From Reclinomonas americana ATCC 50394 (Eukaryota), in the NCBI GenBank assembly GCA_048213135.1, contig PS015010.1:558001-622000 (forward strand): a stretch of DNA of 64,000 bases. The letters are read 5' to 3'. The notes under the pieces were generated by a model. The model saw nothing but the letters and a program-made list of their open reading frames with translations. It did no database searches and had not been told where the DNA came from. The translations under genes were made by a program, and so were the position numbers. Positions 1 to 64,000 of this stretch are shown here, piece by piece. Numbering within the stretch: position 1 is the stretch's first letter; every line of letters starts with the position of its first letter.

Positions 1-2
1 TC

Positions 3-32
3 ACTTCTCTTCGGGAACGCATGAAATGGTAA
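3..32 (+). CDS. 3' end of an upstream gene (..TSLRERMKW*), possibly YfiT-family bacillithiol transferase
   Basis: Only 9 codons visible; C-terminus resembles YfiT/DinB-family ends from memory. Confidence 0.3.
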   Translation, partial: TSLRERMKW

Positions 33-41
33 ATTAAGACA

Positions 42-596
42 ATGGACTCCAATCCGGATATGAATTGGAAGACGCTTTCTTCCCGTTACCTCAGCGATCA
101 TATTTATTTCACCGCAAGGGAAGACCGTTGCGAACAACCCGACGGGCGTATCGTAGAGCAATACTTTGTGGTGGAGCTGCCGCCCTGTGTATGTGCCGTG
201 GCGCTTACGGATGACAACCAGGTGATCATGGTAGAGCAATACCGCCATCCCATACAGGAAACTATACTGGAAATACCCGGAGGTTTTATCGATGCCGGCG
301 AAACACCCGAACAGGCCGTGGCCCGGGAGCTGATGGAAGAGACAGGGTATCGTTTTTCTTCTTTCGAGTACCTCGGCAAACTGGCCGCCAACCCCGGCAT
401 TCTTGATAACTATACCCATTTATACCTCGCGAAAGGCGGCGTAAAAATCGCGGAACAATCACTTGATGGTAATGAAGCCATCCGGCTGAAACTGTTGTCC
501 ATAGCAGAACTGGAATCATTGCTGAAAGAGAACAAGATCAAACAGGCACTGCATGCGGGATGTATTTTTTATGCTTTGGCGAAATTGAAAGGGTGA
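42..596 (+). CDS. NUDIX hydrolase (ADP-ribose pyrophosphatase-like)
   Basis: Nudix box GFIDAGETPEQAVARELMEETG; VEQYRHPI..LEIPGG. Confidence 0.92.
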   Translation: MDSNPDMNWKTLSSRYLSDHIYFTAREDRCEQPDGRIVEQYFVVELPPCVCAVALTDDNQVIMVEQYRHPIQETILEIPGGFIDAGETPEQAVARELMEETGYRFSSFEYLGKLAANPGILDNYTHLYLAKGGVKIAEQSLDGNEAIRLKLLSIAELESLLKENKIKQALHAGCIFYALAKLKG

Positions 597-720
597 TGTG
601 CGAATGTGTGAATATCTGGATGTGCGGATATGCAGGTATGAAAATTGGAAGATTTGAAAATCTGAAAATGAATGAGTCCTTCTCTTCACTCAGGATAAAA
701 TTCGTAATTCGTAATTAATA
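595..720 (-). repeat. Composite repeat copy A: (AATTACG)n - ATCCTGAGTGAAGAGAAGGA - octamer (CACATCCG/CAAATCTT) array
   Basis: Reverse complement has the same architecture as 58809-59005 and 4526-4729. Confidence 0.8.
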
Positions 721-2008
721 ATTGATCCACTTCTCCCACCACGAACACACTCCCGCAAACCAGTATCATATCATTTACTGAGGCTTTCTTTAACGCAGCC
801 GCCACACCATTGTTCACATCATCGTATCCTTCGCCGTAAAGCTCATGCAGCTTTGCCCGTTCCACCAGTTGTGCAAAAGGCAATGCACGGGGAATATGCG
901 CATTGGTAAAATAATAGGTTGCCGTTTTGGGTAAAAGGGAAAGTACTTTATCAATATCCTTATCGTTCACCATGCCGGTAATGATATGAAGCCGCTCATA
1001 CCGTACCTGCTGCAGGTTGGCCAGGATGGCTTTGATGCCGTCCTCGTTATGCCCCACATCCAGCACCAGCAGCGGTTTTTCTCTTATGAGTTCCCAGCGC
1101 CCGTGGAGGCCGGTCAGTTGTTTAACATGCGACAGGGCGTACTTTTCTGTTTCGCCGGGAATATCAAAACCGTGTTCTACCAGTAATCCTTCGGCACATA
1201 GTACAGTGCAAAGATTGCGAACCTGGTACAGGCCGTTCAGGTCGAGAGAGAAAGACTCTGTTATATCATTGAAGATATCAGTGATATCCACCTGCAGGAG
1301 ATGGTTGCCGTATTGGATATTGGAAGTTTGGTAGATGTCTTCCGCAAAATAAATAGGAGCGTTCAGCGATGCAGCTTTAGATGCGAACACGGGCCTGGTC
1401 TCCGGTAGCGTTGCGCCAATCACGACCGGAACACCGGGTTTGATGATACCCGCTTTCTCCGAAGCGATCTCTGGCAGGGTATTACCCAGCAGGTTCATGT
1501 GATCGAAACCGATATTGGTAATGACCGACACCAGCGGGGTGATCACATTCGTGCTGTCGAGCCGCCCGCCGAGCCCGGTTTCAATAACAGCGATGTCAAC
1601 CTGTTCTTTGGCAAAATGATCAAAGGCCATGGCTACCGTCAGCTCGAAAAAAGATGGTTCTATTTTTTCGGTAATGGGAATGGTCTTTTCTGTGAAGGCG
1701 ATCACCGTTTCTTCCGGGATCATTTCACCGTTGATCTTTATCCTTTCCCTGAAATCAGACAGGTGAGGAGAGGTATACAAGCCTGTTTTGTAACCCGCCT
1801 GTTGCAGTATGGCGGCCAGCATATGGCTCGTACTACCCTTACCGTTAGTACCCGCAATATGAATGCTCTTAAATTTTGTTTGCGGGTTGTCCAGGAATTC
1901 GCACAGGGCTATGGTGTTGTCCAGGTTAGGCTTAAAGGCTGCCGCCCCGATGCGGCTGAACATGGGTAGTTTGGAGAAGAGGTAGTCTAATGTCTGCTGA
2001 TAGGTCAC
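686..2008 (-). CDS. folC: Folylpolyglutamate synthase/dihydrofolate synthase
   Basis: IHIAGTNGKGS P-loop, YTSPHL, ETGLGGRLDSTN, DVGHN; GTG start. Confidence 0.96.
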   Translation of the reverse strand: MTYQQTLDYLFSKLPMFSRIGAAAFKPNLDNTIALCEFLDNPQTKFKSIHIAGTNGKGSTSHMLAAILQQAGYKTGLYTSPHLSDFRERIKINGEMIPEETVIAFTEKTIPITEKIEPSFFELTVAMAFDHFAKEQVDIAVIETGLGGRLDSTNVITPLVSVITNIGFDHMNLLGNTLPEIASEKAGIIKPGVPVVIGATLPETRPVFASKAASLNAPIYFAEDIYQTSNIQYGNHLLQVDITDIFNDITESFSLDLNGLYQVRNLCTVLCAEGLLVEHGFDIPGETEKYALSHVKQLTGLHGRWELIREKPLLVLDVGHNEDGIKAILANLQQVRYERLHIITGMVNDKDIDKVLSLLPKTATYYFTNAHIPRALPFAQLVERAKLHELYGEGYDDVNNGVAAALKKASVNDMILVCGSVFVVGEVDQLLITNYEFYPE

Positions 2009-2052
2009 GAATGTGAAAATAGGAAAATGTGCAAATATGCAAATTAGAAAAT
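2009..2052. repeat. Octamer microsatellite directly upstream of folC start
   Basis: gaatgtgaaaataggaaaatgtgcaaatatgcaaattagaaaat, 8-nt period. Confidence 0.65.
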
Positions 2053-2124
2053 TCTACCGTGACAAGTCATGCAACTAATTTATAGCCAGGCAAGATGCAG
2101 TAAATCCCTTTATAAGTAAAAGCC

Positions 2125-2150
2125 ATTCGTAATTAGTAATTCGTAATTAT
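2125..2150 (-). repeat. (AATTACG/AATTACT)n heptamer array after TonB-like stop codon
   Basis: attcgtaattagtaattcgtaattat. Confidence 0.75.
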
Positions 2151-2975
2151 TTACTGCTGTACTGTAAAATTAAATGGCACCGTCACCACCGACTCATGAT
2201 CCGATTTGTTGAACTGGATATTTGGCATATAGCTCCTGATGGCATTGGCATAACGGCTGTCGCTGCTGGTAGAGCCTTTGTCGAAACCCACAAAAGTGCC
2301 GCGGCCCTCGGGAGATACCTTGATGACGGCATTGATGGTGGCTTTGGGCAGGTCGCCCATGAAAATATAATTGTTGATGATCTTTCTGTCGCCTTTACTC
2401 ACACGTAACCCGCTTCCGCCGGTTCTGCCGCCGGGGTTATTGCCATAACTGTCGGGTTTGCCGTTGGGATTGCCCGCATCACCACGTCCATTGGGGTTGT
2501 TGCCCTGGTATTTGTAACCATTATCCTGCGTGGCACCGTTGCCGGTACCGGTTTTAGGTCCGTCATACCCGGCTATTTTGGGTTTCTGCGGTTTGGGCGC
2601 AGGAGGAGCAACAACAGGGGCGGGCTTGGTTACTTTGGGTGTTTCTTTTACCGTTTTGGTTACAGGAGCAGCTTCCGGGTCATCGTTCTCCGGGTCTTTT
2701 TCGTCCTGCTGTGTTGGCGGTGCCGATGCTTTTACCGGTTCCGGTTGTGATGGCATGTCGGAAGGCGCTTTTTCACCCTTGATCAGGGGCTGTGTTTCAC
2801 CGTAGCCTTCTTCAAAATTGCCAAGGTTGATCTCGATAAAATCCTGGGCAACAGGTTTTACTTCAGCGAATATTTTCCATTTGATGAATAGGGCGATGAG
2901 CAGGAGACCACCCATGATGAGCGCTGAATATAAAAAGGCTTTCCTGTTCTTTTCCGCTTCGTATTGTGCCGACAT
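2151..2975 (-). CDS. TonB-like energy transducer family protein
   Basis: N-terminal TM helix, IEINLG motif, Pro/Lys-rich then Gly-rich linker, short C-terminal domain; next to folC. Confidence 0.7.
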   Translation of the reverse strand: MSAQYEAEKNRKAFLYSALIMGGLLLIALFIKWKIFAEVKPVAQDFIEINLGNFEEGYGETQPLIKGEKAPSDMPSQPEPVKASAPPTQQDEKDPENDDPEAAPVTKTVKETPKVTKPAPVVAPPAPKPQKPKIAGYDGPKTGTGNGATQDNGYKYQGNNPNGRGDAGNPNGKPDSYGNNPGGRTGGSGLRVSKGDRKIINNYIFMGDLPKATINAVIKVSPEGRGTFVGFDKGSTSSDSRYANAIRSYMPNIQFNKSDHESVVTVPFNFTVQQ

Positions 2976-3085
2976 GGTTATGCTTTGTAACATCGTAAAG
3001 TTATTCTATTCTCCCTAAACGATGGAATATCATGCCAGAATGCACAGCAGCTGTTAAAGATTTAACAAAATGTTGCGATGGATGA

Positions 3086-3850
3086 TCATTTAAAAAATAT
3101 GTCGTACCCGAAACGGAGAATGGTAGCGGTAACCACCAGCAGGAAAAAAATACGGATGAACGCGTTGCCTTTGAGAAGGGCCAGCCTGGCACCGGCGATG
3201 GAGCCGCCCAGGTTGAAAACCGCCATAGGTATGGCATATTGGTAAAGGATATGGCCATGCCCGCTGAAGAACAGTATCGATCCCAGGTTGGTAGATACAT
3301 TCACGATCTTGGCGTGAGCACTGGCGTGAAGAAAATCAAATCCCATAATACTGATGAAGAACAGTACCAGGAAACTGCCTGCACCCGGACCGATAAAACC
3401 GTCATAAAAACCAATGAGTAAAGCGAAAATAATACCGGTAATCATTTCTTTCTGCGGCGTAAGCGAATGTCCCGGTGCTGTGCCGAAATCTTTCTTCAGG
3501 TAGGTATACAACGCGACAATAATGAGCAACCCGAAAATGAATGGCTTCATAAAGCTATTGCTCACCAGCGTAAGTACTTTAGACCCGGTATAAGCCGCCG
3601 CCAGCGCGATGCTGCACATGATGGCGAGCAGTTTCCAGCGCACTTTTACCCGCCTGCTGTATTGGAAGGCCGCCATGGCTGTGCCGCTGATGGCAGGAAT
3701 CTTAATGGTACCGAGTAACGTGGCTACCGGGTAACGTGGGAGTACCACCAACGTGGCGGGTGTTTGTACCAGTCCGCCGCCGCCAACAATGGCATCGATA
3801 AAGCCCGCTGCGAACGCGGCAATACAAAGGATGATGATCTCTGTTGTCAA
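3086..3850 (-). CDS. TauE/SafE (TSUP) family transporter
   Basis: AGFIDAIVGGGGL and GFYDGFIGPGAGSF motifs, multiple TM helices. Confidence 0.92.
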   Translation of the reverse strand: MTTEIIILCIAAFAAGFIDAIVGGGGLVQTPATLVVLPRYPVATLLGTIKIPAISGTAMAAFQYSRRVKVRWKLLAIMCSIALAAAYTGSKVLTLVSNSFMKPFIFGLLIIVALYTYLKKDFGTAPGHSLTPQKEMITGIIFALLIGFYDGFIGPGAGSFLVLFFISIMGFDFLHASAHAKIVNVSTNLGSILFFSGHGHILYQYAIPMAVFNLGGSIAGARLALLKGNAFIRIFFLLVVTATILRFGYDIFFK

Positions 3851-4527
3851 GAAGCGTTGTAATTTCTTTGTCCGAATAGCAGGCTACCGATGCGCACCAT
3901 TGTACTGCCTTCTTCCAGGGCGATCTTATAATCGCTGCTCATACCCATGGATAATATTGAAAATTGAATATTGGGGATTGAAGATTGAGCATATTTACTG
4001 AACAGCGTCTTTAATATTGCAAATTCTTTTCTTATTAAAGCTTCGTTGTCAGAGAAAGAAGCCATGCCCATTAAACCGCAGATACGGATATGTCCGAATG
4101 CTCCCGGGTTAGCAGCAATCATATCCAGTAATGAACTGAGTTCATCTTCATCCAAACCAAACTTGGTTTCCTCTGACGCTATGTGTACCTGCAGCAGGCA
4201 GTCGATAACGCGGTTATTCTTTAATGCCTGTTTATTGATCTCTTTCAGCAGGGAAAGGCTGTCAACTCCATGAACAAGGTGTACAAAAGGAGCGATGTAT
4301 TTTACCTTATTGCTTTGCAGGTGGCCGATAAAATGCCAGCGGATGTCAGCAGGAAGCTGGGGTTGTTTTTCCAGGAGTTCCTGTACATAGTTCTCGCCAA
4401 AATCTCTTTGCCCGAGGTCGTAGAGTTCGCGGATGTCTTCGACAGGTTTTGTTTTGGACACAGCGACCAATGTGGCTTTGCCGTTGAGTTCGGAGAGGAT
4501 CTGTTTGAATTGAGCCTGGTTGATCAA
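3847..4527 (-). CDS. yggS: PLP homeostasis protein
   Basis: LVAVSKTKP, FGENYVQE, WHFIGHLQSNK, LSMGMSSDY, VRIGS. Confidence 0.96.
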   Translation of the reverse strand: MINQAQFKQILSELNGKATLVAVSKTKPVEDIRELYDLGQRDFGENYVQELLEKQPQLPADIRWHFIGHLQSNKVKYIAPFVHLVHGVDSLSLLKEINKQALKNNRVIDCLLQVHIASEETKFGLDEDELSSLLDMIAANPGAFGHIRICGLMGMASFSDNEALIRKEFAILKTLFSKYAQSSIPNIQFSILSMGMSSDYKIALEEGSTMVRIGSLLFGQRNYNAS

Positions 4528-4729
4528 TTATGAATTACTAATTACTAATTACGAATTTTATCCTGAGCGAAACGAAGGATATCTATAGAGCAAAGAATCC
4601 CCAAAAATTTACCGCAAAGAAAGAAGACCGCGGAGGTTACGCAAAGTGACTGTGGCCGGCAAATTATCCAACCGTTCATTTCTGAATCCGCACATTGGCA
4701 TATCCTCACATTCGCATATTTGCACATTA
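4526..4729 (+). repeat. Composite repeat copy B: heptamer array - ATCCTGAGCGAAACGAAGGA - CGCAAAG units - octamer array
   Basis: Direct comparison with copies A and C. Confidence 0.8.
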
Positions 4730-5881
4730 TTTCAAAATGCTCCTGCTGATCACGATCCGTTGTACTTCGCTGGTGCCTTCATAGATCTGCGTGATCTTGG
4801 CGTCCCGCATCATGCGTTCCACGTGGTATTCTTTTACAAAACCGTAGCCGCCATGGATCTGTACCGCTTCGGTGGCGGTCCACATCGCCGTTTCGCTGGC
4901 ATATACTTTGGCCATGCTGCTGCTTAAGGTGTAGTCGAGGTGCTGGTCTTTTTCCCAGGCCGCTTTCAGGCAGAGGAGGCGGGCCGCTTCAATACGGGTA
5001 GCCATATCCGCCAGTTTAAACTGGATGATCTGGTGGTTCATGATTTCGGTGCCAAAGGCTTTCCTTTGTTTGCTGTAGGCCAGCGCTCTTTCATAAGCGC
5101 CGGAAGCAATACCCAGGGCCTGCGAGGCAATACCGATACGCCCGCCAGCCAGCGTCTTCATGGCGAATTTAAAGCCGAAGCCATCTTCACCGATGCGGTT
5201 CTCTTTCGGCACTTTTACGTCATTGAAAAGGATGGTATGTGTGTCGCTTCCGCGGATGCCGAGCTTATTTTCTTTAGCGCCGACTACTACGCCGGGCCAG
5301 TTTTTTTCCACGATGAGGGCATTGATACCACGGCTTCCTTTTGCCGGGTCAGTTTGAGCGATCACCAGGTAAGTGCTGGCGCTGTTGCCATTGGTGATCC
5401 AGTTCTTGGTACCATTGAGCAGGTAATGATCACCCATATCTTCGGCGGTGGTTCTTTGTGAAGTGGCGTCGCTGCCGGCTTCGGGTTCGCTGAGGAGGAA
5501 GGCGCCGATGTGCAGTTCGCCATCTTTTTTACCCTGCGCCAGCGGCACCAGGTATTTTTGTTTTTGTTCTTCAGTTCCGTATTCCTGCAGACCATAACAC
5601 ACGAGGCTGTTGTTCACACTCACACAAACACTCACGCTGGCATCTACTTTACTAATCTCTTCCATGGCCAGTACATAACTGATCGTATCCATGCCGCTGC
5701 CGCCGTATTCCGGTTTTACCATGATACCCATAAAACCCAGGTCGGCCAGTTTTTCGATCTGTTCGCGGGGGAAGCGTTGTTCTTCGTCGCGTTCAATAAC
5801 ACCGGGGAGGCATTCATTCACAGCGAAGTCACGTGCGGCCTGCTGTATCATCAATTGTTCTTCAGTAAACTGGAATAGCAT
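4727..5881 (-). CDS. Acyl-CoA dehydrogenase (short/branched-chain type)
   Basis: LSEPEAGSDA, GTKNWITNG, QIHGGYG, ITQIYEGTSEVQR. Confidence 0.95.
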   Translation of the reverse strand: MLFQFTEEQLMIQQAARDFAVNECLPGVIERDEEQRFPREQIEKLADLGFMGIMVKPEYGGSGMDTISYVLAMEEISKVDASVSVCVSVNNSLVCYGLQEYGTEEQKQKYLVPLAQGKKDGELHIGAFLLSEPEAGSDATSQRTTAEDMGDHYLLNGTKNWITNGNSASTYLVIAQTDPAKGSRGINALIVEKNWPGVVVGAKENKLGIRGSDTHTILFNDVKVPKENRIGEDGFGFKFAMKTLAGGRIGIASQALGIASGAYERALAYSKQRKAFGTEIMNHQIIQFKLADMATRIEAARLLCLKAAWEKDQHLDYTLSSSMAKVYASETAMWTATEAVQIHGGYGFVKEYHVERMMRDAKITQIYEGTSEVQRIVISRSILK

Positions 5882-6006
5882 AGCGATCAATTATTTTCGG
5901 TAAGCCACAAAAATACAGTTTGAAGAGCATCCCGGGCGGGTTTGGGGCGAATATTTTTAGTTGCAAAAACGAGGTGTCTCTGTCCGTAAGATGAGGCGCC
6001 TAATGA

Positions 6007-6651
6007 TCAGGGGATGAGTTGCTTCAGTTGCCTGATGAAATCCTCCCTTGCGATCAGCCGGGCACCCAGGCTCTCCAAATGCGGCGTATACACCTGGCAG
6101 TCGATAAGTTGTACTTTTTGCTGTCGCAGGAAACTGACATAGCGGGCAAAGGCGAATTTACTGGCATTGCTTACAGAACTGAACATGCTTTCGCCAAAAA
6201 ATACACTTCCCATACGGATACCGTAAAGTCCGCCAACGAGCTGGCCGTCCATCCAGGCCTCGGCGCTGTGGGCATGCCCCATCAGGTGCAGGTCTGTGTA
6301 AGCTTCTACGATAGCAGGGGATATCCAGGTACCATCCTGTCCCTTGCGGTCGGTTTTACGGCAATGCTGCATTACCTGTACAAAGGCTTTGTTTATGGTA
6401 AAACGGAATTTATTGCCGTTGAGAATAGGCCTCATGCTTTTGCTGATCTTCAGTTCTTCAGGAAAAAGTACAAAACGCGGATCGGGGCACCACCAGCAAA
6501 TGGGTTCGTCTTCATTATACCAGGGAAAGATGCCATTGCGGTAGGCGAGCAGCAGTCTCTCGCTGCTGAGGTCGCCACCAACAGCGAGCAGGCCATCCGC
6601 GTCAGCCTGTTCAACTGGCGGGAATACAAGATCGTTGGTCAGTACAAACAT
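6007..6651 (-). CDS. aat: Leucyl/phenylalanyl-tRNA--protein transferase
   Basis: GLLAVGGDL, AYRNGIFPW, WWCPDPR, FFGESMFS; start placed at MFVLTND. Confidence 0.95.
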   Translation of the reverse strand: MFVLTNDLVFPPVEQADADGLLAVGGDLSSERLLLAYRNGIFPWYNEDEPICWWCPDPRFVLFPEELKISKSMRPILNGNKFRFTINKAFVQVMQHCRKTDRKGQDGTWISPAIVEAYTDLHLMGHAHSAEAWMDGQLVGGLYGIRMGSVFFGESMFSSVSNASKFAFARYVSFLRQQKVQLIDCQVYTPHLESLGARLIAREDFIRQLKQLIP

Positions 6652-6671
6652 ATGTAAAGATAGGAAAAGGC

Positions 6672-6965
6672 TTACCCGGCAGTTACTTCGATAGTTGCGC
6701 CTATGCCCCGTTCGGTGATGGCATCGCATTTAGGTTTCAGTACATCGTAGCTCCCTTCCTTGACGGCATATTTGCCTTTGGAGTCGATTATGATGGCGCA
6801 TTGTTCGGCTTGTTCGTGGGAGTGACCGCAGATGTCAACCAGCGCCTGTATGACCCAGTCAAAAGTATTGATCTCATCATTCCATACGATAAGTGAGCAA
6901 AGCGCTTCGGCTTCGGTCATTACTTCCGTAGTCTCCTGTGACTGGGTATATGTGGAGTTGCTCAT
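6672..6965 (-). CDS. clpS: Clp protease adaptor
   Basis: LIVWNDEINTFDWVIQAL, EQAEQCA; adjacent to aat (N-degron pathway). Confidence 0.9.
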   Translation of the reverse strand: MSNSTYTQSQETTEVMTEAEALCSLIVWNDEINTFDWVIQALVDICGHSHEQAEQCAIIIDSKGKYAVKEGSYDVLKPKCDAITERGIGATIEVTAG

Positions 6966-7141
6966 GGTTACGGCACAAAAATACGCGGATTTTGGAAACC
7001 GGGGCGCAGTTATGGAGGAATTTTGCCATCCTGTTCAGCCACAGGTATTTACAGGCGAATAGTGAGATGTGGTACAAGAGTGCGACGCCAACCAGGCCGG
7101 GGAAAGGAATGCGGCCGGACAAATAAAATATGATCTCATTA

Positions 7142-7317
7142 TGTTGAAAAGTACAGCGATAAAGGAGATTTTTCTTCCGGGAGTATGGGGTGTTTTTAAC
7201 AAAGCTAGGTTGACATCTCCTAATGAGAAATGTCACCCTTATTAGGGTATTTTAGGATTTTAAGATGTCAACCTCAGAGATGGAGATGTCAACCATGGGA
7301 ATAGAGATGTCATCCTA
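7142..7317 (-). repeat. ~180-bp dispersed element, copy 1 (AGGTTGACATCT units)
   Basis: Aligns with reverse complement of 9628-9814; units at 7207, 7228, 7263, 7284, 7305. Confidence 0.88.
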
Positions 7318-7358
7318 AAATCAGCTGAATTAATTAGGAAATGTGAAGTATGGTAATG

Positions 7359-7388
7359 AAAAAGCCCCGCGTAATGCGGGGCTTTTTT
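7359..7388. terminator. Intrinsic terminator downstream of tRNA-Val
   Basis: AAAAAGCCCCGC-GTAAT-GCGGGGCTTTTTT. Confidence 0.9.
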
Positions 7389-7389
7389 G

Positions 7390-7464
7390 TGGGAGCTACA
7401 GGGATCGAACCTGTGACCCCCTGCTTGTAAGGCAGGTGCTCTAAACCAGCTGAGCTAAGCTCCC
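7390..7464 (-). tRNA. tRNA-Val (TAC)
   Basis: GGGAGCTTAGCTCAGCTGGTTTAGAGCACCTGCCTTACAAGCAGGGGGTCACAGGTTCGATCCCTGTAGCTCCCA folds as cloverleaf; CCA not encoded. Confidence 0.97.
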
Positions 7465-7525
7465 TTTTTTAATTGGGATGGCAAAGATAAGGGTTTATAA
7501 TTTACCACAAAATTTTTATTGAAAA

Positions 7526-7840
7526 TTAATTCAATTGCAGGGCTGGCAAACGGTACGACTGACCATCATATACAAACAACTCATCAATTTCCACGGTCCA
7601 GTAGCGGAAGAGCGGAGACTTGCTGAGTATCTTTTCCACCTCTTCTTTTCCGGCGGCATTGATCGTCATCCAGCAGCGTTGTGTTTCCATGCTGACACTA
7701 TAATAATCCAGTGTATTTTTTTCAATGAGACCGTTTATGTACACGCGATGCGGCGGTACCAGTCCCATGAAGTCGTCATCCATTTCAAAATGGATCGTCA
7801 CCTGGTATTTGTTGACCTGTTCTTCGTTTATATTGTCCAT
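7526..7840 (-). CDS. Small alpha/beta-barrel protein (muconolactone isomerase/YCII-like)
   Basis: 104 aa, overlaps mtaB stop; VPPHRVYINGL..YSVS..CW pattern. Confidence 0.55.
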   Translation of the reverse strand: MDNINEEQVNKYQVTIHFEMDDDFMGLVPPHRVYINGLIEKNTLDYYSVSMETQRCWMTINAAGKEEVEKILSKSPLFRYWTVEIDELFVYDGQSYRLPALQLN

Positions 7841-9096
7841 TCGATGACCTGGTTTTCCCATTCCTTTTTAAAAGGAGTGGTGATCTTGATATAATTATCG
7901 GTGTAACCTTCCATCATGCCGTTTTTATTGCTTCCTTCAAACAAAACATGACGGGGCTGCCCGATGTGTTTGTTGCTGAAGTACTGCATTTTCTGGTAGC
8001 TCAGGTTACGGAGCTGCCTGTTGCGTTCGTGGCGTACCTGCATCGGAACAACAGGTTTCATATCATAGGCCAGCGTATTCACCCTTTCGGAATAAGTGAA
8101 TACGTGGAGATAGGAGATGTCAAGTTGATGCAGGAAGTCAAAAGTGTCTTTAAAATCCTCATCCGTTTCACCGGGAAAGCCAACGATGACATCCACGCCA
8201 ACACAACAATGGGGCATGAGTGCTTTGATCTGTTCCACGCGTTCGGCATACAGTTCCCTTTTGTAGCGGCGGCGCATGAGCCCGAGTATTTTGTTACTCC
8301 CGCTTTGCAGGGGGATATGAAAATGCGGCATGAATTTTTTGCTGCGGCTTACAAAACTGATGATTTCGTTGCTGAGAAGGTTGGGTTCAATAGAGGAAAT
8401 GCGGAAACGATCGATGCCTTCCACTTCATCCAGTTCTGTGATCAGTTCGAGAAAACTCTCTTCTTTTTGTTTGCCGCCATAGAGGCCTTTGCCGAAATCG
8501 CCCAGGTTGATGCCGGTCAGTACGACTTCTTTTGCGCCACCTGCAGCAATCTCTTTCACATTACCTATGACATTGCTGATGCTGTCGCTGCGGCTTTTAC
8601 CACGGGCAAGGGGTATGGTGCAGAAAGAGCAGTTATAATCGCAGCCGTCCTGTACTTTTAAAAAGATGCGGGTGCGGTCGTTGACAGAGTGAGAAGCTGT
8701 GAAACTGTTTACATCCTCAATATCGCAGCTGCAGATGCGGGCGCTGTCGCCTTTGGTGATCTCTTTAAGGTGATGGGCTATGTTGAATTTTTCGGCGGCG
8801 CCCAGTACCAGGTCAACCCCGGGTATTTCCGCGATCTCTTTGGGTTTGAGCTGGGCATAACAACCGGTGACCACTACCATGGCTTCGGGAGCTTTGCGTT
8901 GTATACGGCGTACCAGCATACGGCACTCCTTGTCGGCATTGTCGGTAACCGAACAGGTATTAATGACATATACGTCGGCCACGTCATCAAAATCCCTTTT
9001 TTCGAAACCGTCATTTTCCAGTAAACGGCCAATGGTTGAGGTTTCGGAGAAGTTGAGTTTGCAGCCCAGGGTATGTAACGCTACTGTTTTGTTCAT
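7828..9096 (-). CDS. mtaB: tRNA t6A37 methylthiotransferase
   Basis: TLGCKLNFSET, INTCSVT, GCYAQ, radical SAM CDYNCSFC, RISSIEP. Confidence 0.95.
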   Translation of the reverse strand: MNKTVALHTLGCKLNFSETSTIGRLLENDGFEKRDFDDVADVYVINTCSVTDNADKECRMLVRRIQRKAPEAMVVVTGCYAQLKPKEIAEIPGVDLVLGAAEKFNIAHHLKEITKGDSARICSCDIEDVNSFTASHSVNDRTRIFLKVQDGCDYNCSFCTIPLARGKSRSDSISNVIGNVKEIAAGGAKEVVLTGINLGDFGKGLYGGKQKEESFLELITELDEVEGIDRFRISSIEPNLLSNEIISFVSRSKKFMPHFHIPLQSGSNKILGLMRRRYKRELYAERVEQIKALMPHCCVGVDVIVGFPGETDEDFKDTFDFLHQLDISYLHVFTYSERVNTLAYDMKPVVPMQVRHERNRQLRNLSYQKMQYFSNKHIGQPRHVLFEGSNKNGMMEGYTDNYIKITTPFKKEWENQVIEWTI

Positions 9097-9181
9097 TCAC
9101 TGCAAAATTAACGCATTTGATCCAGATGTGCCCGCCAGTGGCTGTTATGGTAAAAATCAGTCAACTGGATTAACTTGCGGT

Positions 9182-9625
9182 ATGATCAGGAAATATTTAC
9201 CATTTATATTCTTGCTGGCGGCAGCGGGTTTGTACATATATGTAAAGATGCACCAGCGTGGGAACGTGCCTCCCCGTAATGTGCCGCAGGATGAGCATGT
9301 TACCATTCCCGCAGTTGACCCGGGCAGCCATGAGAACCGGGAGGAGCCCTTTAACCGCCGTACGGCCCGGCTGATCTTTTCAAAGCATGCCCGTTGCCGG
9401 ATGGATTGCCGGCATATCGACGAAAGCGAAGTGAGGGAAATATTGGATAAGGGCAGTATCAATTATAACAAGATAGAAGAGGATGCCCGTGGGAAGAGTT
9501 ATCCGGTCGAGGGGGTGACACATGATAACCAGCGGGTACGGATCGTTTTTGCGCCGAAAGGAGATGAGTTAGTGGTGGTAACCTGCATTGACCTGGACCG
9601 GGACTGGAGTTGTGATTGTAAATAG
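9182..9625 (+). CDS. DUF4258-domain membrane-anchored protein
   Basis: N-terminal TM, SKHARCRMDCRHI, VVVTCID; start placed at MIRKYLPF. Confidence 0.75.
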   Translation: MIRKYLPFIFLLAAAGLYIYVKMHQRGNVPPRNVPQDEHVTIPAVDPGSHENREEPFNRRTARLIFSKHARCRMDCRHIDESEVREILDKGSINYNKIEEDARGKSYPVEGVTHDNQRVRIVFAPKGDELVVVTCIDLDRDWSCDCK

Positions 9626-9627
9626 CC

Positions 9628-9814
9628 AGGTTGACATCTCTTATTCTTGAGGTTGACATCTTCATTTTTGAGGTTGACATCTTAAAACCCTAAAATACCC
9701 TAATAAGGATGATATCTTCCATTAGGAGATGTCAACCTGATTTCATACCTGATTTGGTTGAAAACACCCTATTCTCCGAAGAAAAATCCCCCTTTATCAA
9801 TTATCATTTTAACA
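9628..9814 (+). repeat. ~185-bp dispersed element, copy 2
   Basis: AGGTTGACATCT at 9628, 9650, 9671, degenerate 9706, inverted unit at 9727. Confidence 0.88.
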
Positions 9815-9868
9815 GCCACAACTTCAAAAAAGACGTAAGTTTGCTGTTCAACGATTACCGGTTCAGAC

Positions 9869-11365
9869 ATGAAGATCAAATCTTTCCTGGCAAAACCATT
9901 TGCCGGTTATATTCATAAACAGATCAGGAAGGGAATGGAAACGGCCGTGGCTGATCAGCAGGCCATCTTTAATCACCTTATCAAAACCGGTCTAAAGACC
10001 GAATTCGGCAAAGACCATCTCTTCGCTGACATAAAATCCCATGCCGATTTTGTACAAAGGGTGCCCATCCGCGATTATGAGGCCTTTAAACCTTATATCG
10101 AAAAAATAAAATCAGGTAAGCATAATGTGCTGTGGAAAGGTCAGCCCATCTATTTCGCCAAAACAAGCGGTACCACCAGCGGCATCAAGTATATCCCCAT
10201 CACTAAAGACTCTATTCCCAATCATATCAACACGGCCCGTAACGCGTTACTGAGCTATATGGCTGAAACGGGCAACACCCGCTTTGCCGATGGTAAACTG
10301 ATCTTCCTGAGCGGCTCGCCCGAACTGGAACGCATCGGCGGTATACCTACAGGACGCCTGAGTGGTATCGTCAATCACCACGTTCCCAAATACCTGCGGT
10401 CCAACCAGTTACCGTCTTACACTACCAACTGTATTGAAGAATGGGAAGAAAAACTGGATAAGATCGTGGAAGAAACGATCAACCAGAACATGACCCTCAT
10501 CAGCGGTATACCACCATGGATGCAGATGTATTTTGACCGCCTGGAAGAAAAGAGCGGTAAAAAAGTAGGAGAACTCTTTCCCAACTTCAGCGTGATGGTA
10601 CAGGGCGGCGTCAATTTTGAACCTTACAAGGCTAAACTCTTCGAAAGCATCGGACGCAAAACGGATACCATTGAATTGTTTCCCGCCAGCGAAGGCTTTT
10701 TCGCCTTCCAGGATTCACAGGAAGCAGAAGGGTTATTACTCAATACCAACAGCGGTATCTTCTTTGAGTTCATACCAGCAGGGGAAATCTTTAACGAAAA
10801 CCCAACCCGTCTTACTTTACAGGACGTTAAGGTTGGAGAGAACTATGCCCTCATCATCAGCAGCAACGCCGGGCTCTGGGCTTACAATATCGGTGATACG
10901 GTAAAATTCGTTTCCACCGAGCCTTACCGCCTGGTCGTTAGCGGCAGGATCAAACATTTTATTTCCGCCTTCGGTGAACACGTTATTGGAGAAGAAGTGG
11001 AATCGGCCCTGCTCAAAGCGGCTGATGAAGAAAATGTTCATATTACGGAGTTTACCGTGGCGCCTATGATCTCGCAGGACGGAGGTAAAAGCTACCACGA
11101 GTGGTTCATAGAGTTTGAGAATACGCCACAGAATATGGCAGAGTTTTCCAGGAAGATTGATGACAACCTGCGTCATAAGAATGTGTATTACGATGACCTC
11201 ATATCCGGGAATATACTCCAGCAACTCAAAATATCACCTGTTAAAAAGAACGGCTTCATCAATTATATGAAAGCCATCGGCAAACTGGGCGGACAAAATA
11301 AAGTGCCGCGACTCAGCAACGACAGGGAGATTGCAGAAGGGCTGAAAGATTTTGTTACACATTAA
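9869..11365 (+). CDS. GH3 family acyl-adenylate/amido synthetase
   Basis: FAKTSGTTSG, PASEGFF, YNIGDTV, KLGGQNKVPRL; TAAGTTTG promoter at 9836. Confidence 0.92.
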   Translation: MKIKSFLAKPFAGYIHKQIRKGMETAVADQQAIFNHLIKTGLKTEFGKDHLFADIKSHADFVQRVPIRDYEAFKPYIEKIKSGKHNVLWKGQPIYFAKTSGTTSGIKYIPITKDSIPNHINTARNALLSYMAETGNTRFADGKLIFLSGSPELERIGGIPTGRLSGIVNHHVPKYLRSNQLPSYTTNCIEEWEEKLDKIVEETINQNMTLISGIPPWMQMYFDRLEEKSGKKVGELFPNFSVMVQGGVNFEPYKAKLFESIGRKTDTIELFPASEGFFAFQDSQEAEGLLLNTNSGIFFEFIPAGEIFNENPTRLTLQDVKVGENYALIISSNAGLWAYNIGDTVKFVSTEPYRLVVSGRIKHFISAFGEHVIGEEVESALLKAADEENVHITEFTVAPMISQDGGKSYHEWFIEFENTPQNMAEFSRKIDDNLRHKNVYYDDLISGNILQQLKISPVKKNGFINYMKAIGKLGGQNKVPRLSNDREIAEGLKDFVTH

Positions 11366-11506
11366 TTATCTCCTCTGTTGGTAAATTCCTTGCTCTCAAA
11401 ACGACTTCACTTAGTTTAACAACTGGTTGTAGTCTGTTGTCAGTTGTCTGTCGCCCCTTACCATTCATCATTAATACAAGGTTAATTTTTAAACTTTTGC
11501 ATCATT

Positions 11507-11540
11507 TTTGCGTCCATTATTGCGAAAACAGTTAGTTTTG
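11507..11540 (+). promoter_or_regulatory. Bacteroidota sigmaA promoter of arg operon
   Basis: TTTG at 11507-11510 and TAGTTTTG (TAnnTTTG) at 11533-11540. Confidence 0.65.
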
Positions 11541-11565
11541 CGTCAACAATTACAATAAAGGTCAA

Positions 11566-11676
11566 TTGACAAACAACATCACATACACAAAAACTACCAC
11601 TTTCATTTCCATTGAAAGGGTTTTTGCTATGGAAAATGTGTTTGAGTCTCTCCCGCGACCGCGACGTGGTTGCTGA
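11566..11676 (+). CDS. Putative arg operon leader peptide (MTNNITYTKTTTFISIERVFA-MENVFESLPRPRRGC; alternative ATG at 11629)
   Basis: Open frame between promoter and first arg gene ending CCG CGA CCG CGA CGT GGT TGC TGA. Confidence 0.65.
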   Translation: MTNNITYTKTTTFISIERVFAMENVFESLPRPRRGC

Positions 11677-11762
11677 TAGGACGAGTAGTTAAAAGCTACC
11701 CCTGTCAGTGAAAAAATCTCCGCAACTTTCTACATTAATTTATTCATTTTCAATTTTCAGAA

Positions 11763-12464
11763 TTGGAAACAAATGACATCCTTATAAGGGTTGCCACATC
11801 TGCTGACAACCATTATGCGAACATCATCACCGACGAAATGGAAGCTTCTGCCAAAGCCAGGGGCACCGGTATCGCCAAGCGTTCACCTGATTATATCATA
11901 CAAAAGATGAACGAAGGCAAAGCCGTGATTGCCCTTACTTCAAAGGGTGATTGGGTAGGCTTTTGCTATATCGAGGCCTGGGGGCACGAACAATTTGTAG
12001 CCAACAGCGGGCTGATCGTTTCGCCGGCATTCCGTAAAAGCGGCGTAGCCAAGTCCATTAAGGAAAGGATCTTCCGGCTCAGCCGGGAAAAATATCCTGA
12101 TGCCAAGATATTCGGGTTGACAACCGGCCTGGCAGTGATGAAGATCAATTCCGACCTGGGATACGAACCGGTAACCTATTCAGAACTTACAGACGATGAG
12201 GAATTCTGGGCGGGTTGCAAAAGTTGCGTGAACTATGACATCCTCATGAGTAAGGACCGTAAGAACTGTATGTGTACTGCCATGCTGTATGACCCTGCCG
12301 ATCATTATGAACCGGAGGAAACCGCGGCCAATTTCAAAAAACATTCACGGCTGTATGAACGTTTCACAGCGATCAAACAAAGCCGCCTGCTGAAACTGCT
12401 TACCAAAAAAGATGGCAGTAAACGCAGCGGGAAAAAATTATTGCATTATTTCTTTAACCTCTAA
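11763..12464 (+). CDS. GNAT-family N-acylglutamate synthase (ArgA substitute)
   Basis: GNAT motif VSPAFRKSGVAK, FWAGCKSC; first gene of arg operon; TTG start. Confidence 0.8.
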   Translation: METNDILIRVATSADNHYANIITDEMEASAKARGTGIAKRSPDYIIQKMNEGKAVIALTSKGDWVGFCYIEAWGHEQFVANSGLIVSPAFRKSGVAKSIKERIFRLSREKYPDAKIFGLTTGLAVMKINSDLGYEPVTYSELTDDEEFWAGCKSCVNYDILMSKDRKNCMCTAMLYDPADHYEPEETAANFKKHSRLYERFTAIKQSRLLKLLTKKDGSKRSGKKLLHYFFNL

Positions 12465-12475
12465 AACCGGTGTTC

Positions 12476-13678
12476 ATGTCAAAAAAAGTTGTGTTGGGCT
12501 TTAGTGGCGGGCTGGATACGTCGTATTGCGTAAAATATTTTATCGAAGAAAGACAGTACGAGGTTCACTCGGTGATCGTGAATACCGGCGGTTTCTCTGA
12601 AGAGGAACTTCGCCAGGTAGAAGCGCATGCCTACAAACTGGGTGTAACCACGCATACTACCATCGATGCTGTGGAATCTTACTACAACCGTATCATCCGT
12701 TTTCTCATTTATGGTAACGTCCTCAAGAACAACAGTTACCCCCTCAGTGTGAGCGCCGAACGGTTGAGCCAGGCCCTCTGTATTGCTGAACACGTGCAGC
12801 AACTGGGTGCCGATGCGGTAGCGCATGGCAGTACCGGCGCGGGTAACGACCAGGTTCGTTTTGATATGATCTTCAATATTATGATCCCCGGCGTGGAGAT
12901 CATTACCCCCATCCGCGATATGTCGCTCAGCCGCGAGGAAGAGATCGCCTACCTTAAAAGCAAGGGAGTTGACATGAACTTTGAAAAAAGTATGTACTCT
13001 ATCAATAAAGGCCTCTGGGGTACCAGTGTGGGTGGAAAAGAAACCCTGAACAGCAACGGTATGCTCCCTGAATCGGCCTGGCCTACTCAGGTAACGGAAA
13101 CGGGTACACGTAATGTAGAATTATACTTTGAAAAAGGAGAGTTGAAAAGCGTAAACGGGCAGATTTTTGCTCACCCGGCTAAAGCCATTCAACACCTGCA
13201 GCAGATCGCAGGTCCGTACGGTGTGGGCAGGGATATTCATGTGGGCGATACCATCATCGGCATAAAGGGCAGGGTAGGGTTTGAAGCGGCGGCGCCCATG
13301 ATCATCCTGAAAGCCCACCACAGCCTGGAAAAACATGTACTCACCAAATGGCAACTCAACTGGAAAGACCAGTTGGCTCTTTTTTATGGCAACTGGCTGC
13401 ACGAAGGACAGGTGCTCGACCCGGTAATGCGGGATATAGAAGCCTTCTTCACCAGCACACAGGAGAACGTTACCGGTAAAGTATATGTAGAACTGCAGCC
13501 CTACCGTTTCCAGGTTACGGGTATTGAATCGGAGTATGACCTGATGAGCAGCCGCTTTGGAAAATATGGTGAGATGAACAATGGCTGGACCGGTGATGAT
13601 GTCCGTGGCTTCTCTAAAATATTCGGCAATGCCGTTACCATTTATCACGCAGTAAAAAACAATGCACATGCCAGCTAA
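12476..13678 (+). CDS. argG: Argininosuccinate synthase
   Basis: FSGGLDTS, HGSTGAGNDQVRF, IIGIKGRVGFE. Confidence 0.96.
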   Translation: MSKKVVLGFSGGLDTSYCVKYFIEERQYEVHSVIVNTGGFSEEELRQVEAHAYKLGVTTHTTIDAVESYYNRIIRFLIYGNVLKNNSYPLSVSAERLSQALCIAEHVQQLGADAVAHGSTGAGNDQVRFDMIFNIMIPGVEIITPIRDMSLSREEEIAYLKSKGVDMNFEKSMYSINKGLWGTSVGGKETLNSNGMLPESAWPTQVTETGTRNVELYFEKGELKSVNGQIFAHPAKAIQHLQQIAGPYGVGRDIHVGDTIIGIKGRVGFEAAAPMIILKAHHSLEKHVLTKWQLNWKDQLALFYGNWLHEGQVLDPVMRDIEAFFTSTQENVTGKVYVELQPYRFQVTGIESEYDLMSSRFGKYGEMNNGWTGDDVRGFSKIFGNAVTIYHAVKNNAHAS

Positions 13679-14663
13679 GATCAGGACCGGGATAGTAGGT
13701 GGCGCCGGGTATACCGGTGGCGAATTGACCAGGATATTGCTGAATCATCCGGGTGCTGAACTGTTGTTTGTACACAGCAAAAGCAATGCGGGAAATCCGG
13801 TGGCCGCGGTGCACAGCGATCTGTCGGGCGATACCAACCTGCTCTTTACCGGCGACACCAGCTTTATGGGGAATGACGAAATCGATGTATTATTCCTTTG
13901 CCTGGGACATGGCGAAGCCCGTCGTTTCCTGGAGGCACAAACCGTGTACCCCAAAATAAAGATCATCGATCTTTCACAGGACTTCAGGCTGAAAGACAGC
14001 AGCAGTATCGGCGACAGGACCTTTGTATATGGTCTCCCTGAACTGAACCGAGCCGGTATCGGCAATGCATCGAATATTGCTAACCCGGGCTGTTTTGCCA
14101 CAGCCATACAATTAGGTCTGCTGCCATTGGCACAGGCAGGCCTGGTCACTGATATTTATACAACCGGAATTACCGGCTCAACAGGTGCAGGACAGGGACT
14201 GAGTGCTACTTCCCACTTCACCTGGAGGGCCAATAATATACAGGCTTACAAAAGCCTCCAGCACCAGCACCTGGCCGAGATCGGGGAGTCGCTGGGACAA
14301 TTGCAACCGGGTACAGACATCGACATCAGCTTTGTACCCTGGCGCGGCGACTTCACCCGTGGCATCTTCATCAGCTCTCAGTTAAAATGCGACTGGAGCG
14401 ATAAGGAGATCAATAACCTGTATGAAGCCTATTATGCTGAGCATCCTTTTGTAACCGTATGCACAGATCCCATTTTTCTGAAACAGGTAGTGAACACGAA
14501 CAAAGCGGTGATCCATATTGAAAAAGTAGGGACCAAACTGGTCGTACACAGCGCCATCGACAACCTGCTGAAAGGAGCCAGCGGACAGGCAGTACAGAAC
14601 ATGAACCTCCTGTTCGGATTTGAAGAAACGATGGGGCTGAAACTGAAAGCGAACTTTTTTTAA
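13668..14663 (+). CDS. argC: N-acyl-gamma-glutamyl-phosphate reductase
   Basis: GGAGYTGGEL, IANPGCFAT, IDNLLKGASGQAVQNMN. Confidence 0.96.
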   Translation: MPAKIRTGIVGGAGYTGGELTRILLNHPGAELLFVHSKSNAGNPVAAVHSDLSGDTNLLFTGDTSFMGNDEIDVLFLCLGHGEARRFLEAQTVYPKIKIIDLSQDFRLKDSSSIGDRTFVYGLPELNRAGIGNASNIANPGCFATAIQLGLLPLAQAGLVTDIYTTGITGSTGAGQGLSATSHFTWRANNIQAYKSLQHQHLAEIGESLGQLQPGTDIDISFVPWRGDFTRGIFISSQLKCDWSDKEINNLYEAYYAEHPFVTVCTDPIFLKQVVNTNKAVIHIEKVGTKLVVHSAIDNLLKGASGQAVQNMNLLFGFEETMGLKLKANFF

Positions 14664-14723
14664 GTTTCCCTGCAGGCCGCGCCAGGAAGACGGGCCTGCA
14701 GGGAATAACCTTATTCAACCACG

Positions 14724-15857
14724 ATGAAACTTTTTGACGTATATCCCATAAATGACATCACCATTGCCAAAGCGGCGGGTAATTATGTATGGGATGATAA
14801 AGGAGAGCAATACCTTGACCTCTACGGCGGCCATGCCGTGATCTCCATCGGGCATACGCATCCCCATTACGTAAAGCGCATAGAAGACCAGCTGCATAAA
14901 GTAGGTTTCTATTCCAATTCGATAAAGATCCCTTTGCAGGAAGAACTGGCGGAAAAACTGGGGAAACTGTCCGGTAAGGAAGACTACCAGCTTTTTCTCT
15001 GTAACTCCGGCGCGGAAGCCAATGAGAACGCGATGAAGCTGGCCTCTTTTTATAACGGCCGGAAAAAGATCGTGGCTTTCAGTAAAGCCTTTCATGGCCG
15101 TACATCGCTGGCTGTAGCCGCAACGGATAACCCGAATATTGTAGCGCCGGTGAACGCGACGGACAATATCGTATTTCTTCCGTTTAATGATGCCGCCTCG
15201 CTGCAACAATTCTTTGCTGAACACGGAAACGAAATTGCCGGGGTGATCATGGAAGGTATACAGGGTGTAGGTGGCATACATGTGGCGACAGATGAGTTCC
15301 TGCAAACCGCCAGGCAGGTATGCGATGAATACAATGCCATCCTGATTGCCGACTCGGTACAATGCGGTTACGGAAGAACAGGGCAATTCTATTCGCATGA
15401 CCACAGCGGCATACAGGCTGATGTTTATTCTATGGCCAAGGGCATGGGCAACGGTTTCCCGGTAGCGGGCATTTCCATAGCACCCAAACTGCACCCCAAA
15501 CATTTTATGCTGGGTACCACATTTGGTGGCAATCACCTGGCCTGCGCCGCGGCATTGTCGGTGCTGGAAGTGATGGAAGAAGAACAACTGATGTCAAATG
15601 CAGCTGCAACAGGCAACTACCTGCTGGAAGAGTTAAAGCAATTGCCCGGCATTAAAGAAGTGAGGGGCAGGGGCCTGATGATCGGTATTGAACTGCCCGC
15701 GGAAAAAGCGGAAGTAAAAAAGAACCTGCTGTTCAAACATAAAATTTTCACCGGCGAAGCGAAACCCAATGTCATCCGCTTATTGCCGGCGCTGAACCTG
15801 GGCAGGAAAGAAGCAGATCGTTTCCTGGACGCGTTGAAAAAAGAGCTGTCTGCTTAA
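14724..15857 (+). CDS. argD: Acylornithine aminotransferase
   Basis: NSGAEANE, FHGRT, DSVQCGYGRTG, MAKGMGNG. Confidence 0.93.
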   Translation: MKLFDVYPINDITIAKAAGNYVWDDKGEQYLDLYGGHAVISIGHTHPHYVKRIEDQLHKVGFYSNSIKIPLQEELAEKLGKLSGKEDYQLFLCNSGAEANENAMKLASFYNGRKKIVAFSKAFHGRTSLAVAATDNPNIVAPVNATDNIVFLPFNDAASLQQFFAEHGNEIAGVIMEGIQGVGGIHVATDEFLQTARQVCDEYNAILIADSVQCGYGRTGQFYSHDHSGIQADVYSMAKGMGNGFPVAGISIAPKLHPKHFMLGTTFGGNHLACAAALSVLEVMEEEQLMSNAAATGNYLLEELKQLPGIKEVRGRGLMIGIELPAEKAEVKKNLLFKHKIFTGEAKPNVIRLLPALNLGRKEADRFLDALKKELSA

Positions 15858-15882
15858 ATGAATCGCTGAAAAAGGGTATGCG

Positions 15883-15907
15883 GTACAAGTGAGTGACACA
15901 ACGATGT
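15883..15907 (+). repeat. 25-bp dispersed intergenic repeat GTACAAGTGAGTGACACAACGATGT
   Basis: Exact reverse complement at 21471-21495. Confidence 0.85.
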
Positions 15908-15943
15908 CCCAGTAGATACTGCAGCCGGTAATAAAAAATAAAA

Positions 15944-16906
15944 ATGCAACATTTTGTTTCTGTTGATGATGTAACCGATGTGGATGCGCTCGTAAAAAAA
16001 GCACTGGCCTTTAAAGCCAATCCCTTCCTGCAACGTATGCTGGGCGCCGGCAAACGAGCAGGCCTGCTTTTCCTGAATCCTTCGCTGCGTACCCGATTGA
16101 GTACGCAGGTGGCCGCGTCGAACCTGGGCATGGAAGCGATCGTGTTCAATGTGGACAAAGAAGGATGGGCGCTGGAATTTGAGGACGGCGCCATCATGAA
16201 CGGCACAACCGTTGAACATATTAAAGACGCGGCACCCGTACTGGGCAGTTATTTCGATGTGCTGTGCGTACGTACTTTTCCATCGCTGGTCAGCAGGGAA
16301 GAGGACTACAGCGAAAAAGTGATCAACGCTTTCATTACATACGCCGGTGTGCCGGTAGTAAGCCTCGAAAGCGCCACGCTGCACCCGCTGCAATCACTCA
16401 CCGATATCATAACAATGGAAGAAGTGACGGCGAAGAACAATATCATCAAACCTAAAGTCGTACTCAGCTGGGCACCGCATGTAAAAGCGTTGCCGCAATG
16501 CGTGGCCAATTCCTTTGCCCAATGGGTGAATGCCTGGGGTAAAGCCGATTTCGTGATCACGCACCCTGAGGGCTATGAACTGGACGAGAAATATACAGCA
16601 GGCGCCACCATCACACATAACCAGGAGGAAGCCTTTGCCGGCGCTGATTTTATTTATGTGAAGAACTGGAGTTCGTATAAAGAATATGGAAAAATACTGA
16701 CTAACGGTAACGGATGGATGCCGGACCAAGCCAAGCTGGCGAGCAGCAACAATGCTAAAATAATGCACTGCCTGCCGGTAAGGCGCAACGTGGAACTGTC
16801 TGACGACCTGCTCGACAGCCCCGCCAGCCTGGTTACCCAGCAGGCAGCCAATCGTGTATGGGCCGCACAGGCGGTATTCGCCAGCATACTGGAGTCAAAA
16901 CAATAA
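15944..16906 (+). CDS. argF: N-acyl(succinyl/acetyl)ornithine carbamoyltransferase
   Basis: SLRT carbamoyl-phosphate motif, HPLQ, MHCLPVRR. Confidence 0.92.
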   Translation: MQHFVSVDDVTDVDALVKKALAFKANPFLQRMLGAGKRAGLLFLNPSLRTRLSTQVAASNLGMEAIVFNVDKEGWALEFEDGAIMNGTTVEHIKDAAPVLGSYFDVLCVRTFPSLVSREEDYSEKVINAFITYAGVPVVSLESATLHPLQSLTDIITMEEVTAKNNIIKPKVVLSWAPHVKALPQCVANSFAQWVNAWGKADFVITHPEGYELDEKYTAGATITHNQEEAFAGADFIYVKNWSSYKEYGKILTNGNGWMPDQAKLASSNNAKIMHCLPVRRNVELSDDLLDSPASLVTQQAANRVWAAQAVFASILESKQ

Positions 16907-16908
16907 TT

Positions 16909-17697
16909 ATGCAGCAACTGTTTGTCATCAAGATAGGAGGTAATGTGATCGACAAGGAAGAAAGCCTTGCCGAATTTCTGCGTGATTTCGCCGCTGTTGA
17001 TGCACCTAAAATACTGGTGCACGGCGGTGGTAAGATCGCCACCCGCATCGGCGAACAACTGGGATTGCAGGCGCAATACCACAATGGCCGCCGCATTACC
17101 GATGAAGCCACGCTTGACCTGGTGACGATGGTTTACGGCGGACTGGTGAATAAAAAGATAGTAGCTCAGTTGCAGTCATTGGGCTGCAATGCCATTGGAA
17201 TGACCGGCGCCGACGCCAATATATTACCCGCAGTGAAAAGACCGGTAAAGGATATCGACTATGGTTTTGCAGGCGATGTTAAGGGCGACAAGATTCCCGC
17301 TGCTACCATGCAGGCTCTGCTGCAATCGGGCTTAATACCCGTACTGGCACCGCTTACACACGATGGTGAAGGGCATATGCTGAATACCAATGCCGATACC
17401 ATCGCGTCTGCTGTTGCAGTGGCTTTGTCGGGGTACTACCAGGTACGCCTCGTATATTGTTTTGAAAAGAAAGGTGTGCTTGATGATGTAAACAATGACG
17501 ATTCAGTAGTACCGCTGATCAACCGGACCATCTACCAGCAACTGCTCAGCGAAGGCAAATTGGTGGAAGGTATTCTGCCCAAAATAGACAATGCTTTTGC
17601 CGCGATCGATAAAGGAGTGAAAGAAGTCCTGATCGGCGATGCCCGTGACCTGGTTCCCAATTGTACCGGTTCAGTAAAAGGAACACTTTTTCAATAA
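16909..17697 (+). CDS. argB: Acylglutamate kinase
   Basis: VIKIGG, VHGGG, GRRITD, LNTNADT. Confidence 0.94.
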   Translation: MQQLFVIKIGGNVIDKEESLAEFLRDFAAVDAPKILVHGGGKIATRIGEQLGLQAQYHNGRRITDEATLDLVTMVYGGLVNKKIVAQLQSLGCNAIGMTGADANILPAVKRPVKDIDYGFAGDVKGDKIPAATMQALLQSGLIPVLAPLTHDGEGHMLNTNADTIASAVAVALSGYYQVRLVYCFEKKGVLDDVNNDDSVVPLINRTIYQQLLSEGKLVEGILPKIDNAFAAIDKGVKEVLIGDARDLVPNCTGSVKGTLFQ

Positions 17698-18794
17698 TGC
17701 CGGATAACTATTTATACAACGAAGCCCTGCAGTTGCTGCAACAACTGATCGCGGTGCCGTCTTTTTCAAAAGAGGAACAGGAAACTGCGGGTATCATTAA
17801 CCGTTATCTTCAGCAGAAAGGCGTGACAACACAAAGATCGCTTAACAATGTATGGGCCGTCAACCGGCATTTTGATCCTGCTAAGCCTTCCATCCTGCTC
17901 AACTCGCATCACGATACGGTAAAACCCAACCCCGGTTATACCCGTGACCCTTTTCAACCTGAAATTACCGATGGAAAATTATACGGCCTCGGCAGCAATG
18001 ATGCCGGAGGGCCGCTGGTCAGCCTGATCGCTACCTTTATCCATTTTTATGACCAGAAAGGCTTAACCCATAACCTGGTACTGGCCGCTACAGCGGAAGA
18101 AGAGATCAGTGGTATCAACGGTATTGAACAGCTCTGGCCCCAATTACCGCAGATCGCTGCCGCCATTGTTGGTGAACCCACACTTACGCAACTTGCCATA
18201 GCAGAAAAGGGTCTGCTGGTACTCGATTGCGAAGCCAAAGGAAGGGCAGGGCACGCCGCAAGGGAAGAAGGAGACAGTGCGCTGTACAAAGCGATGGACG
18301 CCATCAACTGGTTTCGTACTTACCGGTTTCCCCAGGTATCCGCAACACTCGGCCCGGTGAAAATGAGTGTGACCAGCATCGAAACACCCAACAAAGCGCA
18401 CAACGTAGTACCCGATACCTGCCGCTTCGTGGTGGACATCCGCGTTACCGACAGCTACACGCATGAAGAAGTATTGCAGATCATCCGCGAAAATGTAACC
18501 GTTGAGGTAAAGCCCCGCAGTACGCGATTACGTTCTTCATCCATAGCCGCCGATCACCCGCTCGTGAAAGCAGGAACAGCATTGGATAAAACGGTGTACG
18601 GTTCGCCCACCAGTTCCGACGCTGCGCTGATGCCTGTGCCTGTGCTCAAGTGCGGACCCGGCGACAGCGCCCGCAGCCACACCGCCGATGAATTCATTTA
18701 TTGTAAAGAAATAGAGGAAGGTATTGCTACCTATATTGGTATATTGACAACGATATTAAACCCCGCAGATCATGAAACTCTGGCAAAAAAATAA
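17697..18794 (+). CDS. argE: M20 family deacylase (acylcitrulline/acylornithine deacylase)
   Basis: LNSHHDTV, GLGSNDAG, AEEE, GEPT, SHTADE; TAATG coupling with argB. Confidence 0.88.
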   Translation: MPDNYLYNEALQLLQQLIAVPSFSKEEQETAGIINRYLQQKGVTTQRSLNNVWAVNRHFDPAKPSILLNSHHDTVKPNPGYTRDPFQPEITDGKLYGLGSNDAGGPLVSLIATFIHFYDQKGLTHNLVLAATAEEEISGINGIEQLWPQLPQIAAAIVGEPTLTQLAIAEKGLLVLDCEAKGRAGHAAREEGDSALYKAMDAINWFRTYRFPQVSATLGPVKMSVTSIETPNKAHNVVPDTCRFVVDIRVTDSYTHEEVLQIIRENVTVEVKPRSTRLRSSSIAADHPLVKAGTALDKTVYGSPTSSDAALMPVPVLKCGPGDSARSHTADEFIYCKEIEEGIATYIGILTTILNPADHETLAKK

Positions 18795-20110
18795 AACCGC
18801 TCTGCAGGAAGTGGAACAATTCACTGTAGGAAAGGACAGGGAACTGGATCTGCTGCTGGCGCCTTATGATGTGCTGGGATCACTGGCCCATACCCGGATG
18901 CTGGCCTCCGTTGGTCTGCTCACCGAACAGGAATGCAAAGTACTGCAGGAAGAATTGAAAAATATTTACCTGCAAACACAGCACCCGGACTTTCGTCTCG
19001 AAGACGGCGTAGAAGACATCCACTCACAGGTAGAACTGTTGCTCACCCGCAGGCTGGGCGATGCCGGAAAAAAAATACACAGCGCCCGCAGCCGCAACGA
19101 CCAGGTACTCCTCGATATCAAACTCTTCCTTCGTGCGGAAATAGAAAAACTGGTAACGAACAGCCGCTCGCTGTTCGACCTGCTTATTACGCAAAGCAAC
19201 ACATACAAAGAACACCTGCTGCCGGGTTACACCCACCTGCAGCTGGCCATGCCTTCTTCGTTCGGACTATGGTTTGGCGCTTATGCCGAGAGCCTGGCTG
19301 ACGATCTTATTACCCTTCATGCCGCCTGGGAACTGGTGAACAAAAACCCGCTGGGCTCTGCCGCAGGGTATGGATCCTCCTTTCCCGTCAACCGGCAAAT
19401 GACCACCGACCTGCTTGGTTTCGGCAGCCTGAACCATAACGTGGTGTATGCGCAAATGGGCCGCGGTAAAACAGAAAGGGTAGTGGCCGCCGCCATGGCC
19501 AATATCGCCGCCACACTTGCCAAACTCAGCATGGATGCCTGTTTGTACCTCAACCAGCATTTCGCGTTCATCAGTTTCCCCGATGAACTTACCACCGGCA
19601 GCAGCATCATGCCGCATAAAAAAAAATCCCGATGTATTCGAACTCATCCGTTCCCACTGTAACCGCCTGCAGGCGCTGCCCAACGAGATCATGATGATGA
19701 CCACCAACCTGCCATCGGGTTATCACCGCGACCTGCAATTGCTGAAAGAACACCTGTTTCCGGCATTTACCACTCTCAACCAGTGTATCGAAATGACGGG
19801 CTTCATGCTCAGCCAGGTAGAAATAAAAAAGAACATTCTTGACGGGGAGCAATTCCAGTATCTATTCACCGTGGAGGAAGTAAACCGCCTGGTAGCTTCG
19901 GGTATCCCTTTCCGTGATGCGTACAAACAGGTGGGACAGTCCATCGAAGAAGGGAAATTCTCCTGGTCCGGGCAACTCAACCACACCCACGAAGGTTCTA
20001 TTGGCAACCTGCACAATGAACAAATCGTGGCCGCAATGGAAAAGATCGTGAAGAGGTTTGAGTTTGAAAAAGTGAAAACGGCCATTGAATTACTAATTAC
20101 GAATTATTAA
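18772..20110 (+). CDS. argH: Argininosuccinate lyase, split by a +1 frameshift at A9 (19618-19626)
   Basis: HSARSRNDQ, PGYTHLQ; signature GSSIMPHKKNP restored by deleting one A. Confidence 0.93.
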
Positions 20111-20119
20111 TTACGAATG
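20087..20119 (+). repeat. (AATTACG)n heptamer array overlapping argH stop
   Basis: gaattactaattacgaattattaattacgaatg. Confidence 0.75.
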
Positions 20120-20277
20120 CCTTTATCATTAGACTTTACGAGGAATACCATGGAGGATTGTAGTTAAGGGAATTGGTAAATTGGTATATCGTTACATGAT
20201 CACATTCTTTGAAGGGTTCCCATTATCCTGAAAAGTCCTATTTTTACCCTCCATTTCTGCCATAACCTTACTTATTT

Positions 20278-21435
20278 GTGAATAAGAAACGCATTGCCAT
20301 ATTCGGATCTACCGGGTCAATCGGTACCCAGGCACTGGATGTCATCCGGGCCAACCCCGACCGTTTTGAAGCCGAGATCCTCACCGCACAGACCAATTCC
20401 GACCTCCTCATCACCCAGGCGCTGGAATTCAGGCCCAATGCCGTGGTAATTGGCGACGAATCCCGCTACCAGGCGGTAAAAAATGCGCTGGCTTCTACTG
20501 ATATCAAGGTATTCGCGGGTGAAAGCGCCCTGGAAGAAGCCGCCGATTTTGATACCTACGACATGATGCTGGCCGGTATTGTAGGCTTTGCCGGGCTCAA
20601 ACCCACCCTCAAAGCCGTGGAAAAAGGCAAGGCCATAGGACTGGCCAATAAGGAGACACTGGTGGTAGCCGGCGACATTGTAATGGAAAAAGCCGTGGAA
20701 AAAAGGGCACCCATCATCCCGGTCGACAGCGAGCATTCGGCTATTTTTCAATGTCTTGTAGGGGAAGCCCGCAATCCCATCGAAAAGATCATTCTTACCG
20801 CCAGCGGGGGGCCTTTCCTGGGTAAAAAGCCCAACTTCCTGGTCAATGTAAAACGCGATCACGCCCTGCAGCACCCCAACTGGAGCATGGGCGCCAAAAT
20901 ATCCATCGACTCGGCCACCCTCATGAACAAAGGCCTGGAAATGATCGAAGCCAAATGGCTGTTCAACCTCCGGCCCGACCAGATACAGGTTGTCATCCAC
21001 CCCCAGAGCATCATCCACAGCATGGTGCAGTTCGAGGACGGCAGTATTAAGGCGCAAATGGGCCTCCCGGATATGAAACTGCCCATCCAGTACGCCATGT
21101 CCTTCCCCGAAAGAATAAAAAACGACTTCCCCCGGATGGATTTCAGGCGTTTCCCCAGCCTGGTTTTCGACGAACCCGATGTGAAGACCTTCCGCAACCT
21201 GGCCCTGGCCACCGAAGCGCTTTTCAAGGGCGGAAATATGCCCTGCATACTCAACGCCGCCAACGAGATCGCCGTATGGGCCTTCCTCCGCAACCGGGTG
21301 GGCTTTCTCGATATGACCGCCATCGTGGAAAAGACCATGGAGAACGTGGCCTTCATCGAGCACCCCGACCTTCAGCAATATTTTGACAGCGACGCGGAAG
21401 CCCGTAATTTTGCGGCTTCGCTGATCAACCTCTGA
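20278..21435 (+). CDS. dxr: 1-deoxy-D-xylulose-5-phosphate reductoisomerase
   Basis: GSTGSIGTQ, LANKE, PVDSEHSA, TASGGPF, HPNWSMG, NAANE. Confidence 0.97.
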   Translation: MNKKRIAIFGSTGSIGTQALDVIRANPDRFEAEILTAQTNSDLLITQALEFRPNAVVIGDESRYQAVKNALASTDIKVFAGESALEEAADFDTYDMMLAGIVGFAGLKPTLKAVEKGKAIGLANKETLVVAGDIVMEKAVEKRAPIIPVDSEHSAIFQCLVGEARNPIEKIILTASGGPFLGKKPNFLVNVKRDHALQHPNWSMGAKISIDSATLMNKGLEMIEAKWLFNLRPDQIQVVIHPQSIIHSMVQFEDGSIKAQMGLPDMKLPIQYAMSFPERIKNDFPRMDFRRFPSLVFDEPDVKTFRNLALATEALFKGGNMPCILNAANEIAVWAFLRNRVGFLDMTAIVEKTMENVAFIEHPDLQQYFDSDAEARNFAASLINL

Positions 21436-21470
21436 TAATTTTTTGGAGACCGGCTGAGTACCAATATTTA

Positions 21471-21495
21471 ACATCGTTGTGTCACTCACTTGTAC
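21471..21495 (-). repeat. Second copy of 25-bp intergenic repeat
   Basis: acatcgttgtgtcactcacttgtac. Confidence 0.85.
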
Positions 21496-21533
21496 TTTTT
21501 CAGCTATATTGAGCAATTAAAATCAATCATTGA

Positions 21534-22913
21534 ATGGAATTACTGGCTATCAACTGGGGCAGCGTGGGACTGAAAGTGGCGCAACTCTTACTATCCTTAT
21601 CCATCCTCGTGATCCTGCACGAATTCGGCCATTATATCACCGCACGCTGGTTCAAATGCCGCGTCGAAAAATTCTACCTCTTCTTCGATCCCTGGTTCTC
21701 CATCGTTAAAAAGAAAATAGGCGATACAGTATATGGTATCGGCTGGCTGCCCCTGGGTGGCTATGTGAAGATCGCCGGTATGGTGGATGAAAGCATGGAC
21801 AAAGAACAAATGAAACAGCCGCCCCAGCCCTGGGAGTTCCGCAGCAAACCGGCCTGGCAAAGGCTCATCATCATGCTGGGTGGTGTTACTGTAAATATCA
21901 TTCTCGCCTTCCTTATTTATGCCATGATCCTGATGGTGTGGGGCGAAAAAAAGATATACAGTTCTTCCCTGAAATATGGTATTGAAGTGCAGGACAGCCT
22001 CATGCTCAAACTTAGCTTCCAGGATGGGGATAAACCCATTGCCGTGGATGGTAAAAATGTAGAGGACTTTTCTGACTATATTCCCAAACTGATCGTTGGT
22101 CACAGTGCTACTGTTATCAGGGATGGTAAAGAAGTGACTTTTACCTTGCCTGAAGATTTTATTGGTCAGCTTGTGGAAAAGAAAAGAAGCGATGTCCCCC
22201 TCATGGGTATACGCAGTCCTTACTGGGTAGGTAGCGTACCGGACACAGGTGCCTTGTCAAAACTCGGTTTGCAACGCTGGGATAAAGTGCTGATGATCGA
22301 TTCTGTTGCAACACCTTTTACAAGCGATGTTGCCAAAGCCTTTGAAAAGAAAAAAAATGGTACCGTACAGGTGCTGCTCCAGCGGGGCGAAACCCACTAC
22401 ACCAGCACCTGGCCGATTGACAGTAATGGTGTTGTCTCGAATATGAAAATAATCGGCAAATTCCAGTCGCTGGACAGCGCCGGTGTGATCAAATACGAAG
22501 TAAAAAAATATGGTTTCTTCGCGGCTTTCCCTGCAGGTGTACAACTCGCAGGTGAAAAACTCAGCTGGTATATTGACCAGTTCAAAAAAATATTATCACC
22601 CAAAACAGGCGCCTACAAAGGGGTAGGCGGGTTTAAAGCCATGGGGTCTGTATTCCCCGGCGATGGCTGGGACTGGGAGCACTTCTGGACCATCACCGCG
22701 TTCTTCTCCATTGTACTTGCCTTCATGAACCTGTTGCCCATACCGGCACTCGACGGCGGGCATGTGGTATTCACGCTCATAGAAATGATCACCGGTCGCA
22801 AACCCAACGAAAAATTCCTGGAATACGCCCAGATCGTTGGTATGGTGATCCTGCTGGCGCTGATGCTCTATGCCAATGGGAACGACTGGTTTGGATGGGG
22901 GAGAGGGAAATAA
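21534..22913 (+). CDS. rseP: RIP metalloprotease
   Basis: HEFGH, LPLGGYVKI, PDZ region, NLLPIPALDGGH; follows dxr. Confidence 0.95.
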   Translation: MELLAINWGSVGLKVAQLLLSLSILVILHEFGHYITARWFKCRVEKFYLFFDPWFSIVKKKIGDTVYGIGWLPLGGYVKIAGMVDESMDKEQMKQPPQPWEFRSKPAWQRLIIMLGGVTVNIILAFLIYAMILMVWGEKKIYSSSLKYGIEVQDSLMLKLSFQDGDKPIAVDGKNVEDFSDYIPKLIVGHSATVIRDGKEVTFTLPEDFIGQLVEKKRSDVPLMGIRSPYWVGSVPDTGALSKLGLQRWDKVLMIDSVATPFTSDVAKAFEKKKNGTVQVLLQRGETHYTSTWPIDSNGVVSNMKIIGKFQSLDSAGVIKYEVKKYGFFAAFPAGVQLAGEKLSWYIDQFKKILSPKTGAYKGVGGFKAMGSVFPGDGWDWEHFWTITAFFSIVLAFMNLLPIPALDGGHVVFTLIEMITGRKPNEKFLEYAQIVGMVILLALMLYANGNDWFGWGRGK

Positions 22914-22941
22914 TGTGATAATTTGATAATTCGATAATTTG

Positions 22942-22980
22942 AAAATAAGAGCGCTTCCTGAAAGAAGCGCTCTTATTTTT
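22942..22980. terminator. Bidirectional terminator flanked by inverted octamer arrays (22911-22945, 23021-23056)
   Basis: AAAATAAGAGCGCTTC-CTGAAA-GAAGCGCTCTTATTTT. Confidence 0.9.
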
Positions 22981-23052
22981 ATTGGAAAGGTATTTTGCAC
23001 TGGATCGCCGGAGCCCCCATTACCGAATTTCCAAATTGTCAGATCATCAAAT

Positions 23053-24852
23053 TTATAGCTCAATCCCAATCTTCTTCATCAATATCGACGCGTTCAGGCT
23101 CGTGCATATTCCCCCTTTCAACCGGTAGTCAAAAAACAGTTCTTCGCCTTCTACCTGTACATCAAAATGGTAATTGAGTATCTGTTGCGGGTAGGTGCTT
23201 TCCAGTTTGGCCAGTTCCACATCATGCGTGGCAATGATGGCCGCTGCTTTGTGTTGTATCAGTTGTTTGATAAGCGCCGCGGAGCCCGTATGCCGGTCGA
23301 GCGAATTGGTGCCGCGTAAGATCTCATCCAGCAGGATGAATACTTTTTCGCCCCGGTTCACTTTATCGATCACCGCCTTCAGTTTTTTCAGTTCCGCGTA
23401 AAAAGTGGAGGTACTTTCCTCCAGATTATCCGCAATGCGCATACTGCTGATCAGCTGCACCGGTGACAGGGTAAGGTCTTTCGCACAAACCGGGCTGCCG
23501 GCCATAGCCAGTACCACGTTCACCCCAATACTGCGCAGGTAGGTGCTTTTGCCCGCCATATTGCTGCCCGTAACCAGCATCAGTTCACCGCTGTGGTGCA
23601 TATGGATATCGTTGTTCACCCTTTTAGCCGGGTTGATCAGCGGGTGTCCCACACCGTTAGCCTCCATATAAAAATGATCGCTGTGCAGCATGGGAAAATT
23701 CCATTCCGGGTTGTTGAAGTAAAGGGTGCCCAGGCTGCCAAGGGCCTCAAATTCACCCAGCGCGGCAAACCAGCCATTGATATGATTGCGGTTGTCTTTC
23801 TTCCATTTTTCCAGGGCCAGCGCCTGCTGCAGGTCCCATTGCAAAAGAATATCGAGCGGAATGAACACAACGGGATTGTAACGCAGGTCCATCCGTTCCA
23901 GTATTTTTTTCAGCTGCTTCAATTGAGCGGAAGCTTTCCCTTCCTGGCGGTACACCTGTTGCAGGTCGTACAGCAGCGGACTGTTGAACGTGCTGTCTTC
24001 TATCAGCCGGATACAATCAGACATGATATCAAGTTCATCCGCCATGCGTGACACTTTGTTGTGCAGCGGCGTTACTTTCTTGCTAATATAAAAAGCCAGC
24101 AATCCCGCGCCGAGCAGGATATAATTGCGGAAGGGGGTGCTGATGACATCGGCGATATTCAGGGCAATGGCGCCCAATACAATGGCGGGCACCACCAGGC
24201 TTAGCCAGCGCCATACAGGTTGCCCCAGGAATTGCTGTTCTTCCTGCAACCATTGTTCGAGCCGGTCGTGCGTGCTTTGCGTGATGGTCTTTTCGGTTCC
24301 GTAGGCCTGCAACTGCTGCCGCCATCCGGGTTGCTGCGCCAATTCCTTTACCGCTTCCTGCCGCCGGTTGATCTCCTGCGGAGTGGCAGGCTGCAACAGC
24401 CATTGCGCCAGTGTTTGCCCGCCGGCATCGGAACGGGTACGGCTGATGTACTGGAACAAAGAAGCCCTCCCAAAAATGTCGAGGTCATGCGCATAATCAT
24501 GTACGGGTGGCATAAACCGCAGTCCATCCTCCAGGTGCAGGTACTGGTGATTCAATACAGCCTGTTCATCTTTACAAATATGAACCAGGTGCCGGGTATG
24601 CTGGATGGCTGATTTATTGTCTAGGTCAGTGAATACGACCCTTACAAACCCCAGCAGCAGCAGGGCAGCCGCACCCACGGCATAGCCGATTCCCACGGGC
24701 CACAGGAAGTACAGCGCTGCTATTACCAGCAGGATAACGAGAAGCCGGGCCCAGGCCAGCCGGCTTTTCCGGCGTGACAGGCGATCCAGTTGTTGTTCCA
24801 GCTCAGCGATCCGCTGCTGGTAGTAATCGGCGGGTGTGGTAGATGCATTCAT
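23053..24852 (-). CDS. Membrane-anchored MutS-related ATPase (domain V)
   Basis: TGSNMAGKSTYLR, STFYAEL, LDEILRGTNS, ATHD; N-terminal TM helices, no mismatch-binding domain. Confidence 0.9.
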   Translation of the reverse strand: MNASTTPADYYQQRIAELEQQLDRLSRRKSRLAWARLLVILLVIAALYFLWPVGIGYAVGAAALLLLGFVRVVFTDLDNKSAIQHTRHLVHICKDEQAVLNHQYLHLEDGLRFMPPVHDYAHDLDIFGRASLFQYISRTRSDAGGQTLAQWLLQPATPQEINRRQEAVKELAQQPGWRQQLQAYGTEKTITQSTHDRLEQWLQEEQQFLGQPVWRWLSLVVPAIVLGAIALNIADVISTPFRNYILLGAGLLAFYISKKVTPLHNKVSRMADELDIMSDCIRLIEDSTFNSPLLYDLQQVYRQEGKASAQLKQLKKILERMDLRYNPVVFIPLDILLQWDLQQALALEKWKKDNRNHINGWFAALGEFEALGSLGTLYFNNPEWNFPMLHSDHFYMEANGVGHPLINPAKRVNNDIHMHHSGELMLVTGSNMAGKSTYLRSIGVNVVLAMAGSPVCAKDLTLSPVQLISSMRIADNLEESTSTFYAELKKLKAVIDKVNRGEKVFILLDEILRGTNSLDRHTGSAALIKQLIQHKAAAIIATHDVELAKLESTYPQQILNYHFDVQVEGEELFFDYRLKGGICTSLNASILMKKIGIEL

Positions 24853-24944
24853 GTGAACGGCAAGTTAAACCATCATTCATAATTATTCACGACTCCTGAC
24901 TTTTTCGTAAATTTGCCGTTACGAAAGTCATATGGCTTTCTCCC

Positions 24945-25314
24945 GGGGCTGACCGGTTTTGACAGCATAGCTCTTTGTAAGTGTAAGCATGTAGTGCGTT
25001 GCGTAATTAGCACTTTAATCTGAATACGTAAACTTCAAATGGCAATACACAGTATGCCATGGCTGCTTAATCGATAGATTAGCATCCATTAGGGCCGCCG
25101 AACAGGTCAGTCTGTTACCATGTTCCGCCGCCGACTCAAAAACAAAACAGGCTGCGATAATGGAATGATGTGACCATTATTTAAGTACCATCCATCTACG
25201 GAAAAAATTGGTTAGTTGCGCCCCTGCTTTTTCCCGACAAATAATGCGTAAATAAACATGTAGAAAGCTTATGACGAATATGTTTGGACCAGGGTTCGAT
25301 TCCCTGCAGCTCCA
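24945..25314 (+). ncRNA. ssrA: tmRNA; tag (A)GNTQYAMAA at 25041-25070
   Basis: 5' GGGGCTGACCGGTTTTGACAG, 3' T-arm CAGGGTTCGATTCCCTG and CAGCTCCA; TAAATTTG promoter at 24908. Confidence 0.96.
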
Positions 25315-25318
25315 CCCC

Positions 25319-25350
25319 AATGGCAAACAATTAACCTGTTTGCCATTTTT
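25319..25350 (+). terminator. ssrA terminator
   Basis: AATGGCAAACA-attaacc-TGTTTGCCATT-TTT. Confidence 0.85.
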
Positions 25351-25505
25351 CATTTTACACCATCTCTGTCTTCCGGTATTCTCCTGGTCCGCGAGGCACT
25401 AACCGGGAAGATGTAAAATCATCCTTTTTAACGATTGCCCCGGTTCCATACCCCATCTACTTTTACGGCATTAAAATGCAGCGGGAAACCGGTAAAATTT
25501 CCATC

Positions 25506-27863
25506 ATGAAAAAGCAATATCTGTTCTTTGTTTGTATCGTCCTGTCGCTGGCTTTTATTTGCTGCGGTGCAGTTGCTCAAAATCTTATAGCCAGCTACCC
25601 GCTTAATGGCAATGCCAATGATGTGAGCGGCAATGGTTTGAATGGTACCATTATCGGCACTCCCGGTTTTGTGGCAGATCGCTTTGGTAATCCCAACAGT
25701 GCCATTGAGTTTCCCGGGCATGTTGATCACCGGGTAGAAATTGATGACAACCCCTTATTGCATACTCCCAGCATCACCATTGCTGCCTGGGTTTACATCA
25801 CCAATATGTCAAGCCTCCAGTCATTCGTTGACAAGCCTTTGGGCAGCAGTACATCGGATAGCTGGCACTTTGGGTTGGTAATGGCCAACGGTTATTATCA
25901 CTTTTCCTGCTGGTTGCTCAATGATCCAAATAACACCAATCCCATGTCGCAGATCACTGCACAGCTCCTTAAGACAGGAGAATGGCATTACGTGGTCAGT
26001 ACTTTTGATAATACCACCAGGCAGCACAAATTGTATGTAGATGCCGTGCTGAAAGCAGTCAATACCTTTAACAGCACTATCGGTTATGATAACAATAAAA
26101 TGTACCTGGGAGCGGCTATTGAAAACGGGGGGCTTTTCTTTCCCATGTGGGGCCGGCTGGATGATGTGAAGATTTATGACGCCGCTCTTACAGCGCAGCA
26201 AATAGCCAGCGACTATAATGCCTCGGTAACCTACGACAACACCGGAAGCGGGAATGCCTGGTCTTTTACCGATCAGGGTACGTACATACAACTTCCTTCC
26301 CTGCTGGATGGGACCAATATGTTTACCCTGGATTTCTGGGTAAAGACCACCAGTACGGCCGGCGGTAATGTTTTTTGGAATATGCCCACCCTGGTAGGTA
26401 ACGCGAATCCCATTTCACCGGATGGGGATTTTGGAATTACTTCCAATGAAGGCAAAATTGCCATTTGGAGTGGCATCAGCAATACCGGTGACCAGAATCT
26501 GCAGACCACAAAATATATCAATGATAACAAATGGCACCATGTTGCTGCCGTGAGCGACGGCAATACACTGGTGCTGTATGTGGATGGTATATTGTTGCCG
26601 GGCAGTATCAGTACGGCTGGCGGTGTACTGCAAACATCGGCAAGGCCCTGGCGCATCGGGCAAAACAACAGTTGTTGTGGCATCAATAATAGTTTCGATG
26701 GCATGATAGATGAATTCCGGGTATGGAATACGCCCCTCAGCCAGGAGCAAATCAGGGAACGCATGTGCAAGAAAACGATCAGCAGCGATGTTTTATATAA
26801 CAACCTGGTAGCTTATTATCATTTTAATGAAAAAGTGGGCGGCGGTATTGTAGATTCGAAAGGATCAAATGCAGCGGAACTGGTCAATGGAACAAGGGTC
26901 ATCAGCGGGGCGCCGGTTGGTGATGGATCAGCATACGATTATGTAAATGCGACAAAAACAGCTACGATCAGTCACGCCAGCGGTGAAAGTTTTACCGTTA
27001 CTTCCACTTCGGGTGACCCCGATGGTATACAGGTTTATCGTGTAGATGAACAACCTAATTCTTTAAACGGGACCATTAGTATCGGGGCTATGGATAAATA
27101 TTTTGGCGTTTTTCAGTCGGGTGGTACTGCTCCGCAATACAGCGCTGTGTATAACTATACCGGTAATGCTGGTGTGAATGCCAGCAACGAAAGCTCGCTG
27201 GTTTTGAATAAACGAACCGACAATACTTTTATGAACTGGGTAAATGGTGCTGCTGTGCTGGATATGAATGCCAACACCTTAACCCTTACCGGGCAGAGCA
27301 CGGAATATATTTTAGGCAGCTCAGGCGTATTGCCCCTGCGGCTGCTTTCGTTTACTGCCATTAAACAAGACGCCGGTGTATTACTGCAATGGCAAACCAG
27401 CAATGAGATCAATACCTCCCATTTTGAAATTGAACGCAGCAATGATGGTGTGACGTTTGAAAAACTCGGCATTACCAATGCGTTACACAACAGCAGCATA
27501 CCCAATTATCATTTTACAGATAATGCACCCGTTAAAGGCATCAATTACTACCGCCTGCGGCAGGTGGACAGGGATGCTCGTTATACTTACAGCCCTGTGG
27601 TTAAAGTAATATTTAATAATGACGGAGCAGGACTGGTTGTGTACCCCAATCCTGCAGGGAATACAATTACCATGAAGTATGCTGCTAATCAGAAGACCGT
27701 CACACTTTCCATTTTCGATCTTGCAGGCAGAAAAGTAATGTCCGGGGAATTCAACCATCAAAATAGTATGCAGGTAGACATATCGGCCCTCTCTAAAGGC
27801 TTATATACGATCAGGCTTACCGATGGTGTAAAACAAATGCAGGCAAAACTGGTAAAGCAGTAG
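25506..27863 (+). CDS. T9SS-secreted protein with two LamG/ConA-like domains
   Basis: Signal peptide, WHYVVSTF/WHHVAAV and GRLDDVKIY/GMIDEFRVW repeats, LPLRLLSF..YYRLRQVD..YPNP CTD. Confidence 0.88.
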   Translation: MKKQYLFFVCIVLSLAFICCGAVAQNLIASYPLNGNANDVSGNGLNGTIIGTPGFVADRFGNPNSAIEFPGHVDHRVEIDDNPLLHTPSITIAAWVYITNMSSLQSFVDKPLGSSTSDSWHFGLVMANGYYHFSCWLLNDPNNTNPMSQITAQLLKTGEWHYVVSTFDNTTRQHKLYVDAVLKAVNTFNSTIGYDNNKMYLGAAIENGGLFFPMWGRLDDVKIYDAALTAQQIASDYNASVTYDNTGSGNAWSFTDQGTYIQLPSLLDGTNMFTLDFWVKTTSTAGGNVFWNMPTLVGNANPISPDGDFGITSNEGKIAIWSGISNTGDQNLQTTKYINDNKWHHVAAVSDGNTLVLYVDGILLPGSISTAGGVLQTSARPWRIGQNNSCCGINNSFDGMIDEFRVWNTPLSQEQIRERMCKKTISSDVLYNNLVAYYHFNEKVGGGIVDSKGSNAAELVNGTRVISGAPVGDGSAYDYVNATKTATISHASGESFTVTSTSGDPDGIQVYRVDEQPNSLNGTISIGAMDKYFGVFQSGGTAPQYSAVYNYTGNAGVNASNESSLVLNKRTDNTFMNWVNGAAVLDMNANTLTLTGQSTEYILGSSGVLPLRLLSFTAIKQDAGVLLQWQTSNEINTSHFEIERSNDGVTFEKLGITNALHNSSIPNYHFTDNAPVKGINYYRLRQVDRDARYTYSPVVKVIFNNDGAGLVVYPNPAGNTITMKYAANQKTVTLSIFDLAGRKVMSGEFNHQNSMQVDISALSKGLYTIRLTDGVKQMQAKLVKQ

Positions 27864-27905
27864 CAGCCCTTTTTGTTTCCGGGGCAAATAAAAGAATATT
27901 AATAG

Positions 27906-27947
27906 CGAATATATTTGGATCCGGGTTCGATTCCCCGCAGCTATACC
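27906..27947 (+). mobile_element. Degenerate duplicate of ssrA 3' end (att-like scar)
   Basis: 36/42 nt identical to 25275-25316 in direct orientation. Confidence 0.75.
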
Positions 27948-28033
27948 TGGCAGGAATCGAACCCGGGTTCCTTTTTTATCCATCATAGAAAGGAATTTCC
28001 ATTATCCTCACAGGATATAAGGTTCTGCACCTC

Positions 28034-28640
28034 TTAAGGTGATGGAGTAATGCCGGTCACTACCGGTACTTCAATTGAGTGATGAGAAAAGGCAACGGAC
28101 TTCTCCAGCAGCAACCTGGTGCGCTCCATCCATTCTGTCTGTGCCGAAAAATTTGTTCCACCGGATGTTTCGTCGTCATATTTGCGCTGGAGTTTTGATA
28201 AATCTCCAAATGTCCTTTTATAAAGCTTCCCGAGCTTTTTTTTTATACGTCAGCGAATCCCATGTCATCTCTGATATGGCTCTCCGGAGTTCCCGGGCGC
28301 ATAATTCAACAAGATCAAAATGAAGTTGTTCATGCGCAAGGGTAAGCCTGGTGGCACTCGCCGGGTTTCGCACCCAGGAAAGGCCAGGTACGAAGAAGGC
28401 GATTATGGTAACCTTCACGGGCTTCCGTTCCGCAATAAATGCTTTGTCGTCTATATTAAAATAGAAATTCCAGTGTGTTTTCGCCAGCTTATAGGGGTAC
28501 TTGTCATACGAAACCTGTTCACGGAAATCAGGCCATTCCAGCTTCCGCAATGACCAGGTGATATTACCGGTGGTATCCTGTGCTGTTACTCCTGTGAGAC
28601 ACATGGTGGCGAGTAAAAACAAATAAAATCGTTTCTGCAT
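28034..28640 (-). CDS. DUF922-like putative Zn peptidase, +1 frameshift at T9 (28236-28244)
   Basis: WSLRKLEWPDF, LAHEQLHFD; shifted frame continues QRKYDDETSGGTNFSAQTEW to a stop at 28034. Confidence 0.78.
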
Positions 28641-28744
28641 CGTGTTTACAGTTCGTCATTCAAAAATAAGTAAAGCCACCCATTAGGCGGAAGACTGCCG
28701 GTTCCGGTTTTTGTAGTAAAATTTAAATTTGTCAAATTTTATAT

Positions 28745-28758
28745 TTAGGTTTGCCTAA
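28745..28758. promoter_or_regulatory. DtxR/MntR-type operator candidate
   Basis: Palindrome TTAGG-TTTG-CCTAA just upstream of TATTTTTG -7 element (28764-28771). Confidence 0.6.
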
Positions 28759-28797
28759 TTTTATATTTTTGCCTGCATTTAAAATATATTTAGTCGA

Positions 28798-29997
28798 ATG
28801 AAATCAAAGCTGGTTGTAATAGCCGCCCTGCTGGTAATGGTAACCTGGGCAGTGTCCTGTTCCAAGCTGGATCCGCCTTTGCCCAAAGACGATGAAATAC
28901 TGGACGGGCCTGTGGAAGGGCTCACGTACGGGCAAAACCAAAAATTCCTGGCGGGGGATATCGCCTTTAATGACGAGATATTTACCGTACAAAAAGGCCT
29001 GGGTTCCATCTTTGTTGCTACCAGTTGCGGAAGCTGTCATGCCGGTGATGGGAAAGGGCATCCTTTTACCACCCTTACCCGGTTCGGGCAAATTGACGCC
29101 ACGGGTAATCATTTCCTGCATTTGGGAGGTCCCCAGCTTCAGAACAGGGCCATCCCGGGCTATCAGCCGGAACAGGTACCGGCGGGGGCTACTTTTTCCA
29201 GGTTTACACCCCCGGCCAATACAGGATTAGGATTTCTTGACGCGGTTACCGATGCCGATATACTCGCTATGGCTGATCCAAACGATGCCGACGGGGATGG
29301 TATCAGCGGTGTCCCCAACTGGGTTCACATGCGGCCTTATTCCAGGGAAAGGACGGCCAGTGTAACGAATAACGGGAAGTACATCGGGCGCTTTGGGAAA
29401 AAAGGCGCTACCTACGATCTCCTGCAGCAAACGGCGACCGCCTATAACCAGGATATTGGTATTACATCCTCATTTGAACCGCAGGACGTTTACTCGGGTC
29501 ATGATATCGACCCCGAAGTGTCCAATAATACGGTGCTGAACGTGGTCTTCTATCTGCAGACATTAAAAGCGCCTGTTCAACGTATGCCAAACGACGCGTC
29601 CGTAATAGCAGGGCGGCAATTGTTTACCGCCATTACCTGCAGCAAATGTCATACACCGGAATTAAAAACAGGATATTCTCCTGTACAGCCATTGTCTTAC
29701 AAAACTTTCTTTCCTTATACCGACCTGTTGCTGCATGATATGGGGCCCGGGCTTGACGATGGATATACAGAAGGTACGGCGAAAACTTCTGAGTGGCGCA
29801 CGCCTCCGTTATGGGGACTGGGATTGTCTGTGAACTCACAAGGAGGGCAGTACTTCCTCCTGCATGATGGAAGGGCAACTACCATTGAGCAGGCCATACT
29901 GTTGCATGGTGGAGAAGCCGCTGCTGCCAGGAATAAATACCAGTCACTGAACGCGGAAGACAAAAACAATCTTTTAAAATTTTTAGAAAGTTTATAA
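28798..29997 (+). CDS. Di-heme oxidoreductase (DHOR) family lipoprotein
   Basis: Lipobox WAVSC, CGSCH and CSKCH, DPNDADGDGISG, YTDLLLHDMG, WRTPPLWG, LHDGRA. Confidence 0.9.
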   Translation: MKSKLVVIAALLVMVTWAVSCSKLDPPLPKDDEILDGPVEGLTYGQNQKFLAGDIAFNDEIFTVQKGLGSIFVATSCGSCHAGDGKGHPFTTLTRFGQIDATGNHFLHLGGPQLQNRAIPGYQPEQVPAGATFSRFTPPANTGLGFLDAVTDADILAMADPNDADGDGISGVPNWVHMRPYSRERTASVTNNGKYIGRFGKKGATYDLLQQTATAYNQDIGITSSFEPQDVYSGHDIDPEVSNNTVLNVVFYLQTLKAPVQRMPNDASVIAGRQLFTAITCSKCHTPELKTGYSPVQPLSYKTFFPYTDLLLHDMGPGLDDGYTEGTAKTSEWRTPPLWGLGLSVNSQGGQYFLLHDGRATTIEQAILLHGGEAAAARNKYQSLNAEDKNNLLKFLESL

Positions 29998-30438
29998 ATG
30001 AACAGGAGAAACTTTATTAAGCAATCCTGCATCGCCTGTATTACGGGTATTGCCGCCAGTGAGCTGCTGCAAAGTTGTACCGCGACAAAATATGCGACCG
30101 GTAGTATTAAGGAAGACTATATGCTGGTGCAGCGGGAAGATTTTTTGATTGACAGGAATAAACCCGGAAACTACAGGAAATATGTAATTGCTGAGAATGA
30201 CAGGTTAAGGTTTCCTATCTGTATCTACCGTTTCACAGATACGGAATATGAAGCATTTTGGATGGAGTGCACACACAATGGCGCACAGTTGCAGGTATTC
30301 GGTGATAAGCTGCAATGCCCGGCCCATGGCAGCGAATTTAACAATAGGGGAGCTGTTCAAAGCGGCCCTGCCGACAAACCCTTAAGAAAATTCCCGGTAA
30401 CAATAGAAGGTAACCAGTTAAAAATCTCCCTGAAATGA
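29998..30438 (+). CDS. Rieske [2Fe-2S] protein with Tat-type signal
   Basis: MNRRNFIK, CTHNG..CPAHGSEF. Confidence 0.9.
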   Translation: MNRRNFIKQSCIACITGIAASELLQSCTATKYATGSIKEDYMLVQREDFLIDRNKPGNYRKYVIAENDRLRFPICIYRFTDTEYEAFWMECTHNGAQLQVFGDKLQCPAHGSEFNNRGAVQSGPADKPLRKFPVTIEGNQLKISLK

Positions 30439-31661
30439 AAATAGTTCTGGCCATAGTATTTACTTTTTTTACGTTTGGTATCAGCCAGGCCCAGATTGAT
30501 CCCTCACTGCTAAGACGTATTCCAAAAGATACTTCAAAGACAACGATGAATATGGATGCTGTGTATAACCGCCCCATGCTGGGCATCGGTAAAATACCGG
30601 TATCGGTAGGCGGGTATATGGAAACGAACTGGCTGCGTTCATCGACTGATGGAGTTAGTGAAGGGCACCAGTTTCAATTCAGGCGGCTGACGATCTTTTT
30701 GTCTTCATCCATTGGTAAGCGGTTGAAGTTTTTGAGCGAGATAGAATTTGAGGATGGGACAAAAGAAATATCAGTTGAATTTGCGGCTTTGGATGTTGAA
30801 TTCCATCCTTTGTTCAATTTACGGGGAGGCATTATCTTAAATCCTATCGGGTCATTTAACCAGAACCATGATGGTCCTAAATGGGAATTTACAGATCGCC
30901 CCGTATCAGCAACGCAATTACTGCCTGCCACCTGGAGCAATGCCGGTTTGGGTATTTACGGCAAGAAGTACACCGGTGACTGGATGCTGGGTTATGAGGC
31001 TTATCTGTCCAATGGGTTCAATAATGCGATCATCGACAATGAAGAAAATAAAACTTTTCTGGCAGCGGCCAGGGAGGATACAGAACGGTTTGAGGAAAGC
31101 AACAACGGTAAGCCTTTACTGACGGCAAAGATCGCGGCAAGGCATAAAACATACGGAGAGGTGGGTATTTCCTACATGGGTGGCATCTATAACAAATTCG
31201 AGGAAGACGGTATAAGGCTCGATGATAAGAGACGGTGTGAAGTAATTGCAATTGATTACAGCAATACGTTACCAGTACTCAACACGGTGATTACCGGTGA
31301 ATGGGCATGGGTGAAGGTAAATGTACCATCGACGTATACAGAACAATATGGCAGCAGGCAGCATGGAGGATTCGTTGACCTCGTACAACCGGTTCTGAAA
31401 CGAAAAGTATTAGGTTGGAATAACGCTGTTGTCAATCTTGCCTGCCGGTTGGAATATGTGGACTGGAATGCGGACAGGTTTAAAAGCACAGGGGGACGGA
31501 TTGCAGACGATCTCTGGAGCATTATGCCGGCGGTTAGTTTCCGGCCAACCGCACAAACCGTTTTCAGGCTGAATTACCGGTACCAGAAGCAAAGAGACCT
31601 GCTGGGTAATCCTCCCGCTGTTACCGGCGCTTTCAGTTTCGGTATATCAACTTATTTCTAA
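30435..31661 (+). CDS. Outer-membrane beta-barrel/porin-like protein
   Basis: Signal peptide, FLSEIEFE, alternating beta pattern, C-terminal ISTYF. Confidence 0.7.
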   Translation: MKIVLAIVFTFFTFGISQAQIDPSLLRRIPKDTSKTTMNMDAVYNRPMLGIGKIPVSVGGYMETNWLRSSTDGVSEGHQFQFRRLTIFLSSSIGKRLKFLSEIEFEDGTKEISVEFAALDVEFHPLFNLRGGIILNPIGSFNQNHDGPKWEFTDRPVSATQLLPATWSNAGLGIYGKKYTGDWMLGYEAYLSNGFNNAIIDNEENKTFLAAAREDTERFEESNNGKPLLTAKIAARHKTYGEVGISYMGGIYNKFEEDGIRLDDKRRCEVIAIDYSNTLPVLNTVITGEWAWVKVNVPSTYTEQYGSRQHGGFVDLVQPVLKRKVLGWNNAVVNLACRLEYVDWNADRFKSTGGRIADDLWSIMPAVSFRPTAQTVFRLNYRYQKQRDLLGNPPAVTGAFSFGISTYF

Positions 31662-31737
31662 ACCCTTAACATGACTTTGCAACAGGGTTGACATTTTTTC
31701 CGGTTTGAAATACAAAATTTGTGTTTATTTTGTTCCG

Positions 31738-32058
31738 ATGAAGCTGTTGCTGCTCATACTAAGCGGTTATTTTCTTTACCTGTCAAGCCTTCCCTGCGCT
31801 GACAGGCAGGACATAACTGCAATACAGGAGCGCACGATAACCTCCGCCCAGGGGGACCATAATCATCGTCATAAGAACGATACTTGCCCGCCATTTTGCA
31901 TTTGTACCTGTTGTGCCGCTTATGCAGTTTACCAGCAACCGGCAAAAGCAACTTCGGTAAAACTCTTTTTCAAATCCCGGAAGCATATCATTGCCAATGA
32001 TTTTTTTCTCTCACAGGAATTCTCTTCTATCTGGCAACCGCCTAAAATAGCCTGTTAA
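31738..32058 (+). CDS. DUF6660-like Cys/His-rich small protein (uORF)
   Basis: Signal-like N-terminus ending LPCAD, HNHRH, CPPFCICTCC, C-terminal SIWQPPK. Confidence 0.8.
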   Translation: MKLLLLILSGYFLYLSSLPCADRQDITAIQERTITSAQGDHNHRHKNDTCPPFCICTCCAAYAVYQQPAKATSVKLFFKSRKHIIANDFFLSQEFSSIWQPPKIAC

Positions 32059-32259
32059 CTTATTTGGATCGGTCTGGTATGACCGCAATGGTTATACTGT
32101 TTGCTCAGTCTGATGACTGTTATGCAAAAGACCAGGCAATGCCTTGTTATCAGGGTACTTACAACAATCGTTATTGTGTCTCGTTCTGGCTATCCTTATC
32201 GCGGCTGTTATCAGCCAGGTAAGGCATGCGTTTCGGCATGTAACAACTAACCATCAATC

Positions 32260-35200
32260 ATGTTAAATAAAATTATTCACTTTAGTATAAAGCACAAACT
32301 GCTTATCGGTATTATGACGGTGGCGCTCATAATATGGGGGGTATGGAGTGCTACAAAGCTCCCTGTAGATGCGGTGCCGGATATCACCAATAACCAGGTG
32401 CAGATCATTACGCTTACGCCTACGCTGGCCGCACAGGAAGCTGAACAACTGGTTACCTATCCCATTGAGCAAAGCCTCGCCAATCTTCCCGACCTGGAAG
32501 AAATGCGCTCTGTTTCCCGGTTTGGTCTGTCTGTAATCACCGTTGTTTTTCACGATGATGTTGATATCTATTTTGCCCGCCAGCTGATCAATGAAAAGCT
32601 GAAGGAGGCGGAGGAAAAAATTCCCAAAGGGATCGGGAAACCCGAACTGGCGCCTGTAAGTACAGGGCTGGGGGAGATATACCAGTATATCATACATCCT
32701 AAAAAAGGGGCAGAAGATAAGTATTCGGCTATGGATCTGAGGACCATGCAGGATTGGATCGTGGCCCGGCAGCTGTATGGTACAGCCGGGGTGGCGGAAG
32801 TCAATAGTTTTGGGGGATTATTGAAACAATATGAAGTCGCAGTCAACCCGGCAAGGCTGAAGGCCATGAATGTTACTATTGCTGAAATCTTTTCTGCCCT
32901 GGAAAAGAACAATGAAAACACAGGAGGTGCTTACATCGATAAAAAACCCAATGCCTATTTTATCCGTGGTATCGGGCTGTTGTCTTCTATGGATGATGTA
33001 GGGAATATCGTTATCAAAAAAGTCAACAATATCCCGGTTCTTGTAAAAAATGTCGCGGAGGTAAAACTGGGTAACGCCGTACGTTATGGCTCGGTTACCT
33101 ATAATGGGAAAAAGGAAGTAGTGGGCGGTATTGTCATGATGCTGAAAGGAGCGAACAGTGCCGCTGTTGTTAAAAGGGTGAAGGCTAAAATGGAGTCTAT
33201 CAAAAAAGCTTTGCCCGCCGATATTGAAATTGAGCCGTTCCTGGACCGTACCAGTCTTGTGGAAAGAGCCGTAAGTACGGTTAAAACGAACCTGATAGAA
33301 GGAGCTATTATCGTGATATTCGTCCTCGTTCTTTTCTTAGGCAACCTTCGTGCAGGCCTCATCGTAGCTTCTGCCATCCCGCTTTCAATGCTGTTTGCTT
33401 TGGGTATGATGCGTTTATTTGGAGTAAGCGCTAACCTGATGAGTTTAGGCGCAATCGATTTTGGATTAATTGTAGATGGAGCGCTGATCATTGTAGAAGC
33501 AACCATGCATCATTTGGGATTACGATCAGGTGCCGGGAAGCTCAGTCAGCAGCAAATGGATGAGGAAGTATACCAGTCTGCGGCTAAGATCCGTACCAGC
33601 GCCGCATTTGGCGAGATCATCATCCTTATTGTATACATACCGATTTTAACACTGGTGGGTATTGAAGGTAAAATGTTCAAACCTATGGCGCAAACGGTAA
33701 GTTTTGCCATCTTAGGCGCCTTACTACTTTCCCTTACCTATATTCCGATGATGTCGGCTTTATGTCTTTCAAAGAAAATTGTCCATCAACGGACCATATC
33801 AGATCGCATGATGGACTTCTTTCAAAAGGGATATGCCCCGCTGATCCGGTGGGCCATCAGGGTGAAATATTTCCTTGTTTCCGGTGCAGTAGTCTTATTA
33901 GCCATCAGCATCTTCATTTTCTCCAGGATGGGCGGTGAATTCATTCCTCAATTACAGGAAGGTGATTATGCTTTCCACTGCATTCTGCCGCAGGGCACTT
34001 CCTTATCACAGAGCATCGAAACATCCATGCAGGCAAGTCATATCATTAAATCATTTCCAGAAGTTAAAATGGTGGTAGGTAAAACCGGAAGTGCAGAGGT
34101 ACCTACCGATCCTATGCCTCCTGAAGCTACAGATCTCATTATTGTATTGAAGCCTAAGAGTGAATGGACAACCACCAAGGACTATAATGAACTGGCCTCG
34201 ATGATGATAGAGAAGCTGGAAGCCATACCGGGCGTATTCTTTGAAGCTTCACAACCGATACAGATGCGGTTTAATGAATTAATGACAGGGGTCAGGCAGG
34301 ATGTGGCCATTAAAGTATTTGGCGAAAATATTGATACGCTGGCAAGCCTGGCCCCCAAAGTCGCTAAAGTGATTCAGTCCGTTAAAGGAGCAACTGAACC
34401 ACAGGTAGAAAGAACGACCGGGCTGCCGCAGATCACCATTCAGTATGACCGGGCCCGGATAGCAGGTTATGGATTAAATATAGAAGACATCAACCATACC
34501 ATCAGTACTGCATTTGCCGGTGAAGCTGCGGGAGTTGTATTTGAAAATGAACGAAAGTTTGATTTGGTGGTACGTCTTGATAGTGCCAGCAGAACGTCTA
34601 TCGATGATGTTAGCAACCTGTTTATTGCAACCCCGGACGGGGCGCAGATCCCGCTGTCGCAGGTGGCTAATATTTCTTTTAAAGAAGGCCCTGCCCAAAT
34701 CAGCCGTGAAGATGGGAAAAGAAGGATTGTTGTTGGGTTTAATGTTAAGGGCAGAGATGTCGCCAGTGTTGTTAAAGACATACAGGAAAAACTGGAAGCC
34801 GCCAAACTCCTTTCCCCGGGCTATTACTATACCTATGGGGGCACATTTGAGAATTTACAGGAAGCGTCTGCCAGGCTGATGATAGCTGTGCCGGTTGCCC
34901 TGGCACTTATCTTTCTATTGCTTTATTTAACCTTCGGTTCTGTAAAGGAGGCAACGCTTATCTACACTGCTATTCCGATGAGTGCCATCGGTGGGGTATT
35001 TGCATTGCTGTTACGAGGGATGCCCTTCAGTATTTCAGCAGGGGTAGGTTTTATTGCGCTGTTTGGTGTGGCGGTATTAAATGGTATTGTGCTCATAAGC
35101 ACATTTAATCAATTGGAAAAAGAAGGAATGAAAGATGTCATACAGCGGGTGCTGGAAGGTACGAAAATCCGCTTGCGGCCTGTGTTGATGACTGCCACAG

Positions 35201-35388
35201 TGGCTTCATTGGGTTTTTTTCCGATGGCGCTTTCTTCAGGAGCAGGTGCCGAAGTTCAAAAACCCCTGGCTACAGTGGTTATTGGAGGCCTCATCACCGC
35301 AACATTTCTTACGTTGATAGTGCTTCCCTTACTCTATATTATTTTTTCCGGAAAACAAAAAGCAGTTAAAAATGAAACAGGTAATTAA
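32260..35388 (+). CDS. czcA: CusA/CzcA heavy-metal RND pump
   Basis: DAVPDITNNQVQ, SRFGLS, GAIDFGLIVDG, RLRPVLMTA, GAEVQKPLATVVIGG. Confidence 0.95.
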   Translation: MLNKIIHFSIKHKLLIGIMTVALIIWGVWSATKLPVDAVPDITNNQVQIITLTPTLAAQEAEQLVTYPIEQSLANLPDLEEMRSVSRFGLSVITVVFHDDVDIYFARQLINEKLKEAEEKIPKGIGKPELAPVSTGLGEIYQYIIHPKKGAEDKYSAMDLRTMQDWIVARQLYGTAGVAEVNSFGGLLKQYEVAVNPARLKAMNVTIAEIFSALEKNNENTGGAYIDKKPNAYFIRGIGLLSSMDDVGNIVIKKVNNIPVLVKNVAEVKLGNAVRYGSVTYNGKKEVVGGIVMMLKGANSAAVVKRVKAKMESIKKALPADIEIEPFLDRTSLVERAVSTVKTNLIEGAIIVIFVLVLFLGNLRAGLIVASAIPLSMLFALGMMRLFGVSANLMSLGAIDFGLIVDGALIIVEATMHHLGLRSGAGKLSQQQMDEEVYQSAAKIRTSAAFGEIIILIVYIPILTLVGIEGKMFKPMAQTVSFAILGALLLSLTYIPMMSALCLSKKIVHQRTISDRMMDFFQKGYAPLIRWAIRVKYFLVSGAVVLLAISIFIFSRMGGEFIPQLQEGDYAFHCILPQGTSLSQSIETSMQASHIIKSFPEVKMVVGKTGSAEVPTDPMPPEATDLIIVLKPKSEWTTTKDYNELASMMIEKLEAIPGVFFEASQPIQMRFNELMTGVRQDVAIKVFGENIDTLASLAPKVAKVIQSVKGATEPQVERTTGLPQITIQYDRARIAGYGLNIEDINHTISTAFAGEAAGVVFENERKFDLVVRLDSASRTSIDDVSNLFIATPDGAQIPLSQVANISFKEGPAQISREDGKRRIVVGFNVKGRDVASVVKDIQEKLEAAKLLSPGYYYTYGGTFENLQEASARLMIAVPVALALIFLLLYLTFGSVKEATLIYTAIPMSAIGGVFALLLRGMPFSISAGVGFIALFGVAVLNGIVLISTFNQLEKEGMKDVIQRVLEGTKIRLRPVLMTATVASLGFFPMALSSGAGAEVQKPLATVVIGGLITATFLTLIVLPLLYIIFSGKQKAVKNETGN

Positions 35389-36628
35389 GTCAGGATATAA
35401 TTCCAGTATTACTCACGGTACAGGACGAAGTATGTGGTCCGGTATGAAGGCCTTTTTTGTAATGATGTTTCTGCTGGGTTTATTACAGGCCGGTGCGCAA
35501 CAAAAAATAAAGATCGAAGACGCGGTAGCCCTTGGGAAAAACAACCTGCAGTATGCCATTAATAAAGAACAGGTCAATAAAAGCCAGGCACAGGTAAAAA
35601 CAGCCGGGGCACTGCCAAAGACCGGTTTATTTGCTGAAAATGAGGATATGCGCCCGGGAGACAGCAGGGGTATCCTAAAAGTTGGGGTATCTCAAAACAT
35701 GGCATGGCCGGGTTTATATAAAGCCCAGCGAAACTTGTACGGTGAACAGGTAAAATACCACCAGGCCAATGCGGCGGTGCTCGATGCAATGGTTAAAAGA
35801 GACATCAGGACGGTATATTATCAGCTCTGGTACTTACAGGATAAGCAACAGCTTTTTCTGAGACTGGATAGCATTTACCGGTCTCTGAATGATGCGGCGA
35901 TATTAAAAGTTAAGACAGGGGATAGTCCTGGTCTTGACAGTATATCAGCTAACGTCAGGTGGCGGGAACTGGAAGCATGGCTGCAACAAACCGGCAATGA
36001 TATACAAATACAACAGCAGTTAATGATGCAATTGCTTAATACTGCTGATACGCTGTTGCCGCTAAAACAATCGCTGGAAAAACTCCCCGTTCCCTTTGCT
36101 GTTGATACTTTACACCCGCTGCTGCTTTTGCAGCAACAGCATATCAATATTGCAAATGCGGGTATTAACGTTGCCAGGAATGAGAACAGGCCTGAATTTT
36201 CAGGGCGCTTCTTTAGTCAGCGGCTGTATGGTATGCGTGATCCTTATACCGGCTTTTCAGTTACTGCGGCTTTCCCTTTATTAGGTATGGGGGCTTATAA
36301 AAATAAAATTCAGACGGCCAAAGCTGAAGTGGCCATGCAACAAAAGCAGTTGGAATATGAAAAGCAGGTTTTGAATACACAGCAATCACAAATGCGAAGG
36401 GAAGTGGAGAAGAACGGAAGAATGCTGCAGTTCTATGAATCAACAGGCTTAAAGCAGGCGGAGAAAATAATTAAGGCCTCGTCGCTGGCTTACCGGGCAG
36501 GCGAGATCAGTTTTGCAGAGTTGTCGCAATTCTTAACACAGGCCATAGATATTCAACGTAATTATCTCGATAACCTGAATACGTATAATCAATCAGTCAT
36601 TCAATACAATTACTTCATCAATCAATAA
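35372..36628 (+). CDS. TolC/CzcC outer-membrane factor (possibly fused to CzcA)
   Basis: Helical OEP pattern, YRAGEISF; signal peptide begins ~24 aa into ORF. Confidence 0.88.
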   Translation: MKQVIKSGYNSSITHGTGRSMWSGMKAFFVMMFLLGLLQAGAQQKIKIEDAVALGKNNLQYAINKEQVNKSQAQVKTAGALPKTGLFAENEDMRPGDSRGILKVGVSQNMAWPGLYKAQRNLYGEQVKYHQANAAVLDAMVKRDIRTVYYQLWYLQDKQQLFLRLDSIYRSLNDAAILKVKTGDSPGLDSISANVRWRELEAWLQQTGNDIQIQQQLMMQLLNTADTLLPLKQSLEKLPVPFAVDTLHPLLLLQQQHINIANAGINVARNENRPEFSGRFFSQRLYGMRDPYTGFSVTAAFPLLGMGAYKNKIQTAKAEVAMQQKQLEYEKQVLNTQQSQMRREVEKNGRMLQFYESTGLKQAEKIIKASSLAYRAGEISFAELSQFLTQAIDIQRNYLDNLNTYNQSVIQYNYFINQ

Positions 36629-36636
36629 TAACAGCA

Positions 36637-37902
36637 ATGAAGAAAATTATTTTAGCAGCGATGATAGGCTCTGCTTCTCTTTTGTTCGTTTCCTGCGGTG
36701 GTAATGCACCTGCCGGGGAAACAAAAACTGAAGCACAGGGGCATGAAGATGAACATGAAAATCCTAACACGGCAACACTTACGGAAGAGCAGATGAAAAG
36801 TATTGGTGTCGTATTGGGAACAGTTGAAGATAAACAGTTAACCTCCTCGCTAAAGGCCAACGGCATATTGCAGGTGCCTAATCAAAATAAGGCCAGTGTA
36901 AACTCTGTTTATAGTGGTGTCATTAAGTCTTTATTGGTGCAACCCGGAAATGTGGTAAGAAAGGGGCAGACCATCGCAACGATCAGTAATCCCGACTTCA
37001 TCCGTTCACAAAGCGACTACTTAAGTGTAATGGCAAGGATCGGTTTGGCTGAACTGGAAGTAAAAAGACAAAGGGAATTGAATGCCGGGAATGCGGGGGC
37101 TTTAAAAAACCTCCAGTCAGCCGAAACGGAATTGAGAACCTTACGTACTGCAAAGTCCACCCTGGAGCAGCAGATCCGCCTCATGGGAATTAATCCTGCC
37201 CGGCTTTCCAATGGTAAACTGATCTCGGTACTTGCAGTTACCAGTCCTATTAATGGCGTGGTAAGTAATGTATTGGTTAAAATGGGAAGTTATGTTGACC
37301 TGTCTACCCCGGTAGCGGAAATTGTAGATAATAGCCAGCTCCACCTTGACCTGTATGTTTATGAAAAAGATCTGCCTAAGCTAAAGAACAACCAGGCCAT
37401 TCATTTTACATTGACCAATAATCCCGGTAAGGAGTATGATGCACAGATATTCTCTCTGGGCTCATCATTTGAGGGCGAAAGCAAGGCTGTAACGGTTCAT
37501 GCCAAAGTGCAGGGAGATAAAACCGGCCTGATTGATGGTATGAATATCACTGCGGTAATCAGTTTGGATAAAGCTACAGTTCCAGCGGTTCCAACAGAGG
37601 CGATCGTAAGTATCCAGGGGCAGGATTACATTTTTATGCAAACGGAAGAACATACGGAAACGGAGCACAAAGAAGGGGCCGACAGCATTAAACATGAAGA
37701 AAAACATAAAGCTGAAGAAAAGCAGGGGCATCATGAAAGCGGCATCACTTTCGAAAGAATACCGGTAGCTAAAGGAACAACAGATGTAGGATATACCGAG
37801 ATAACCTTATTAAAGGAAATTCCGAAGGACGCCAAAATTGTGGTTAAAGGCGCCTTTTTTGTGATGGCTAAAATGACCAATTCAGGAGAACACGAACATT
37901 AA
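36637..37902 (+). CDS. czcB: RND periplasmic adaptor lipoprotein
   Basis: Lipobox FVSC, His/Glu-rich tracts, VRKGQ, SPINGVV. Confidence 0.92.
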   Translation: MKKIILAAMIGSASLLFVSCGGNAPAGETKTEAQGHEDEHENPNTATLTEEQMKSIGVVLGTVEDKQLTSSLKANGILQVPNQNKASVNSVYSGVIKSLLVQPGNVVRKGQTIATISNPDFIRSQSDYLSVMARIGLAELEVKRQRELNAGNAGALKNLQSAETELRTLRTAKSTLEQQIRLMGINPARLSNGKLISVLAVTSPINGVVSNVLVKMGSYVDLSTPVAEIVDNSQLHLDLYVYEKDLPKLKNNQAIHFTLTNNPGKEYDAQIFSLGSSFEGESKAVTVHAKVQGDKTGLIDGMNITAVISLDKATVPAVPTEAIVSIQGQDYIFMQTEEHTETEHKEGADSIKHEEKHKAEEKQGHHESGITFERIPVAKGTTDVGYTEITLLKEIPKDAKIVVKGAFFVMAKMTNSGEHEH

Positions 37903-37912
37903 ATTTTACAGT

Positions 37913-38284
37913 ATGAATTTTAATACAAAAATGCCCGGCCCGCTAAAGCCCTTTTATCATAAGGAACTGGAAAAGGCGGAGAGGGCATTTGAAAAAATGC
38001 ATTACCAGGTTAGCTGGCGGCATCTCGAAAGGGCGCATATATTGGCACAGCCTTATCCATATCAGCATACGGTGGTTCATTGGAAAATGCTCCGTTTCGG
38101 GATCAAAATTAAAAACCGGAAGGAAGTAATTGGCCAGGTACCGAGATTGCTGGTGGGCGGAGTAAAGTCCTTCGTGGGTACTATACCGGTAGGTAATACT
38201 GGTGGAGCGGATGTACCTCCGTTGAAGTCTATGGAAATTCCGGGTGATATCATAATAATCATTAACAATACGAAAACAAAGTAG
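37913..38284 (+). CDS. DUF3703 family protein
   Basis: WRHLERAHILAQ, H..VHWKML, PVGNTGG. Confidence 0.85.
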   Translation: MNFNTKMPGPLKPFYHKELEKAERAFEKMHYQVSWRHLERAHILAQPYPYQHTVVHWKMLRFGIKIKNRKEVIGQVPRLLVGGVKSFVGTIPVGNTGGADVPPLKSMEIPGDIIIIINNTKTK

Positions 38285-38417
38285 TATGTATTTTTACACT
38301 CATAAAATAAACAAGAATGAACAAAACATATTGCTGGAAATGCGTGATAATACTTGCTTCCATTTTGGGAATGGTTCAGGTCTTTGGCGCATAATATCAG
38401 TTCTGTGCTGATTACAG

Positions 38418-38451
38418 AGGCTGGAGGCAGAAATGCCTGCAGCCTTTTTTT
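38418..38451 (+). terminator. Terminator-like hairpin 20 nt before the ATPase start
   Basis: AGGCTGGAGGCA-GAAA-TGCCTGCAGCCT-TTTTTT. Confidence 0.75.
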
Positions 38452-38471
38452 ATATTATTAACATTTATACA

Positions 38472-40514
38472 ATGGCACATCAACATATTTACGATAAAAA
38501 TGGTAAGCAGTTATGCTGCACGCAGGAAGAAAAAATCTATGTGAGAGCAAATGCAAAAGAGTTACTGCCGGGGCATCATGCCGGGGATGGGCATAATCAC
38601 GATCATGAACACCGTGATGACGATGGTCATGATCATTCAGGCAGTACAGAGCGTCCGTTCGAATTATTCCTTCCTGCAATCATCTCTTTAATCTTATTGC
38701 TTGCAGGCATTGTTTTTGACAACCTTTTCCCGCAAGCCTGGTTTACAGGCTGGGTGCGTATTGTATGGTATGTTGCCGCATACATGCCGGTCGGACTTCC
38801 TGTTATCAGGGAAGCTTTTCAGAGTATTTCAAACGGTGAGGTATTTTCCGAATTCCTGTTAATGAGTATTGCCACCATCGGGGCATTTGTTATAGCCGAA
38901 TACCCGGAAGGTGTAGCTGTAATGTTGTTTTACGCTGTAGGAGAAGTATTTCAGACGCTGGCAGTTTCAAGAGCTAAAAATAACATCAAAGCACTGCTGG
39001 ATCAGCGACCTGATGAAGTTACACTGCTCCGGGATAATCAACCTCAAAATGTTAAGGCGGAAAACGCAAACATCGGCGATATTATACAATTAAAACCTGG
39101 TGAGAAGCTGGCCCTGGACGGAGAGTTGTTATCCGAAACGGCTTCTTTCAATACCGCCGCGCTTACAGGCGAAAGTAAGCCAGACACAAAAAGCAAGGGT
39201 GAAACTGTACTGGCAGGAATGATTAACCTTAACACCGTTGCACAGGTAAAGATTACTACAGCTTATGCGGATAGCAAACTCAGTAAAATCCTGGAATTGG
39301 TTCAGAATGCTACAGCACAAAAAGCGCCCACGGAATTATTCATACGCAAATTCGCGAAGGTATACACACCAATAGTTGTTTTGCTGGCTGTTGCCATTTG
39401 TTTGCTTCCCTATTTTTTTGTGAGTGATTATCAATTCAAAGAATGGGTTTACAGGGCATTGATATTTTTGGTGATTTCCTGCCCCTGTGCATTGGTGATC
39501 TCTATTCCTTTGGGATATTTTGGCGGCATAGGCGCGGCGAGCCGTAATGGCATTCTGTTTAAAGGAAGTAATTTCCTGGACAAAATGGCGGTCATACAAA
39601 ATGTGGTGATGGACAAAACGGGAACTATGACCGAAGGTGTTTTTAAAGTTCAGGAAGTGATCATCAAGCCTGAACTGGATAAGAATGAGATACTGCAGAT
39701 GGTGAACGCGCTGGAAAGCCAAAGTACGCACCCGGTGGCAACGGCTATCCATCAATACGTTGGGGAAGTCAACACTTCGGTTAAGCTGGAGCATACAGAA
39801 GAGATCGCTGGTTACGGCTTAAGGGCAAATATTAACGGGAAGGAATTATTGGTGGGTAATTTCAAATTGATGGACAGGTTGGGAGTTAGTTATGATGTCG
39901 ATCCTTCAGCAATTGTTTATACTGTCATTGCCATAGCATACAATAAACAGTTTGCGGGATATATCACTATCGCTGACAGCATTAAGGAAGATGCAAAGCT
40001 GGCAGTTGAAATGCTGCACCAGTTAAAGGTAAAAGCGACTATGCTTAGCGGTGATAAAACTACAGTTGTGAAATATGTTGCTGAACAATTGGGGATCGAT
40101 AACGCATTTGGTGATCTGCTGCCGGAAGATAAAGTAAATAAGGTTAAAGAGATAAAAGCTAAGAACGAAAGCGTTGCTTTTGTGGGCGATGGGGTAAATG
40201 ACGCACCCGTAATTGCTTTAAGTGATGCCGGCATTGCCATGGGTGGCCTGGGAAGTGATGCAACTATTGAAACAGCAGACATTGTTATCCAGGATGACCG
40301 GCCTTCTAAGATACCCATGGCTATTAATATAGGTAAGACAACCAAAAAGATAGTGTGGCAAAATATTACATTAGCCTTTGTGGTTAAAGGTGTTGTTTTG
40401 CTATTGGGTGCCGGGGGGCTGGCTACGATGTGGGAAGCTGTATTTGCAGATGTAGGAGTGGCATTGCTGGCTATACTGAACGCGGTAAGGATACAAAGAA
40501 TGAAGTTCAGTTAA
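38472..40514 (+). CDS. Zn/Cd-type P1B ATPase (CadA/ZntA-like)
   Basis: CC + His-rich N-terminus, TGES, CPC, DKTGT, HP, GDGVNDAP. Confidence 0.95.
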   Translation: MAHQHIYDKNGKQLCCTQEEKIYVRANAKELLPGHHAGDGHNHDHEHRDDDGHDHSGSTERPFELFLPAIISLILLLAGIVFDNLFPQAWFTGWVRIVWYVAAYMPVGLPVIREAFQSISNGEVFSEFLLMSIATIGAFVIAEYPEGVAVMLFYAVGEVFQTLAVSRAKNNIKALLDQRPDEVTLLRDNQPQNVKAENANIGDIIQLKPGEKLALDGELLSETASFNTAALTGESKPDTKSKGETVLAGMINLNTVAQVKITTAYADSKLSKILELVQNATAQKAPTELFIRKFAKVYTPIVVLLAVAICLLPYFFVSDYQFKEWVYRALIFLVISCPCALVISIPLGYFGGIGAASRNGILFKGSNFLDKMAVIQNVVMDKTGTMTEGVFKVQEVIIKPELDKNEILQMVNALESQSTHPVATAIHQYVGEVNTSVKLEHTEEIAGYGLRANINGKELLVGNFKLMDRLGVSYDVDPSAIVYTVIAIAYNKQFAGYITIADSIKEDAKLAVEMLHQLKVKATMLSGDKTTVVKYVAEQLGIDNAFGDLLPEDKVNKVKEIKAKNESVAFVGDGVNDAPVIALSDAGIAMGGLGSDATIETADIVIQDDRPSKIPMAINIGKTTKKIVWQNITLAFVVKGVVLLLGAGGLATMWEAVFADVGVALLAILNAVRIQRMKFS

Positions 40515-40599
40515 TTGTTTACCCAACCGTATAACATGTACAGTAATGTGGGGTTTGTAAGAAGAACTAACCGGCAAATAGAATTTTACTGCTATTTTT

Positions 40600-40914
40600 G
40601 TGTCCTTGAGGATTACCGGGTTCATATTATCAGTTTACCTGCTTTTTAGTATCATGGTACCCTGCAGTTTCCTTGACAATTGCCGCGAGGAAGGAGAAGG
40701 GCAGGAACATCATGAAAAAGAAAGTGAGCATGAGAAAGGCTGTACAGGTTGTACCCCTTTCTCTGTTTGTGCAACCTGTGGTTTCATTGATAACAGCACG
40801 ACTATTCAAATTCAGGTTCCTGAAACTTACTGTACGAAATCTTATACTGAACATTTACCAGGCTCCTTATCATCTTTTTCTTCTATTCTGCTGCGCCCTC
40901 CCTGTACCGTTTAA
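40600..40914 (+). CDS. Second DUF6660-like Cys/His-rich uORF
   Basis: Signal-like N-terminus ending VPC, EHHEKESEHE, CTGCTPFSVCATC, C-terminal SILLRPPCTV. Confidence 0.7.
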   Translation: MSLRITGFILSVYLLFSIMVPCSFLDNCREEGEGQEHHEKESEHEKGCTGCTPFSVCATCGFIDNSTTIQIQVPETYCTKSYTEHLPGSLSSFSSILLRPPCTV

Positions 40915-40959
40915 TCAAATAAAGTCGATTAACAGGATTTCTACATTTTAAATTATTAC

Positions 40960-43116
40960 ATGAAACGAATACTCATGATGGGTATAATAGTACTGTGTGC
41001 TATTGTAACCCATGCGCAGCATACCCTCAGGTTATCAGTGCAGGGAGGAGAAGGAAAAGCTCCGCTGGCAGGCGCTACCGCAACTATTGAAACGCTGGGT
41101 AAAACGGCGGTTGCGGACAGCAACGGGATTATTACTTTTGAAAATCTTCCCGCAGGGGATTACAAAATAAAGTTTTCTCACGTTGGTATGGAAGAGCAGG
41201 AAGTATCTGTCGCCGTTCCCCAACCCGGAACAGCCGCTTTTGCCATAACAATGACTGCCGGGGAAGAAGAGGAAGAAGAAGTGATTGTAACAGCTACACG
41301 TATCAGCAGGTCTATTGCAGACCTGCCCACAAGGGTGGAGACTATTTCGGGGGAGGAACTCACCGAAAAAGGAAACATGAAACCCGGTGACATCAGGATG
41401 ATGCTGAACGAAAGTACAGGTATACAAACGCAACAAACTTCCGCGACATCTAATAACTCTTCGATCAGGATACAGGGCCTGGACGGAAGATATACGCAGA
41501 TACTGAAGGATGGTTTTCCGCTGTACGCGGGTTTCTCCGGTGGGCTTAGCCTGATGCAGATCGCACCATTGGATTTGAAACAGGTTGAAGTAATCAAAGG
41601 TTCTTCATCAACCTTATATGGCGGCGGCGCTATTTCGGGCCTGGTCAACCTCGTGTCGAAAGTCCCGGGTGAAATAAGAGAACTGAGTTTCCTGGCTAAT
41701 GTAACATCCGCGAGGGGATTGGACCTGAGCGCTTTCTACAGCCAGAAATTCAGGAAGATCGGCGTTACCGTTTTTGGTTCCCGTAATACCGGCAGTGCCT
41801 ATGATCCGGCAGATATTGGTTTAACAGCCATTCCAAAATTTGAAAGATATACCATTAATCCGCGTTTGTTCTTTTATGGTAAAAAGACGAATGCCAATAT
41901 TGGCGTCAGCTATATTACTGAGAACAGGACCGGCGGCAGCGTAGATTATATCAAGAACGGAACTGCAGGCTATTTTGAAAAGAATAATACAGACCGTTTA
42001 ACGGCGCAAACTGATATAAGGCATAAGCTCAACGACAAAACCAACCTGCAGCTCAAAAGCAGCTATTCTCATTTTAACAGGCTTATCAGTGTTCCCGCCT
42101 ATATGTTTGAGGGTACCCAACAGTCATCTTATTCTGAATTGACTATTACACACGACAGGGAGAAGACCTACTGGATAGCCGGGATTAACTTTCTTACAGA
42201 TGATTTTAGGGAAGAACAACACAATACAGTTGCGCTGAGGAATTATCACTACAACACATTTGGCGTATTTGTACAAAATACCTGGACGCCATCAACCCGT
42301 TTTTCACTGGAAACAGGTTTAAGGGGAGATTATGTAGCGCAATACGGATTTGAACTGCTGCCCCGTATTTCAGCGATGCTGAAAGCCACACCAAAGCTTA
42401 CTATTCGCTTGGGTGGTGGTTTGGGTTACAAAACACCTACTGTATTCAATGAAGAAGCGGAAAAGACACAATTCCAGGCCATATTGCCCATCAACCAGCA
42501 AACAGCCAGGAATGAAAGATCTGTTGGTGCCAACCTCGATTTCAACTACCGTACCCGGTTAGGTGAAGTGGGTTTTGCTTTTAACCAGTTGTTCTTCTAT
42601 ACCCGTTTGAACAAACCGCTGGTGTTGAACGCTGCAACCGGCGGAGGGTTCGAATTCCTGAATACAACCGGTTTTATCGATACAAAAGGATGGGAAACCA
42701 ACCTGCGGTTCACTTACCATAATTTCAAACTCTTTATCGGTTATACTTATGCAGATGTGAACAGCCGTTTCAGCGGGGCAAAGAACTGGTTCCCGCTCAC
42801 TGCGAGGCACAGGCTCAATAATGTACTGATGTATGAAATAGAAGAGAAACTGAAAGTTGGTCTGGAAGCTTACTATTTCAGCCCGCAAAAACTCAGTGAT
42901 GGCGCAAAAGGGAAATCATACTGGATAAGTGGTTTAATGGCGGAAAAGTTATGGAAGAAATTCTCTGTGTACATTAATTTCGAAAATATATTCGATACCC
43001 GGCAGACAAGGTTTGATACGATTTACACCGGGAGTATTGCGAATCCAGCCTTCAGGGATATTTATGCGCCTGTTGATGGCTTTGTGGTTAACGGAGGAAT
43101 TAAAGTCAAATTATAG
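40960..43116 (+). CDS. TonB-dependent receptor
   Basis: N-terminal carboxypeptidase-like domain, EVIVTATR, RIQGLDGRYTQIL, VEVIKGSSSTLYGGGAISG. Confidence 0.93.
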   Translation: MKRILMMGIIVLCAIVTHAQHTLRLSVQGGEGKAPLAGATATIETLGKTAVADSNGIITFENLPAGDYKIKFSHVGMEEQEVSVAVPQPGTAAFAITMTAGEEEEEEVIVTATRISRSIADLPTRVETISGEELTEKGNMKPGDIRMMLNESTGIQTQQTSATSNNSSIRIQGLDGRYTQILKDGFPLYAGFSGGLSLMQIAPLDLKQVEVIKGSSSTLYGGGAISGLVNLVSKVPGEIRELSFLANVTSARGLDLSAFYSQKFRKIGVTVFGSRNTGSAYDPADIGLTAIPKFERYTINPRLFFYGKKTNANIGVSYITENRTGGSVDYIKNGTAGYFEKNNTDRLTAQTDIRHKLNDKTNLQLKSSYSHFNRLISVPAYMFEGTQQSSYSELTITHDREKTYWIAGINFLTDDFREEQHNTVALRNYHYNTFGVFVQNTWTPSTRFSLETGLRGDYVAQYGFELLPRISAMLKATPKLTIRLGGGLGYKTPTVFNEEAEKTQFQAILPINQQTARNERSVGANLDFNYRTRLGEVGFAFNQLFFYTRLNKPLVLNAATGGGFEFLNTTGFIDTKGWETNLRFTYHNFKLFIGYTYADVNSRFSGAKNWFPLTARHRLNNVLMYEIEEKLKVGLEAYYFSPQKLSDGAKGKSYWISGLMAEKLWKKFSVYINFENIFDTRQTRFDTIYTGSIANPAFRDIYAPVDGFVVNGGIKVKL

Positions 43117-43133
43117 CAGGAGTTGCTGTGTGA

Positions 43134-43175
43134 AATTACAGGTAATGCCTGCGAAAGCGGGCATTACCTGTAATT
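43134..43175. terminator. Bidirectional terminator hairpin
   Basis: AATTACAGGTAATGCCTGC-GAAA-GCGGGCATTACCTGTAATT. Confidence 0.85.
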
Positions 43176-43214
43176 AATAAAGACAGTCCTCATCAGAGGT
43201 TTGCTTTCCCATTA

Positions 43215-44093
43215 TTATTTTCCATAAACTTCTGCCAGGTACTCTTTCAGCGTAACAGGCGCTCTTCCCAATATCTTTTCCAGGTCTGAAGACGTATTTT
43301 CAAACTCTCCCTGCCGTATGGCTTCTCCGAAGGCTCCGAACATGGTGGCATATTCTTTTGGCATGCCTGCACCGGTAACGGTTTCCACGTAAGCGTCGTA
43401 AGCGGGACCGGTATATGTAACGGATTTTCCAGTGATGCCGGATATTACCTCCGCCACCTCACCGAATGAATAGTTGGCTGTGTTGGCGAATATGTATTCT
43501 TTATTTTCATGACCTTCACTTGCCAGTATATTCGCGGCGGCTTCCGCCATATTGCTGCGTGTGGCAAATGCGGTTCTGCCTTCGCCGGCCGGGAAATAAA
43601 TGCCGTTCTGCAACACCTGTTCGCCTGCGAAGATGGGCAGCATATCCATGTACAATCCATTGCGCAGAATGGTATAGGGTATGCCTGTCTGCCGTACCTG
43701 TTCTTCCGTATCCAGGTGGGTTTTTGCCACGAAACTGATAGGTGAGGAGGCGGTCTCATTCCTTCGGTCAAAGCTGGTGTACAGGATATGTTTTACCCCG
43801 GCTTCTTTCGCCGCTTTTACCGCGTTGTATTGTTGCTGTGCCCTCTTGGCAAAATCGTTACCGGATACCAGCAGCAGTTTGTCTATACCGGTGAAAGCCT
43901 TCACGAGTGAAGCATAATCATCGTAATCGCCATAGTGGAGGAAAACGCCGGCCTGTTCCAGTTCCGCGGCTTTATTTTTGTCCCTCACGAGTACATGCAC
44001 CTGTGCGGCGGGAACTCCTTTTTTCAATAAGAACTCAACAGCAGCCTTTCCCAATTGACCCGTTGCGCCTGTAATTAATACTTGTTGTGTCAT
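43215..44093 (-). CDS. NmrA-like NAD(P)H:quinone oxidoreductase (QorB/YtfG-like)
   Basis: ITGATGQLG, GDYDD, AGVKHILYTS, LRNGLY. Confidence 0.88.
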   Translation of the reverse strand: MTQQVLITGATGQLGKAAVEFLLKKGVPAAQVHVLVRDKNKAAELEQAGVFLHYGDYDDYASLVKAFTGIDKLLLVSGNDFAKRAQQQYNAVKAAKEAGVKHILYTSFDRRNETASSPISFVAKTHLDTEEQVRQTGIPYTILRNGLYMDMLPIFAGEQVLQNGIYFPAGEGRTAFATRSNMAEAAANILASEGHENKEYIFANTANYSFGEVAEVISGITGKSVTYTGPAYDAYVETVTGAGMPKEYATMFGAFGEAIRQGEFENTSSDLEKILGRAPVTLKEYLAEVYGK

Positions 44094-44148
44094 CTGTCTG
44101 ATTTTTTGATTAGGCAAAATTACCTACCTTCGCTATACATTAGTAAGT

Positions 44149-44166
44149 GGTATACTATAGTATACC
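44149..44166. promoter_or_regulatory. Perfect 18-bp palindrome, probable HxlR operator
   Basis: GGTATACTATAGTATACC between divergent reductase and regulator genes. Confidence 0.7.
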
Positions 44167-44187
44167 GGTATACAAAAGGTAACCTAT

Positions 44188-44559
44188 ATGGAAGTCAGTG
44201 ACATACAGAACGGGAGGCAGTGCACACAGTATATACAGCCTGTGCGTGATGTGCTGGATATCATCAGCGGTAAGTGGAAACTGCCCATCCTCATCGCTCT
44301 CTCCCTCAATAACCGCCGGTTCAAGGACCTGCAGCGCACTATTGATGGCATCAGTCCGCGTATGCTGTCGAAGGAACTCCGCGACCTGGAGGCCAACCAG
44401 CTCATCAGCCGTACGGTGTATGATACGGTGCCGGTAAGCGTTGAGTACGCCCTTACACCTTATGGCCGGTCGCTGGACAATGTGATTGTTGCCATGCGGG
44501 AATGGGGAAAAAAGCACAGGAATAAATTATTCGCGAAAGAAAAGCCGGCGGCTGTATAA
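44188..44559 (+). CDS. HxlR-family winged-helix regulator
   Basis: N-terminal Cys, GKWKLPIL, ISPRMLSKELRDLE, VEYALTPYG. Confidence 0.93.
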   Translation: MEVSDIQNGRQCTQYIQPVRDVLDIISGKWKLPILIALSLNNRRFKDLQRTIDGISPRMLSKELRDLEANQLISRTVYDTVPVSVEYALTPYGRSLDNVIVAMREWGKKHRNKLFAKEKPAAV

Positions 44560-44635
44560 AATGCCGGGCTTCAATTTTCACATTTCTTTGTTTCTGCATT
44601 TCCCTACTTTCACATCTTTATAAAGAATACCAGCC

Positions 44636-44941
44636 GTGGATCAGAATAACAACGAAAAGTCGCCCCATATTCTCAATGCTTCTTCCAACCTGCTGGGTAT
44701 TTGTTTTATTGTATTGACTTCATTGAAACTGCTGGATAAATCGCAAAAAACCGTTATCGATGAGATCACCCTTGTCGCCATTATCTTCTTCATGGCCAGT
44801 TGCATCTGTTCCTTTCTCTCTATCCGCCGGAAGGGTAAAAGCAGTGTTATCCTCGAAACCGTAGCCGATATCGTTTTCCTGGGTGGTTTGTCCATGCTGT
44901 TCATTACCGCTGTGCTTTTCTCGCTGAACCTGATCGCCTGA
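44636..44941 (+). CDS. Small three-TM membrane protein
   Basis: HILNASSNLLGIC, three hydrophobic segments. Confidence 0.7.
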   Translation: MDQNNNEKSPHILNASSNLLGICFIVLTSLKLLDKSQKTVIDEITLVAIIFFMASCICSFLSIRRKGKSSVILETVADIVFLGGLSMLFITAVLFSLNLIA

Positions 44942-45062
44942 TCCCGCAACCTTTAATTCCCTCAACTCAATCCCGGGTTTTGCCAATTCACACCAATTGT
45001 GCTGTAAACTGCTGTAACAACAGGATAGCTTTGTCCGTATCATTTACACCAACAACAAAGTC

Positions 45063-45527
45063 ATGGAAATACAATACCTGCTTTTTATATGCCTGCTCTG
45101 CAGCAGTGTGGTGGTGAGCCAGGCATTTTCCTATATCATCGCGCTGGGCAATGTACAGGAAGGCTTGTCGGCACCCGCCTATATTGAGGTAAGGCACCTC
45201 ACAGACAGTAATTACAGGCGTAAGTATGCTTACGTGGTCTGTGGTTCCCTGGCTGTAAACAGCCTGCTGGCGGGATGGTGTGCCATGAACCCCGGCAGTT
45301 TCCTGTTCAGGATGTCGGCACTGGCCTGTATCTGTACTGTTGCGGACATATGGCTGGCAGTAAAAGGTAATGGCCCGGTTAATGAACTGATCAATACCTG
45401 GCGGGCTGATGATTACCCCGCCGACTGGCAACGCCACCGCGATCGCTGGCTGCACATTTTCCGCTGGCGCCAGCTCGTTATGATCACCGGCTTTATTGCC
45501 CTGCTGGCCGGGGCCTTATTCGGATAA
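45063..45527 (+). CDS. DUF1772/anthrone oxygenase-like membrane protein
   Basis: Four TM segments, GNGPVN..INTW..P.DW..RDRW. Confidence 0.7.
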   Translation: MEIQYLLFICLLCSSVVVSQAFSYIIALGNVQEGLSAPAYIEVRHLTDSNYRRKYAYVVCGSLAVNSLLAGWCAMNPGSFLFRMSALACICTVADIWLAVKGNGPVNELINTWRADDYPADWQRHRDRWLHIFRWRQLVMITGFIALLAGALFG

Positions 45528-45561
45528 ACAAGTATACCATATATCAAACAACACAACAGCC

Positions 45562-46905
45562 ATGAAACAATTATTCCTGATCTGCCTTTCCATCCTTAAG
45601 CTGGCATCGGCACAAAACACAGCATTGCCCGGGAAGGAGGAAACAATCCGAACTGACAACCACTATCCCGACTTTGAACTCCAGCGAAACCAGAAAGACC
45701 AGTTTACCATCCAATTGAAGAAAGGAACTTATTACGAGTTTTATGTGATGCAGAAAGGCATAGATGTGGTGGTGACCTTTGCCGGTCCGGATGGAAAGCA
45801 GGTATTGGAAAAGGATTCTCCCAACGGCACGAACGGCCCTGAAGATTTCCAGTATACCACCACCAAAAAAGGAAAATACACGATCACGATTGCCGCCCTG
45901 GATGATTCCTCCAATGCCAGGAAAGGCAAATATTTCCTGTATGTTAAGACCATCAGTAAAAAAGAACTGGCCCGCCGCGAAGCCATTAAACTCGAACTGG
46001 CGGAGGAGAATAAAAAGAATGTGCAAACAGCAGACGTCGACCATTTCTGGGAAGCTTTTGATCAGCTGGCAACAGCACGCACCCATGCCGACAGTGTGAA
46101 CATTTTTCAGCGGGTGTATATTGACAGGGCTACCGATGGGTTCAAGGATTTTATCAAAGTGAGAAATTTTACAGCTGAGGAGTATACTAAAGTAATAGGT
46201 TCTAAACCTAAATTCTACAGCTCGGTACGAAACAATACCTATAAAGTAAAGGAGGCGGCCCCGCTGATTGACGCTGTTTTCAACAAGTTCAGCAGCCTGT
46301 ACCCGGGCTTTAAACCATTTAAAGTATGCTTCGCCATCGGTACCATCCGCACTGCCGGAACGGTTTCCTCTTCCTTTGTACTGATCGGTTCTGAAATGAC
46401 TACGGCTACCAGGAACAGTAACTTCACCGAGTTCCAAAACAAGGCCATGGCCGACATGCTGGCGGGTGATACGAATATCGTTCAGAAGATCAGGAACATT
46501 GTATCGCATGAATGTGTGCATACCCAGCAGAAATGGTCGGTGGCCAAAGATGCACAGAAATGCGACCTGCTGTATGCTTGTCTGCAGGAAGGCATATGCG
46601 ATTTCATCGGCGAACTGGTGGCGGGCGATCACATCAACAAACTGGGGCAGGAGTACGGCGATAAACATGAGGCGGAACTGTGGAAAGAGTTTTCAGCCGC
46701 CACCTGCAACGGCAGTATAAATAACTGGCTGTACAATTACGGCGAGGTAAAAGACAGGCCTGCCGATCTTGGATACTACATCGGTTACCGTATTGCCAAA
46801 GCTTATTACAATGCACAAACGGATAAACAAAGCGCCATTGCAGATATTATTGAAATGGATAACCCCTTACAATTTCTTGAAAAGAGCGGCTACACAGGTA
46901 AGTAA
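45562..46905 (+). CDS. Secreted DUF2268-like Zn metallopeptidase with N-terminal PPC-like domain
   Basis: QKGIDVVV..DSPNG..GPE, HECVHTQQ, EGICDF, DLGYYIGY. Confidence 0.8.
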   Translation: MKQLFLICLSILKLASAQNTALPGKEETIRTDNHYPDFELQRNQKDQFTIQLKKGTYYEFYVMQKGIDVVVTFAGPDGKQVLEKDSPNGTNGPEDFQYTTTKKGKYTITIAALDDSSNARKGKYFLYVKTISKKELARREAIKLELAEENKKNVQTADVDHFWEAFDQLATARTHADSVNIFQRVYIDRATDGFKDFIKVRNFTAEEYTKVIGSKPKFYSSVRNNTYKVKEAAPLIDAVFNKFSSLYPGFKPFKVCFAIGTIRTAGTVSSSFVLIGSEMTTATRNSNFTEFQNKAMADMLAGDTNIVQKIRNIVSHECVHTQQKWSVAKDAQKCDLLYACLQEGICDFIGELVAGDHINKLGQEYGDKHEAELWKEFSAATCNGSINNWLYNYGEVKDRPADLGYYIGYRIAKAYYNAQTDKQSAIADIIEMDNPLQFLEKSGYTGK

Positions 46906-46929
46906 AGCCGCATAAACCAACATATAGCC

Positions 46930-47973
46930 ATGAAAATACAATTGAAAACACTCGCCGTGTTAACAGGCATCTTATTGCTGACGGTGAACGCCCGGGCACA
47001 GTATTTATCTTCCTCAGATTCTTTACGCCAACTGCTAGATACCACCATCCGCATCATGCGACGCGAAGCCGTAAGGTCGGGGGATGTAAAATGGAACAAA
47101 CTCAGCCGTGAAGTATACCGGGAAGCGGGCCGGGTAAAATCCGTTAAAGAAGGCGGATATCTCTTTACACGTCTTTTTGACGAGTTGCATGATGTACACG
47201 GCGTCTTCTTATACAAAGACACGGTTTTCCGTTCTTCCAGTCGTCCGCAGCATGCGGACCAGATCAATGAAGTAACGCTGGAAGCACTGAAAAAAGGTCC
47301 CCGTATCATAACCCGTATGCTGCAGGGCAATGTGGCCTATATCAATGTGCCTTTTATCAATGTGCAGGATAGCGCCGGTGTAACGGCAATGGCTAACCGC
47401 CTGAATGATTCCGTACTCAGCCTGCTTAAACAAACGCCATCCGGGCTGGTGATTGATCTCCGCCTGAACCAGGGTGGTAACATGTTCCCGATGATCGCAG
47501 GACTTCGTTCGCTGTTCGGTAATGAAACCGTTAGCGGCGGCTGGACCTATGAGAAGCACGAAGAGCCGGGTACTTATTTCAGTAACGACAGCCTCATCAG
47601 CGATTACTATAAGATCAGGCTGAACCGTATGGCCACATTTAAAGACCTGCCGGTTGCGGTACTGATCGGGCCTTCTACCGCAAGTGCCGGCGAATGCACT
47701 GCCGCGGCCCTCACTTTTCGTGGTAACAGTGTGCTGATAGGGGAACCTTCCATGGGTCTGACGACCATTAATAACGGATACCGCCTGGATTCGGATATCG
47801 GTTTCAATCTTTCCATCGGCTATATCACGGATGGGAACGGTAACCGGCTTGAAGACTATATCCGGCCTGATATCCAGGTAATGAATGGCGACAATTTCGC
47901 CGACCTGGAAAATGACGGAAAAATAAACGCTGCAAAAGACTGGATCAGTAAAAAACTATCTGCAGGGCTATAA
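46930..47973 (+). CDS. S41 family peptidase
   Basis: IDLRLNQGG, TASAGE, IGEPSMG, IRPD. Confidence 0.88.
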   Translation: MKIQLKTLAVLTGILLLTVNARAQYLSSSDSLRQLLDTTIRIMRREAVRSGDVKWNKLSREVYREAGRVKSVKEGGYLFTRLFDELHDVHGVFLYKDTVFRSSSRPQHADQINEVTLEALKKGPRIITRMLQGNVAYINVPFINVQDSAGVTAMANRLNDSVLSLLKQTPSGLVIDLRLNQGGNMFPMIAGLRSLFGNETVSGGWTYEKHEEPGTYFSNDSLISDYYKIRLNRMATFKDLPVAVLIGPSTASAGECTAAALTFRGNSVLIGEPSMGLTTINNGYRLDSDIGFNLSIGYITDGNGNRLEDYIRPDIQVMNGDNFADLENDGKINAAKDWISKKLSAGL

Positions 47974-47993
47974 TATAAAACCAAAACTACATC

Positions 47994-48938
47994 ATGAAAA
48001 AATTAAAAAAGATCCTTAAGTGGACGGGCATCATATTGCTCGTACTCATCCTCGGTATCACGGTGATCACCGCGTCGAGACAGAACCTGAAATTTAAAGC
48101 GCCATACCCGGAAGTCAGGGCTTCTAAAGATACCGCCATTATCGCCCGGGGACGTCACCTGGCGCTGAGTATCGCCCATTGTGTCGATTGTCACAGTACG
48201 GCGAATAACGACTCTCTCCTGGCACTCGGGCAGGACCCGCCCTTTACGGGAGGGTTTGTTTTTGATTTGCCGCTGGGTAAGATCTATTCAAAGAACATTA
48301 CGCCCGACTCCGCAACAGGTATCGGCCGTTATACCGATGCGGAAATTGCCCGGGCATTGCGGTATAGCGTACACCCCGATGGTACCGTAGTATATGATTT
48401 CATGCCCTTTCACAATATGAGCGATGAAGACCTTACCGCCGTGATCTCCTACCTGCGTTCACGCCCCGCCGTTAGCAACAAAGTGCCTGATCACGACCTC
48501 AACGCAATTGGTAAAGTAGTCAAGGCGTTCCTGGTCAAACCGGCAGGACCGGAAGGGCCTGTAGCGAAGTCGGTACAACCCGATACCACAGCGGCTTATG
48601 GCAAATACCTGGTCATGAATGTCGGTAACTGTAATGGTTGCCATACCCAGCGGTCCATGACCGGTGAAGCAGAGGGCCCCAGCCTGGCCGGCGGTAATCC
48701 CATTCAGAAAAAAGGCTTCCCCGCGCTTACGCCACCCAACCTCACACCTGCGAAAGACGGGCGTATTACAGGCTGGACGCAGGACATGTTCACCGACCGC
48801 TTCCGCAAGGGCAGGCTCATTCCGCACAGTGAAATGCCATGGAACAGCTTTCAGCGTATGAATGACGTTGAACTTAAAGCCATCTATAAGTACCTGGTAT
48901 CATTGAAACCGGAAAAAACGACCGGCGGACCGCAGTAA
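47994..48938 (+). CDS. Membrane-anchored di-heme cytochrome c
   Basis: CVDCH and CNGCH, NITPD..TGIG, PNLTP, MPW. Confidence 0.9.
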   Translation: MKKLKKILKWTGIILLVLILGITVITASRQNLKFKAPYPEVRASKDTAIIARGRHLALSIAHCVDCHSTANNDSLLALGQDPPFTGGFVFDLPLGKIYSKNITPDSATGIGRYTDAEIARALRYSVHPDGTVVYDFMPFHNMSDEDLTAVISYLRSRPAVSNKVPDHDLNAIGKVVKAFLVKPAGPEGPVAKSVQPDTTAAYGKYLVMNVGNCNGCHTQRSMTGEAEGPSLAGGNPIQKKGFPALTPPNLTPAKDGRITGWTQDMFTDRFRKGRLIPHSEMPWNSFQRMNDVELKAIYKYLVSLKPEKTTGGPQ

Positions 48939-49037
48939 AAACAATTCATTAAACAGGAATCACAATTCATAACAGCGGGATTTCTCCTCATCAGGATAAG
49001 AAAGGAATTTTGCCCCGCATCTTAAAACAACAACAGA

Positions 49038-49721
49038 ATGGAACGTTATAATATTTTCAACAAGATACACAAAGCACTCAGGGCCATGTTATACGACACC
49101 GCCCTGCAATTACAGCAAACCGATTTTGCCATCCCGTCACAGGCACGTCCCGCGCTGGAAAGGGTAGAGCAGGTGAACCAGGTTTTTCATTCCCATGCCG
49201 AGCATGAGGACCGCTTTGTATTACCCGCTATCGCTGCCATAGATCCCAGCCTCGTGAATGAACTGGAAAGCGAACATGATATGGATGAAGCTTTATCGGC
49301 GGCATTGGATAACCTGGTAACCGCTTATAACCATGCAGCAGACAACAGGGCCAGGGCGGATATCGGTTACGCGTTGCTCAAAGCTTTCAACGAATTTGTA
49401 GCCTTTAACCTTTACCATATGAATAAGGAGGAGAACAAGATCAACCGTTTGTTGTGGGATAATTTTACCGACAAGGCCATTCTTTCCATTGAAAGGGATA
49501 TTGTTACCAGCATACCACCGCAGGAAATGGAACAGGGCAACCGCTGGATGATGCGAGGCATCAGCAATAGCGAGATATGCACCTGGTTGCTGGCCGTAAA
49601 AGCGGAAGCGCCTGACTTTGTTTTCTCCGGCCTGCTGGATGTTGCGGAAGATGAATTGCCGGCCCACCGATGGTCAAGCGTACAGGAATCACTGGCCGAA
49701 GGCGCCCTTTCTTTTTCTTAA
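49038..49721 (+). CDS. Hemerythrin-domain protein
   Basis: IHKALR, HAEHED, EH, HMNKEE. Confidence 0.85.
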   Translation: MERYNIFNKIHKALRAMLYDTALQLQQTDFAIPSQARPALERVEQVNQVFHSHAEHEDRFVLPAIAAIDPSLVNELESEHDMDEALSAALDNLVTAYNHAADNRARADIGYALLKAFNEFVAFNLYHMNKEENKINRLLWDNFTDKAILSIERDIVTSIPPQEMEQGNRWMMRGISNSEICTWLLAVKAEAPDFVFSGLLDVAEDELPAHRWSSVQESLAEGALSFS

Positions 49722-49747
49722 GTAAGTAGCCCCATAAAGTATATACC

Positions 49748-50143
49748 ATGAAAAAAACAATCATCATCGTTGCCGTTGTATGCCTGCTGGCATCCTGCGC
49801 AACAAAAAAACATCACCTGGATGCCGGCTCTTTCCTCTACAATGAGCAGGTACCCGTAGAACTGGCCAATGCCGCCGGATCAGAGACCCGCATCACCGTA
49901 CAGCAGGGCATTGACTGGGAATATTCCCTTTCTCCCGAAGCAGCGGAATGGCTGGAACTGACCAATAAAAAAGAGGACTGGCTGAATGAAATGACCATCA
50001 GGACCCGTGCAGCAAACACCGGCTTGCAGCAGCGCTCGGCCAGTATTGTTATCCGTCCCCGTGAAAGCCGTAAGGATATGAAGCCTGTTACCATTAAGGT
50101 AACGCAATTATCCTCCGGAGACCAGGTTGCCTGCGGAAAATAG
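49748..50143 (+). CDS. BACON-like lipoprotein
   Basis: Lipobox LASC, W..WL, N..RSASI, VTQ. Confidence 0.7.
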   Translation: MKKTIIIVAVVCLLASCATKKHHLDAGSFLYNEQVPVELANAAGSETRITVQQGIDWEYSLSPEAAEWLELTNKKEDWLNEMTIRTRAANTGLQQRSASIVIRPRESRKDMKPVTIKVTQLSSGDQVACGK

Positions 50144-50153
50144 CTGTAAATCA

Positions 50154-50249
50154 ATACGGGATGCGGATCCGGAAGCACATCATGCTGTCCATATCGCATC
50201 CCGTATCTGGTATTCTCTATCCTGTATCCCTCATCTTGTAATCCCGCAT
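50154..50249. repeat. Hairpin plus NNGTATC/NNGCATC heptamer array between convergent genes
   Basis: ATACGGGATGCG..CGCATCCCGTAT then tggtatt ctctatc ctgtatc cctcatc. Confidence 0.6.
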
Positions 50250-51673
50250 CACTTCATCGACTCTTCAAAACTCTTGATCTTATTATAAAGTGTTTTCCGG
50301 TCGATCTTCAGTTTTTCCGCGGCCTTGGTCTTATTGAAATTGACTTCTTTCAGTACGGCCATTATGGCTTCGTATTCTGATCGGGTGGTTGCGTCTTTCA
50401 GGCTGAGCTCCTTTTTTTCAACGGGAGCTGCAGGTATGGCTGATTCCGTAGCGGTAACTTCCTGTCTTTCTGTGAAAGCGCCTCCGCCGGTAATGTCCCA
50501 GGGCAGTGTTTTAGCATTAATACGCCCGCCGGTAGTGAGCAATACGGCCCTGCGCACCACGTTGCGGAATTCCCGCAGGTTGCCCGGCCAGGCATAATTA
50601 ACAAACATGTCCATCACTTCATCATCGAAACCCTCCACGTCTTTGCCGAGCTCTGTTTTTGTTTTATTTAAAAAGAATTCTGCGAACATGGGGATGTCCT
50701 GTTTGCGGTTACGCAACGGCGGCAGGTTGATCGAGAACTCGTTGAAGCGATGATACAGATCTTCCCTGAACTTGCCCTTGCGGTAAGCTTCCTGCAGGTT
50801 CTCATTGGAAGCCACCAGTATTCGTATGTCGAGCGGCATCTCTTTGGTGCCGCCAACGCGTTTGAATTTCCTTTCCTGTATTACACGGAGCAGGGAAGCC
50901 TGTATTTCGTAGGAAAGATTGCCCACTTCATCCAGGAACAGGGTGCCGCCGTTGGCCAGCTCAAAATGCCCTTCTTTATCGCTCAACGCACCGGTGAAAG
51001 CGCCTTTCATATGGCCGAACAATTCACTTCCGGAGAGCTCCTTGGAGAGTGTGCCGCAATCAACGGCAACAAATGGTTTGTCTTTCCGGTTGCTGCGGTT
51101 GTGAATGGTTTGGGCGATCACTTCTTTGCCGGTACCGCTTTCGCCATAAAGGATGATACTGTAATCGGTAGGGGCCACAATATCGATCTGGCGGTACAAC
51201 TCACGGGTACTGTCGGCTTCACCAATCATGTATTCACCGTTTGACTGGGGAGAACGCCTGGTGCCCTTGATGGGAGTGGCAGCCGTTGTTCCGGGTGTTT
51301 CGGAACGGCCGGAACTGTCAATTGCCGATTGCAGTACATTCAATACTTCTTCCGGGATAAGGGGCTTGGTGATGTAATCATAAGCCCCGTTCTTGATCAC
51401 TTCAACGGCTGTTTTGATGTCGGAATAGCCGGTAATGATAAGAAAAATAACATCGGGATTAATCGCCCTTACTTCCTGCAGGACATCTTTACCTTCTTTA
51501 TCACCCAACCGGTAGTCGCAGATCACGATATCAAAAGGTTCTTCCTTGAATTTGGCGATCCCTTTATTTCCGGTGTGTGCCATATCCACTTCGTACCCGT
51601 TACGGGTAAGGAAACGGGAGAGGAGATAACAGATGTCGAGATCGTCATCTATCAATAAGATCTTTTTTTTCAT
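50249..51673 (-). CDS. Sigma54-dependent response regulator (NtrC family)
   Basis: Receiver domain, GESGTGKE, GAFTGA, LFLDEV, WPGNLRE, Fis HTH. Confidence 0.96.
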   Translation of the reverse strand: MKKKILLIDDDLDICYLLSRFLTRNGYEVDMAHTGNKGIAKFKEEPFDIVICDYRLGDKEGKDVLQEVRAINPDVIFLIITGYSDIKTAVEVIKNGAYDYITKPLIPEEVLNVLQSAIDSSGRSETPGTTAATPIKGTRRSPQSNGEYMIGEADSTRELYRQIDIVAPTDYSIILYGESGTGKEVIAQTIHNRSNRKDKPFVAVDCGTLSKELSGSELFGHMKGAFTGALSDKEGHFELANGGTLFLDEVGNLSYEIQASLLRVIQERKFKRVGGTKEMPLDIRILVASNENLQEAYRKGKFREDLYHRFNEFSINLPPLRNRKQDIPMFAEFFLNKTKTELGKDVEGFDDEVMDMFVNYAWPGNLREFRNVVRRAVLLTTGGRINAKTLPWDITGGGAFTERQEVTATESAIPAAPVEKKELSLKDATTRSEYEAIMAVLKEVNFNKTKAAEKLKIDRKTLYNKIKSFEESMK

Positions 51674-51923
51674 ACACGTAAATGGTTTGTGCTAATAACT
51701 GGGTTAAGTGAATTACAGGTTTTTCATTGAACTATAGCTGACCCTAATTTATAAACTACCGTGCCAATTTTTCAGACCCGGGGGTCATTTTACTGAAATA
51801 TTTCTGAAAAACGCTGTTTATCGACTTTTACAGCGTTTTTGCGGTGCAAAACCCGAACTGGCAATATTATTGTGGGAAAGAGGCCGTATACGATGGCTTG
51901 CCTAACCCATTGTCGATAAAACC

Positions 51924-52277
51924 TTGAAAGTATTAATCATAGAAGACGAAAAAGACATTTGTTACCTTCTTGCCAGCATGCTGAGGCAGCGGAATATCCA
52001 TGCCCGGTTTGTGAATACCCTTAAAGAAGCAAAGCTTGAACTGGAAAGGGATATACCTGAACTGATCTTTCTCGACAATCACCTTCCCGATGGCCTGGGA
52101 ATGGACTTCGTACTCCATATCAAAGAAAAAAATGAGAGCACCCGCATCATCATGATAACGGCCCACGACACACCCGAAGACCGGCAACTCGCAAGGCAGC
52201 GGAAAGTAGATCATTTTATCGGCAAACCCTTCACCCGAGAGTCCATTTTCAGCACTTTATCACAGCTCGAAGTATAG
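51924..52277 (+). CDS. Single-domain response regulator
   Basis: IIEDE, FLDNHLPDGLG, ITA, KPF. Confidence 0.9.
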   Translation: MKVLIIEDEKDICYLLASMLRQRNIHARFVNTLKEAKLELERDIPELIFLDNHLPDGLGMDFVLHIKEKNESTRIIMITAHDTPEDRQLARQRKVDHFIGKPFTRESIFSTLSQLEV

Positions 52278-52435
52278 AAATAGCTCCCGCAGTGGGGAAT
52301 AATTTCCCCGAACATCCCAGCCTTTTTTTTCGGAAATTTCCTCCTGTCGCTTAATCGTACCTGTTTTGTCCACAAGACAAAAACTGGCAGAGTTTTTTAT
52401 TACTTATAATCAACCGAATATAAACGATAAACGAT

Positions 52436-52588
52436 ATGGGAAACTTACTTTACCTGATAGCTGTGATCCTCGTGATCGCCTGGGCCGTCGGATTCCTCGG
52501 ATATCACGCATCTGGGCTGATACACATTCTGCTGGTTATTGCGATTATAGCTGTATTGCTTAAGGTGATCAGAAGAAGTACGGATTAA
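52436..52588 (+). CDS. lmo0937-family small membrane protein (50 aa; not in ORF track)
   Basis: MGNLLYLIAVILVIAWAVGFLGYHASGLIHILLVIAIIAVLLKVIRRSTD. Confidence 0.88.
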   Translation: MGNLLYLIAVILVIAWAVGFLGYHASGLIHILLVIAIIAVLLKVIRRSTD

Positions 52589-52618
52589 TAGCGGTTATAC
52601 ATCCTCAACAACCACACT

Positions 52619-52801
52619 ATGAAAAAAGAAGAATTACAAAAAGCCTGGCAGGAAGTGCAGGAGCGGCTGGGCTTCCAGGGGCTTCATATTGATGAGACGG
52701 TATCCTCCTTCCTGGAAGAGAAGAACCACAGTCTGCTGTTACTGCTTACACCATCACCTGCAGCACCGGCTGGTAAAAATAACGACCGCGATAAAAAATA
52801 A
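52619..52801 (+). CDS. Hypothetical 60-aa protein
   Basis: ATG 30 nt after previous gene, plausible composition. Confidence 0.45.
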   Translation: MKKEELQKAWQEVQERLGFQGLHIDETVSSFLEEKNHSLLLLLTPSPAAPAGKNNDRDKK

Positions 52802-52855
52802 TTACACTCCCGGCATTTTACTGGTTTACATATACCCTCATTTCCCGGGGTAACG

Positions 52856-54256
52856 CTATGCCGTAAAGTCAAGCTTAATGATGAATGTGGTGCCTTTACC
52901 GGGTTCGCTTGTCACATCAATGGAGCCTTTGTGATTGAGAATGATGTTTTGTGTATTGGTGAGCCCAAGGCCGGTGCCTTTTTCCTTACTGGTAAAGAAG
53001 GGTTCGAATAATTTGGATAGGGACTCCCTGTTCATACCCATTCCATTGTCTGCGATGGTAATCACGCATTTATTATTCACTGCTGTAGTGGAAATACTGA
53101 GTACGCCTTCCCCGGGTTTCATAGCTTCCAGGGCATTCACAATAATGTTCAGCAGGGCGATCTTGATCTTTTCCTTATCTACGATAATGTGCTTCAGTCC
53201 GGGTGCCAGGTTCACTTCTGTGCGTATGCCGTTCAGTTCTATCCTGTCCCTGGCAAAGTCGAGTGTTTCTTCCACAAGTTCATTGATGGAGTTGGTGCTG
53301 AACTGTAGTTCGGCATATTTGGTCGCGTTCAGGAGGTCAGATACCAGTTGATTGATCCTGTCGCCGTTACGTTTCACCATGTCGAGCAGCATACTGTTCT
53401 CTTCATCGGCAGCTGCCATATCCCTTAATTGTTCTGTTGCCAGACTGATATTGGTAAGCGGGTTACGCACTTCATGCGCTATAGTCCTGGCAATACGGCC
53501 GGTGGAAGCAAATTTTTCGAGCTGCCGCAATTCGGTCAGTTCCCTGTTGGCCACATCCAGTTCCGCGATCCTCGATTCAAGCTGTTTGCGGTACTGCAGC
53601 GTTTTTTCATCGGCTTCCCGTCTCGACCTGTTTTCCCTGGCATAAGTAATAAGGGAATAAACACTGAGCAGTACGGCGATCATCAGTGAGGCGATATTAA
53701 TGGTGTTGATGGAAGTACGGTAGGCCGTCAGTTCCTCCAGCCGGTTTTCCATGAGTGCATTTTCATAGAACTGCATTTTATTGACCATGCGTTTCATGTC
53801 CTTCATTCTCCTGATCGCCCGGTCGGTAAAGTCCCTTACGGTATCCGTTACCTTAAGGTTGCCGGCCATGAAGATGCGGGATCCATTGCGCATGAGTTCC
53901 ATCCTGTCGCGGATGATGGCGGTGAGGGTATCCATATTGCGCATCTGCTCTTCATTATCGGTAAGCAGGGCGCGGGTTTTGGTGATATTGGTATCGATCC
54001 TTACAAGACTGAGATTATGATCGTCGAGAAACGCGGAGTCCTTCATCAGTAAAAAGCCACGATAGGCGGATTCCGCTTCCTTTACTTCCGACTCCACTTT
54101 TTCAAGAGAACTGATCACCACATCTTTATGATTAATGGCACGGGTCTGCCTGAACATCTGGTTGGTAGTAAAAAAAAGCAGGATATACGACAGCAGCAGC
54201 AGCAGGAAGGCCGTAAGATAACCTACCCGTATTTTTTTATCAATGATGTATTTCAT
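52856..54256 (-). CDS. CHASE3 sensor histidine kinase
   Basis: TM, EAESAYRGFLL, AHEVRNPL, N/G boxes DNGMGM, PFFTSK, GTGLGL. Confidence 0.93.
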   Translation of the reverse strand: MKYIIDKKIRVGYLTAFLLLLLSYILLFFTTNQMFRQTRAINHKDVVISSLEKVESEVKEAESAYRGFLLMKDSAFLDDHNLSLVRIDTNITKTRALLTDNEEQMRNMDTLTAIIRDRMELMRNGSRIFMAGNLKVTDTVRDFTDRAIRRMKDMKRMVNKMQFYENALMENRLEELTAYRTSINTINIASLMIAVLLSVYSLITYARENRSRREADEKTLQYRKQLESRIAELDVANRELTELRQLEKFASTGRIARTIAHEVRNPLTNISLATEQLRDMAAADEENSMLLDMVKRNGDRINQLVSDLLNATKYAELQFSTNSINELVEETLDFARDRIELNGIRTEVNLAPGLKHIIVDKEKIKIALLNIIVNALEAMKPGEGVLSISTTAVNNKCVITIADNGMGMNRESLSKLFEPFFTSKEKGTGLGLTNTQNIILNHKGSIDVTSEPGKGTTFIIKLDFTA

Positions 54257-54460
54257 TATTTTCTTTTTCCCGTTTTTTCCAACTGATCAGGAAGGCTGGT
54301 TTATATGATCAGGTTATGAAGTTAACAAATAAGATGCAGGACAGGCAATGACTTGTCAACATTTATAAAGAAGCTTGATTGCTGATAAAAATAGCAGATC
54401 TCTTCGTGGATGTTCACGGCAAGGCCTGTCCGAAACCAGGCCCTGCCGCGAAAAGTTTTT

Positions 54461-55018
54461 TTATTTTGGTGTGGAAAAACCACTTTCAATAGAGTGCATC
54501 AGGGAAGATATGGGACCTTCCATTTTATTGGTCTTATCATCAAGAGTTGTATCGCCCAGCAATTCACCCATATTAAGACTTGCGGGAAGGTAAGGAAGTA
54601 TATTGTTCCGCTCCGCGGATACCAGCAACTCCACAGTCTTTACAGGATCCTTATCACCTGCCGGTACCTGCGACCTGATGAGCCTGATGGCTTCAGCCAT
54701 AACATCATTCATATGATTTTTAACACTTGCTGTATCATATCCCGCGTATTGCGATACCCTTTTTACTGCTTCGGCGGCCTTATCGCCCCAAACCAGGGTT
54801 ACCCAATCTGTGGAATTGTTTTCCCTTAATGCTGCTTCAACGCCTTCGTCTTTTTTAAGGAACTGGTACAAAGCGATCAGTGATGAAGATACAACTGCCT
54901 GCGACATCCTTTTTTCATCGGGTGTGCTGGGCGTAACATCCTGCAGGTTGGGGTCTATCTTTTGTAATTGCGGGTAGCCTAAATTCGACTGAACCTGCTG
55001 TAATAAGTTGATTGACAT
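54461..55018 (-). CDS. Conserved hypothetical helical protein
   Basis: 185-aa ORF, LQKIDPN..LDDKTNKMEGPISSLMH; hairpin at 54414-54453 downstream. Confidence 0.7.
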   Translation of the reverse strand: MSINLLQQVQSNLGYPQLQKIDPNLQDVTPSTPDEKRMSQAVVSSSLIALYQFLKKDEGVEAALRENNSTDWVTLVWGDKAAEAVKRVSQYAGYDTASVKNHMNDVMAEAIRLIRSQVPAGDKDPVKTVELLVSAERNNILPYLPASLNMGELLGDTTLDDKTNKMEGPISSLMHSIESGFSTPK

Positions 55019-55150
55019 AACTGTTGTTTTAGTTGATCTTAAAAGGTGGTGTTCTTTGTTGATAACCTAAAAAAAGTATGCCACAAAATGGTACGGAGTT
55101 GGATGGATAGTAAAGTGTAACCTGATTCATCAACCCGAAAATTTTATTTT

Positions 55151-55495
55151 ATGAGCATAACGCCAGGCCAAATGACAACATTAAGTTCCGTGCTGGAAAA
55201 ACTCCGTGTAAAAAAGATCGATAATGAATTCCGGCTGGAACCCGAAGGGTTTACTACCGGTAAAGGAAAGTTTTACCAGCCAGGTGACCTGAGAATTATC
55301 AAGACCTATCGTTTCGAGGGCGACTCCGATCCGTCCGACTCTTCCATCGTATATGTAATTGAGGCCGCCGATGGTTTGACAGGGTATACCATGGATGCAT
55401 ACGGTGCTTACAGCAATCATGAAGACGATGGCTATGATGATTTTATAAGAAAGATACCTATGGAAGAACGTGACGAACAGGCGATCTTCAGATAG
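55151..55495 (+). CDS. Small acidic Bacteroidota protein (family often mislabelled PRPP synthetase)
   Basis: YRFEGDSDPSDSSIVYVIE..DAYGAYS. Confidence 0.8.
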   Translation: MSITPGQMTTLSSVLEKLRVKKIDNEFRLEPEGFTTGKGKFYQPGDLRIIKTYRFEGDSDPSDSSIVYVIEAADGLTGYTMDAYGAYSNHEDDGYDDFIRKIPMEERDEQAIFR

Positions 55496-55597
55496 ATGTG
55501 GCTGACTCCCGGTGCCCATAGCGGATAACCGGGGTTTATACACAGGTAAAAAGGAGAGGGCTTCCGAAAGGGGGCCTTCTTCGTTTTTCGGTATACC

Positions 55598-55672
55598 TTA
55601 TCCGCACATCTTCACATTCTCACATCCGCACATCCACACATCCGCATATTTACACATTCGCACATCTACATT
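55598..55672 (+). repeat. Octamer (CACATCCG/CACATTCG) array
   Basis: About nine units with 8-nt period. Confidence 0.85.
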
Positions 55673-55826
55673 TTTAGGGATTTTCTTCCTCAATGGGGGA
55701 AATATTTAACCGGCTGTTCCATCTTATCCGTGTATAACTGCCGCAAAACAGCGGTTCTGTCATGCAGGCATTCAATTTGAAATAAGGTAATCGACCAACA
55801 TAAGTTTTTAACCAAACGATTTTATT

Positions 55827-56423
55827 ATGAAAAGCACAATCCAGTTATTTACAACTACCGCAATCGTCTTTATGATGATCACCGGTTGCAATAATAACGA
55901 TACATCAAAACCGGGTGATGAAGTGGTGGTGGCAGATACGCCGTCCACTACAACGACTACTGTATCACCCACCACATCGGCACCCACCGTAATGGACACT
56001 TCTTCAAAAGTAAAACCCAATCCCGCCAAAAAGGGAATGAAAGGAAAAGTAGCCGTTACCGGTATGGCCAAACCTGCCAACGCGGTAATGGAACTGGACA
56101 AGGAAGGTATTTACAGCAGTGCTGAAGTATTGCCATCATATCCTGGCGGTGAAACTGCACTGGGTGACTATTTCTCTAAAAATATTGAATATCCTGAAGA
56201 GGCTTCCGCTGAAGGCGTAGAAGGCACTGTAACCATCAATTTTGTTGTGGATGAGAATGGCCGTTATTCTTCACCAGTTATTGCCAGTCCCAGGCTGGGG
56301 TATGGTTTGGAAGAAGAAGCGCTGCGGGTGTTCAACAGTATGCCTAAATGGAACCCGGGTCGTATCAAGGGCAAAAATGTAAAGACAAGGTACACCCTGC
56401 CCATCAATTTCCAGTTGTATTAG
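55827..56423 (+). CDS. TonB C-terminal domain lipoprotein
   Basis: Lipobox ITGC, PSYPGG, YPEEA..GVEGTV..FVVDENG, EEALRV..MPKWNPG. Confidence 0.88.
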   Translation: MKSTIQLFTTTAIVFMMITGCNNNDTSKPGDEVVVADTPSTTTTTVSPTTSAPTVMDTSSKVKPNPAKKGMKGKVAVTGMAKPANAVMELDKEGIYSSAEVLPSYPGGETALGDYFSKNIEYPEEASAEGVEGTVTINFVVDENGRYSSPVIASPRLGYGLEEEALRVFNSMPKWNPGRIKGKNVKTRYTLPINFQLY

Positions 56424-56522
56424 TGGTCAGCTAATAGATAGATTCAGCTTGCAGGAACAATGTTTAACAAAGAGGTTAATGGTAAGGGCTGAACAAGAGC
56501 TCCGGGTAATACCGGGGCTTTT

Positions 56523-56858
56523 TTATGCTGCGCTGGCCTGTTCGGTAATGTCTTCCATGGTAATGCCGTGGTGACTTTCCTCGTAAATACATTCGGTATT
56601 CCTGATCAGCAGCACCTGCGGTGATTCATGGTATACCTGGAAAGTTTCGGCTACCTGGTCAAACAGGGAGCGGTAAAGTATGAGGTCAAGAAAGTAAAAG
56701 TCAATTGCCGGGAGCGGGGAGGTTCTTTCCAGCCGGTTCTTTACCATGGAACTGATGCTGCACCGGGTACTGTGCTTAAAGATCAGTTGCGGTTTTGTAG
56801 CGGAGAGTTGCCTGATTTGGTCCAGTTGTGTTTCGCTGGTCAGTGGTATCCAGTTCAT
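56523..56858 (-). CDS. ytxJ: Bacillithiol system redox protein (monothiol bacilliredoxin)
   Basis: IFKHSTRCSIS, HESPQ. Confidence 0.92.
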   Translation of the reverse strand: MNWIPLTSETQLDQIRQLSATKPQLIFKHSTRCSISSMVKNRLERTSPLPAIDFYFLDLILYRSLFDQVAETFQVYHESPQVLLIRNTECIYEESHHGITMEDITEQASAA

Positions 56859-56870
56859 CAGGGCGCCGGC

Positions 56871-56984
56871 TTAGTGAATGATCTTTTCGTTCATAGGGCA
56901 ACCTGACTTACGGCTTGGGCTGCAATTGCTGAAAAAAGCAACGACCATTACCAGGGCCAGGAAAACAAAAAATATTCTTTTCAT
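56871..56984 (-). CDS. 37-aa lipoprotein (not in ORF track)
   Basis: MKRIFFVFLALVMVVAFFSN-CSPSRKSGCPMNEKIIH. Confidence 0.65.
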   Translation of the reverse strand: MKRIFFVFLALVMVVAFFSNCSPSRKSGCPMNEKIIH

Positions 56985-57163
56985 CTGTTACTATTTGATG
57001 GTAAAAAACTATTATTGCAAATTATTTGTCACGGCAAAGGTAATGGACAGGCGGTAAAACGCGAAATTACGCTCTGCTTAATTTTGAACGGTTTGGCCCC
57101 GTTCACCTATGACTATACCATAACAGATCACTTTAATTTAACCCAAAAACTTTAGAATCCAAC

Positions 57164-57934
57164 ATGTTACAGCTTTCCAGGCCTATTGCTTTTATTGACC
57201 TCGAGACTACGGGTGTCAGCCTTTCAACCGACAGGATTGTTGAAATTGCCATTATTAAATTGCTTCCGGATGGCAGCAGGCAAACCAAAAGAAAACTGCT
57301 CAACCCGCAGATTCCCATTCCCAAAACCGCCAGCGATATACACGGCATCACCGATGATATGGTGAAAGACGCTCCAACTTTTAAAAGTGCTGCCAACGAG
57401 ATCAAAGTGTTTATCGAGAACTGCGACCTCGGCGGGTACAACAGCAACCGTTTCGATATTCCCATCCTCATGGAAGAATTTTTGAGGGCCGGGCTCGAAG
57501 TTGATCTTACCAAAAGGCGTATGATTGATGTGCAGCATATTTTTTATACGATGGAACCGCGTACCCTTTCTGCAGCTTATAAATTCTACTGCGAGAAAGA
57601 ACTCGTGGATGCACATAGCGCGGAAGCTGATATCGCCGCCACTATTGATGTGCTCGATGCACAGTTGCAGCGTTATAATAACCTCGGCGATTCGGTAGAT
57701 TCCATACTTGCCGTTATCGGGGAAGACAAGATCGTTGACTATGCCCGCAGGTTCTGTTTTGATGACAAAGGCAACGAATTGTTCAATTTCGGTAAGCACA
57801 AAGGTAAACTGGTTACCGATGTACTGAAGGCCGAACCACAGTATTATGACTGGATGATGCGTGGCGATTTTCCCCTGCATACCAAGCAGAAACTCACCGA
57901 GATATTCAACAGGACCCTGTTAAAAAATAATTAA
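57164..57934 (+). CDS. DEDDh 3'-5' exonuclease (DnaQ-like)
   Basis: IDLETTG, GYNSNRFD, HSAEAD, FGKHKG. Confidence 0.92.
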   Translation: MLQLSRPIAFIDLETTGVSLSTDRIVEIAIIKLLPDGSRQTKRKLLNPQIPIPKTASDIHGITDDMVKDAPTFKSAANEIKVFIENCDLGGYNSNRFDIPILMEEFLRAGLEVDLTKRRMIDVQHIFYTMEPRTLSAAYKFYCEKELVDAHSAEADIAATIDVLDAQLQRYNNLGDSVDSILAVIGEDKIVDYARRFCFDDKGNELFNFGKHKGKLVTDVLKAEPQYYDWMMRGDFPLHTKQKLTEIFNRTLLKNN

Positions 57935-58013
57935 TTGCACCCTGTCAGTAAGATGTTAACAGGGCTTTCCTTATTTTATTGTAAATTTGAAGGACGATAA
58001 AGGGTTATATATA

Positions 58014-58805
58014 TTGGAGAAACTTGTTATCATACCTACTTACAATGAAAAGGAGAATATCCGTGCCATCATTGACACTGTCTTTGGTTTACAGCAGGGG
58101 TATCATGTCCTGATCATTGATGATGGCTCTCCCGATGGTACCGCTGCTATCGTTCAATCCCTTTTTGAAACTTATCCCGGTCAGCTTTTCCTGGAACAGC
58201 GTGTTGGCAAACTCGGATTGGGTACCGCCTATATTCATGGCTTCAAATGGGCCATTGAAAAAGGCTACCGCTTCATATTTGAAATGGATGCCGACTTCTC
58301 TCACAACCCCAACGACCTCGAAAGATTGTATACTGCCTGCAAACAGGGAGCAGCTGTAGCTGTTGGTTCACGTTACGTAAAGAACGGGGCGGTTGAGAAC
58401 TGGCCTGCCAACCGTATTGCTTTATCAAAAGGCGCTTCACTCTATACCCGCCTCATTACCTGGATGCCCATAAAAGATCCGACTGCCGGTTTTGTTTGTT
58501 ACCGCAGGGAGGTACTGGAAACCATTAATTTCGATAGCATCAGTTTTGTAGGATACGCCTTCCAGATCGAAATGAAATTCGCCGCCTGGAAACTGGGCTT
58601 TAAGATCGTGGAAGTGCCCATCACCTTTATTGACCGTAAACTCGGCGCCAGCAAAATGAATAAAGGGATTGTTAAGGAAGGCATACTCGGTGTATTGCAA
58701 CTCCGCTGGCAAAGCCTGTTCAAGAACTACCGTAAAAAACTCACCAATACGGATTATCCCTCCAATGTTAGTTTTCAGCAACCCGATGTGCTGACGAGCA
58801 ACTAG
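58014..58805 (+). CDS. Polyprenol monophosphomannose synthase (GT2)
   Basis: IIPTYNEKEN, DDGSPDGT, GLGTAY, MDADFSH, GYAFQIE. Confidence 0.92.
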   Translation: MEKLVIIPTYNEKENIRAIIDTVFGLQQGYHVLIIDDGSPDGTAAIVQSLFETYPGQLFLEQRVGKLGLGTAYIHGFKWAIEKGYRFIFEMDADFSHNPNDLERLYTACKQGAAVAVGSRYVKNGAVENWPANRIALSKGASLYTRLITWMPIKDPTAGFVCYRREVLETINFDSISFVGYAFQIEMKFAAWKLGFKIVEVPITFIDRKLGASKMNKGIVKEGILGVLQLRWQSLFKNYRKKLTNTDYPSNVSFQQPDVLTSN

Positions 58806-58808
58806 TCT

Positions 58809-59005
58809 AATTCTAATTACGAATTACCAATTACGAATTTATCCTGAGCGAAGCGAAGGACTCCTGCATTTTCAAATCTCCAAACCTCCAAATCTCCAAA
58901 TCATCACATCCACTCATTCGCACATCTGCACATCCGCATATCCTCCATCTGCACATTTTCAAATCTCCAAATCATCACATCTGCACATCCCGCACATTCC
59001 CGCAT
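58809..59005 (+). repeat. Composite repeat copy C: (AATTACG)n - ATCCTGAGCGAAGCGAAGGA - long octamer array
   Basis: Direct reading; same order as copies A and B. Confidence 0.85.
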
Positions 59006-59065
59006 TAACGTTTCATTAATGTGTAAATTTTATTAGCCCTGCATCCGTATAACAAATCAATTGTT

Positions 59066-61018
59066 ATGCAAAAAAAGATCATGCTCGCCATGGCCGGTAT
59101 ATTGTTTTTGCTGGCCTTCATAGCTCCGCGGAATTTCGTTATTTCAGGAAAAGTAACCGACACACAAGGGAACCCCGTTCCTTTCGCCACTGTAAAAGTC
59201 AAAGGCAGCCGTACAGCCGTTTCTGCCGATGCCAGTGGTAATTTCAGCATACTCGTACAGGGAGAAAGCGCTGTACTGGAAATAAGTGGTACGGGCTTTT
59301 CGATGGTGACTGCGGCCGTTACGTCAAAACAAAAAAGTATCACTGTGGTACTGAACCCGTCTGCGGTTAATGACCTTAAAGAAGTGGTGGTAACCGGGGC
59401 CTACAACGTTAAAAGAATTATGCGAAGTGTAACTGTCAACCAGCAAACGGTTTCCGGTTATTATCTCGCAGGGAAAGTACCCGGCGTACAAGTGAGAACA
59501 CCCAACGGAATGCCCGGCAAGCCTAAAGACGAGTACAACAGGGAAGGATATGACTATATCGCTGAAAATACTTTCCTTAAAACAAAAGACAATCCCTTAT
59601 CTACTTTCTCCATTGATGTTGACGCGGCATCTTACAGTAATGTACGCCGTATGCTGAACGATGGACAGCTTCCTCCTGCAGGCGCTGTACGCATTGAAGA
59701 AATGATCAATTATTTTTCTTACCAGTATCCCCAGCCCGCGGCGGATAAACCTTTTTCAGTAAATACCGAGATCAGCGATTGCCCCTGGAACCCCCGTCAC
59801 AGGCTCGCCCTCGTTGGTTTGCAGGGTAAAAAAATACCGGTTGAACAGTTGCCGCCCGCCAATCTTGTTTTTCTTATTGATGTTTCCGGTTCCATGCAAG
59901 GGCCCGACAGGCTTGACCTGGTAAAGGCGTCCATGAAATTACTGGCCGACCAGTTACGGGAACAGGATAAAGTATCTATATGTGTATATGCCGGCAGCGC
60001 GGGGCTGGTATTGCCGCCCACCAATGGTTTGCAGAAACAGAAAATTAAAGAGGCCCTCAACACCCTGGAAGCCGGTGGTTCCACTGCCGGTGGTGCCGGT
60101 ATCCAGCTTGCTTATAATACGGCACGTGCCAATTTTGTAAAAGGCGGTAATAACCGGGTGATCCTTTGCACCGATGGCGATTTTAACGTGGGTATGAGCA
60201 GTGACGATGCATTGGAAAGACTGATAGAGGAAGAAAGAAAATCCGGTGTATTCCTTACCGTGCTGGGCTATGGCATGGGTAATTACCAGGATGCCAAAAT
60301 GCAGAAACTCGCCGATAAGGGCAATGGCAATCATGCCTATATCGACCAGCTGAATGAAGCCAAAAAAGTACTGGTGAGTGAGTTTGGCGGCACCCTCTTT
60401 ACCATTGCCAAAGATGTTAAGCTGCAGGTGGAATTCAATCCCGCCATTGTGCAGGGTTACCGGCTCATTGGTTATGAAAACCGCATGCTGAATAAAGAAG
60501 ATTTCAATGACGATAAAAAAGACGCGGGAGAAATGGGCAGCGGCCATACCGTTACCACCCTGTACGAGATCATTCCCGTGGGCGAGCAATCCGAATTCCT
60601 GCGTAAAGTGGATACCCTCAAATACCAGTCGGACCCCTCTTTCAATAAATCAGCTTTCAACGCTGAAATGATGACGGTGAAATTCCGTTACAAACAACCC
60701 GACGGCGATGTGAGCCAACTGATGGAAGTACCGGTAATGGATAAACAGACCGCTTTGCAGGCCACATCCGATAACTTCCGCTTTGCAGCTGCTGTAGCCC
60801 AAATGGGATTGCTGCTGAGGAATTCCTCCTTTAAACAGCAGGCCAGCTATACCAGCGTACTCAGCCTCGCCAATGGCGCCATCGGAACGGATAAAGAAGG
60901 CTACCGCAAAGAATTTGTGCAGCTGACCCAGTCGGCAATGACCATTGCGAAAAAGACACCGCCTGCAAAATCATCCGAAGCAAAAAGTGAAGGGGAGGAT
61001 GTTTCAAAAAACCGCTAG
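59066..61018 (+). CDS. YfbK-like vWA domain protein with N-terminal carboxypeptidase-regulatory-like domain
   Basis: PLSTFSIDVDAASY, DVSGSM MIDAS, TDGDFNVG, IAKDVKLQVEFNP. Confidence 0.92.
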   Translation: MQKKIMLAMAGILFLLAFIAPRNFVISGKVTDTQGNPVPFATVKVKGSRTAVSADASGNFSILVQGESAVLEISGTGFSMVTAAVTSKQKSITVVLNPSAVNDLKEVVVTGAYNVKRIMRSVTVNQQTVSGYYLAGKVPGVQVRTPNGMPGKPKDEYNREGYDYIAENTFLKTKDNPLSTFSIDVDAASYSNVRRMLNDGQLPPAGAVRIEEMINYFSYQYPQPAADKPFSVNTEISDCPWNPRHRLALVGLQGKKIPVEQLPPANLVFLIDVSGSMQGPDRLDLVKASMKLLADQLREQDKVSICVYAGSAGLVLPPTNGLQKQKIKEALNTLEAGGSTAGGAGIQLAYNTARANFVKGGNNRVILCTDGDFNVGMSSDDALERLIEEERKSGVFLTVLGYGMGNYQDAKMQKLADKGNGNHAYIDQLNEAKKVLVSEFGGTLFTIAKDVKLQVEFNPAIVQGYRLIGYENRMLNKEDFNDDKKDAGEMGSGHTVTTLYEIIPVGEQSEFLRKVDTLKYQSDPSFNKSAFNAEMMTVKFRYKQPDGDVSQLMEVPVMDKQTALQATSDNFRFAAAVAQMGLLLRNSSFKQQASYTSVLSLANGAIGTDKEGYRKEFVQLTQSAMTIAKKTPPAKSSEAKSEGEDVSKNR

Positions 61019-61070
61019 TGGTTTGTGTAATCCTTTCACCCGCAGCATCTCTTTATAAATACTGCTGAAT

Positions 61071-62177
61071 ATGAGACAAATATTGTTTTTCTTATTGGTA
61101 ATGGTATGCGGAACTGCCTTATCGCAGCCCGCAGCCCCGCAAGTTGATATCAGTAAGGCGCTGGCAGGCAAAATGGGTTGTGGTATCGTAACTGCGAAAC
61201 CTTTACCAGCAGCATCGGGCATACAGGTTCGAAACGATACCGGAACAGCAGTAAGGTTAAGATGTGAAGCGGCCATTGCTGTTTCAGGCGGTGTTATCTA
61301 TGTGCTTGACGGCAAAATAATTCCAACTGCGAATGATCTTGATCCGGATGATGTGGAGGACGTAACTGTGTTGCAGGGACCGGAAGCATTTGCGAAGTAT
61401 GGAGAGCAGGCCAAGGGCGGTGCTATATTGATCACTACGAAAAAACAACCATTGGCGCGGATAGTGGCTGCCCTGGGGAAGGGCGAAGGATTATGGGTTA
61501 CACCTTCCTTTCCGTCAGTTTCGCCTGCTGCTCCGTGCCGCACTGTTTTGGGTAACACGAATATTAAACAGGTAAACCCTTATCCTGCCGGGGATAACAA
61601 TCCGCTGTGTATTGTCGATGGCGAACCGTTTGAAATCACTGCTGATACAAACGCCCGTTTTATTGACCCGGCAACAATTGACAGCATCTGGGTATTGAAT
61701 GAGCCGGCAGGAGCTGCTCTGTATGGATCATGTGGCAGCAGAGGTGTAATCATACTCACCACTAAACTAAAGACCCGGATCATCGACACTGTAGTAGTTA
61801 CGGGCACCTATTGCTGGAAGAGGCGCAATGCTTGTCATTGTTGCAGGCTGTTTGTTGAATGCCGTAATGAAACAACCACTGCACGAACGGGTGCGATGCC
61901 GGCGGCTAATACGCAGGCTCTCCCTAAAGCCTACCCCAATCCTGTTCAGAGAGGAAATATCATAAATATTACGTTACCTGCACCATTGCCGGCAAACGCT
62001 GTGGTGCCGTTGTCTGATGCTTCCGGGAAGATCGTAGGCAGGGCAGTAATCAACGGCAATTCACAAAAAAATACGGTTGCTGTACCGGTTGATAAGACCT
62101 GGAGCGCCGGAATATACTATGCCCGTGTACCTGGCAACAAGCAGCAAACGATAACCATTCCATTCCTCGTTCAGTAA
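61071..62177 (+). CDS. T9SS-secreted protein with two SusC-plug-signature repeats
   Basis: YVLDG..VTVL..YG..GAILITTK and CIVDG..IWVL..YG..GVIILTTK; YPNP..AGIYY CTD. Confidence 0.7.
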   Translation: MRQILFFLLVMVCGTALSQPAAPQVDISKALAGKMGCGIVTAKPLPAASGIQVRNDTGTAVRLRCEAAIAVSGGVIYVLDGKIIPTANDLDPDDVEDVTVLQGPEAFAKYGEQAKGGAILITTKKQPLARIVAALGKGEGLWVTPSFPSVSPAAPCRTVLGNTNIKQVNPYPAGDNNPLCIVDGEPFEITADTNARFIDPATIDSIWVLNEPAGAALYGSCGSRGVIILTTKLKTRIIDTVVVTGTYCWKRRNACHCCRLFVECRNETTTARTGAMPAANTQALPKAYPNPVQRGNIINITLPAPLPANAVVPLSDASGKIVGRAVINGNSQKNTVAVPVDKTWSAGIYYARVPGNKQQTITIPFLVQ

Positions 62178-62187
62178 ATATTATCTC

Positions 62188-63588
62188 ATGAACAAAGCAA
62201 TCTCCATTTCCATACCCGAGCCCTGTCATGAAAACTGGGATCAAATGACGCCGAACGAACAGGGCCGGTTCTGCAATGCCTGCGCCAAAACCGTGGTGGA
62301 CTTCAGCGTAATGACAGATACGCAAGTGTTGAACTACCTTATCGATAAACAGCACGAAAAAGTTTGTGGCCGTTTACTGACGGAACAGATGGATACACCC
62401 ATCAGTATTGTAAAACCGGCCAAAAGAAAAGTAAAGTGGTACTGGAATGCGGCGGCGGCCATCGCATTACTGTTCTCCCGGTCAGAGGCGAAGGCGCAGC
62501 AGCCGGTTAAGACGGAAACAGCGCCGGTGAGATTCGATGGTAAAGATCAACTGGTAAGAGGCGAACTGGCGGTGAGAGCAGCGAACCAGGCAAGCGGAGA
62601 GCTAAAAGGTACAGTGGTTGACAAGGAGGGAAATCCCGTTCCTTTTGCTTCAGTTGTGGTAAAAGATGGTCTTACGGGGGTGGCAGCAGATGTTGGAGGG
62701 AATTTCGTCATTAAAGCGGTTACCGGAACAGTACTGCGATTTACCGCTGCCGGATTTGAACAAAAGGAATTTACAGTTGGTACAGAACGCAGTTGCAGGA
62801 TCGTACTGGAAACCAATGTCAGGGCAATGAAAGGCGAAGTTGTCATACGCATGGGTTACGCAGTGGCCAGGCCAGTCCGGAAATTTAAACCGGGTAAGGC
62901 TGTTTTCCTGATCAGGGAAGAGGAAACAGGAAAGGCCATTCCGGGCGCTTCCATCTCTGTTAAGACAGTGGGTACAGGAAGTGAAATTAATGAGAAAACA
63001 TCGGGAAAAGGAAAATATACTATGAAGGATTTTTTCCGTAATAAGCAATACCTGGTTACAATAACTGCGGAAGGTTATGAGGCAAATGAATTGATGATCA
63101 AGGCTGATTATAGTACTGACAAAAACCTGGAGCGGGAAGTACGCCTTAGTAAAACGGGTTCGCCGGCGCGTTGGGCAACCGGTGGACTGAGCGTACAAAC
63201 GATCACCGGGGACCCGGTAACGGTCTGCACGAAAGACACCACGTATTTATCCAAAACCGAAGAACCGCTGAAACCCGGACCAGTTCCGGTATTGGCCGTT
63301 AATGAAAATAGTTTAACAGGGCAACATGCAGTGAGTATATATCCGAATCCTGTATCCCGTGGAAATGCTATGCAGATTGCATGGGTGGTGAAACAAAAGG
63401 GCCCGCACACGATCCTGGTTAACAATAGTGCGGGCCTGCTTGTTTGGCAAAAACAGGAAACGGTTTTGCCGGGTAAATTTCAGACTTCCATTTTATTGGA
63501 TGAGAAGTGGAGCAGTGGTATGTATTATGTAAGGATACTGAATCCTAAGGGTGAACAGATCAGTGAAAATAGTTTCATAGTTCAATAG
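62188..63588 (+). CDS. Cys-rich N-terminal domain + carboxypeptidase-like domains + T9SS CTD protein
   Basis: ISIPEPCHENWDQM..FCNAC..VVDF..CGR, GNPVPFASV, YPNP..SGMYYV. Confidence 0.8.
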   Translation: MNKAISISIPEPCHENWDQMTPNEQGRFCNACAKTVVDFSVMTDTQVLNYLIDKQHEKVCGRLLTEQMDTPISIVKPAKRKVKWYWNAAAAIALLFSRSEAKAQQPVKTETAPVRFDGKDQLVRGELAVRAANQASGELKGTVVDKEGNPVPFASVVVKDGLTGVAADVGGNFVIKAVTGTVLRFTAAGFEQKEFTVGTERSCRIVLETNVRAMKGEVVIRMGYAVARPVRKFKPGKAVFLIREEETGKAIPGASISVKTVGTGSEINEKTSGKGKYTMKDFFRNKQYLVTITAEGYEANELMIKADYSTDKNLEREVRLSKTGSPARWATGGLSVQTITGDPVTVCTKDTTYLSKTEEPLKPGPVPVLAVNENSLTGQHAVSIYPNPVSRGNAMQIAWVVKQKGPHTILVNNSAGLLVWQKQETVLPGKFQTSILLDEKWSSGMYYVRILNPKGEQISENSFIVQ

Positions 63589-63665
63589 TTTATGGTTGTT
63601 TACAATGCCGGTCAAGATAGCTGCCTTATAAGTATAAAAATAAGCAGGAGCATCTGGCCGGTTTT

Positions 63666-64000
63666 TTATTTAGAGAAGGCGGGATGGAATTGCTGCAGGG
63701 TATCGCGTAAATATTCCCTGTCCAGGTGAGTATAGATTTCAGTGGTGGTAATACTTTCATGCCCCAGCATTTCCTGCACTGCCCTGAGGTCGGCGCCGCC
63801 CTCCACCAGGTGCGTGGCAAAGGAATGCCGGAAAGTATGCGGTGATATGCTTTTGGTGATGCCTGCTTTCTGCGCCAGGTCTTTCAGTAACAGGAAGATC
63901 ATGACCCGGCTGAGCTGCGATCCCCTGCGGTTGAGAAAAAGAAAGTCTTCCTGCCCTGGTTTGATGCTCACATGCACCCGTATATTCTCCCGGTAAATAT
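63666..64000 (-). CDS. xerD: Tyrosine recombinase, C-terminal part (runs off window)
   Basis: [40 protein letters not shown]. Confidence 0.9.

Follow-up and report, generated by a model that had tools for sequence, protein, structure and literature searches.

A conserved leader with arginine codons beside its stop, a candidate ribosome-based attenuator of an arginine biosynthesis operon in Bacteroidota

The leader region and the operon downstream

We analyzed a stretch of 64,000 nucleotides (the window; assembly GCA_048213135.1 of Reclinomonas americana ATCC 50394, contig PS015010.1, positions 558,001 to 622,000). The window is part of a Chitinophagaceae-like bacterial contig in an assembly of 108 Mb and 16,441 contigs and probably derives from a co-assembled bacterium. 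The leader region and the operon lie on the forward strand. The operon of interest begins with a gene for a GNAT acyltransferase that has a TTG start (11763 to 12464; weak GNAT matches) and continues with argG, argC, argD, argF' (acyl-ornithine carbamoyltransferase), argB, a gene for an argE-like deacylase, and argH (12470 to 20110; NCBIfam scan and ORF list). The argG gene follows GNAT in 73 of 80 close loci and in 47 of the 48 wider-sample loci with enough flanking sequence. Judged by its position, the GNAT protein is probably an N-succinyl- or N-acetylglutamate synthase. According to the GapMind paper (PMC7311316), most Bacteroidetes use succinylated intermediates and BT3761 has been proposed as the first enzyme; from the operon position, we infer that the present GNAT is the counterpart of BT3761. 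The argH gene is split over two frames (18772 to 19662 and 19517 to 20110), with a frameshift near 19620 at a run of nine A (19618 to 19626). An assembly error in the homopolymer is the simplest reading, slippage also being possible.

Just upstream of the leader region is a GH3-like gene (9869 to 11365) with a weak, below-cut-off match to OlsH; a relative of this gene is present at 29 of 80 loci, a loose link. Short GTTGTC-type repeats (11400 to 11455) lie 3' of it, and one relative shows a 7-base insertion of one repeat unit at 11442.

The region between the GH3-like gene and GNAT contains a promoter-like element (11507 to 11540) composed of TTTG (11507 to 11510) and a -7 box, TAGTTTTG (11533 to 11540). 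We take this combination to be a putative Bacteroidota-type housekeeping promoter. Of 172 relatives, 148 have a -7-like box at a distance of 70 to 160 nt upstream of the stop codon of the leader. Downstream of the element is an unannotated leader ORF (11566 to 11676; 36 codons; TTG start and TGA stop; C-terminal end FESLPRPRRGC), which is supported by its open frame and by pN/pS. The frame stays open from 11536 to the TGA at 11674 to 11676, with TTG 11566 and ATG 11629 inside it, and its 3' end (11653 to 11676) reads CCG CGA CCG CGA CGT GGT TGC TGA. The first five of these codons (11653 to 11667) form the conserved Arg-codon cluster, the predicted sensing site. The leader peptide had no match in Pfam.

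Covariation and folding support a conserved hairpin at 11673 to 11708, which consists of an outer stem, P1 (CTGATAGG/CCTRTCAG, including the stop codon), an asymmetric internal loop, and an inner stem, P2 (GTAG/CTAC). In the window, the P1 arms are CTGATAGG (11673 to 11680) and CCTGTCAG (11701 to 11708). The hairpin is followed by TG(A/G)A and a C-run and then by a C-rich, G-poor tract (11709 to 11757), which is, by conservation and composition, a candidate pause and Rho-loading site; only 4 G occur in the 55 nt before TTG 11763. A comparison of the interval 11200 to 12000 with Rfam covariance models returned four weak, unrelated matches far below the gathering score. An earlier note on this DNA had described the promoter at 11533, the frame from TTG 11566 or ATG 11629 to a TGA, its SLPRPRRGC ending and clustered Pro and Arg codons, the hairpin over the stop, and the G-poor tract before a TTG start, all of which we find as it had described them.

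Conservation of the reading frame and its arginine codons

Close relatives were taken as the best 80 of 506 GNAT relatives in genome contigs, the titles of which are mostly Chitinophagaceae. The hairpin is present at 75 of 81 GNAT loci (the window counted in); the six misses comprise three contigs that stop short of the region, one masked sequence, and two loci with other Arg-ended leaders. At 73 loci, the upstream DNA is long enough to follow the leader frame, which contains 0 stops in 1,752 codons, compared with 68 and 72 in the other two frames. An in-frame TTG, GTG, or ATG is found 22 to 38 codons before the stop at all 73 loci, with a peak at 31 to 36 codons, just after the -7-like box. 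Because relatives keep a start at this distance, the leader probably begins at TTG 11566; ATG 11629, at 15 codons, is not conserved among relatives and was rejected. The comparison of upstream regions across relatives that the earlier note had suggested as a check thus yields a uORF conserved in frame and start at 73 of 73 loci, and its Arg-rich C terminus is kept as well.

An independent metagenome scan used the hairpin alone as its pattern, which included only the stop among the leader features. GNAT is directly downstream at 116 of the 120 loci recovered; at the remaining four, the contig breaks off within 86 nt. At 104 distinct loci with sufficient upstream sequence, 0 stops were present in 2,496 leader codons (102 and 104 in the other frames), in-frame starts were present at 92 loci (1 and 12 in the other frames), and Arg occupied codon -4 at 100. 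When leaders were compared in 48 disjoint pairs, codons -26 to -9 showed 112, 106, and 178 substitutions at the first, second, and third codon positions, respectively; pN/pS was 0.41 in frame, 1.05 and 1.27 in the shifted frames, and 0.06 for GNAT (the sequences are related, and counts and P values overstate independence). The substitution pattern of the leader is a coding signature, short of proof of translation. Short ORFs are common, and the final codons of this one overlap a conserved RNA element, as might be expected of a chance ORF in a conserved 5' untranslated region. Such an origin is nevertheless extremely improbable in view of the lack of stops in both sets, the excess of in-frame starts in the metagenome set, and the excess of third-position substitutions.

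Codon counts were based on 172 distinct leaders out of 179 usable ones. Arg accounts for 438 of the 1,376 codons in the last eight positions, compared with 108 of 2,752 further upstream, and is found at codon -4 in 162 leaders. All 172 leaders have at least one Arg among the last eight codons, 168 have CGA there, and seven have a single Arg. Furthermore, CGA represents 233 of the 438 leader Arg codons (53%) but 76 of 1,213 (6%) in GNAT, and no other Arg codon is used less often in the long ORFs of the window (45 of 687). The tRNA-Arg genes detected in one relative by Rfam and ARAGORN have the anticodons ACG, CCG, TCT, and CCT. No tRNA-Arg(UCG) was present among the 42 tRNA matches in this relative (150 of 249 candidates scored), and a pattern search for it, which had no positive control, found nothing. 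Because no tRNA-Arg(UCG) was found in the relative, CGA is likely decoded by the ACG tRNA. In a ribosome assay with the Salmonella his leader, CGA was decoded more slowly than CGU and CGC (PMC4046918). The word ACATA is present early in 99 of the 172 leaders; it was not called as an RNA motif, since 109 of its 137 occurrences are in the His-codon frame.

The hairpin, the downstream RNA, and possible outputs

The hairpin was evaluated in 46 of 74 aligned sequences. Pairing was observed in 97% of cells, with double changes in 5 of 13 pairs, and 0 of 500 shuffles equaled this result; controls in which the hairpin was slid showed 33 to 49% pairing. Covariation was mostly in P2, and six of the eight P1 pairs never vary, so that covariation lends P1 little support; the near-invariance of P1 may mean that its sequence matters for some other reason than pairing. 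The mean energy of the hairpin was -12.6 kcal/mol, and the leader RNA (11545 to 11790) folded better than 200 of 200 shuffles (z, -3.2). The consensus fold is a single hairpin with no second, competing helix, in an alignment whose variable spacer aligns poorly. We predict that it acts as a pause and rut-masking hairpin.

Immediately after P1, T at +1, G at +2, and A at +4 are invariant in 172 of 172 leaders, a C-run is present at +10 to +13, and +11 is a pyrimidine in 169. At 11 nt past the stem, these leaders agree with a pause consensus (10.1101/604074) at G-10 (172 of 172) and Y-1 (169 of 172) but not at G+1, where 160 have C, a misfit that counts against the attenuation model described below. 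Bacteroides polymerase follows this consensus and uses pause hairpins (PMC11685472). The 55 nt that lead up to the GNAT start have a median C>G skew of 0.375 (n = 165), compared with 0.067 for a control set of 213 5' regions. Over the first 8 nt past the stem, there are at most 5 T (0 of 172 leaders with at least 6), which bears out the absence of a U-tract reported in the earlier note, and no terminator-like site was found on the forward strand of the window. An intrinsic terminator was rejected for lack of a U-tract.

Our preferred reading, to which we give somewhat better than an even chance, is that the leader is an attenuator that reads charged tRNA-Arg through its Arg codons, with Rho terminating transcription when arginine is plentiful. 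RNA polymerase would pause approximately 11 nt past the hairpin. In the presence of arginine, the leading ribosome would read CGA-CCG-CGA-CGT, arrive at TGA, melt P1, free the C-rich 3' arm, and depart, and the naked C-rich RNA would then load Rho and lead to termination. In its absence, the ribosome would stall four to six codons before the stop and P1 would remain paired; the stalled ribosomes would cover the leader and keep Rho off, and the operon would be transcribed. The sign must be that the operon is on in arginine starvation. Indirect evidence points to Rho as the output, namely, the missing U-tract, the C>G-skewed tract, a speFL-like geometry (see below), and the presence of a Rho gene in the source assembly (on a different contig, C1) and in five of five relatives. 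When ribosomes were represented as masks in folding, the 3' arm of P1 scored 0.05 unpaired with the ribosome stalled at Arg -6, 0.23 with it at Arg -4, and 0.60 with it at the stop, and unmasking was predicted in 138 of 165 sequences. By this modeling, the geometry permits a switch, a result that is partly built in, in that a mask over the 5' arm necessarily leaves the 3' arm without its partner.

Metatranscriptome contigs of a close relative, approximately 97% identical over the leader and GNAT, were found in four runs of one study (runs from other studies are probably DNA). They start at 11536 to 11696 and end at 12133 to 12292, extending 370 to 530 nt into GNAT with no sign of an end after the hairpin, and have depths of 16 to 126, compared with 3 to 5 for argG contigs; neither the depth nor the end of a contig can serve to rank genes or to map RNA ends, and we rest no conclusion on these data. 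Contigs that reach into GNAT would also suit an arrangement in which the same Arg-codon sensor acts mainly on translation initiation at the weak GNAT start or on mRNA decay, with Rho causing secondary polarity. The GNAT start is TTG (62) or GTG (13) in all 75 relatives, and the fold predicted for the window places a hairpin on the start codon. There are precedents in two studies: the arginine response of Salmonella orf34 operates via unfolding of the ribosome-binding site and RNase G (PMC6386406), and rbfL of Staphylococcus aureus acts by occlusion of the ribosome-binding site (PMC13009471). However, the start hairpin is missing from the consensus structure, and the leader stop is 82 to 129 nt from the GNAT start, too far for occlusion. 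Predicted accessibility of the start region was 0.49 to 0.53 in all six ribosome states, and of 165 sequences, 41 were more open and 41 less open at the start in the stalled state than in the free state. A conserved switch at the GNAT start was rejected on the basis of this mask folding, and we regard the arrangement as a whole as unlikely.

The selection on the middle of the peptide appears to exceed the needs of pure codon sensing, and this counts against the attenuator reading. It would be better accommodated if the nascent peptide sensed free arginine or a pathway intermediate in the exit tunnel, with arginine parking the ribosome at TGA, where it would hold P1 open and leave the C-rich arm accessible to Rho. 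The logic would be that of the fungal arginine attenuator peptide. Compatible with this are the pN/pS of codons -26 to -9, a leader length that is steady near 30 to 37 codons (about the length of the tunnel), Gly at codon -2 in 156 of 172 leaders, and the existence of certain leaders with one Arg. In addition, enrichment of Phe, Leu, and Ile at codons -8 to -12 recalls the Phe-rich effector domain of SpeFL (10.1101/604074). On the other hand, none of the positions farther upstream than -7 shows family-wide conservation, and the only feature in common with the peptides of other lineages is C-terminal Arg. None of the 172 leaders contains HIRRxxH or RAPP, RAGP, RAPG, or RGPP, the latter four of which we take to be arrest-peptide motifs. 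Finally, the strong preference for CGA favors decoding over peptide chemistry, and peptide sensing seems to us rather unlikely.

ArgR, the wider phylum, and known systems

Control by the ArgR repressor is the textbook picture for arginine biosynthesis. The earlier note had remarked on an operon lacking argR; indeed, none is present among the operon ORFs of the window, and ArgR (PF01316) was not found in the source assembly, in any of five relatives, or, above the cut-off, in any of 151 order-level genomes, which gave a single weak match. This search relied on one Pfam domain in assemblies that may be incomplete, and the control in Bacteroides thetaiotaomicron was positive. GNAT is present in 52 of the 151 genomes. 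Of 201 genomes sampled across the phylum, 87 have ArgR and 79 have GNAT, and only four have both. Two of these four are clear cases, in which argR is directly before GNAT and the leader is absent; the other two have weak, partial ArgR matches, one of them in a leader-bearing genome.

In the order and phylum samples, 7 of 114 GNAT loci have the hairpin and 107 do not. At 68 of these 107 loci, there is nevertheless a uORF whose last eight codons include two or more Arg (100 shuffles, 10.8 +/- 3.0; maximum, 18), and at 55 the uORF has three or more (1.5 in shuffles); genomes of the phylum sample are related and the loci are not independent, and absence means not found in the genomes searched. No other tested residue comes near Arg at uORF ends. 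The Arg codons of distant leaders are CGG (128), CGC (44), AGG (35), and CGA (32), and their hairpins differ as well. Because distant leaders use CGG or AGG, it is Arg itself that appears to be kept rather than one RNA word. A U-tract with a hairpin is found in 2 of the 68 distant leaders, and the C-skew is 0.33 at leader-bearing distant loci compared with 0.08 at leaderless ones. Rfam models applied to 20 distant loci matched one tRNA and nothing else. An Arg-ended leader is lacking at 26 of the 107 distant loci, most of which also lack a detectable ArgR; these loci and the seven single-Arg leaders among the 172 count against the codon-sensing model.

Several distant loci have features of their own. 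CGG-rich leaders (..RRIPRRR*; L264, L279, L281, L285, L293, and L296) are accompanied by a second predicted RNA module, in which a TTACCG strand farther downstream would form a helix with the last Arg codons and the stop and enclose an inner hairpin, again a layout with the stop in a helix. Two groups of single-Arg leaders have well-kept peptide ends (L233 and L235 to L238, ..L[NH]FECRP*; L226, L228, and L229, ..NPIILPFFIRL*) and make the strongest candidates for sensing through the peptide. Arg-rich mini-ORFs occur as a tandem pair in L253 and L265, and in L319 and L321 their stops are located approximately 165 to 170 nt upstream. L247, L249, and L251 are AT-rich, with no Arg leader, no ArgR found, and a promoter that abuts the gene; 30 to 100 nt before GNAT, they have AAGATA-N4-TATCT-like palindromes, a candidate operator for another arginine regulator.

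The near-invariance of P1, of the internal loop, and of the TG(A/G)A tail might instead indicate that regulation resides in the hairpin itself, as a binding site for a protein or as a ligand-binding RNA, and that the ORF positions ribosomes or senses general slowness (Pro-Arg, EF-P, or tRNA modification) rather than arginine; the Pro residues common at -7 and -5 fit this as well. A covariance model of the hairpin found seven strong matches in 150 genomes of the order, one per genome and each at GNAT, and two weak matches in unrelated coding DNA that we took as chance; with 33 candidates scored per genome, a second site elsewhere could be missed. The hairpin thus accompanies only a subset of the GNAT loci of the order, whereas Arg-ended leaders occur at 68 loci without it, the enrichment of Pro falls well below that of Arg (two or more among the final eight codons at 19 loci, compared with 68), and Rfam yielded no match. 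We therefore consider regulation by the hairpin itself quite unlikely.

Ribosome-based arginine sensing, whether through Rho termination, through translation or decay, or through the peptide, is very likely because Arg-ended leaders vary in their codons, track one operon, and nearly exclude ArgR. The earlier note had proposed ribosome-mediated sensing of arginine, and the comparative support for it is strong: a coding frame, Arg codons beside the stop, exclusive linkage of the hairpin to the operon, and no ArgR found.

Among known systems, speFL/orf34 of Escherichia coli and Salmonella, as described in PMC6386406 and 10.1101/604074, resembles the present leader in its approximately 34 codons near the transcription start, in rare Arg codons, in a stop inside a pause hairpin, in the lack of an intrinsic terminator, and in Rho output, which would apply here by inference. 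The ribosome unwinds the hairpin at the speFL stop, and its release exposes a rut site. In those sources, however, SpeFL stalls on ornithine through an HIRRxxH sensor and induces a decarboxylase, and its Arg codons are at positions 12 and 13, whereas the Arg codons described here abut the stop, HIRRxxH is absent, no homology is detectable, and the gene set downstream is GNAT-argG-argC-argD rather than speF. The parallel that the earlier note drew with SpeFL holds in geometry; that with TnaC does not. TnaC likewise couples a leader ribosome to Rho, but it is a poor analogue because its stall, set off by tryptophan at the stop codon, hides rut and turns a catabolic operon on, whereas starvation must switch on a biosynthetic one here.

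The classical attenuators (trpL, hisL, leuL, thrL, and ilvL) share with the present leader a short reading frame, codons for the end product near its 3' end, a biosynthetic operon, and the predicted read-through in starvation, but here no U-tract terminator and no competing antiterminator were found. In the mgtL and corL leaders, completed translation restructures the RNA, unmasks rut, and leads to termination, with the same predicted sign; mgtL differs in responding to Mg2+ through Pro codons, and the organisms and sequences are different (review PMC12360218, Table 2). The uORF rbfL likewise senses arginine limitation through rare Arg codons, but it has eight codons, overlaps the downstream ribosome-binding site, represses under limitation, and controls a biofilm regulator (PMC13009471). 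The leader would work like a Rho-coupled attenuator and falls outside both the classical terminator class and the SpeFL family.

A transcriptome of Flavobacterium psychrophilum lists hisG and ilvE leaders, and the word "arginine" is absent from that file (PMC9723704, supplement 8). Our literature search found no published description of this leader and no case of a bacterial arg biosynthesis operon under a leader-peptide attenuator. Subscription journals, including older computational attenuator surveys, and bioRxiv supplements were outside the search, and an earlier prediction may exist.

In a bolder version, which we regard as improbable, much of Bacteroidota would have swapped ArgR for ribosome-based sensing, and the Chitinophagaceae leader would be a true arrest peptide that free arginine parks at the stop, with Rho as output. 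If true, bacteria would have their own equivalent of the fungal arginine attenuator peptide, opposite in sign to TnaC and SpeFL. On our preferred reading, in which charged tRNA-Arg is read and Rho terminates, the few Rho-coupled uORF attenuators would be joined by one that serves biosynthesis and is induced by starvation, in a phylum in which both Rho and translation initiation are unusual. The occurrence of the same sensor with Arg codons and RNA modules that differ by lineage would provide a natural test of attenuator evolution. Ribosome-based sensing of arginine would explain how many soil, freshwater, and marine Bacteroidota control a costly pathway without ArgR.

Follow-up and report, generated by a model that had tools for sequence, protein, structure and literature searches.

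DUF6660, a candidate metal-sensing leader peptide family upstream of heavy-metal efflux and TonB receptor genes in Bacteroidota

To our knowledge, the only demonstrated cases in which a nascent chain senses metal during its export and thereby acts post-transcriptionally are CutF and CruR, both from Proteobacteria. According to the accessible text of the reports on CutF of Rhodobacter capsulatus, a DUF2946 protein, a stalled ribosome opens an mRNA stem-loop in which the initiation site of the next gene is buried, metal induces expression, and no stable CutF protein is detectable in cells (PMC9973294; 10.1101/2025.02.05.636593). CruR of Bordetella pertussis, likewise DUF2946, is described in the available part of its report as a leader whose arrest is relieved by copper, so that Rho termination, and with it repression, follows; regulation is independent of the CruR signal sequence (PMC9426467). 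The same source bears out the CruR layout cited in the initial annotation of our locus, with its CXXC and C-terminal RAPP; RAPP stands three residues short of the C terminus, 45 residues separate the two motifs, and the intergenic region is long (PMC9426467). A further study, in its accessible portion, demonstrates in vitro arrest of CruR with the Pro-Pro pair occupying the P and A sites (PMC12992588). In addition, the available text of Ozturk et al. 2023 gives a list D of "CutF-like proteins" comprising 5334 proteins, 19% of them from Bacteroidota, with OEP, ACR_tran, HlyD_D23, and TonB-like neighbors, ACR_tran being among the most frequent (PMC9973294).

Our starting point was a stretch of 64,000 nucleotides, analyzed as a whole (the window, to which all positions refer), in which a 106-aa ORF at 31738..32058 stands 201 nt 5' of a czcA gene; the genes and elements described below between 31738 and 43116 lie on the forward (+) strand. 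The ORF had been put forward as a Bacteroidota analogue of CruR. This view is supported in part by comparison across the family to which the ORF belongs, with an invariant Pro-Pro pair (PP), a fixed Cys-to-PP distance, conserved synteny, and, in many relatives, an mRNA helix at the start of the next gene, but the window itself lacks that helix.

The DUF6660 family and its peptide plan

The window ORF scored 38.4 bits against Pfam DUF6660 (PF20365), above the gathering cut-off of 27, and this score together with its profile homologues indicates that it is no chance frame. Its start at ATG 31738 agrees with the starts of homologues, whereas TTG 31705 does not. A word-indexed search with the single protein found 1 relative only, and a profile search was used instead, which yielded 3348 representative clusters. 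Two checks named in the initial annotation, the Cys-to-PP distance and the class of the downstream gene, are given below for samples of the family. A Pfam scan assigned all 26 of 26 aligned members to DUF6660, and a homologue on a Flavobacterium plasmid carries the RefSeq name "DUF6660 family protein." The family, so far labelled only as a DUF, is present in 78 of 401 sampled Bacteroidota genomes, and a literature search found no paper naming DUF6660, its motif, or its stop-region helix. Some genomes keep 5 to 6 copies or tandem copies. RNA-type runs accounted for 2 of 24, and the share of words in them was only 0.04 to 0.15.

The peptide features first noticed in the ORF (a hydrophobic N terminus, HNHRH, CPPFCICTCC, and a terminal SIWQPPKIAC) are all present in the translation, and they fall into a plan common to DUF6660: an N-terminal hydrophobic helix, PC.D, CxPFCxCxCC, a linker of conserved length and variable sequence, and a C-terminal [ILV][WF]QPP. 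The N terminus consists of M-K and ~16 hydrophobic residues followed by P-C, with the hydrophobic segment at residues 2 to 18 leading into P19-C20-x-D22 (31741..31803). We predict that this segment is an export signal or a membrane anchor; the P at -1 does not fit a canonical lipobox. The His-rich HNHRH (residues 41 to 45; 31858..31872) is semiconserved as H-x-H across the family and occurs as an N42T variant in other assemblies. It is followed by the Cys cluster C50-P-P-F-C54-I-C56-T-C58-C59 (31885..31914), the presumed metal-binding site, and by I98-W-Q-P101-P102 (32029..32043), a candidate ribosome-pausing motif 4 residues from the stop codon.

Conservation was assessed on the best 150 of the 3348 clusters, pairwise no more than 50% identical. 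In this set of the best 150, C20, C50, C59, P101, and P102 are invariant, and P19, D22, P52, F53, C54, C56, C58, and the I, W, and Q of IWQPP are conserved in at least 90%. PP lies within the last 15 aa in 148 of these best 150 sequences and is followed by 2 to 4 residues in 139 of the 148, while the distance from the first Cys to PP is 49 to 55 aa (mode, 51) in the 134 sequences from the same 150 that were scored. C59 and P101 of the window protein are separated by 41 residues. PP was also present, within the last 15 aa, throughout the loci of the genome sample (29/29, and 60/60 in a held-out set), down to an E value of 1e-4. The residue before PP varies across the family (Q, H, R, K, S, L, or D), the window protein with its I-W-Q-P-P gave no match to an Arg-Ala/Gly-Pro-Pro motif, and a literature search for WQPP as a described arrest motif gave nothing relevant among the papers listed. 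In the alignment, third codon positions of I-W-Q-P-P vary freely among relatives, so selection acts on the peptide. AlphaFold2 (AF2), run on the 150-sequence alignment, produced a helix at residues 2 to 17 only and coil elsewhere (pTM 0.32), with pLDDT of 74 to 89 in residues 61 to 90.

Downstream genes, spacers, and the stop-region helix

For a synteny sample we took 89 DUF6660 loci from the 401 genomes. A codirectional metal-homeostasis gene lies directly downstream in 80 of the 89; the same-strand ORF encodes ACR_tran (CzcA-type RND) in 55, a TonB receptor in 19, OEP in 3, and DUF3347 in 3. Genes upstream are diverse and include an integrase, transposases, MFS, and a multicopper oxidase. 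Regulators (an ArsR-type HTH, a response regulator, a "transcriptional repressor") lie near some loci of the family.

The Czc efflux operon that had been read downstream of the window ORF was borne out, as the next gene (32260..35388) encodes a CzcA/CusA-family heavy-metal RND pump (TIGR00914, 1209 bits). It is followed by an outer-membrane efflux protein (OEP; 35372..36628; PF02321), a periplasmic adaptor of the CusB/HlyD type (36637..37902; PF16576 and TIGR01730), and a Cd/Zn-type (IB2) heavy-metal P-type ATPase (38433..40514; TIGR01512, 479 bits versus a cut-off of 313.5). Further along lies a second DUF6660-like ORF of 104 aa with a GTG start, ending ..LLRPPCTV (40600..40914). Its DUF6660 score of 24.9 bits is below the cut-off of 27, yet it aligns with the invariant Cys and PP, and we therefore treat it as a divergent relative. 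It stands 45 nt 5' of a TonB-dependent receptor gene whose product has a CarboxypepD_reg N-domain by Pfam (40960..43116), and its 45-nt spacer showed no structure (z 0.09). In agreement with the initial annotation, no metal-sensing regulator is encoded by the ORFs that were scanned from 25.4 to 43.1 kb; the nearest regulators are an HxlR gene (44188-44559), with a gene of the NmrA family beside it, and, past 50 kb, a sigma-54 response regulator/kinase pair. The Bacteroidota -7 motif, TAnnTTTG, has no exact copy in 31662-31737, and, as it occurs 40 times in the window versus 50 expected and is thus not enriched, this search says little.

In relatives with spacers of 35 to 140 nt, the stop-codon region just past PP forms a helix with the following gene around its start, the 3' arm covering -27 to -7 before the ATG of that gene. 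In a first set, the helix reached -10 kcal/mol or lower in 28 of 31 loci (median, 17 bp), and the stop codon was inside the 5' arm in all 28. Shuffled controls matched it in no more than 10 of 200 trials at 19 of these 31 loci and, in a held-out set, in no more than 5 of 100 trials at 21 of 46; across both sets, 40 of the 77 loci with short spacers cleared the 5% threshold set by shuffling, and in 37 the helix was not significant. Own-pair duplex energies averaged -12.2 kcal/mol versus -6.25 for distant cross-locus pairs, 17 of the 31 loci beat every distant cross pair, spread over 14 arm sequence classes, and 3 to 6 pair types were found at each position from -5 to +9 around the stop, indicating covariation. 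When a wider search interval was allowed, 17 of 29 helices began 0 to 4 nt past the PP codons, and 12 of 29 reached 5' of it; PP is thus no strict anchor for the helix. For 14 short spacers aligned with MAFFT, RNAalifold predicted 0 pairs, since the alignment had put the arms out of register; the case for the helix is therefore built on duplex energies, controlled by shuffling and by cross-locus pairing.

The window's own 201-nt spacer (32059..32259) had been described as structured, and this was only partly right. The inverted repeats exist (ATGCCTT/AAGGCAT, CTGGCT/AGCCAG, and GGTATGACC/GGTTATACT), with those of 6 to 7 nt unremarkable by themselves. The pair GGTATGACC/GGTTATACT forms, G-U pairs included, a hairpin at 32076..32098 in the minimum-energy fold, and its counterpart is conserved in long-spacer relatives, where RNAalifold on 11 sequences found 10 pairs, 3 with compensatory change. 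Apart from this one conserved hairpin, the spacer is mainly a frame-split relic (32113..32266) of a conserved 48-aa single-helix membrane ORF, recognized from the alignment, the ORF lists, and a profile of 10 intact copies. The first part reads from ATG 32113 and the second, in the +1 frame, ends at 32266, overlapping the czcA ATG; the 48-aa profile matches the two frames at positions 8 to 25 (E 7e-4) and 24 to 47 (E 4e-5), and contigs from 4 other runs have no indel at the relic.

The spacer folds somewhat better than its shuffles (z -2.72; 1/200), with no Rfam match in 31500-32500 at E ≤ 1 and no terminator-like site in a terminator scan of the spacer. The helix of the short-spacer relatives has no equivalent here: 161 of 200 shuffles paired equally well when the window's stop region was tested against the czcA start, and 39 of 200 when it was tested against the whole spacer. 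The long-spacer class generally shows no stop-region pairing, and the arm just past PP did not pair consistently with the small-ORF start in 12 long-spacer loci.

A candidate role in cis and its alternatives

The observed family, motifs, spacing, synteny, and helix lead us to favor, with moderate confidence, the reading that DUF6660 is a cis-acting leader peptide that senses metal in the manner of CutF and CruR, and to infer export, metal binding, pausing, and a direction of regulation as its steps. The nascent chain would be exported during synthesis, and the ribosome would arrive at PP ~42 to 51 residues after the Cys cluster, which would place the cluster just outside the ribosome and translocon. 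Metal on the exposed cluster may then alter the dwell time of the ribosome at PP, and a paused ribosome would cover the last codons and the stop codon. As the stop region pairs with the next start in short-spacer loci, such occupancy should free the start of the gene for the pump or receptor. This would be of consequence in Bacteroidota, where initiation generally depends on an unstructured leader and not on a Shine-Dalgarno site. For the window, possible routes of coupling would be Rho-type polarity, as in CruR, or a relay via the small ORF. It should be added that one regulatory logic is not easily reconciled with DUF6660 preceding both efflux pumps and TonB receptors.

Alternatively, DUF6660 could be a mature accessory protein acting in trans, an anchored or periplasmic metal binder (a chaperone, a buffer, or a CzcI-like sensor) that hands metal to the RND pump or receptor or tunes it, with WQPP serving as an interaction or sorting motif. 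We regard this as rather unlikely, although much in the peptide would suit it: seven conserved potential ligands (C20, D22, and the five clustered Cys) adjoin the membrane helix, linker length is conserved, CzcI clusters are among the language-model neighbors, some genomes carry 5 to 6 or tandem copies, and AF2 gave its pLDDT of 74 to 89 at residues 61 to 90. The fixed spacing and the seven conserved Cys/Asp are also compatible with a small domain that folds around a metal and that AF2, lacking this metal, could not model. As it stands, however, the AF2 model has no secondary structure past the N-terminal helix, and the sequence of the linker is not conserved. The class of partner varies (RND, TonB receptor, OEP, DUF3347) while the 5' position and the PP-stop distance stay constant, and a protein acting purely in trans has no need for a helix that lies over its last codons and stop and covaries with the region where the next gene starts. 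The one role does not exclude the other.

The short-spacer helix fits the proven mechanism of CutF and CruR, but a stop-spanning helix would equally give plain translational coupling, without pausing or metal sensing. The small ORF would then need only to be translated as far as its stop, where terminating ribosomes would open the helix and let the next gene initiate. Metal would act elsewhere (e.g., on the promoter), and PP and the Cys cluster would be there for whatever the protein itself does. That the 5' arm contains the stop codon in 28 of 28 helices, that 12 of 29 extend 5' of PP in the wider interval, and that regulators stand near some family loci would all be expected of such coupling. 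Nevertheless, we think it improbable, as coupling does not require an invariant PP or its tight distance of 2 to 4 residues to the stop, 17 of 29 helices start 0 to 4 nt after the PP codons though free to start earlier, and the layout is that of proven arrest leaders. That the region is an RNA leader only, its ORF yielding no protein product, is scarcely credible, given conservation at the amino acid level with free synonymous change, 3348 homologous clusters with the same end profile position among the matches listed, and the lack of an Rfam match. The 2 RNA-type runs, with their small share of the words, speak neither for nor against expression.

Returning to a leader acting in cis, we put forward a fuller proposal more tentatively. 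DUF6660 may be an independent, nonhomologous metal-sensing arrest leader with a new pausing motif, [ILV][WF]QPP, in about one-fifth of Bacteroidota species, in which the metal-loaded chain would hold the ribosome on PP and so unzip the stop-spanning helix that masks a CzcA or TonB start lacking a Shine-Dalgarno sequence; in a second architecture, that of the window lineage, the 48-aa membrane mini-ORF might act as a relay or pump subunit. If true, the principle would have arisen anew in a phylum with another mode of translation initiation, by means of another peptide motif and another metal site, and DUF6660 leaders would govern both heavy-metal efflux and TonB receptors in about one-fifth of the sampled Bacteroidota species (78/401 genomes). 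This would explain the frequent absence of a dedicated regulator in these czc loci, and the invariant WQPP would offer a new sequence for structural work on ribosome arrest. The covarying stop-codon helix is a defined stretch of RNA on which the model can be tested by mutation.

Relation to CutF, CruR, and other exported leader peptides

By the sequence comparisons made here, DUF6660 is not detectably homologous to DUF2946. A Pfam scan of 26 DUF6660 members for DUF2946 (PF11162) gave 0 of 26 at E ≤ 10, and no DUF2946 at the family cut-off was found in three Bacteroidota genomes and a Pseudomonas plasmid, where there was one weak match (E 0.08) in one genome. A Ralstonia megaplasmid carries two copies of DUF2946, from which only 5 close relatives were obtained, so the profile comparison is thin, and hhalign of DUF6660 against Ralstonia DUF2946 (2 sequences) gave a probability of 0.14% and an E value of 0.41, the aligned part being no more than the His/Cys motif. 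When DUF6660 clusters are set aside, the nearest clusters by language model belong to DUF2946 and CzcI (0.94 to 0.95), which is a lead only. CzcI of Cupriavidus metallidurans resembles DUF6660 in this respect and differs from it in lacking a C-terminal Pro motif; no match to Pfam CzcI was listed for the window protein.

Despite this, DUF6660 is like CutF in being small, with an N-terminal Sec signal (predicted for DUF6660), a Cys motif ~45 aa before a C-terminal Pro-rich motif, a position directly 5' of a metal-detoxification gene, and, in short-spacer loci, an analogous mRNA helix. It differs in having [ILV][WF]QPP in place of the CutF Pro-rich motif, a presumed metal site made up of PC.D and a five-Cys cluster where CutF has CxxxC, and an RND pump or TonB receptor rather than a multicopper oxidase as its putative target. 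Bacteroidota are also, unlike the CutF host, a phylum not known to rely on Shine-Dalgarno-led initiation. Metal-induced expression, as in CutF, is the logic that an efflux pump needs.

From what is available of its description, CruR is likewise the first gene of an operon before a TonB-dependent transporter, the position of the window's second DUF6660-like copy. It also has PP three residues from the C terminus, Cys-motif spacing conserved within 1 to 2 residues, and a long intergenic region (162 nt versus 201 nt in the window), but it ends in RAPP where DUF6660 has WQPP. The initial annotation had suggested a logic inverted relative to CruR; for such a logic CutF offers a proven precedent, and it is hence not new (PMC9973294).

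The leader class is not new in kind, given the CutF precedent and the Bacteroidota CutF-like proteins upstream of ACR_tran genes in the accessible text of that study (PMC9973294). The window protein falls within the definition of list D as given there (<150 aa, PP in the last 15 residues, a same-strand gene within 1,000 nt); what the present analysis has beyond it is motif, spacing, and RNA analysis, without which the available part of that report presents the Bacteroidota group (PMC9973294). DUF6660 also shares with the RAPP/RGPP arrest peptides (ApdA/ApdP, SecM-like), as far as the accessible portion of their description goes, a C-terminal X-X-P-P by the stop, an exported N terminus (predicted for DUF6660), and a place 5' of genes for, among others, TonB receptors and copper factors (PMC12992588). 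It differs from them in lacking the defining Arg-Ala/Gly. In the same portion of that survey, Cu-related RAPP/RGPP uORFs are reported in many lineages and not in Bacteroidota (PMC12992588), a gap that DUF6660 could fill.

The DUF6660 ORF and its family

The ORF preceding czcA (31738-32058, + strand) encodes 106 aa and matches Pfam family PF20365 (DUF6660) at 38.4 bits against a cut-off of 27; no NCBIfam model matched it. On translation, all of the features named by the initial annotation were present: M-K followed by ~16 hydrophobic residues, a His-rich stretch (HNHRH, residues 41-45), a Cys cluster (C50-P-P-F-C-I-C-T-C-C59), and a C terminus reading I98-W-Q-P101-P102-K-I-A-C directly before the stop codon. 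In addition, P19-C20-A-D22 follows the hydrophobic N terminus, and a linker of 38 residues joins the Cys cluster to the C-terminal motif. The nascent product may be both exported and able to bind metal. An AlphaFold2 model from a 150-sequence alignment contained one helix (residues 2-17) and coil elsewhere, with a mean pLDDT of 70 and a pTM of 0.32.

A profile built from 26 sequences matched 3348 representative clusters, which share no more than 50% identity with one another, at E<=1e-3; tightening the cut-off to E<=1e-10 left 1986. Among the best 150 of the 3348, PP lies within the last 15 residues in 148, and the two exceptions have aberrant C termini; PP is followed by 2 to 4 residues in 139/148, and IWQPP[KRQ] is found in 125/148. 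The distance between the Cys cluster and PP, whose conservation the initial annotation had proposed as a check, is held narrowly: the first Cys lies 49 to 55 residues before PP, with a mode of 51, in those 134 of the 150 sequences that matched the motif pattern. When the same 150 are aligned, C20, C50, C59, P101, and P102 are invariant; conservation is 90% or higher at P19, D22, P52, F53, C54, C56, C58, I98, W99, and Q100; and the linker has no conserved residues.

Of 401 Bacteroidota species genomes sampled evenly, 78 carried at least one DUF6660 copy, with 98 matches overall. We examined 89 of these, comprising a set of 29 (30 loci minus that of G001, a duplicate of L004) and 60 lower-scoring loci; hits that were partial or lay at contig edges, and the second copy of G351, were left out. 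PP is found among the last 15 residues in 29/29 and 60/60, even at E values of 1e-4, where the motif drifts to FWHPP, LLQPP, IWLPP, or HFRPP. One Galbibacter genome holds 5 to 6 copies, and one Galbibacter copy is split over two frames (L040/L041, G002:C2:38366-38669). At L070 (G099:C9:121693-122671), two DUF6660 genes stand in tandem before a single czcA; the second was not counted separately.

Genomic position of DUF6660 genes

In the window, the genes 3' of the 201-nt spacer form an operon-like run, every one on the + strand: the CzcA/CusA-family RND pump (TIGR00914, 1209 bits), an OEP gene, a CusB/HlyD adaptor, a DUF3703 protein (37913-38284, 145 bits), and a Cd/Zn-type P-type ATPase (TIGR01512, 479 bits). 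In the same metal island, the run continues with a second, divergent DUF6660-like ORF (40600-40914, +; GTG start, 24.9 bits) that ends LLRPPCTV, followed after 45 nt by a TonB-dependent receptor gene (40960-43116, +); this 45-nt spacer showed no structure (z 0.09). One Cys of the cluster is replaced in this second ORF. The initial annotation had remarked on the lack of a metal-sensing regulator in the locus, and we likewise found no regulator domain among the ORFs scanned between 25.4 and 43.1 kb.

Directly upstream (28798-31661) lie genes for a di-haem oxidoreductase (DHOR), a Rieske protein, and a 408-aa protein without a Pfam family that has a signal-like N terminus and a C-terminal Phe. 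As three TAnnTTTG motifs occur at 28724-28771, the whole run may be one operon. Flanking DHOR or CCP_MauG genes occur at L030 and L031 as well.

In the 89 sampled loci, we defined the downstream gene as the first ATG-ORF on the same strand that was open-ended or had at least 100 aa, which places opposite-strand genes outside the definition; start calls, and hence spacer lengths, are approximate. This gene, whose class had also been put forward for checking in the initial annotation, was ACR_tran (CzcA-like) in 55/89 and a TonB-dependent receptor in 19/89. The others were OEP (3/89), DUF3347 (3/89), a weak HMA match (1/89), a response regulator after 286 nt (1/89), an ArsR-type HTH protein after 396 nt (1/89), and no family (6/89). 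A separate set of 31 related loci, of which 25 distinct ones were scanned, gave ACR_tran in 22, a TonB receptor in 2, and none in 1. The genes before DUF3347 (L128, L129, L135), OEP (L099, L101, L118), and the small ORF with the weak HMA match (L062) are divergent copies, and the module is therefore not tied to a single transporter type. Upstream genes in the related-locus set are mutually unrelated (integrase, transposases, MFS, multicopper oxidase, SNF2 helicase); the exception is the 408-aa neighbor, which recurs in L002, L007, L010, and L017, the window's copy being 71% identical to the L007 one. With unrelated genes upstream and recurring genes downstream, the DUF6660 gene travels with whatever is 3' of it.

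The czcA (1042 aa) and OEP genes of the window overlap by 17 nt (35372-35388). On a Flavobacterium plasmid (L073:4001-8359), the "CusA/CzcA" CDS has 1452 aa, and many other relatives have a downstream ORF that exceeds 1250 aa and runs off the locus end, which suggests a fused pump-OEP gene there.

Pairing in short spacers and a 48-aa ORF in long ones

Minimum-energy folds of loci with 60- to 140-nt spacers contained a long-range helix. Its 5' arm comprises the post-PP codons, the stop codon, and ~10 nt beyond, and its 3' arm is found shortly before the next ATG. In a first set of 31 loci (spacers of 55 to 140 nt), 28/31 formed a duplex of -10 kcal/mol or better (median, 17 bp), with the 5' arm covering nt +3 to +21 downstream of the PP codons and enclosing the stop codon in 28/28, and the 3' arm at -27 to -7.5 relative to the ATG. 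For 19/31, the duplex was equalled by at most 10/200 dinucleotide shuffles. Arms paired with their own partners averaged -12.2 kcal/mol versus -6.25 with loci whose arms differ by >35%; 17/31 beat every distant cross pair and 23/31 fell in the best 10%, across 14 arm sequence classes. Each position from -5 to +9 around the stop codon showed 3 to 6 canonical pair types, the duplexes being optimized and so canonical by construction. In a held-out set (46 of 60 later loci, spacers of 35 to 140 nt), 29/46 reached -10 kcal/mol, 21/46 were equalled by at most 5/100 shuffles (~2 to 3 expected by chance), and 20/46 passed both and had an arm that includes the stop codon. With a wider 5' window, 17/29 helices still started 0 to 4 nt after the PP codons and 12/29 extended upstream.

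The long-spacer class, window included, showed no stop-region/start-region pairing. The initial annotation had described the window's spacer as structured. Its inverted repeats exist, and it folds moderately better than shuffles (z -2.72), but aligning relatives with 188- to 250-nt spacers showed that the stretch encodes a conserved 48-aa ORF, which is frame-split in the window. A basic N terminus, a single hydrophobic helix, and a C-terminal H-x-x-x-H characterize this ORF, which ends ~10 nt before the czcA ATG. Its family comprises 47 clusters, nearly all of exactly 48 aa, and has no Pfam model; intact copies include L003:4390-4536 and L008:4392-4538, and further sampled loci hold divergent ones. 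Position and size recall small RND-associated proteins such as AcrZ.

In the window (32113-32266, +), profile positions 8 to 25 lie in one frame (E 7e-4) and 24 to 47 in the next (E 4e-5), the second part ending at 32266 and overlapping the czcA ATG. Contigs from four other runs, from four studies, are free of indels from 32113 to 32266, so that the split is a genuine feature of this lineage and assembly error is ruled out. The ORF is either decaying or restarting at an internal TTG (32144). All four other assemblies carry A>T at 32062, 4 nt past the DUF6660 stop codon, and in three a T is inserted behind it. Within the DUF6660 gene, synonymous T>C at 31884 occurs in all four and N42T, in the His-rich stretch, in two. 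The first repeat of the initial annotation (32076-32098) aligns with a conserved long-spacer hairpin of 10 consensus pairs, 3 with compensatory change, and in most intact relatives the AUG of the 48-aa ORF is folded into a small hairpin.

Proposed mechanism and comparison with known arrest leaders

We lean, by a little, toward DUF6660 being a cis-acting, metal-sensing leader peptide. The observation in the initial annotation was confirmed, and its interpretation as a CruR-like arrest leader is partly supported: family motifs, spacing, synteny, and the short-spacer helix speak for it, and the missing helix in the window and its class speaks against it. Export, metal binding, pausing, and the direction of regulation are inferred parts of this reading. 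For CruR of Bordetella pertussis, arrest has been shown with Pro-Pro occupying the P and A sites (PMC12992588). At a short-spacer locus, a ribosome held in that geometry would cover roughly the first 10 nt after PP, and the nucleotides closest to the downstream ATG would be freed.

The leader reading is weakened in that the same module precedes TonB receptors as well as pumps. A metal-binding accessory protein acting in trans, which is compatible with a leader in cis, is a less likely but serious explanation. Plain translational coupling is improbable beside the motifs and spacing described here. An RNA-only element can be practically dismissed, since third codon positions of I-W-Q-P-P vary freely among relatives and selection is therefore on peptide, not RNA.

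Literature searches found no paper naming DUF6660, none relevant to WQPP among the matches listed, and, for CutF with Bacteroidota, only the Ozturk paper (PMC9973294) as relevant among those listed. We did not find in print the DUF6660 motif set with its ruler-like spacing, the covarying helix that spans the stop codon, or the 48-aa ORF interposed between DUF6660 and czcA. The "CutF-like" list as described in PMC9973294 has 5334 proteins, 19% from Bacteroidota, with neighbors including ACR_tran, OEP, and TonB-like genes, so a Bacteroidota class preceding RND genes has already been published, as a list. A 2025 survey places copper-related RAPP/RGPP uORFs in many lineages, Bacteroidota not among them.

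At the sequence level, 0/26 DUF6660 members match DUF2946, the family of CruR and of CutF from Rhodobacter capsulatus; the profile comparison was negative, though weakly tested, and DUF2946 and CzcI clusters as language-model neighbors are a lead only. CruR, as described in PMC9426467, has a CXXC and a RAPP three residues from its end, with a 45-aa spacing conserved to within 1 to 2 residues, and is first in its operon, with long intergenic regions; copper relieves its arrest, and Rho terminates transcription. For CutF, PMC9973294 and a 2025 preprint describe copper prolonging stalling, upon which a stem-loop hiding the cutO ribosome-binding site melts. The CutF logic would suit an efflux pump, as metal would prolong the pause and the downstream gene would be translated.
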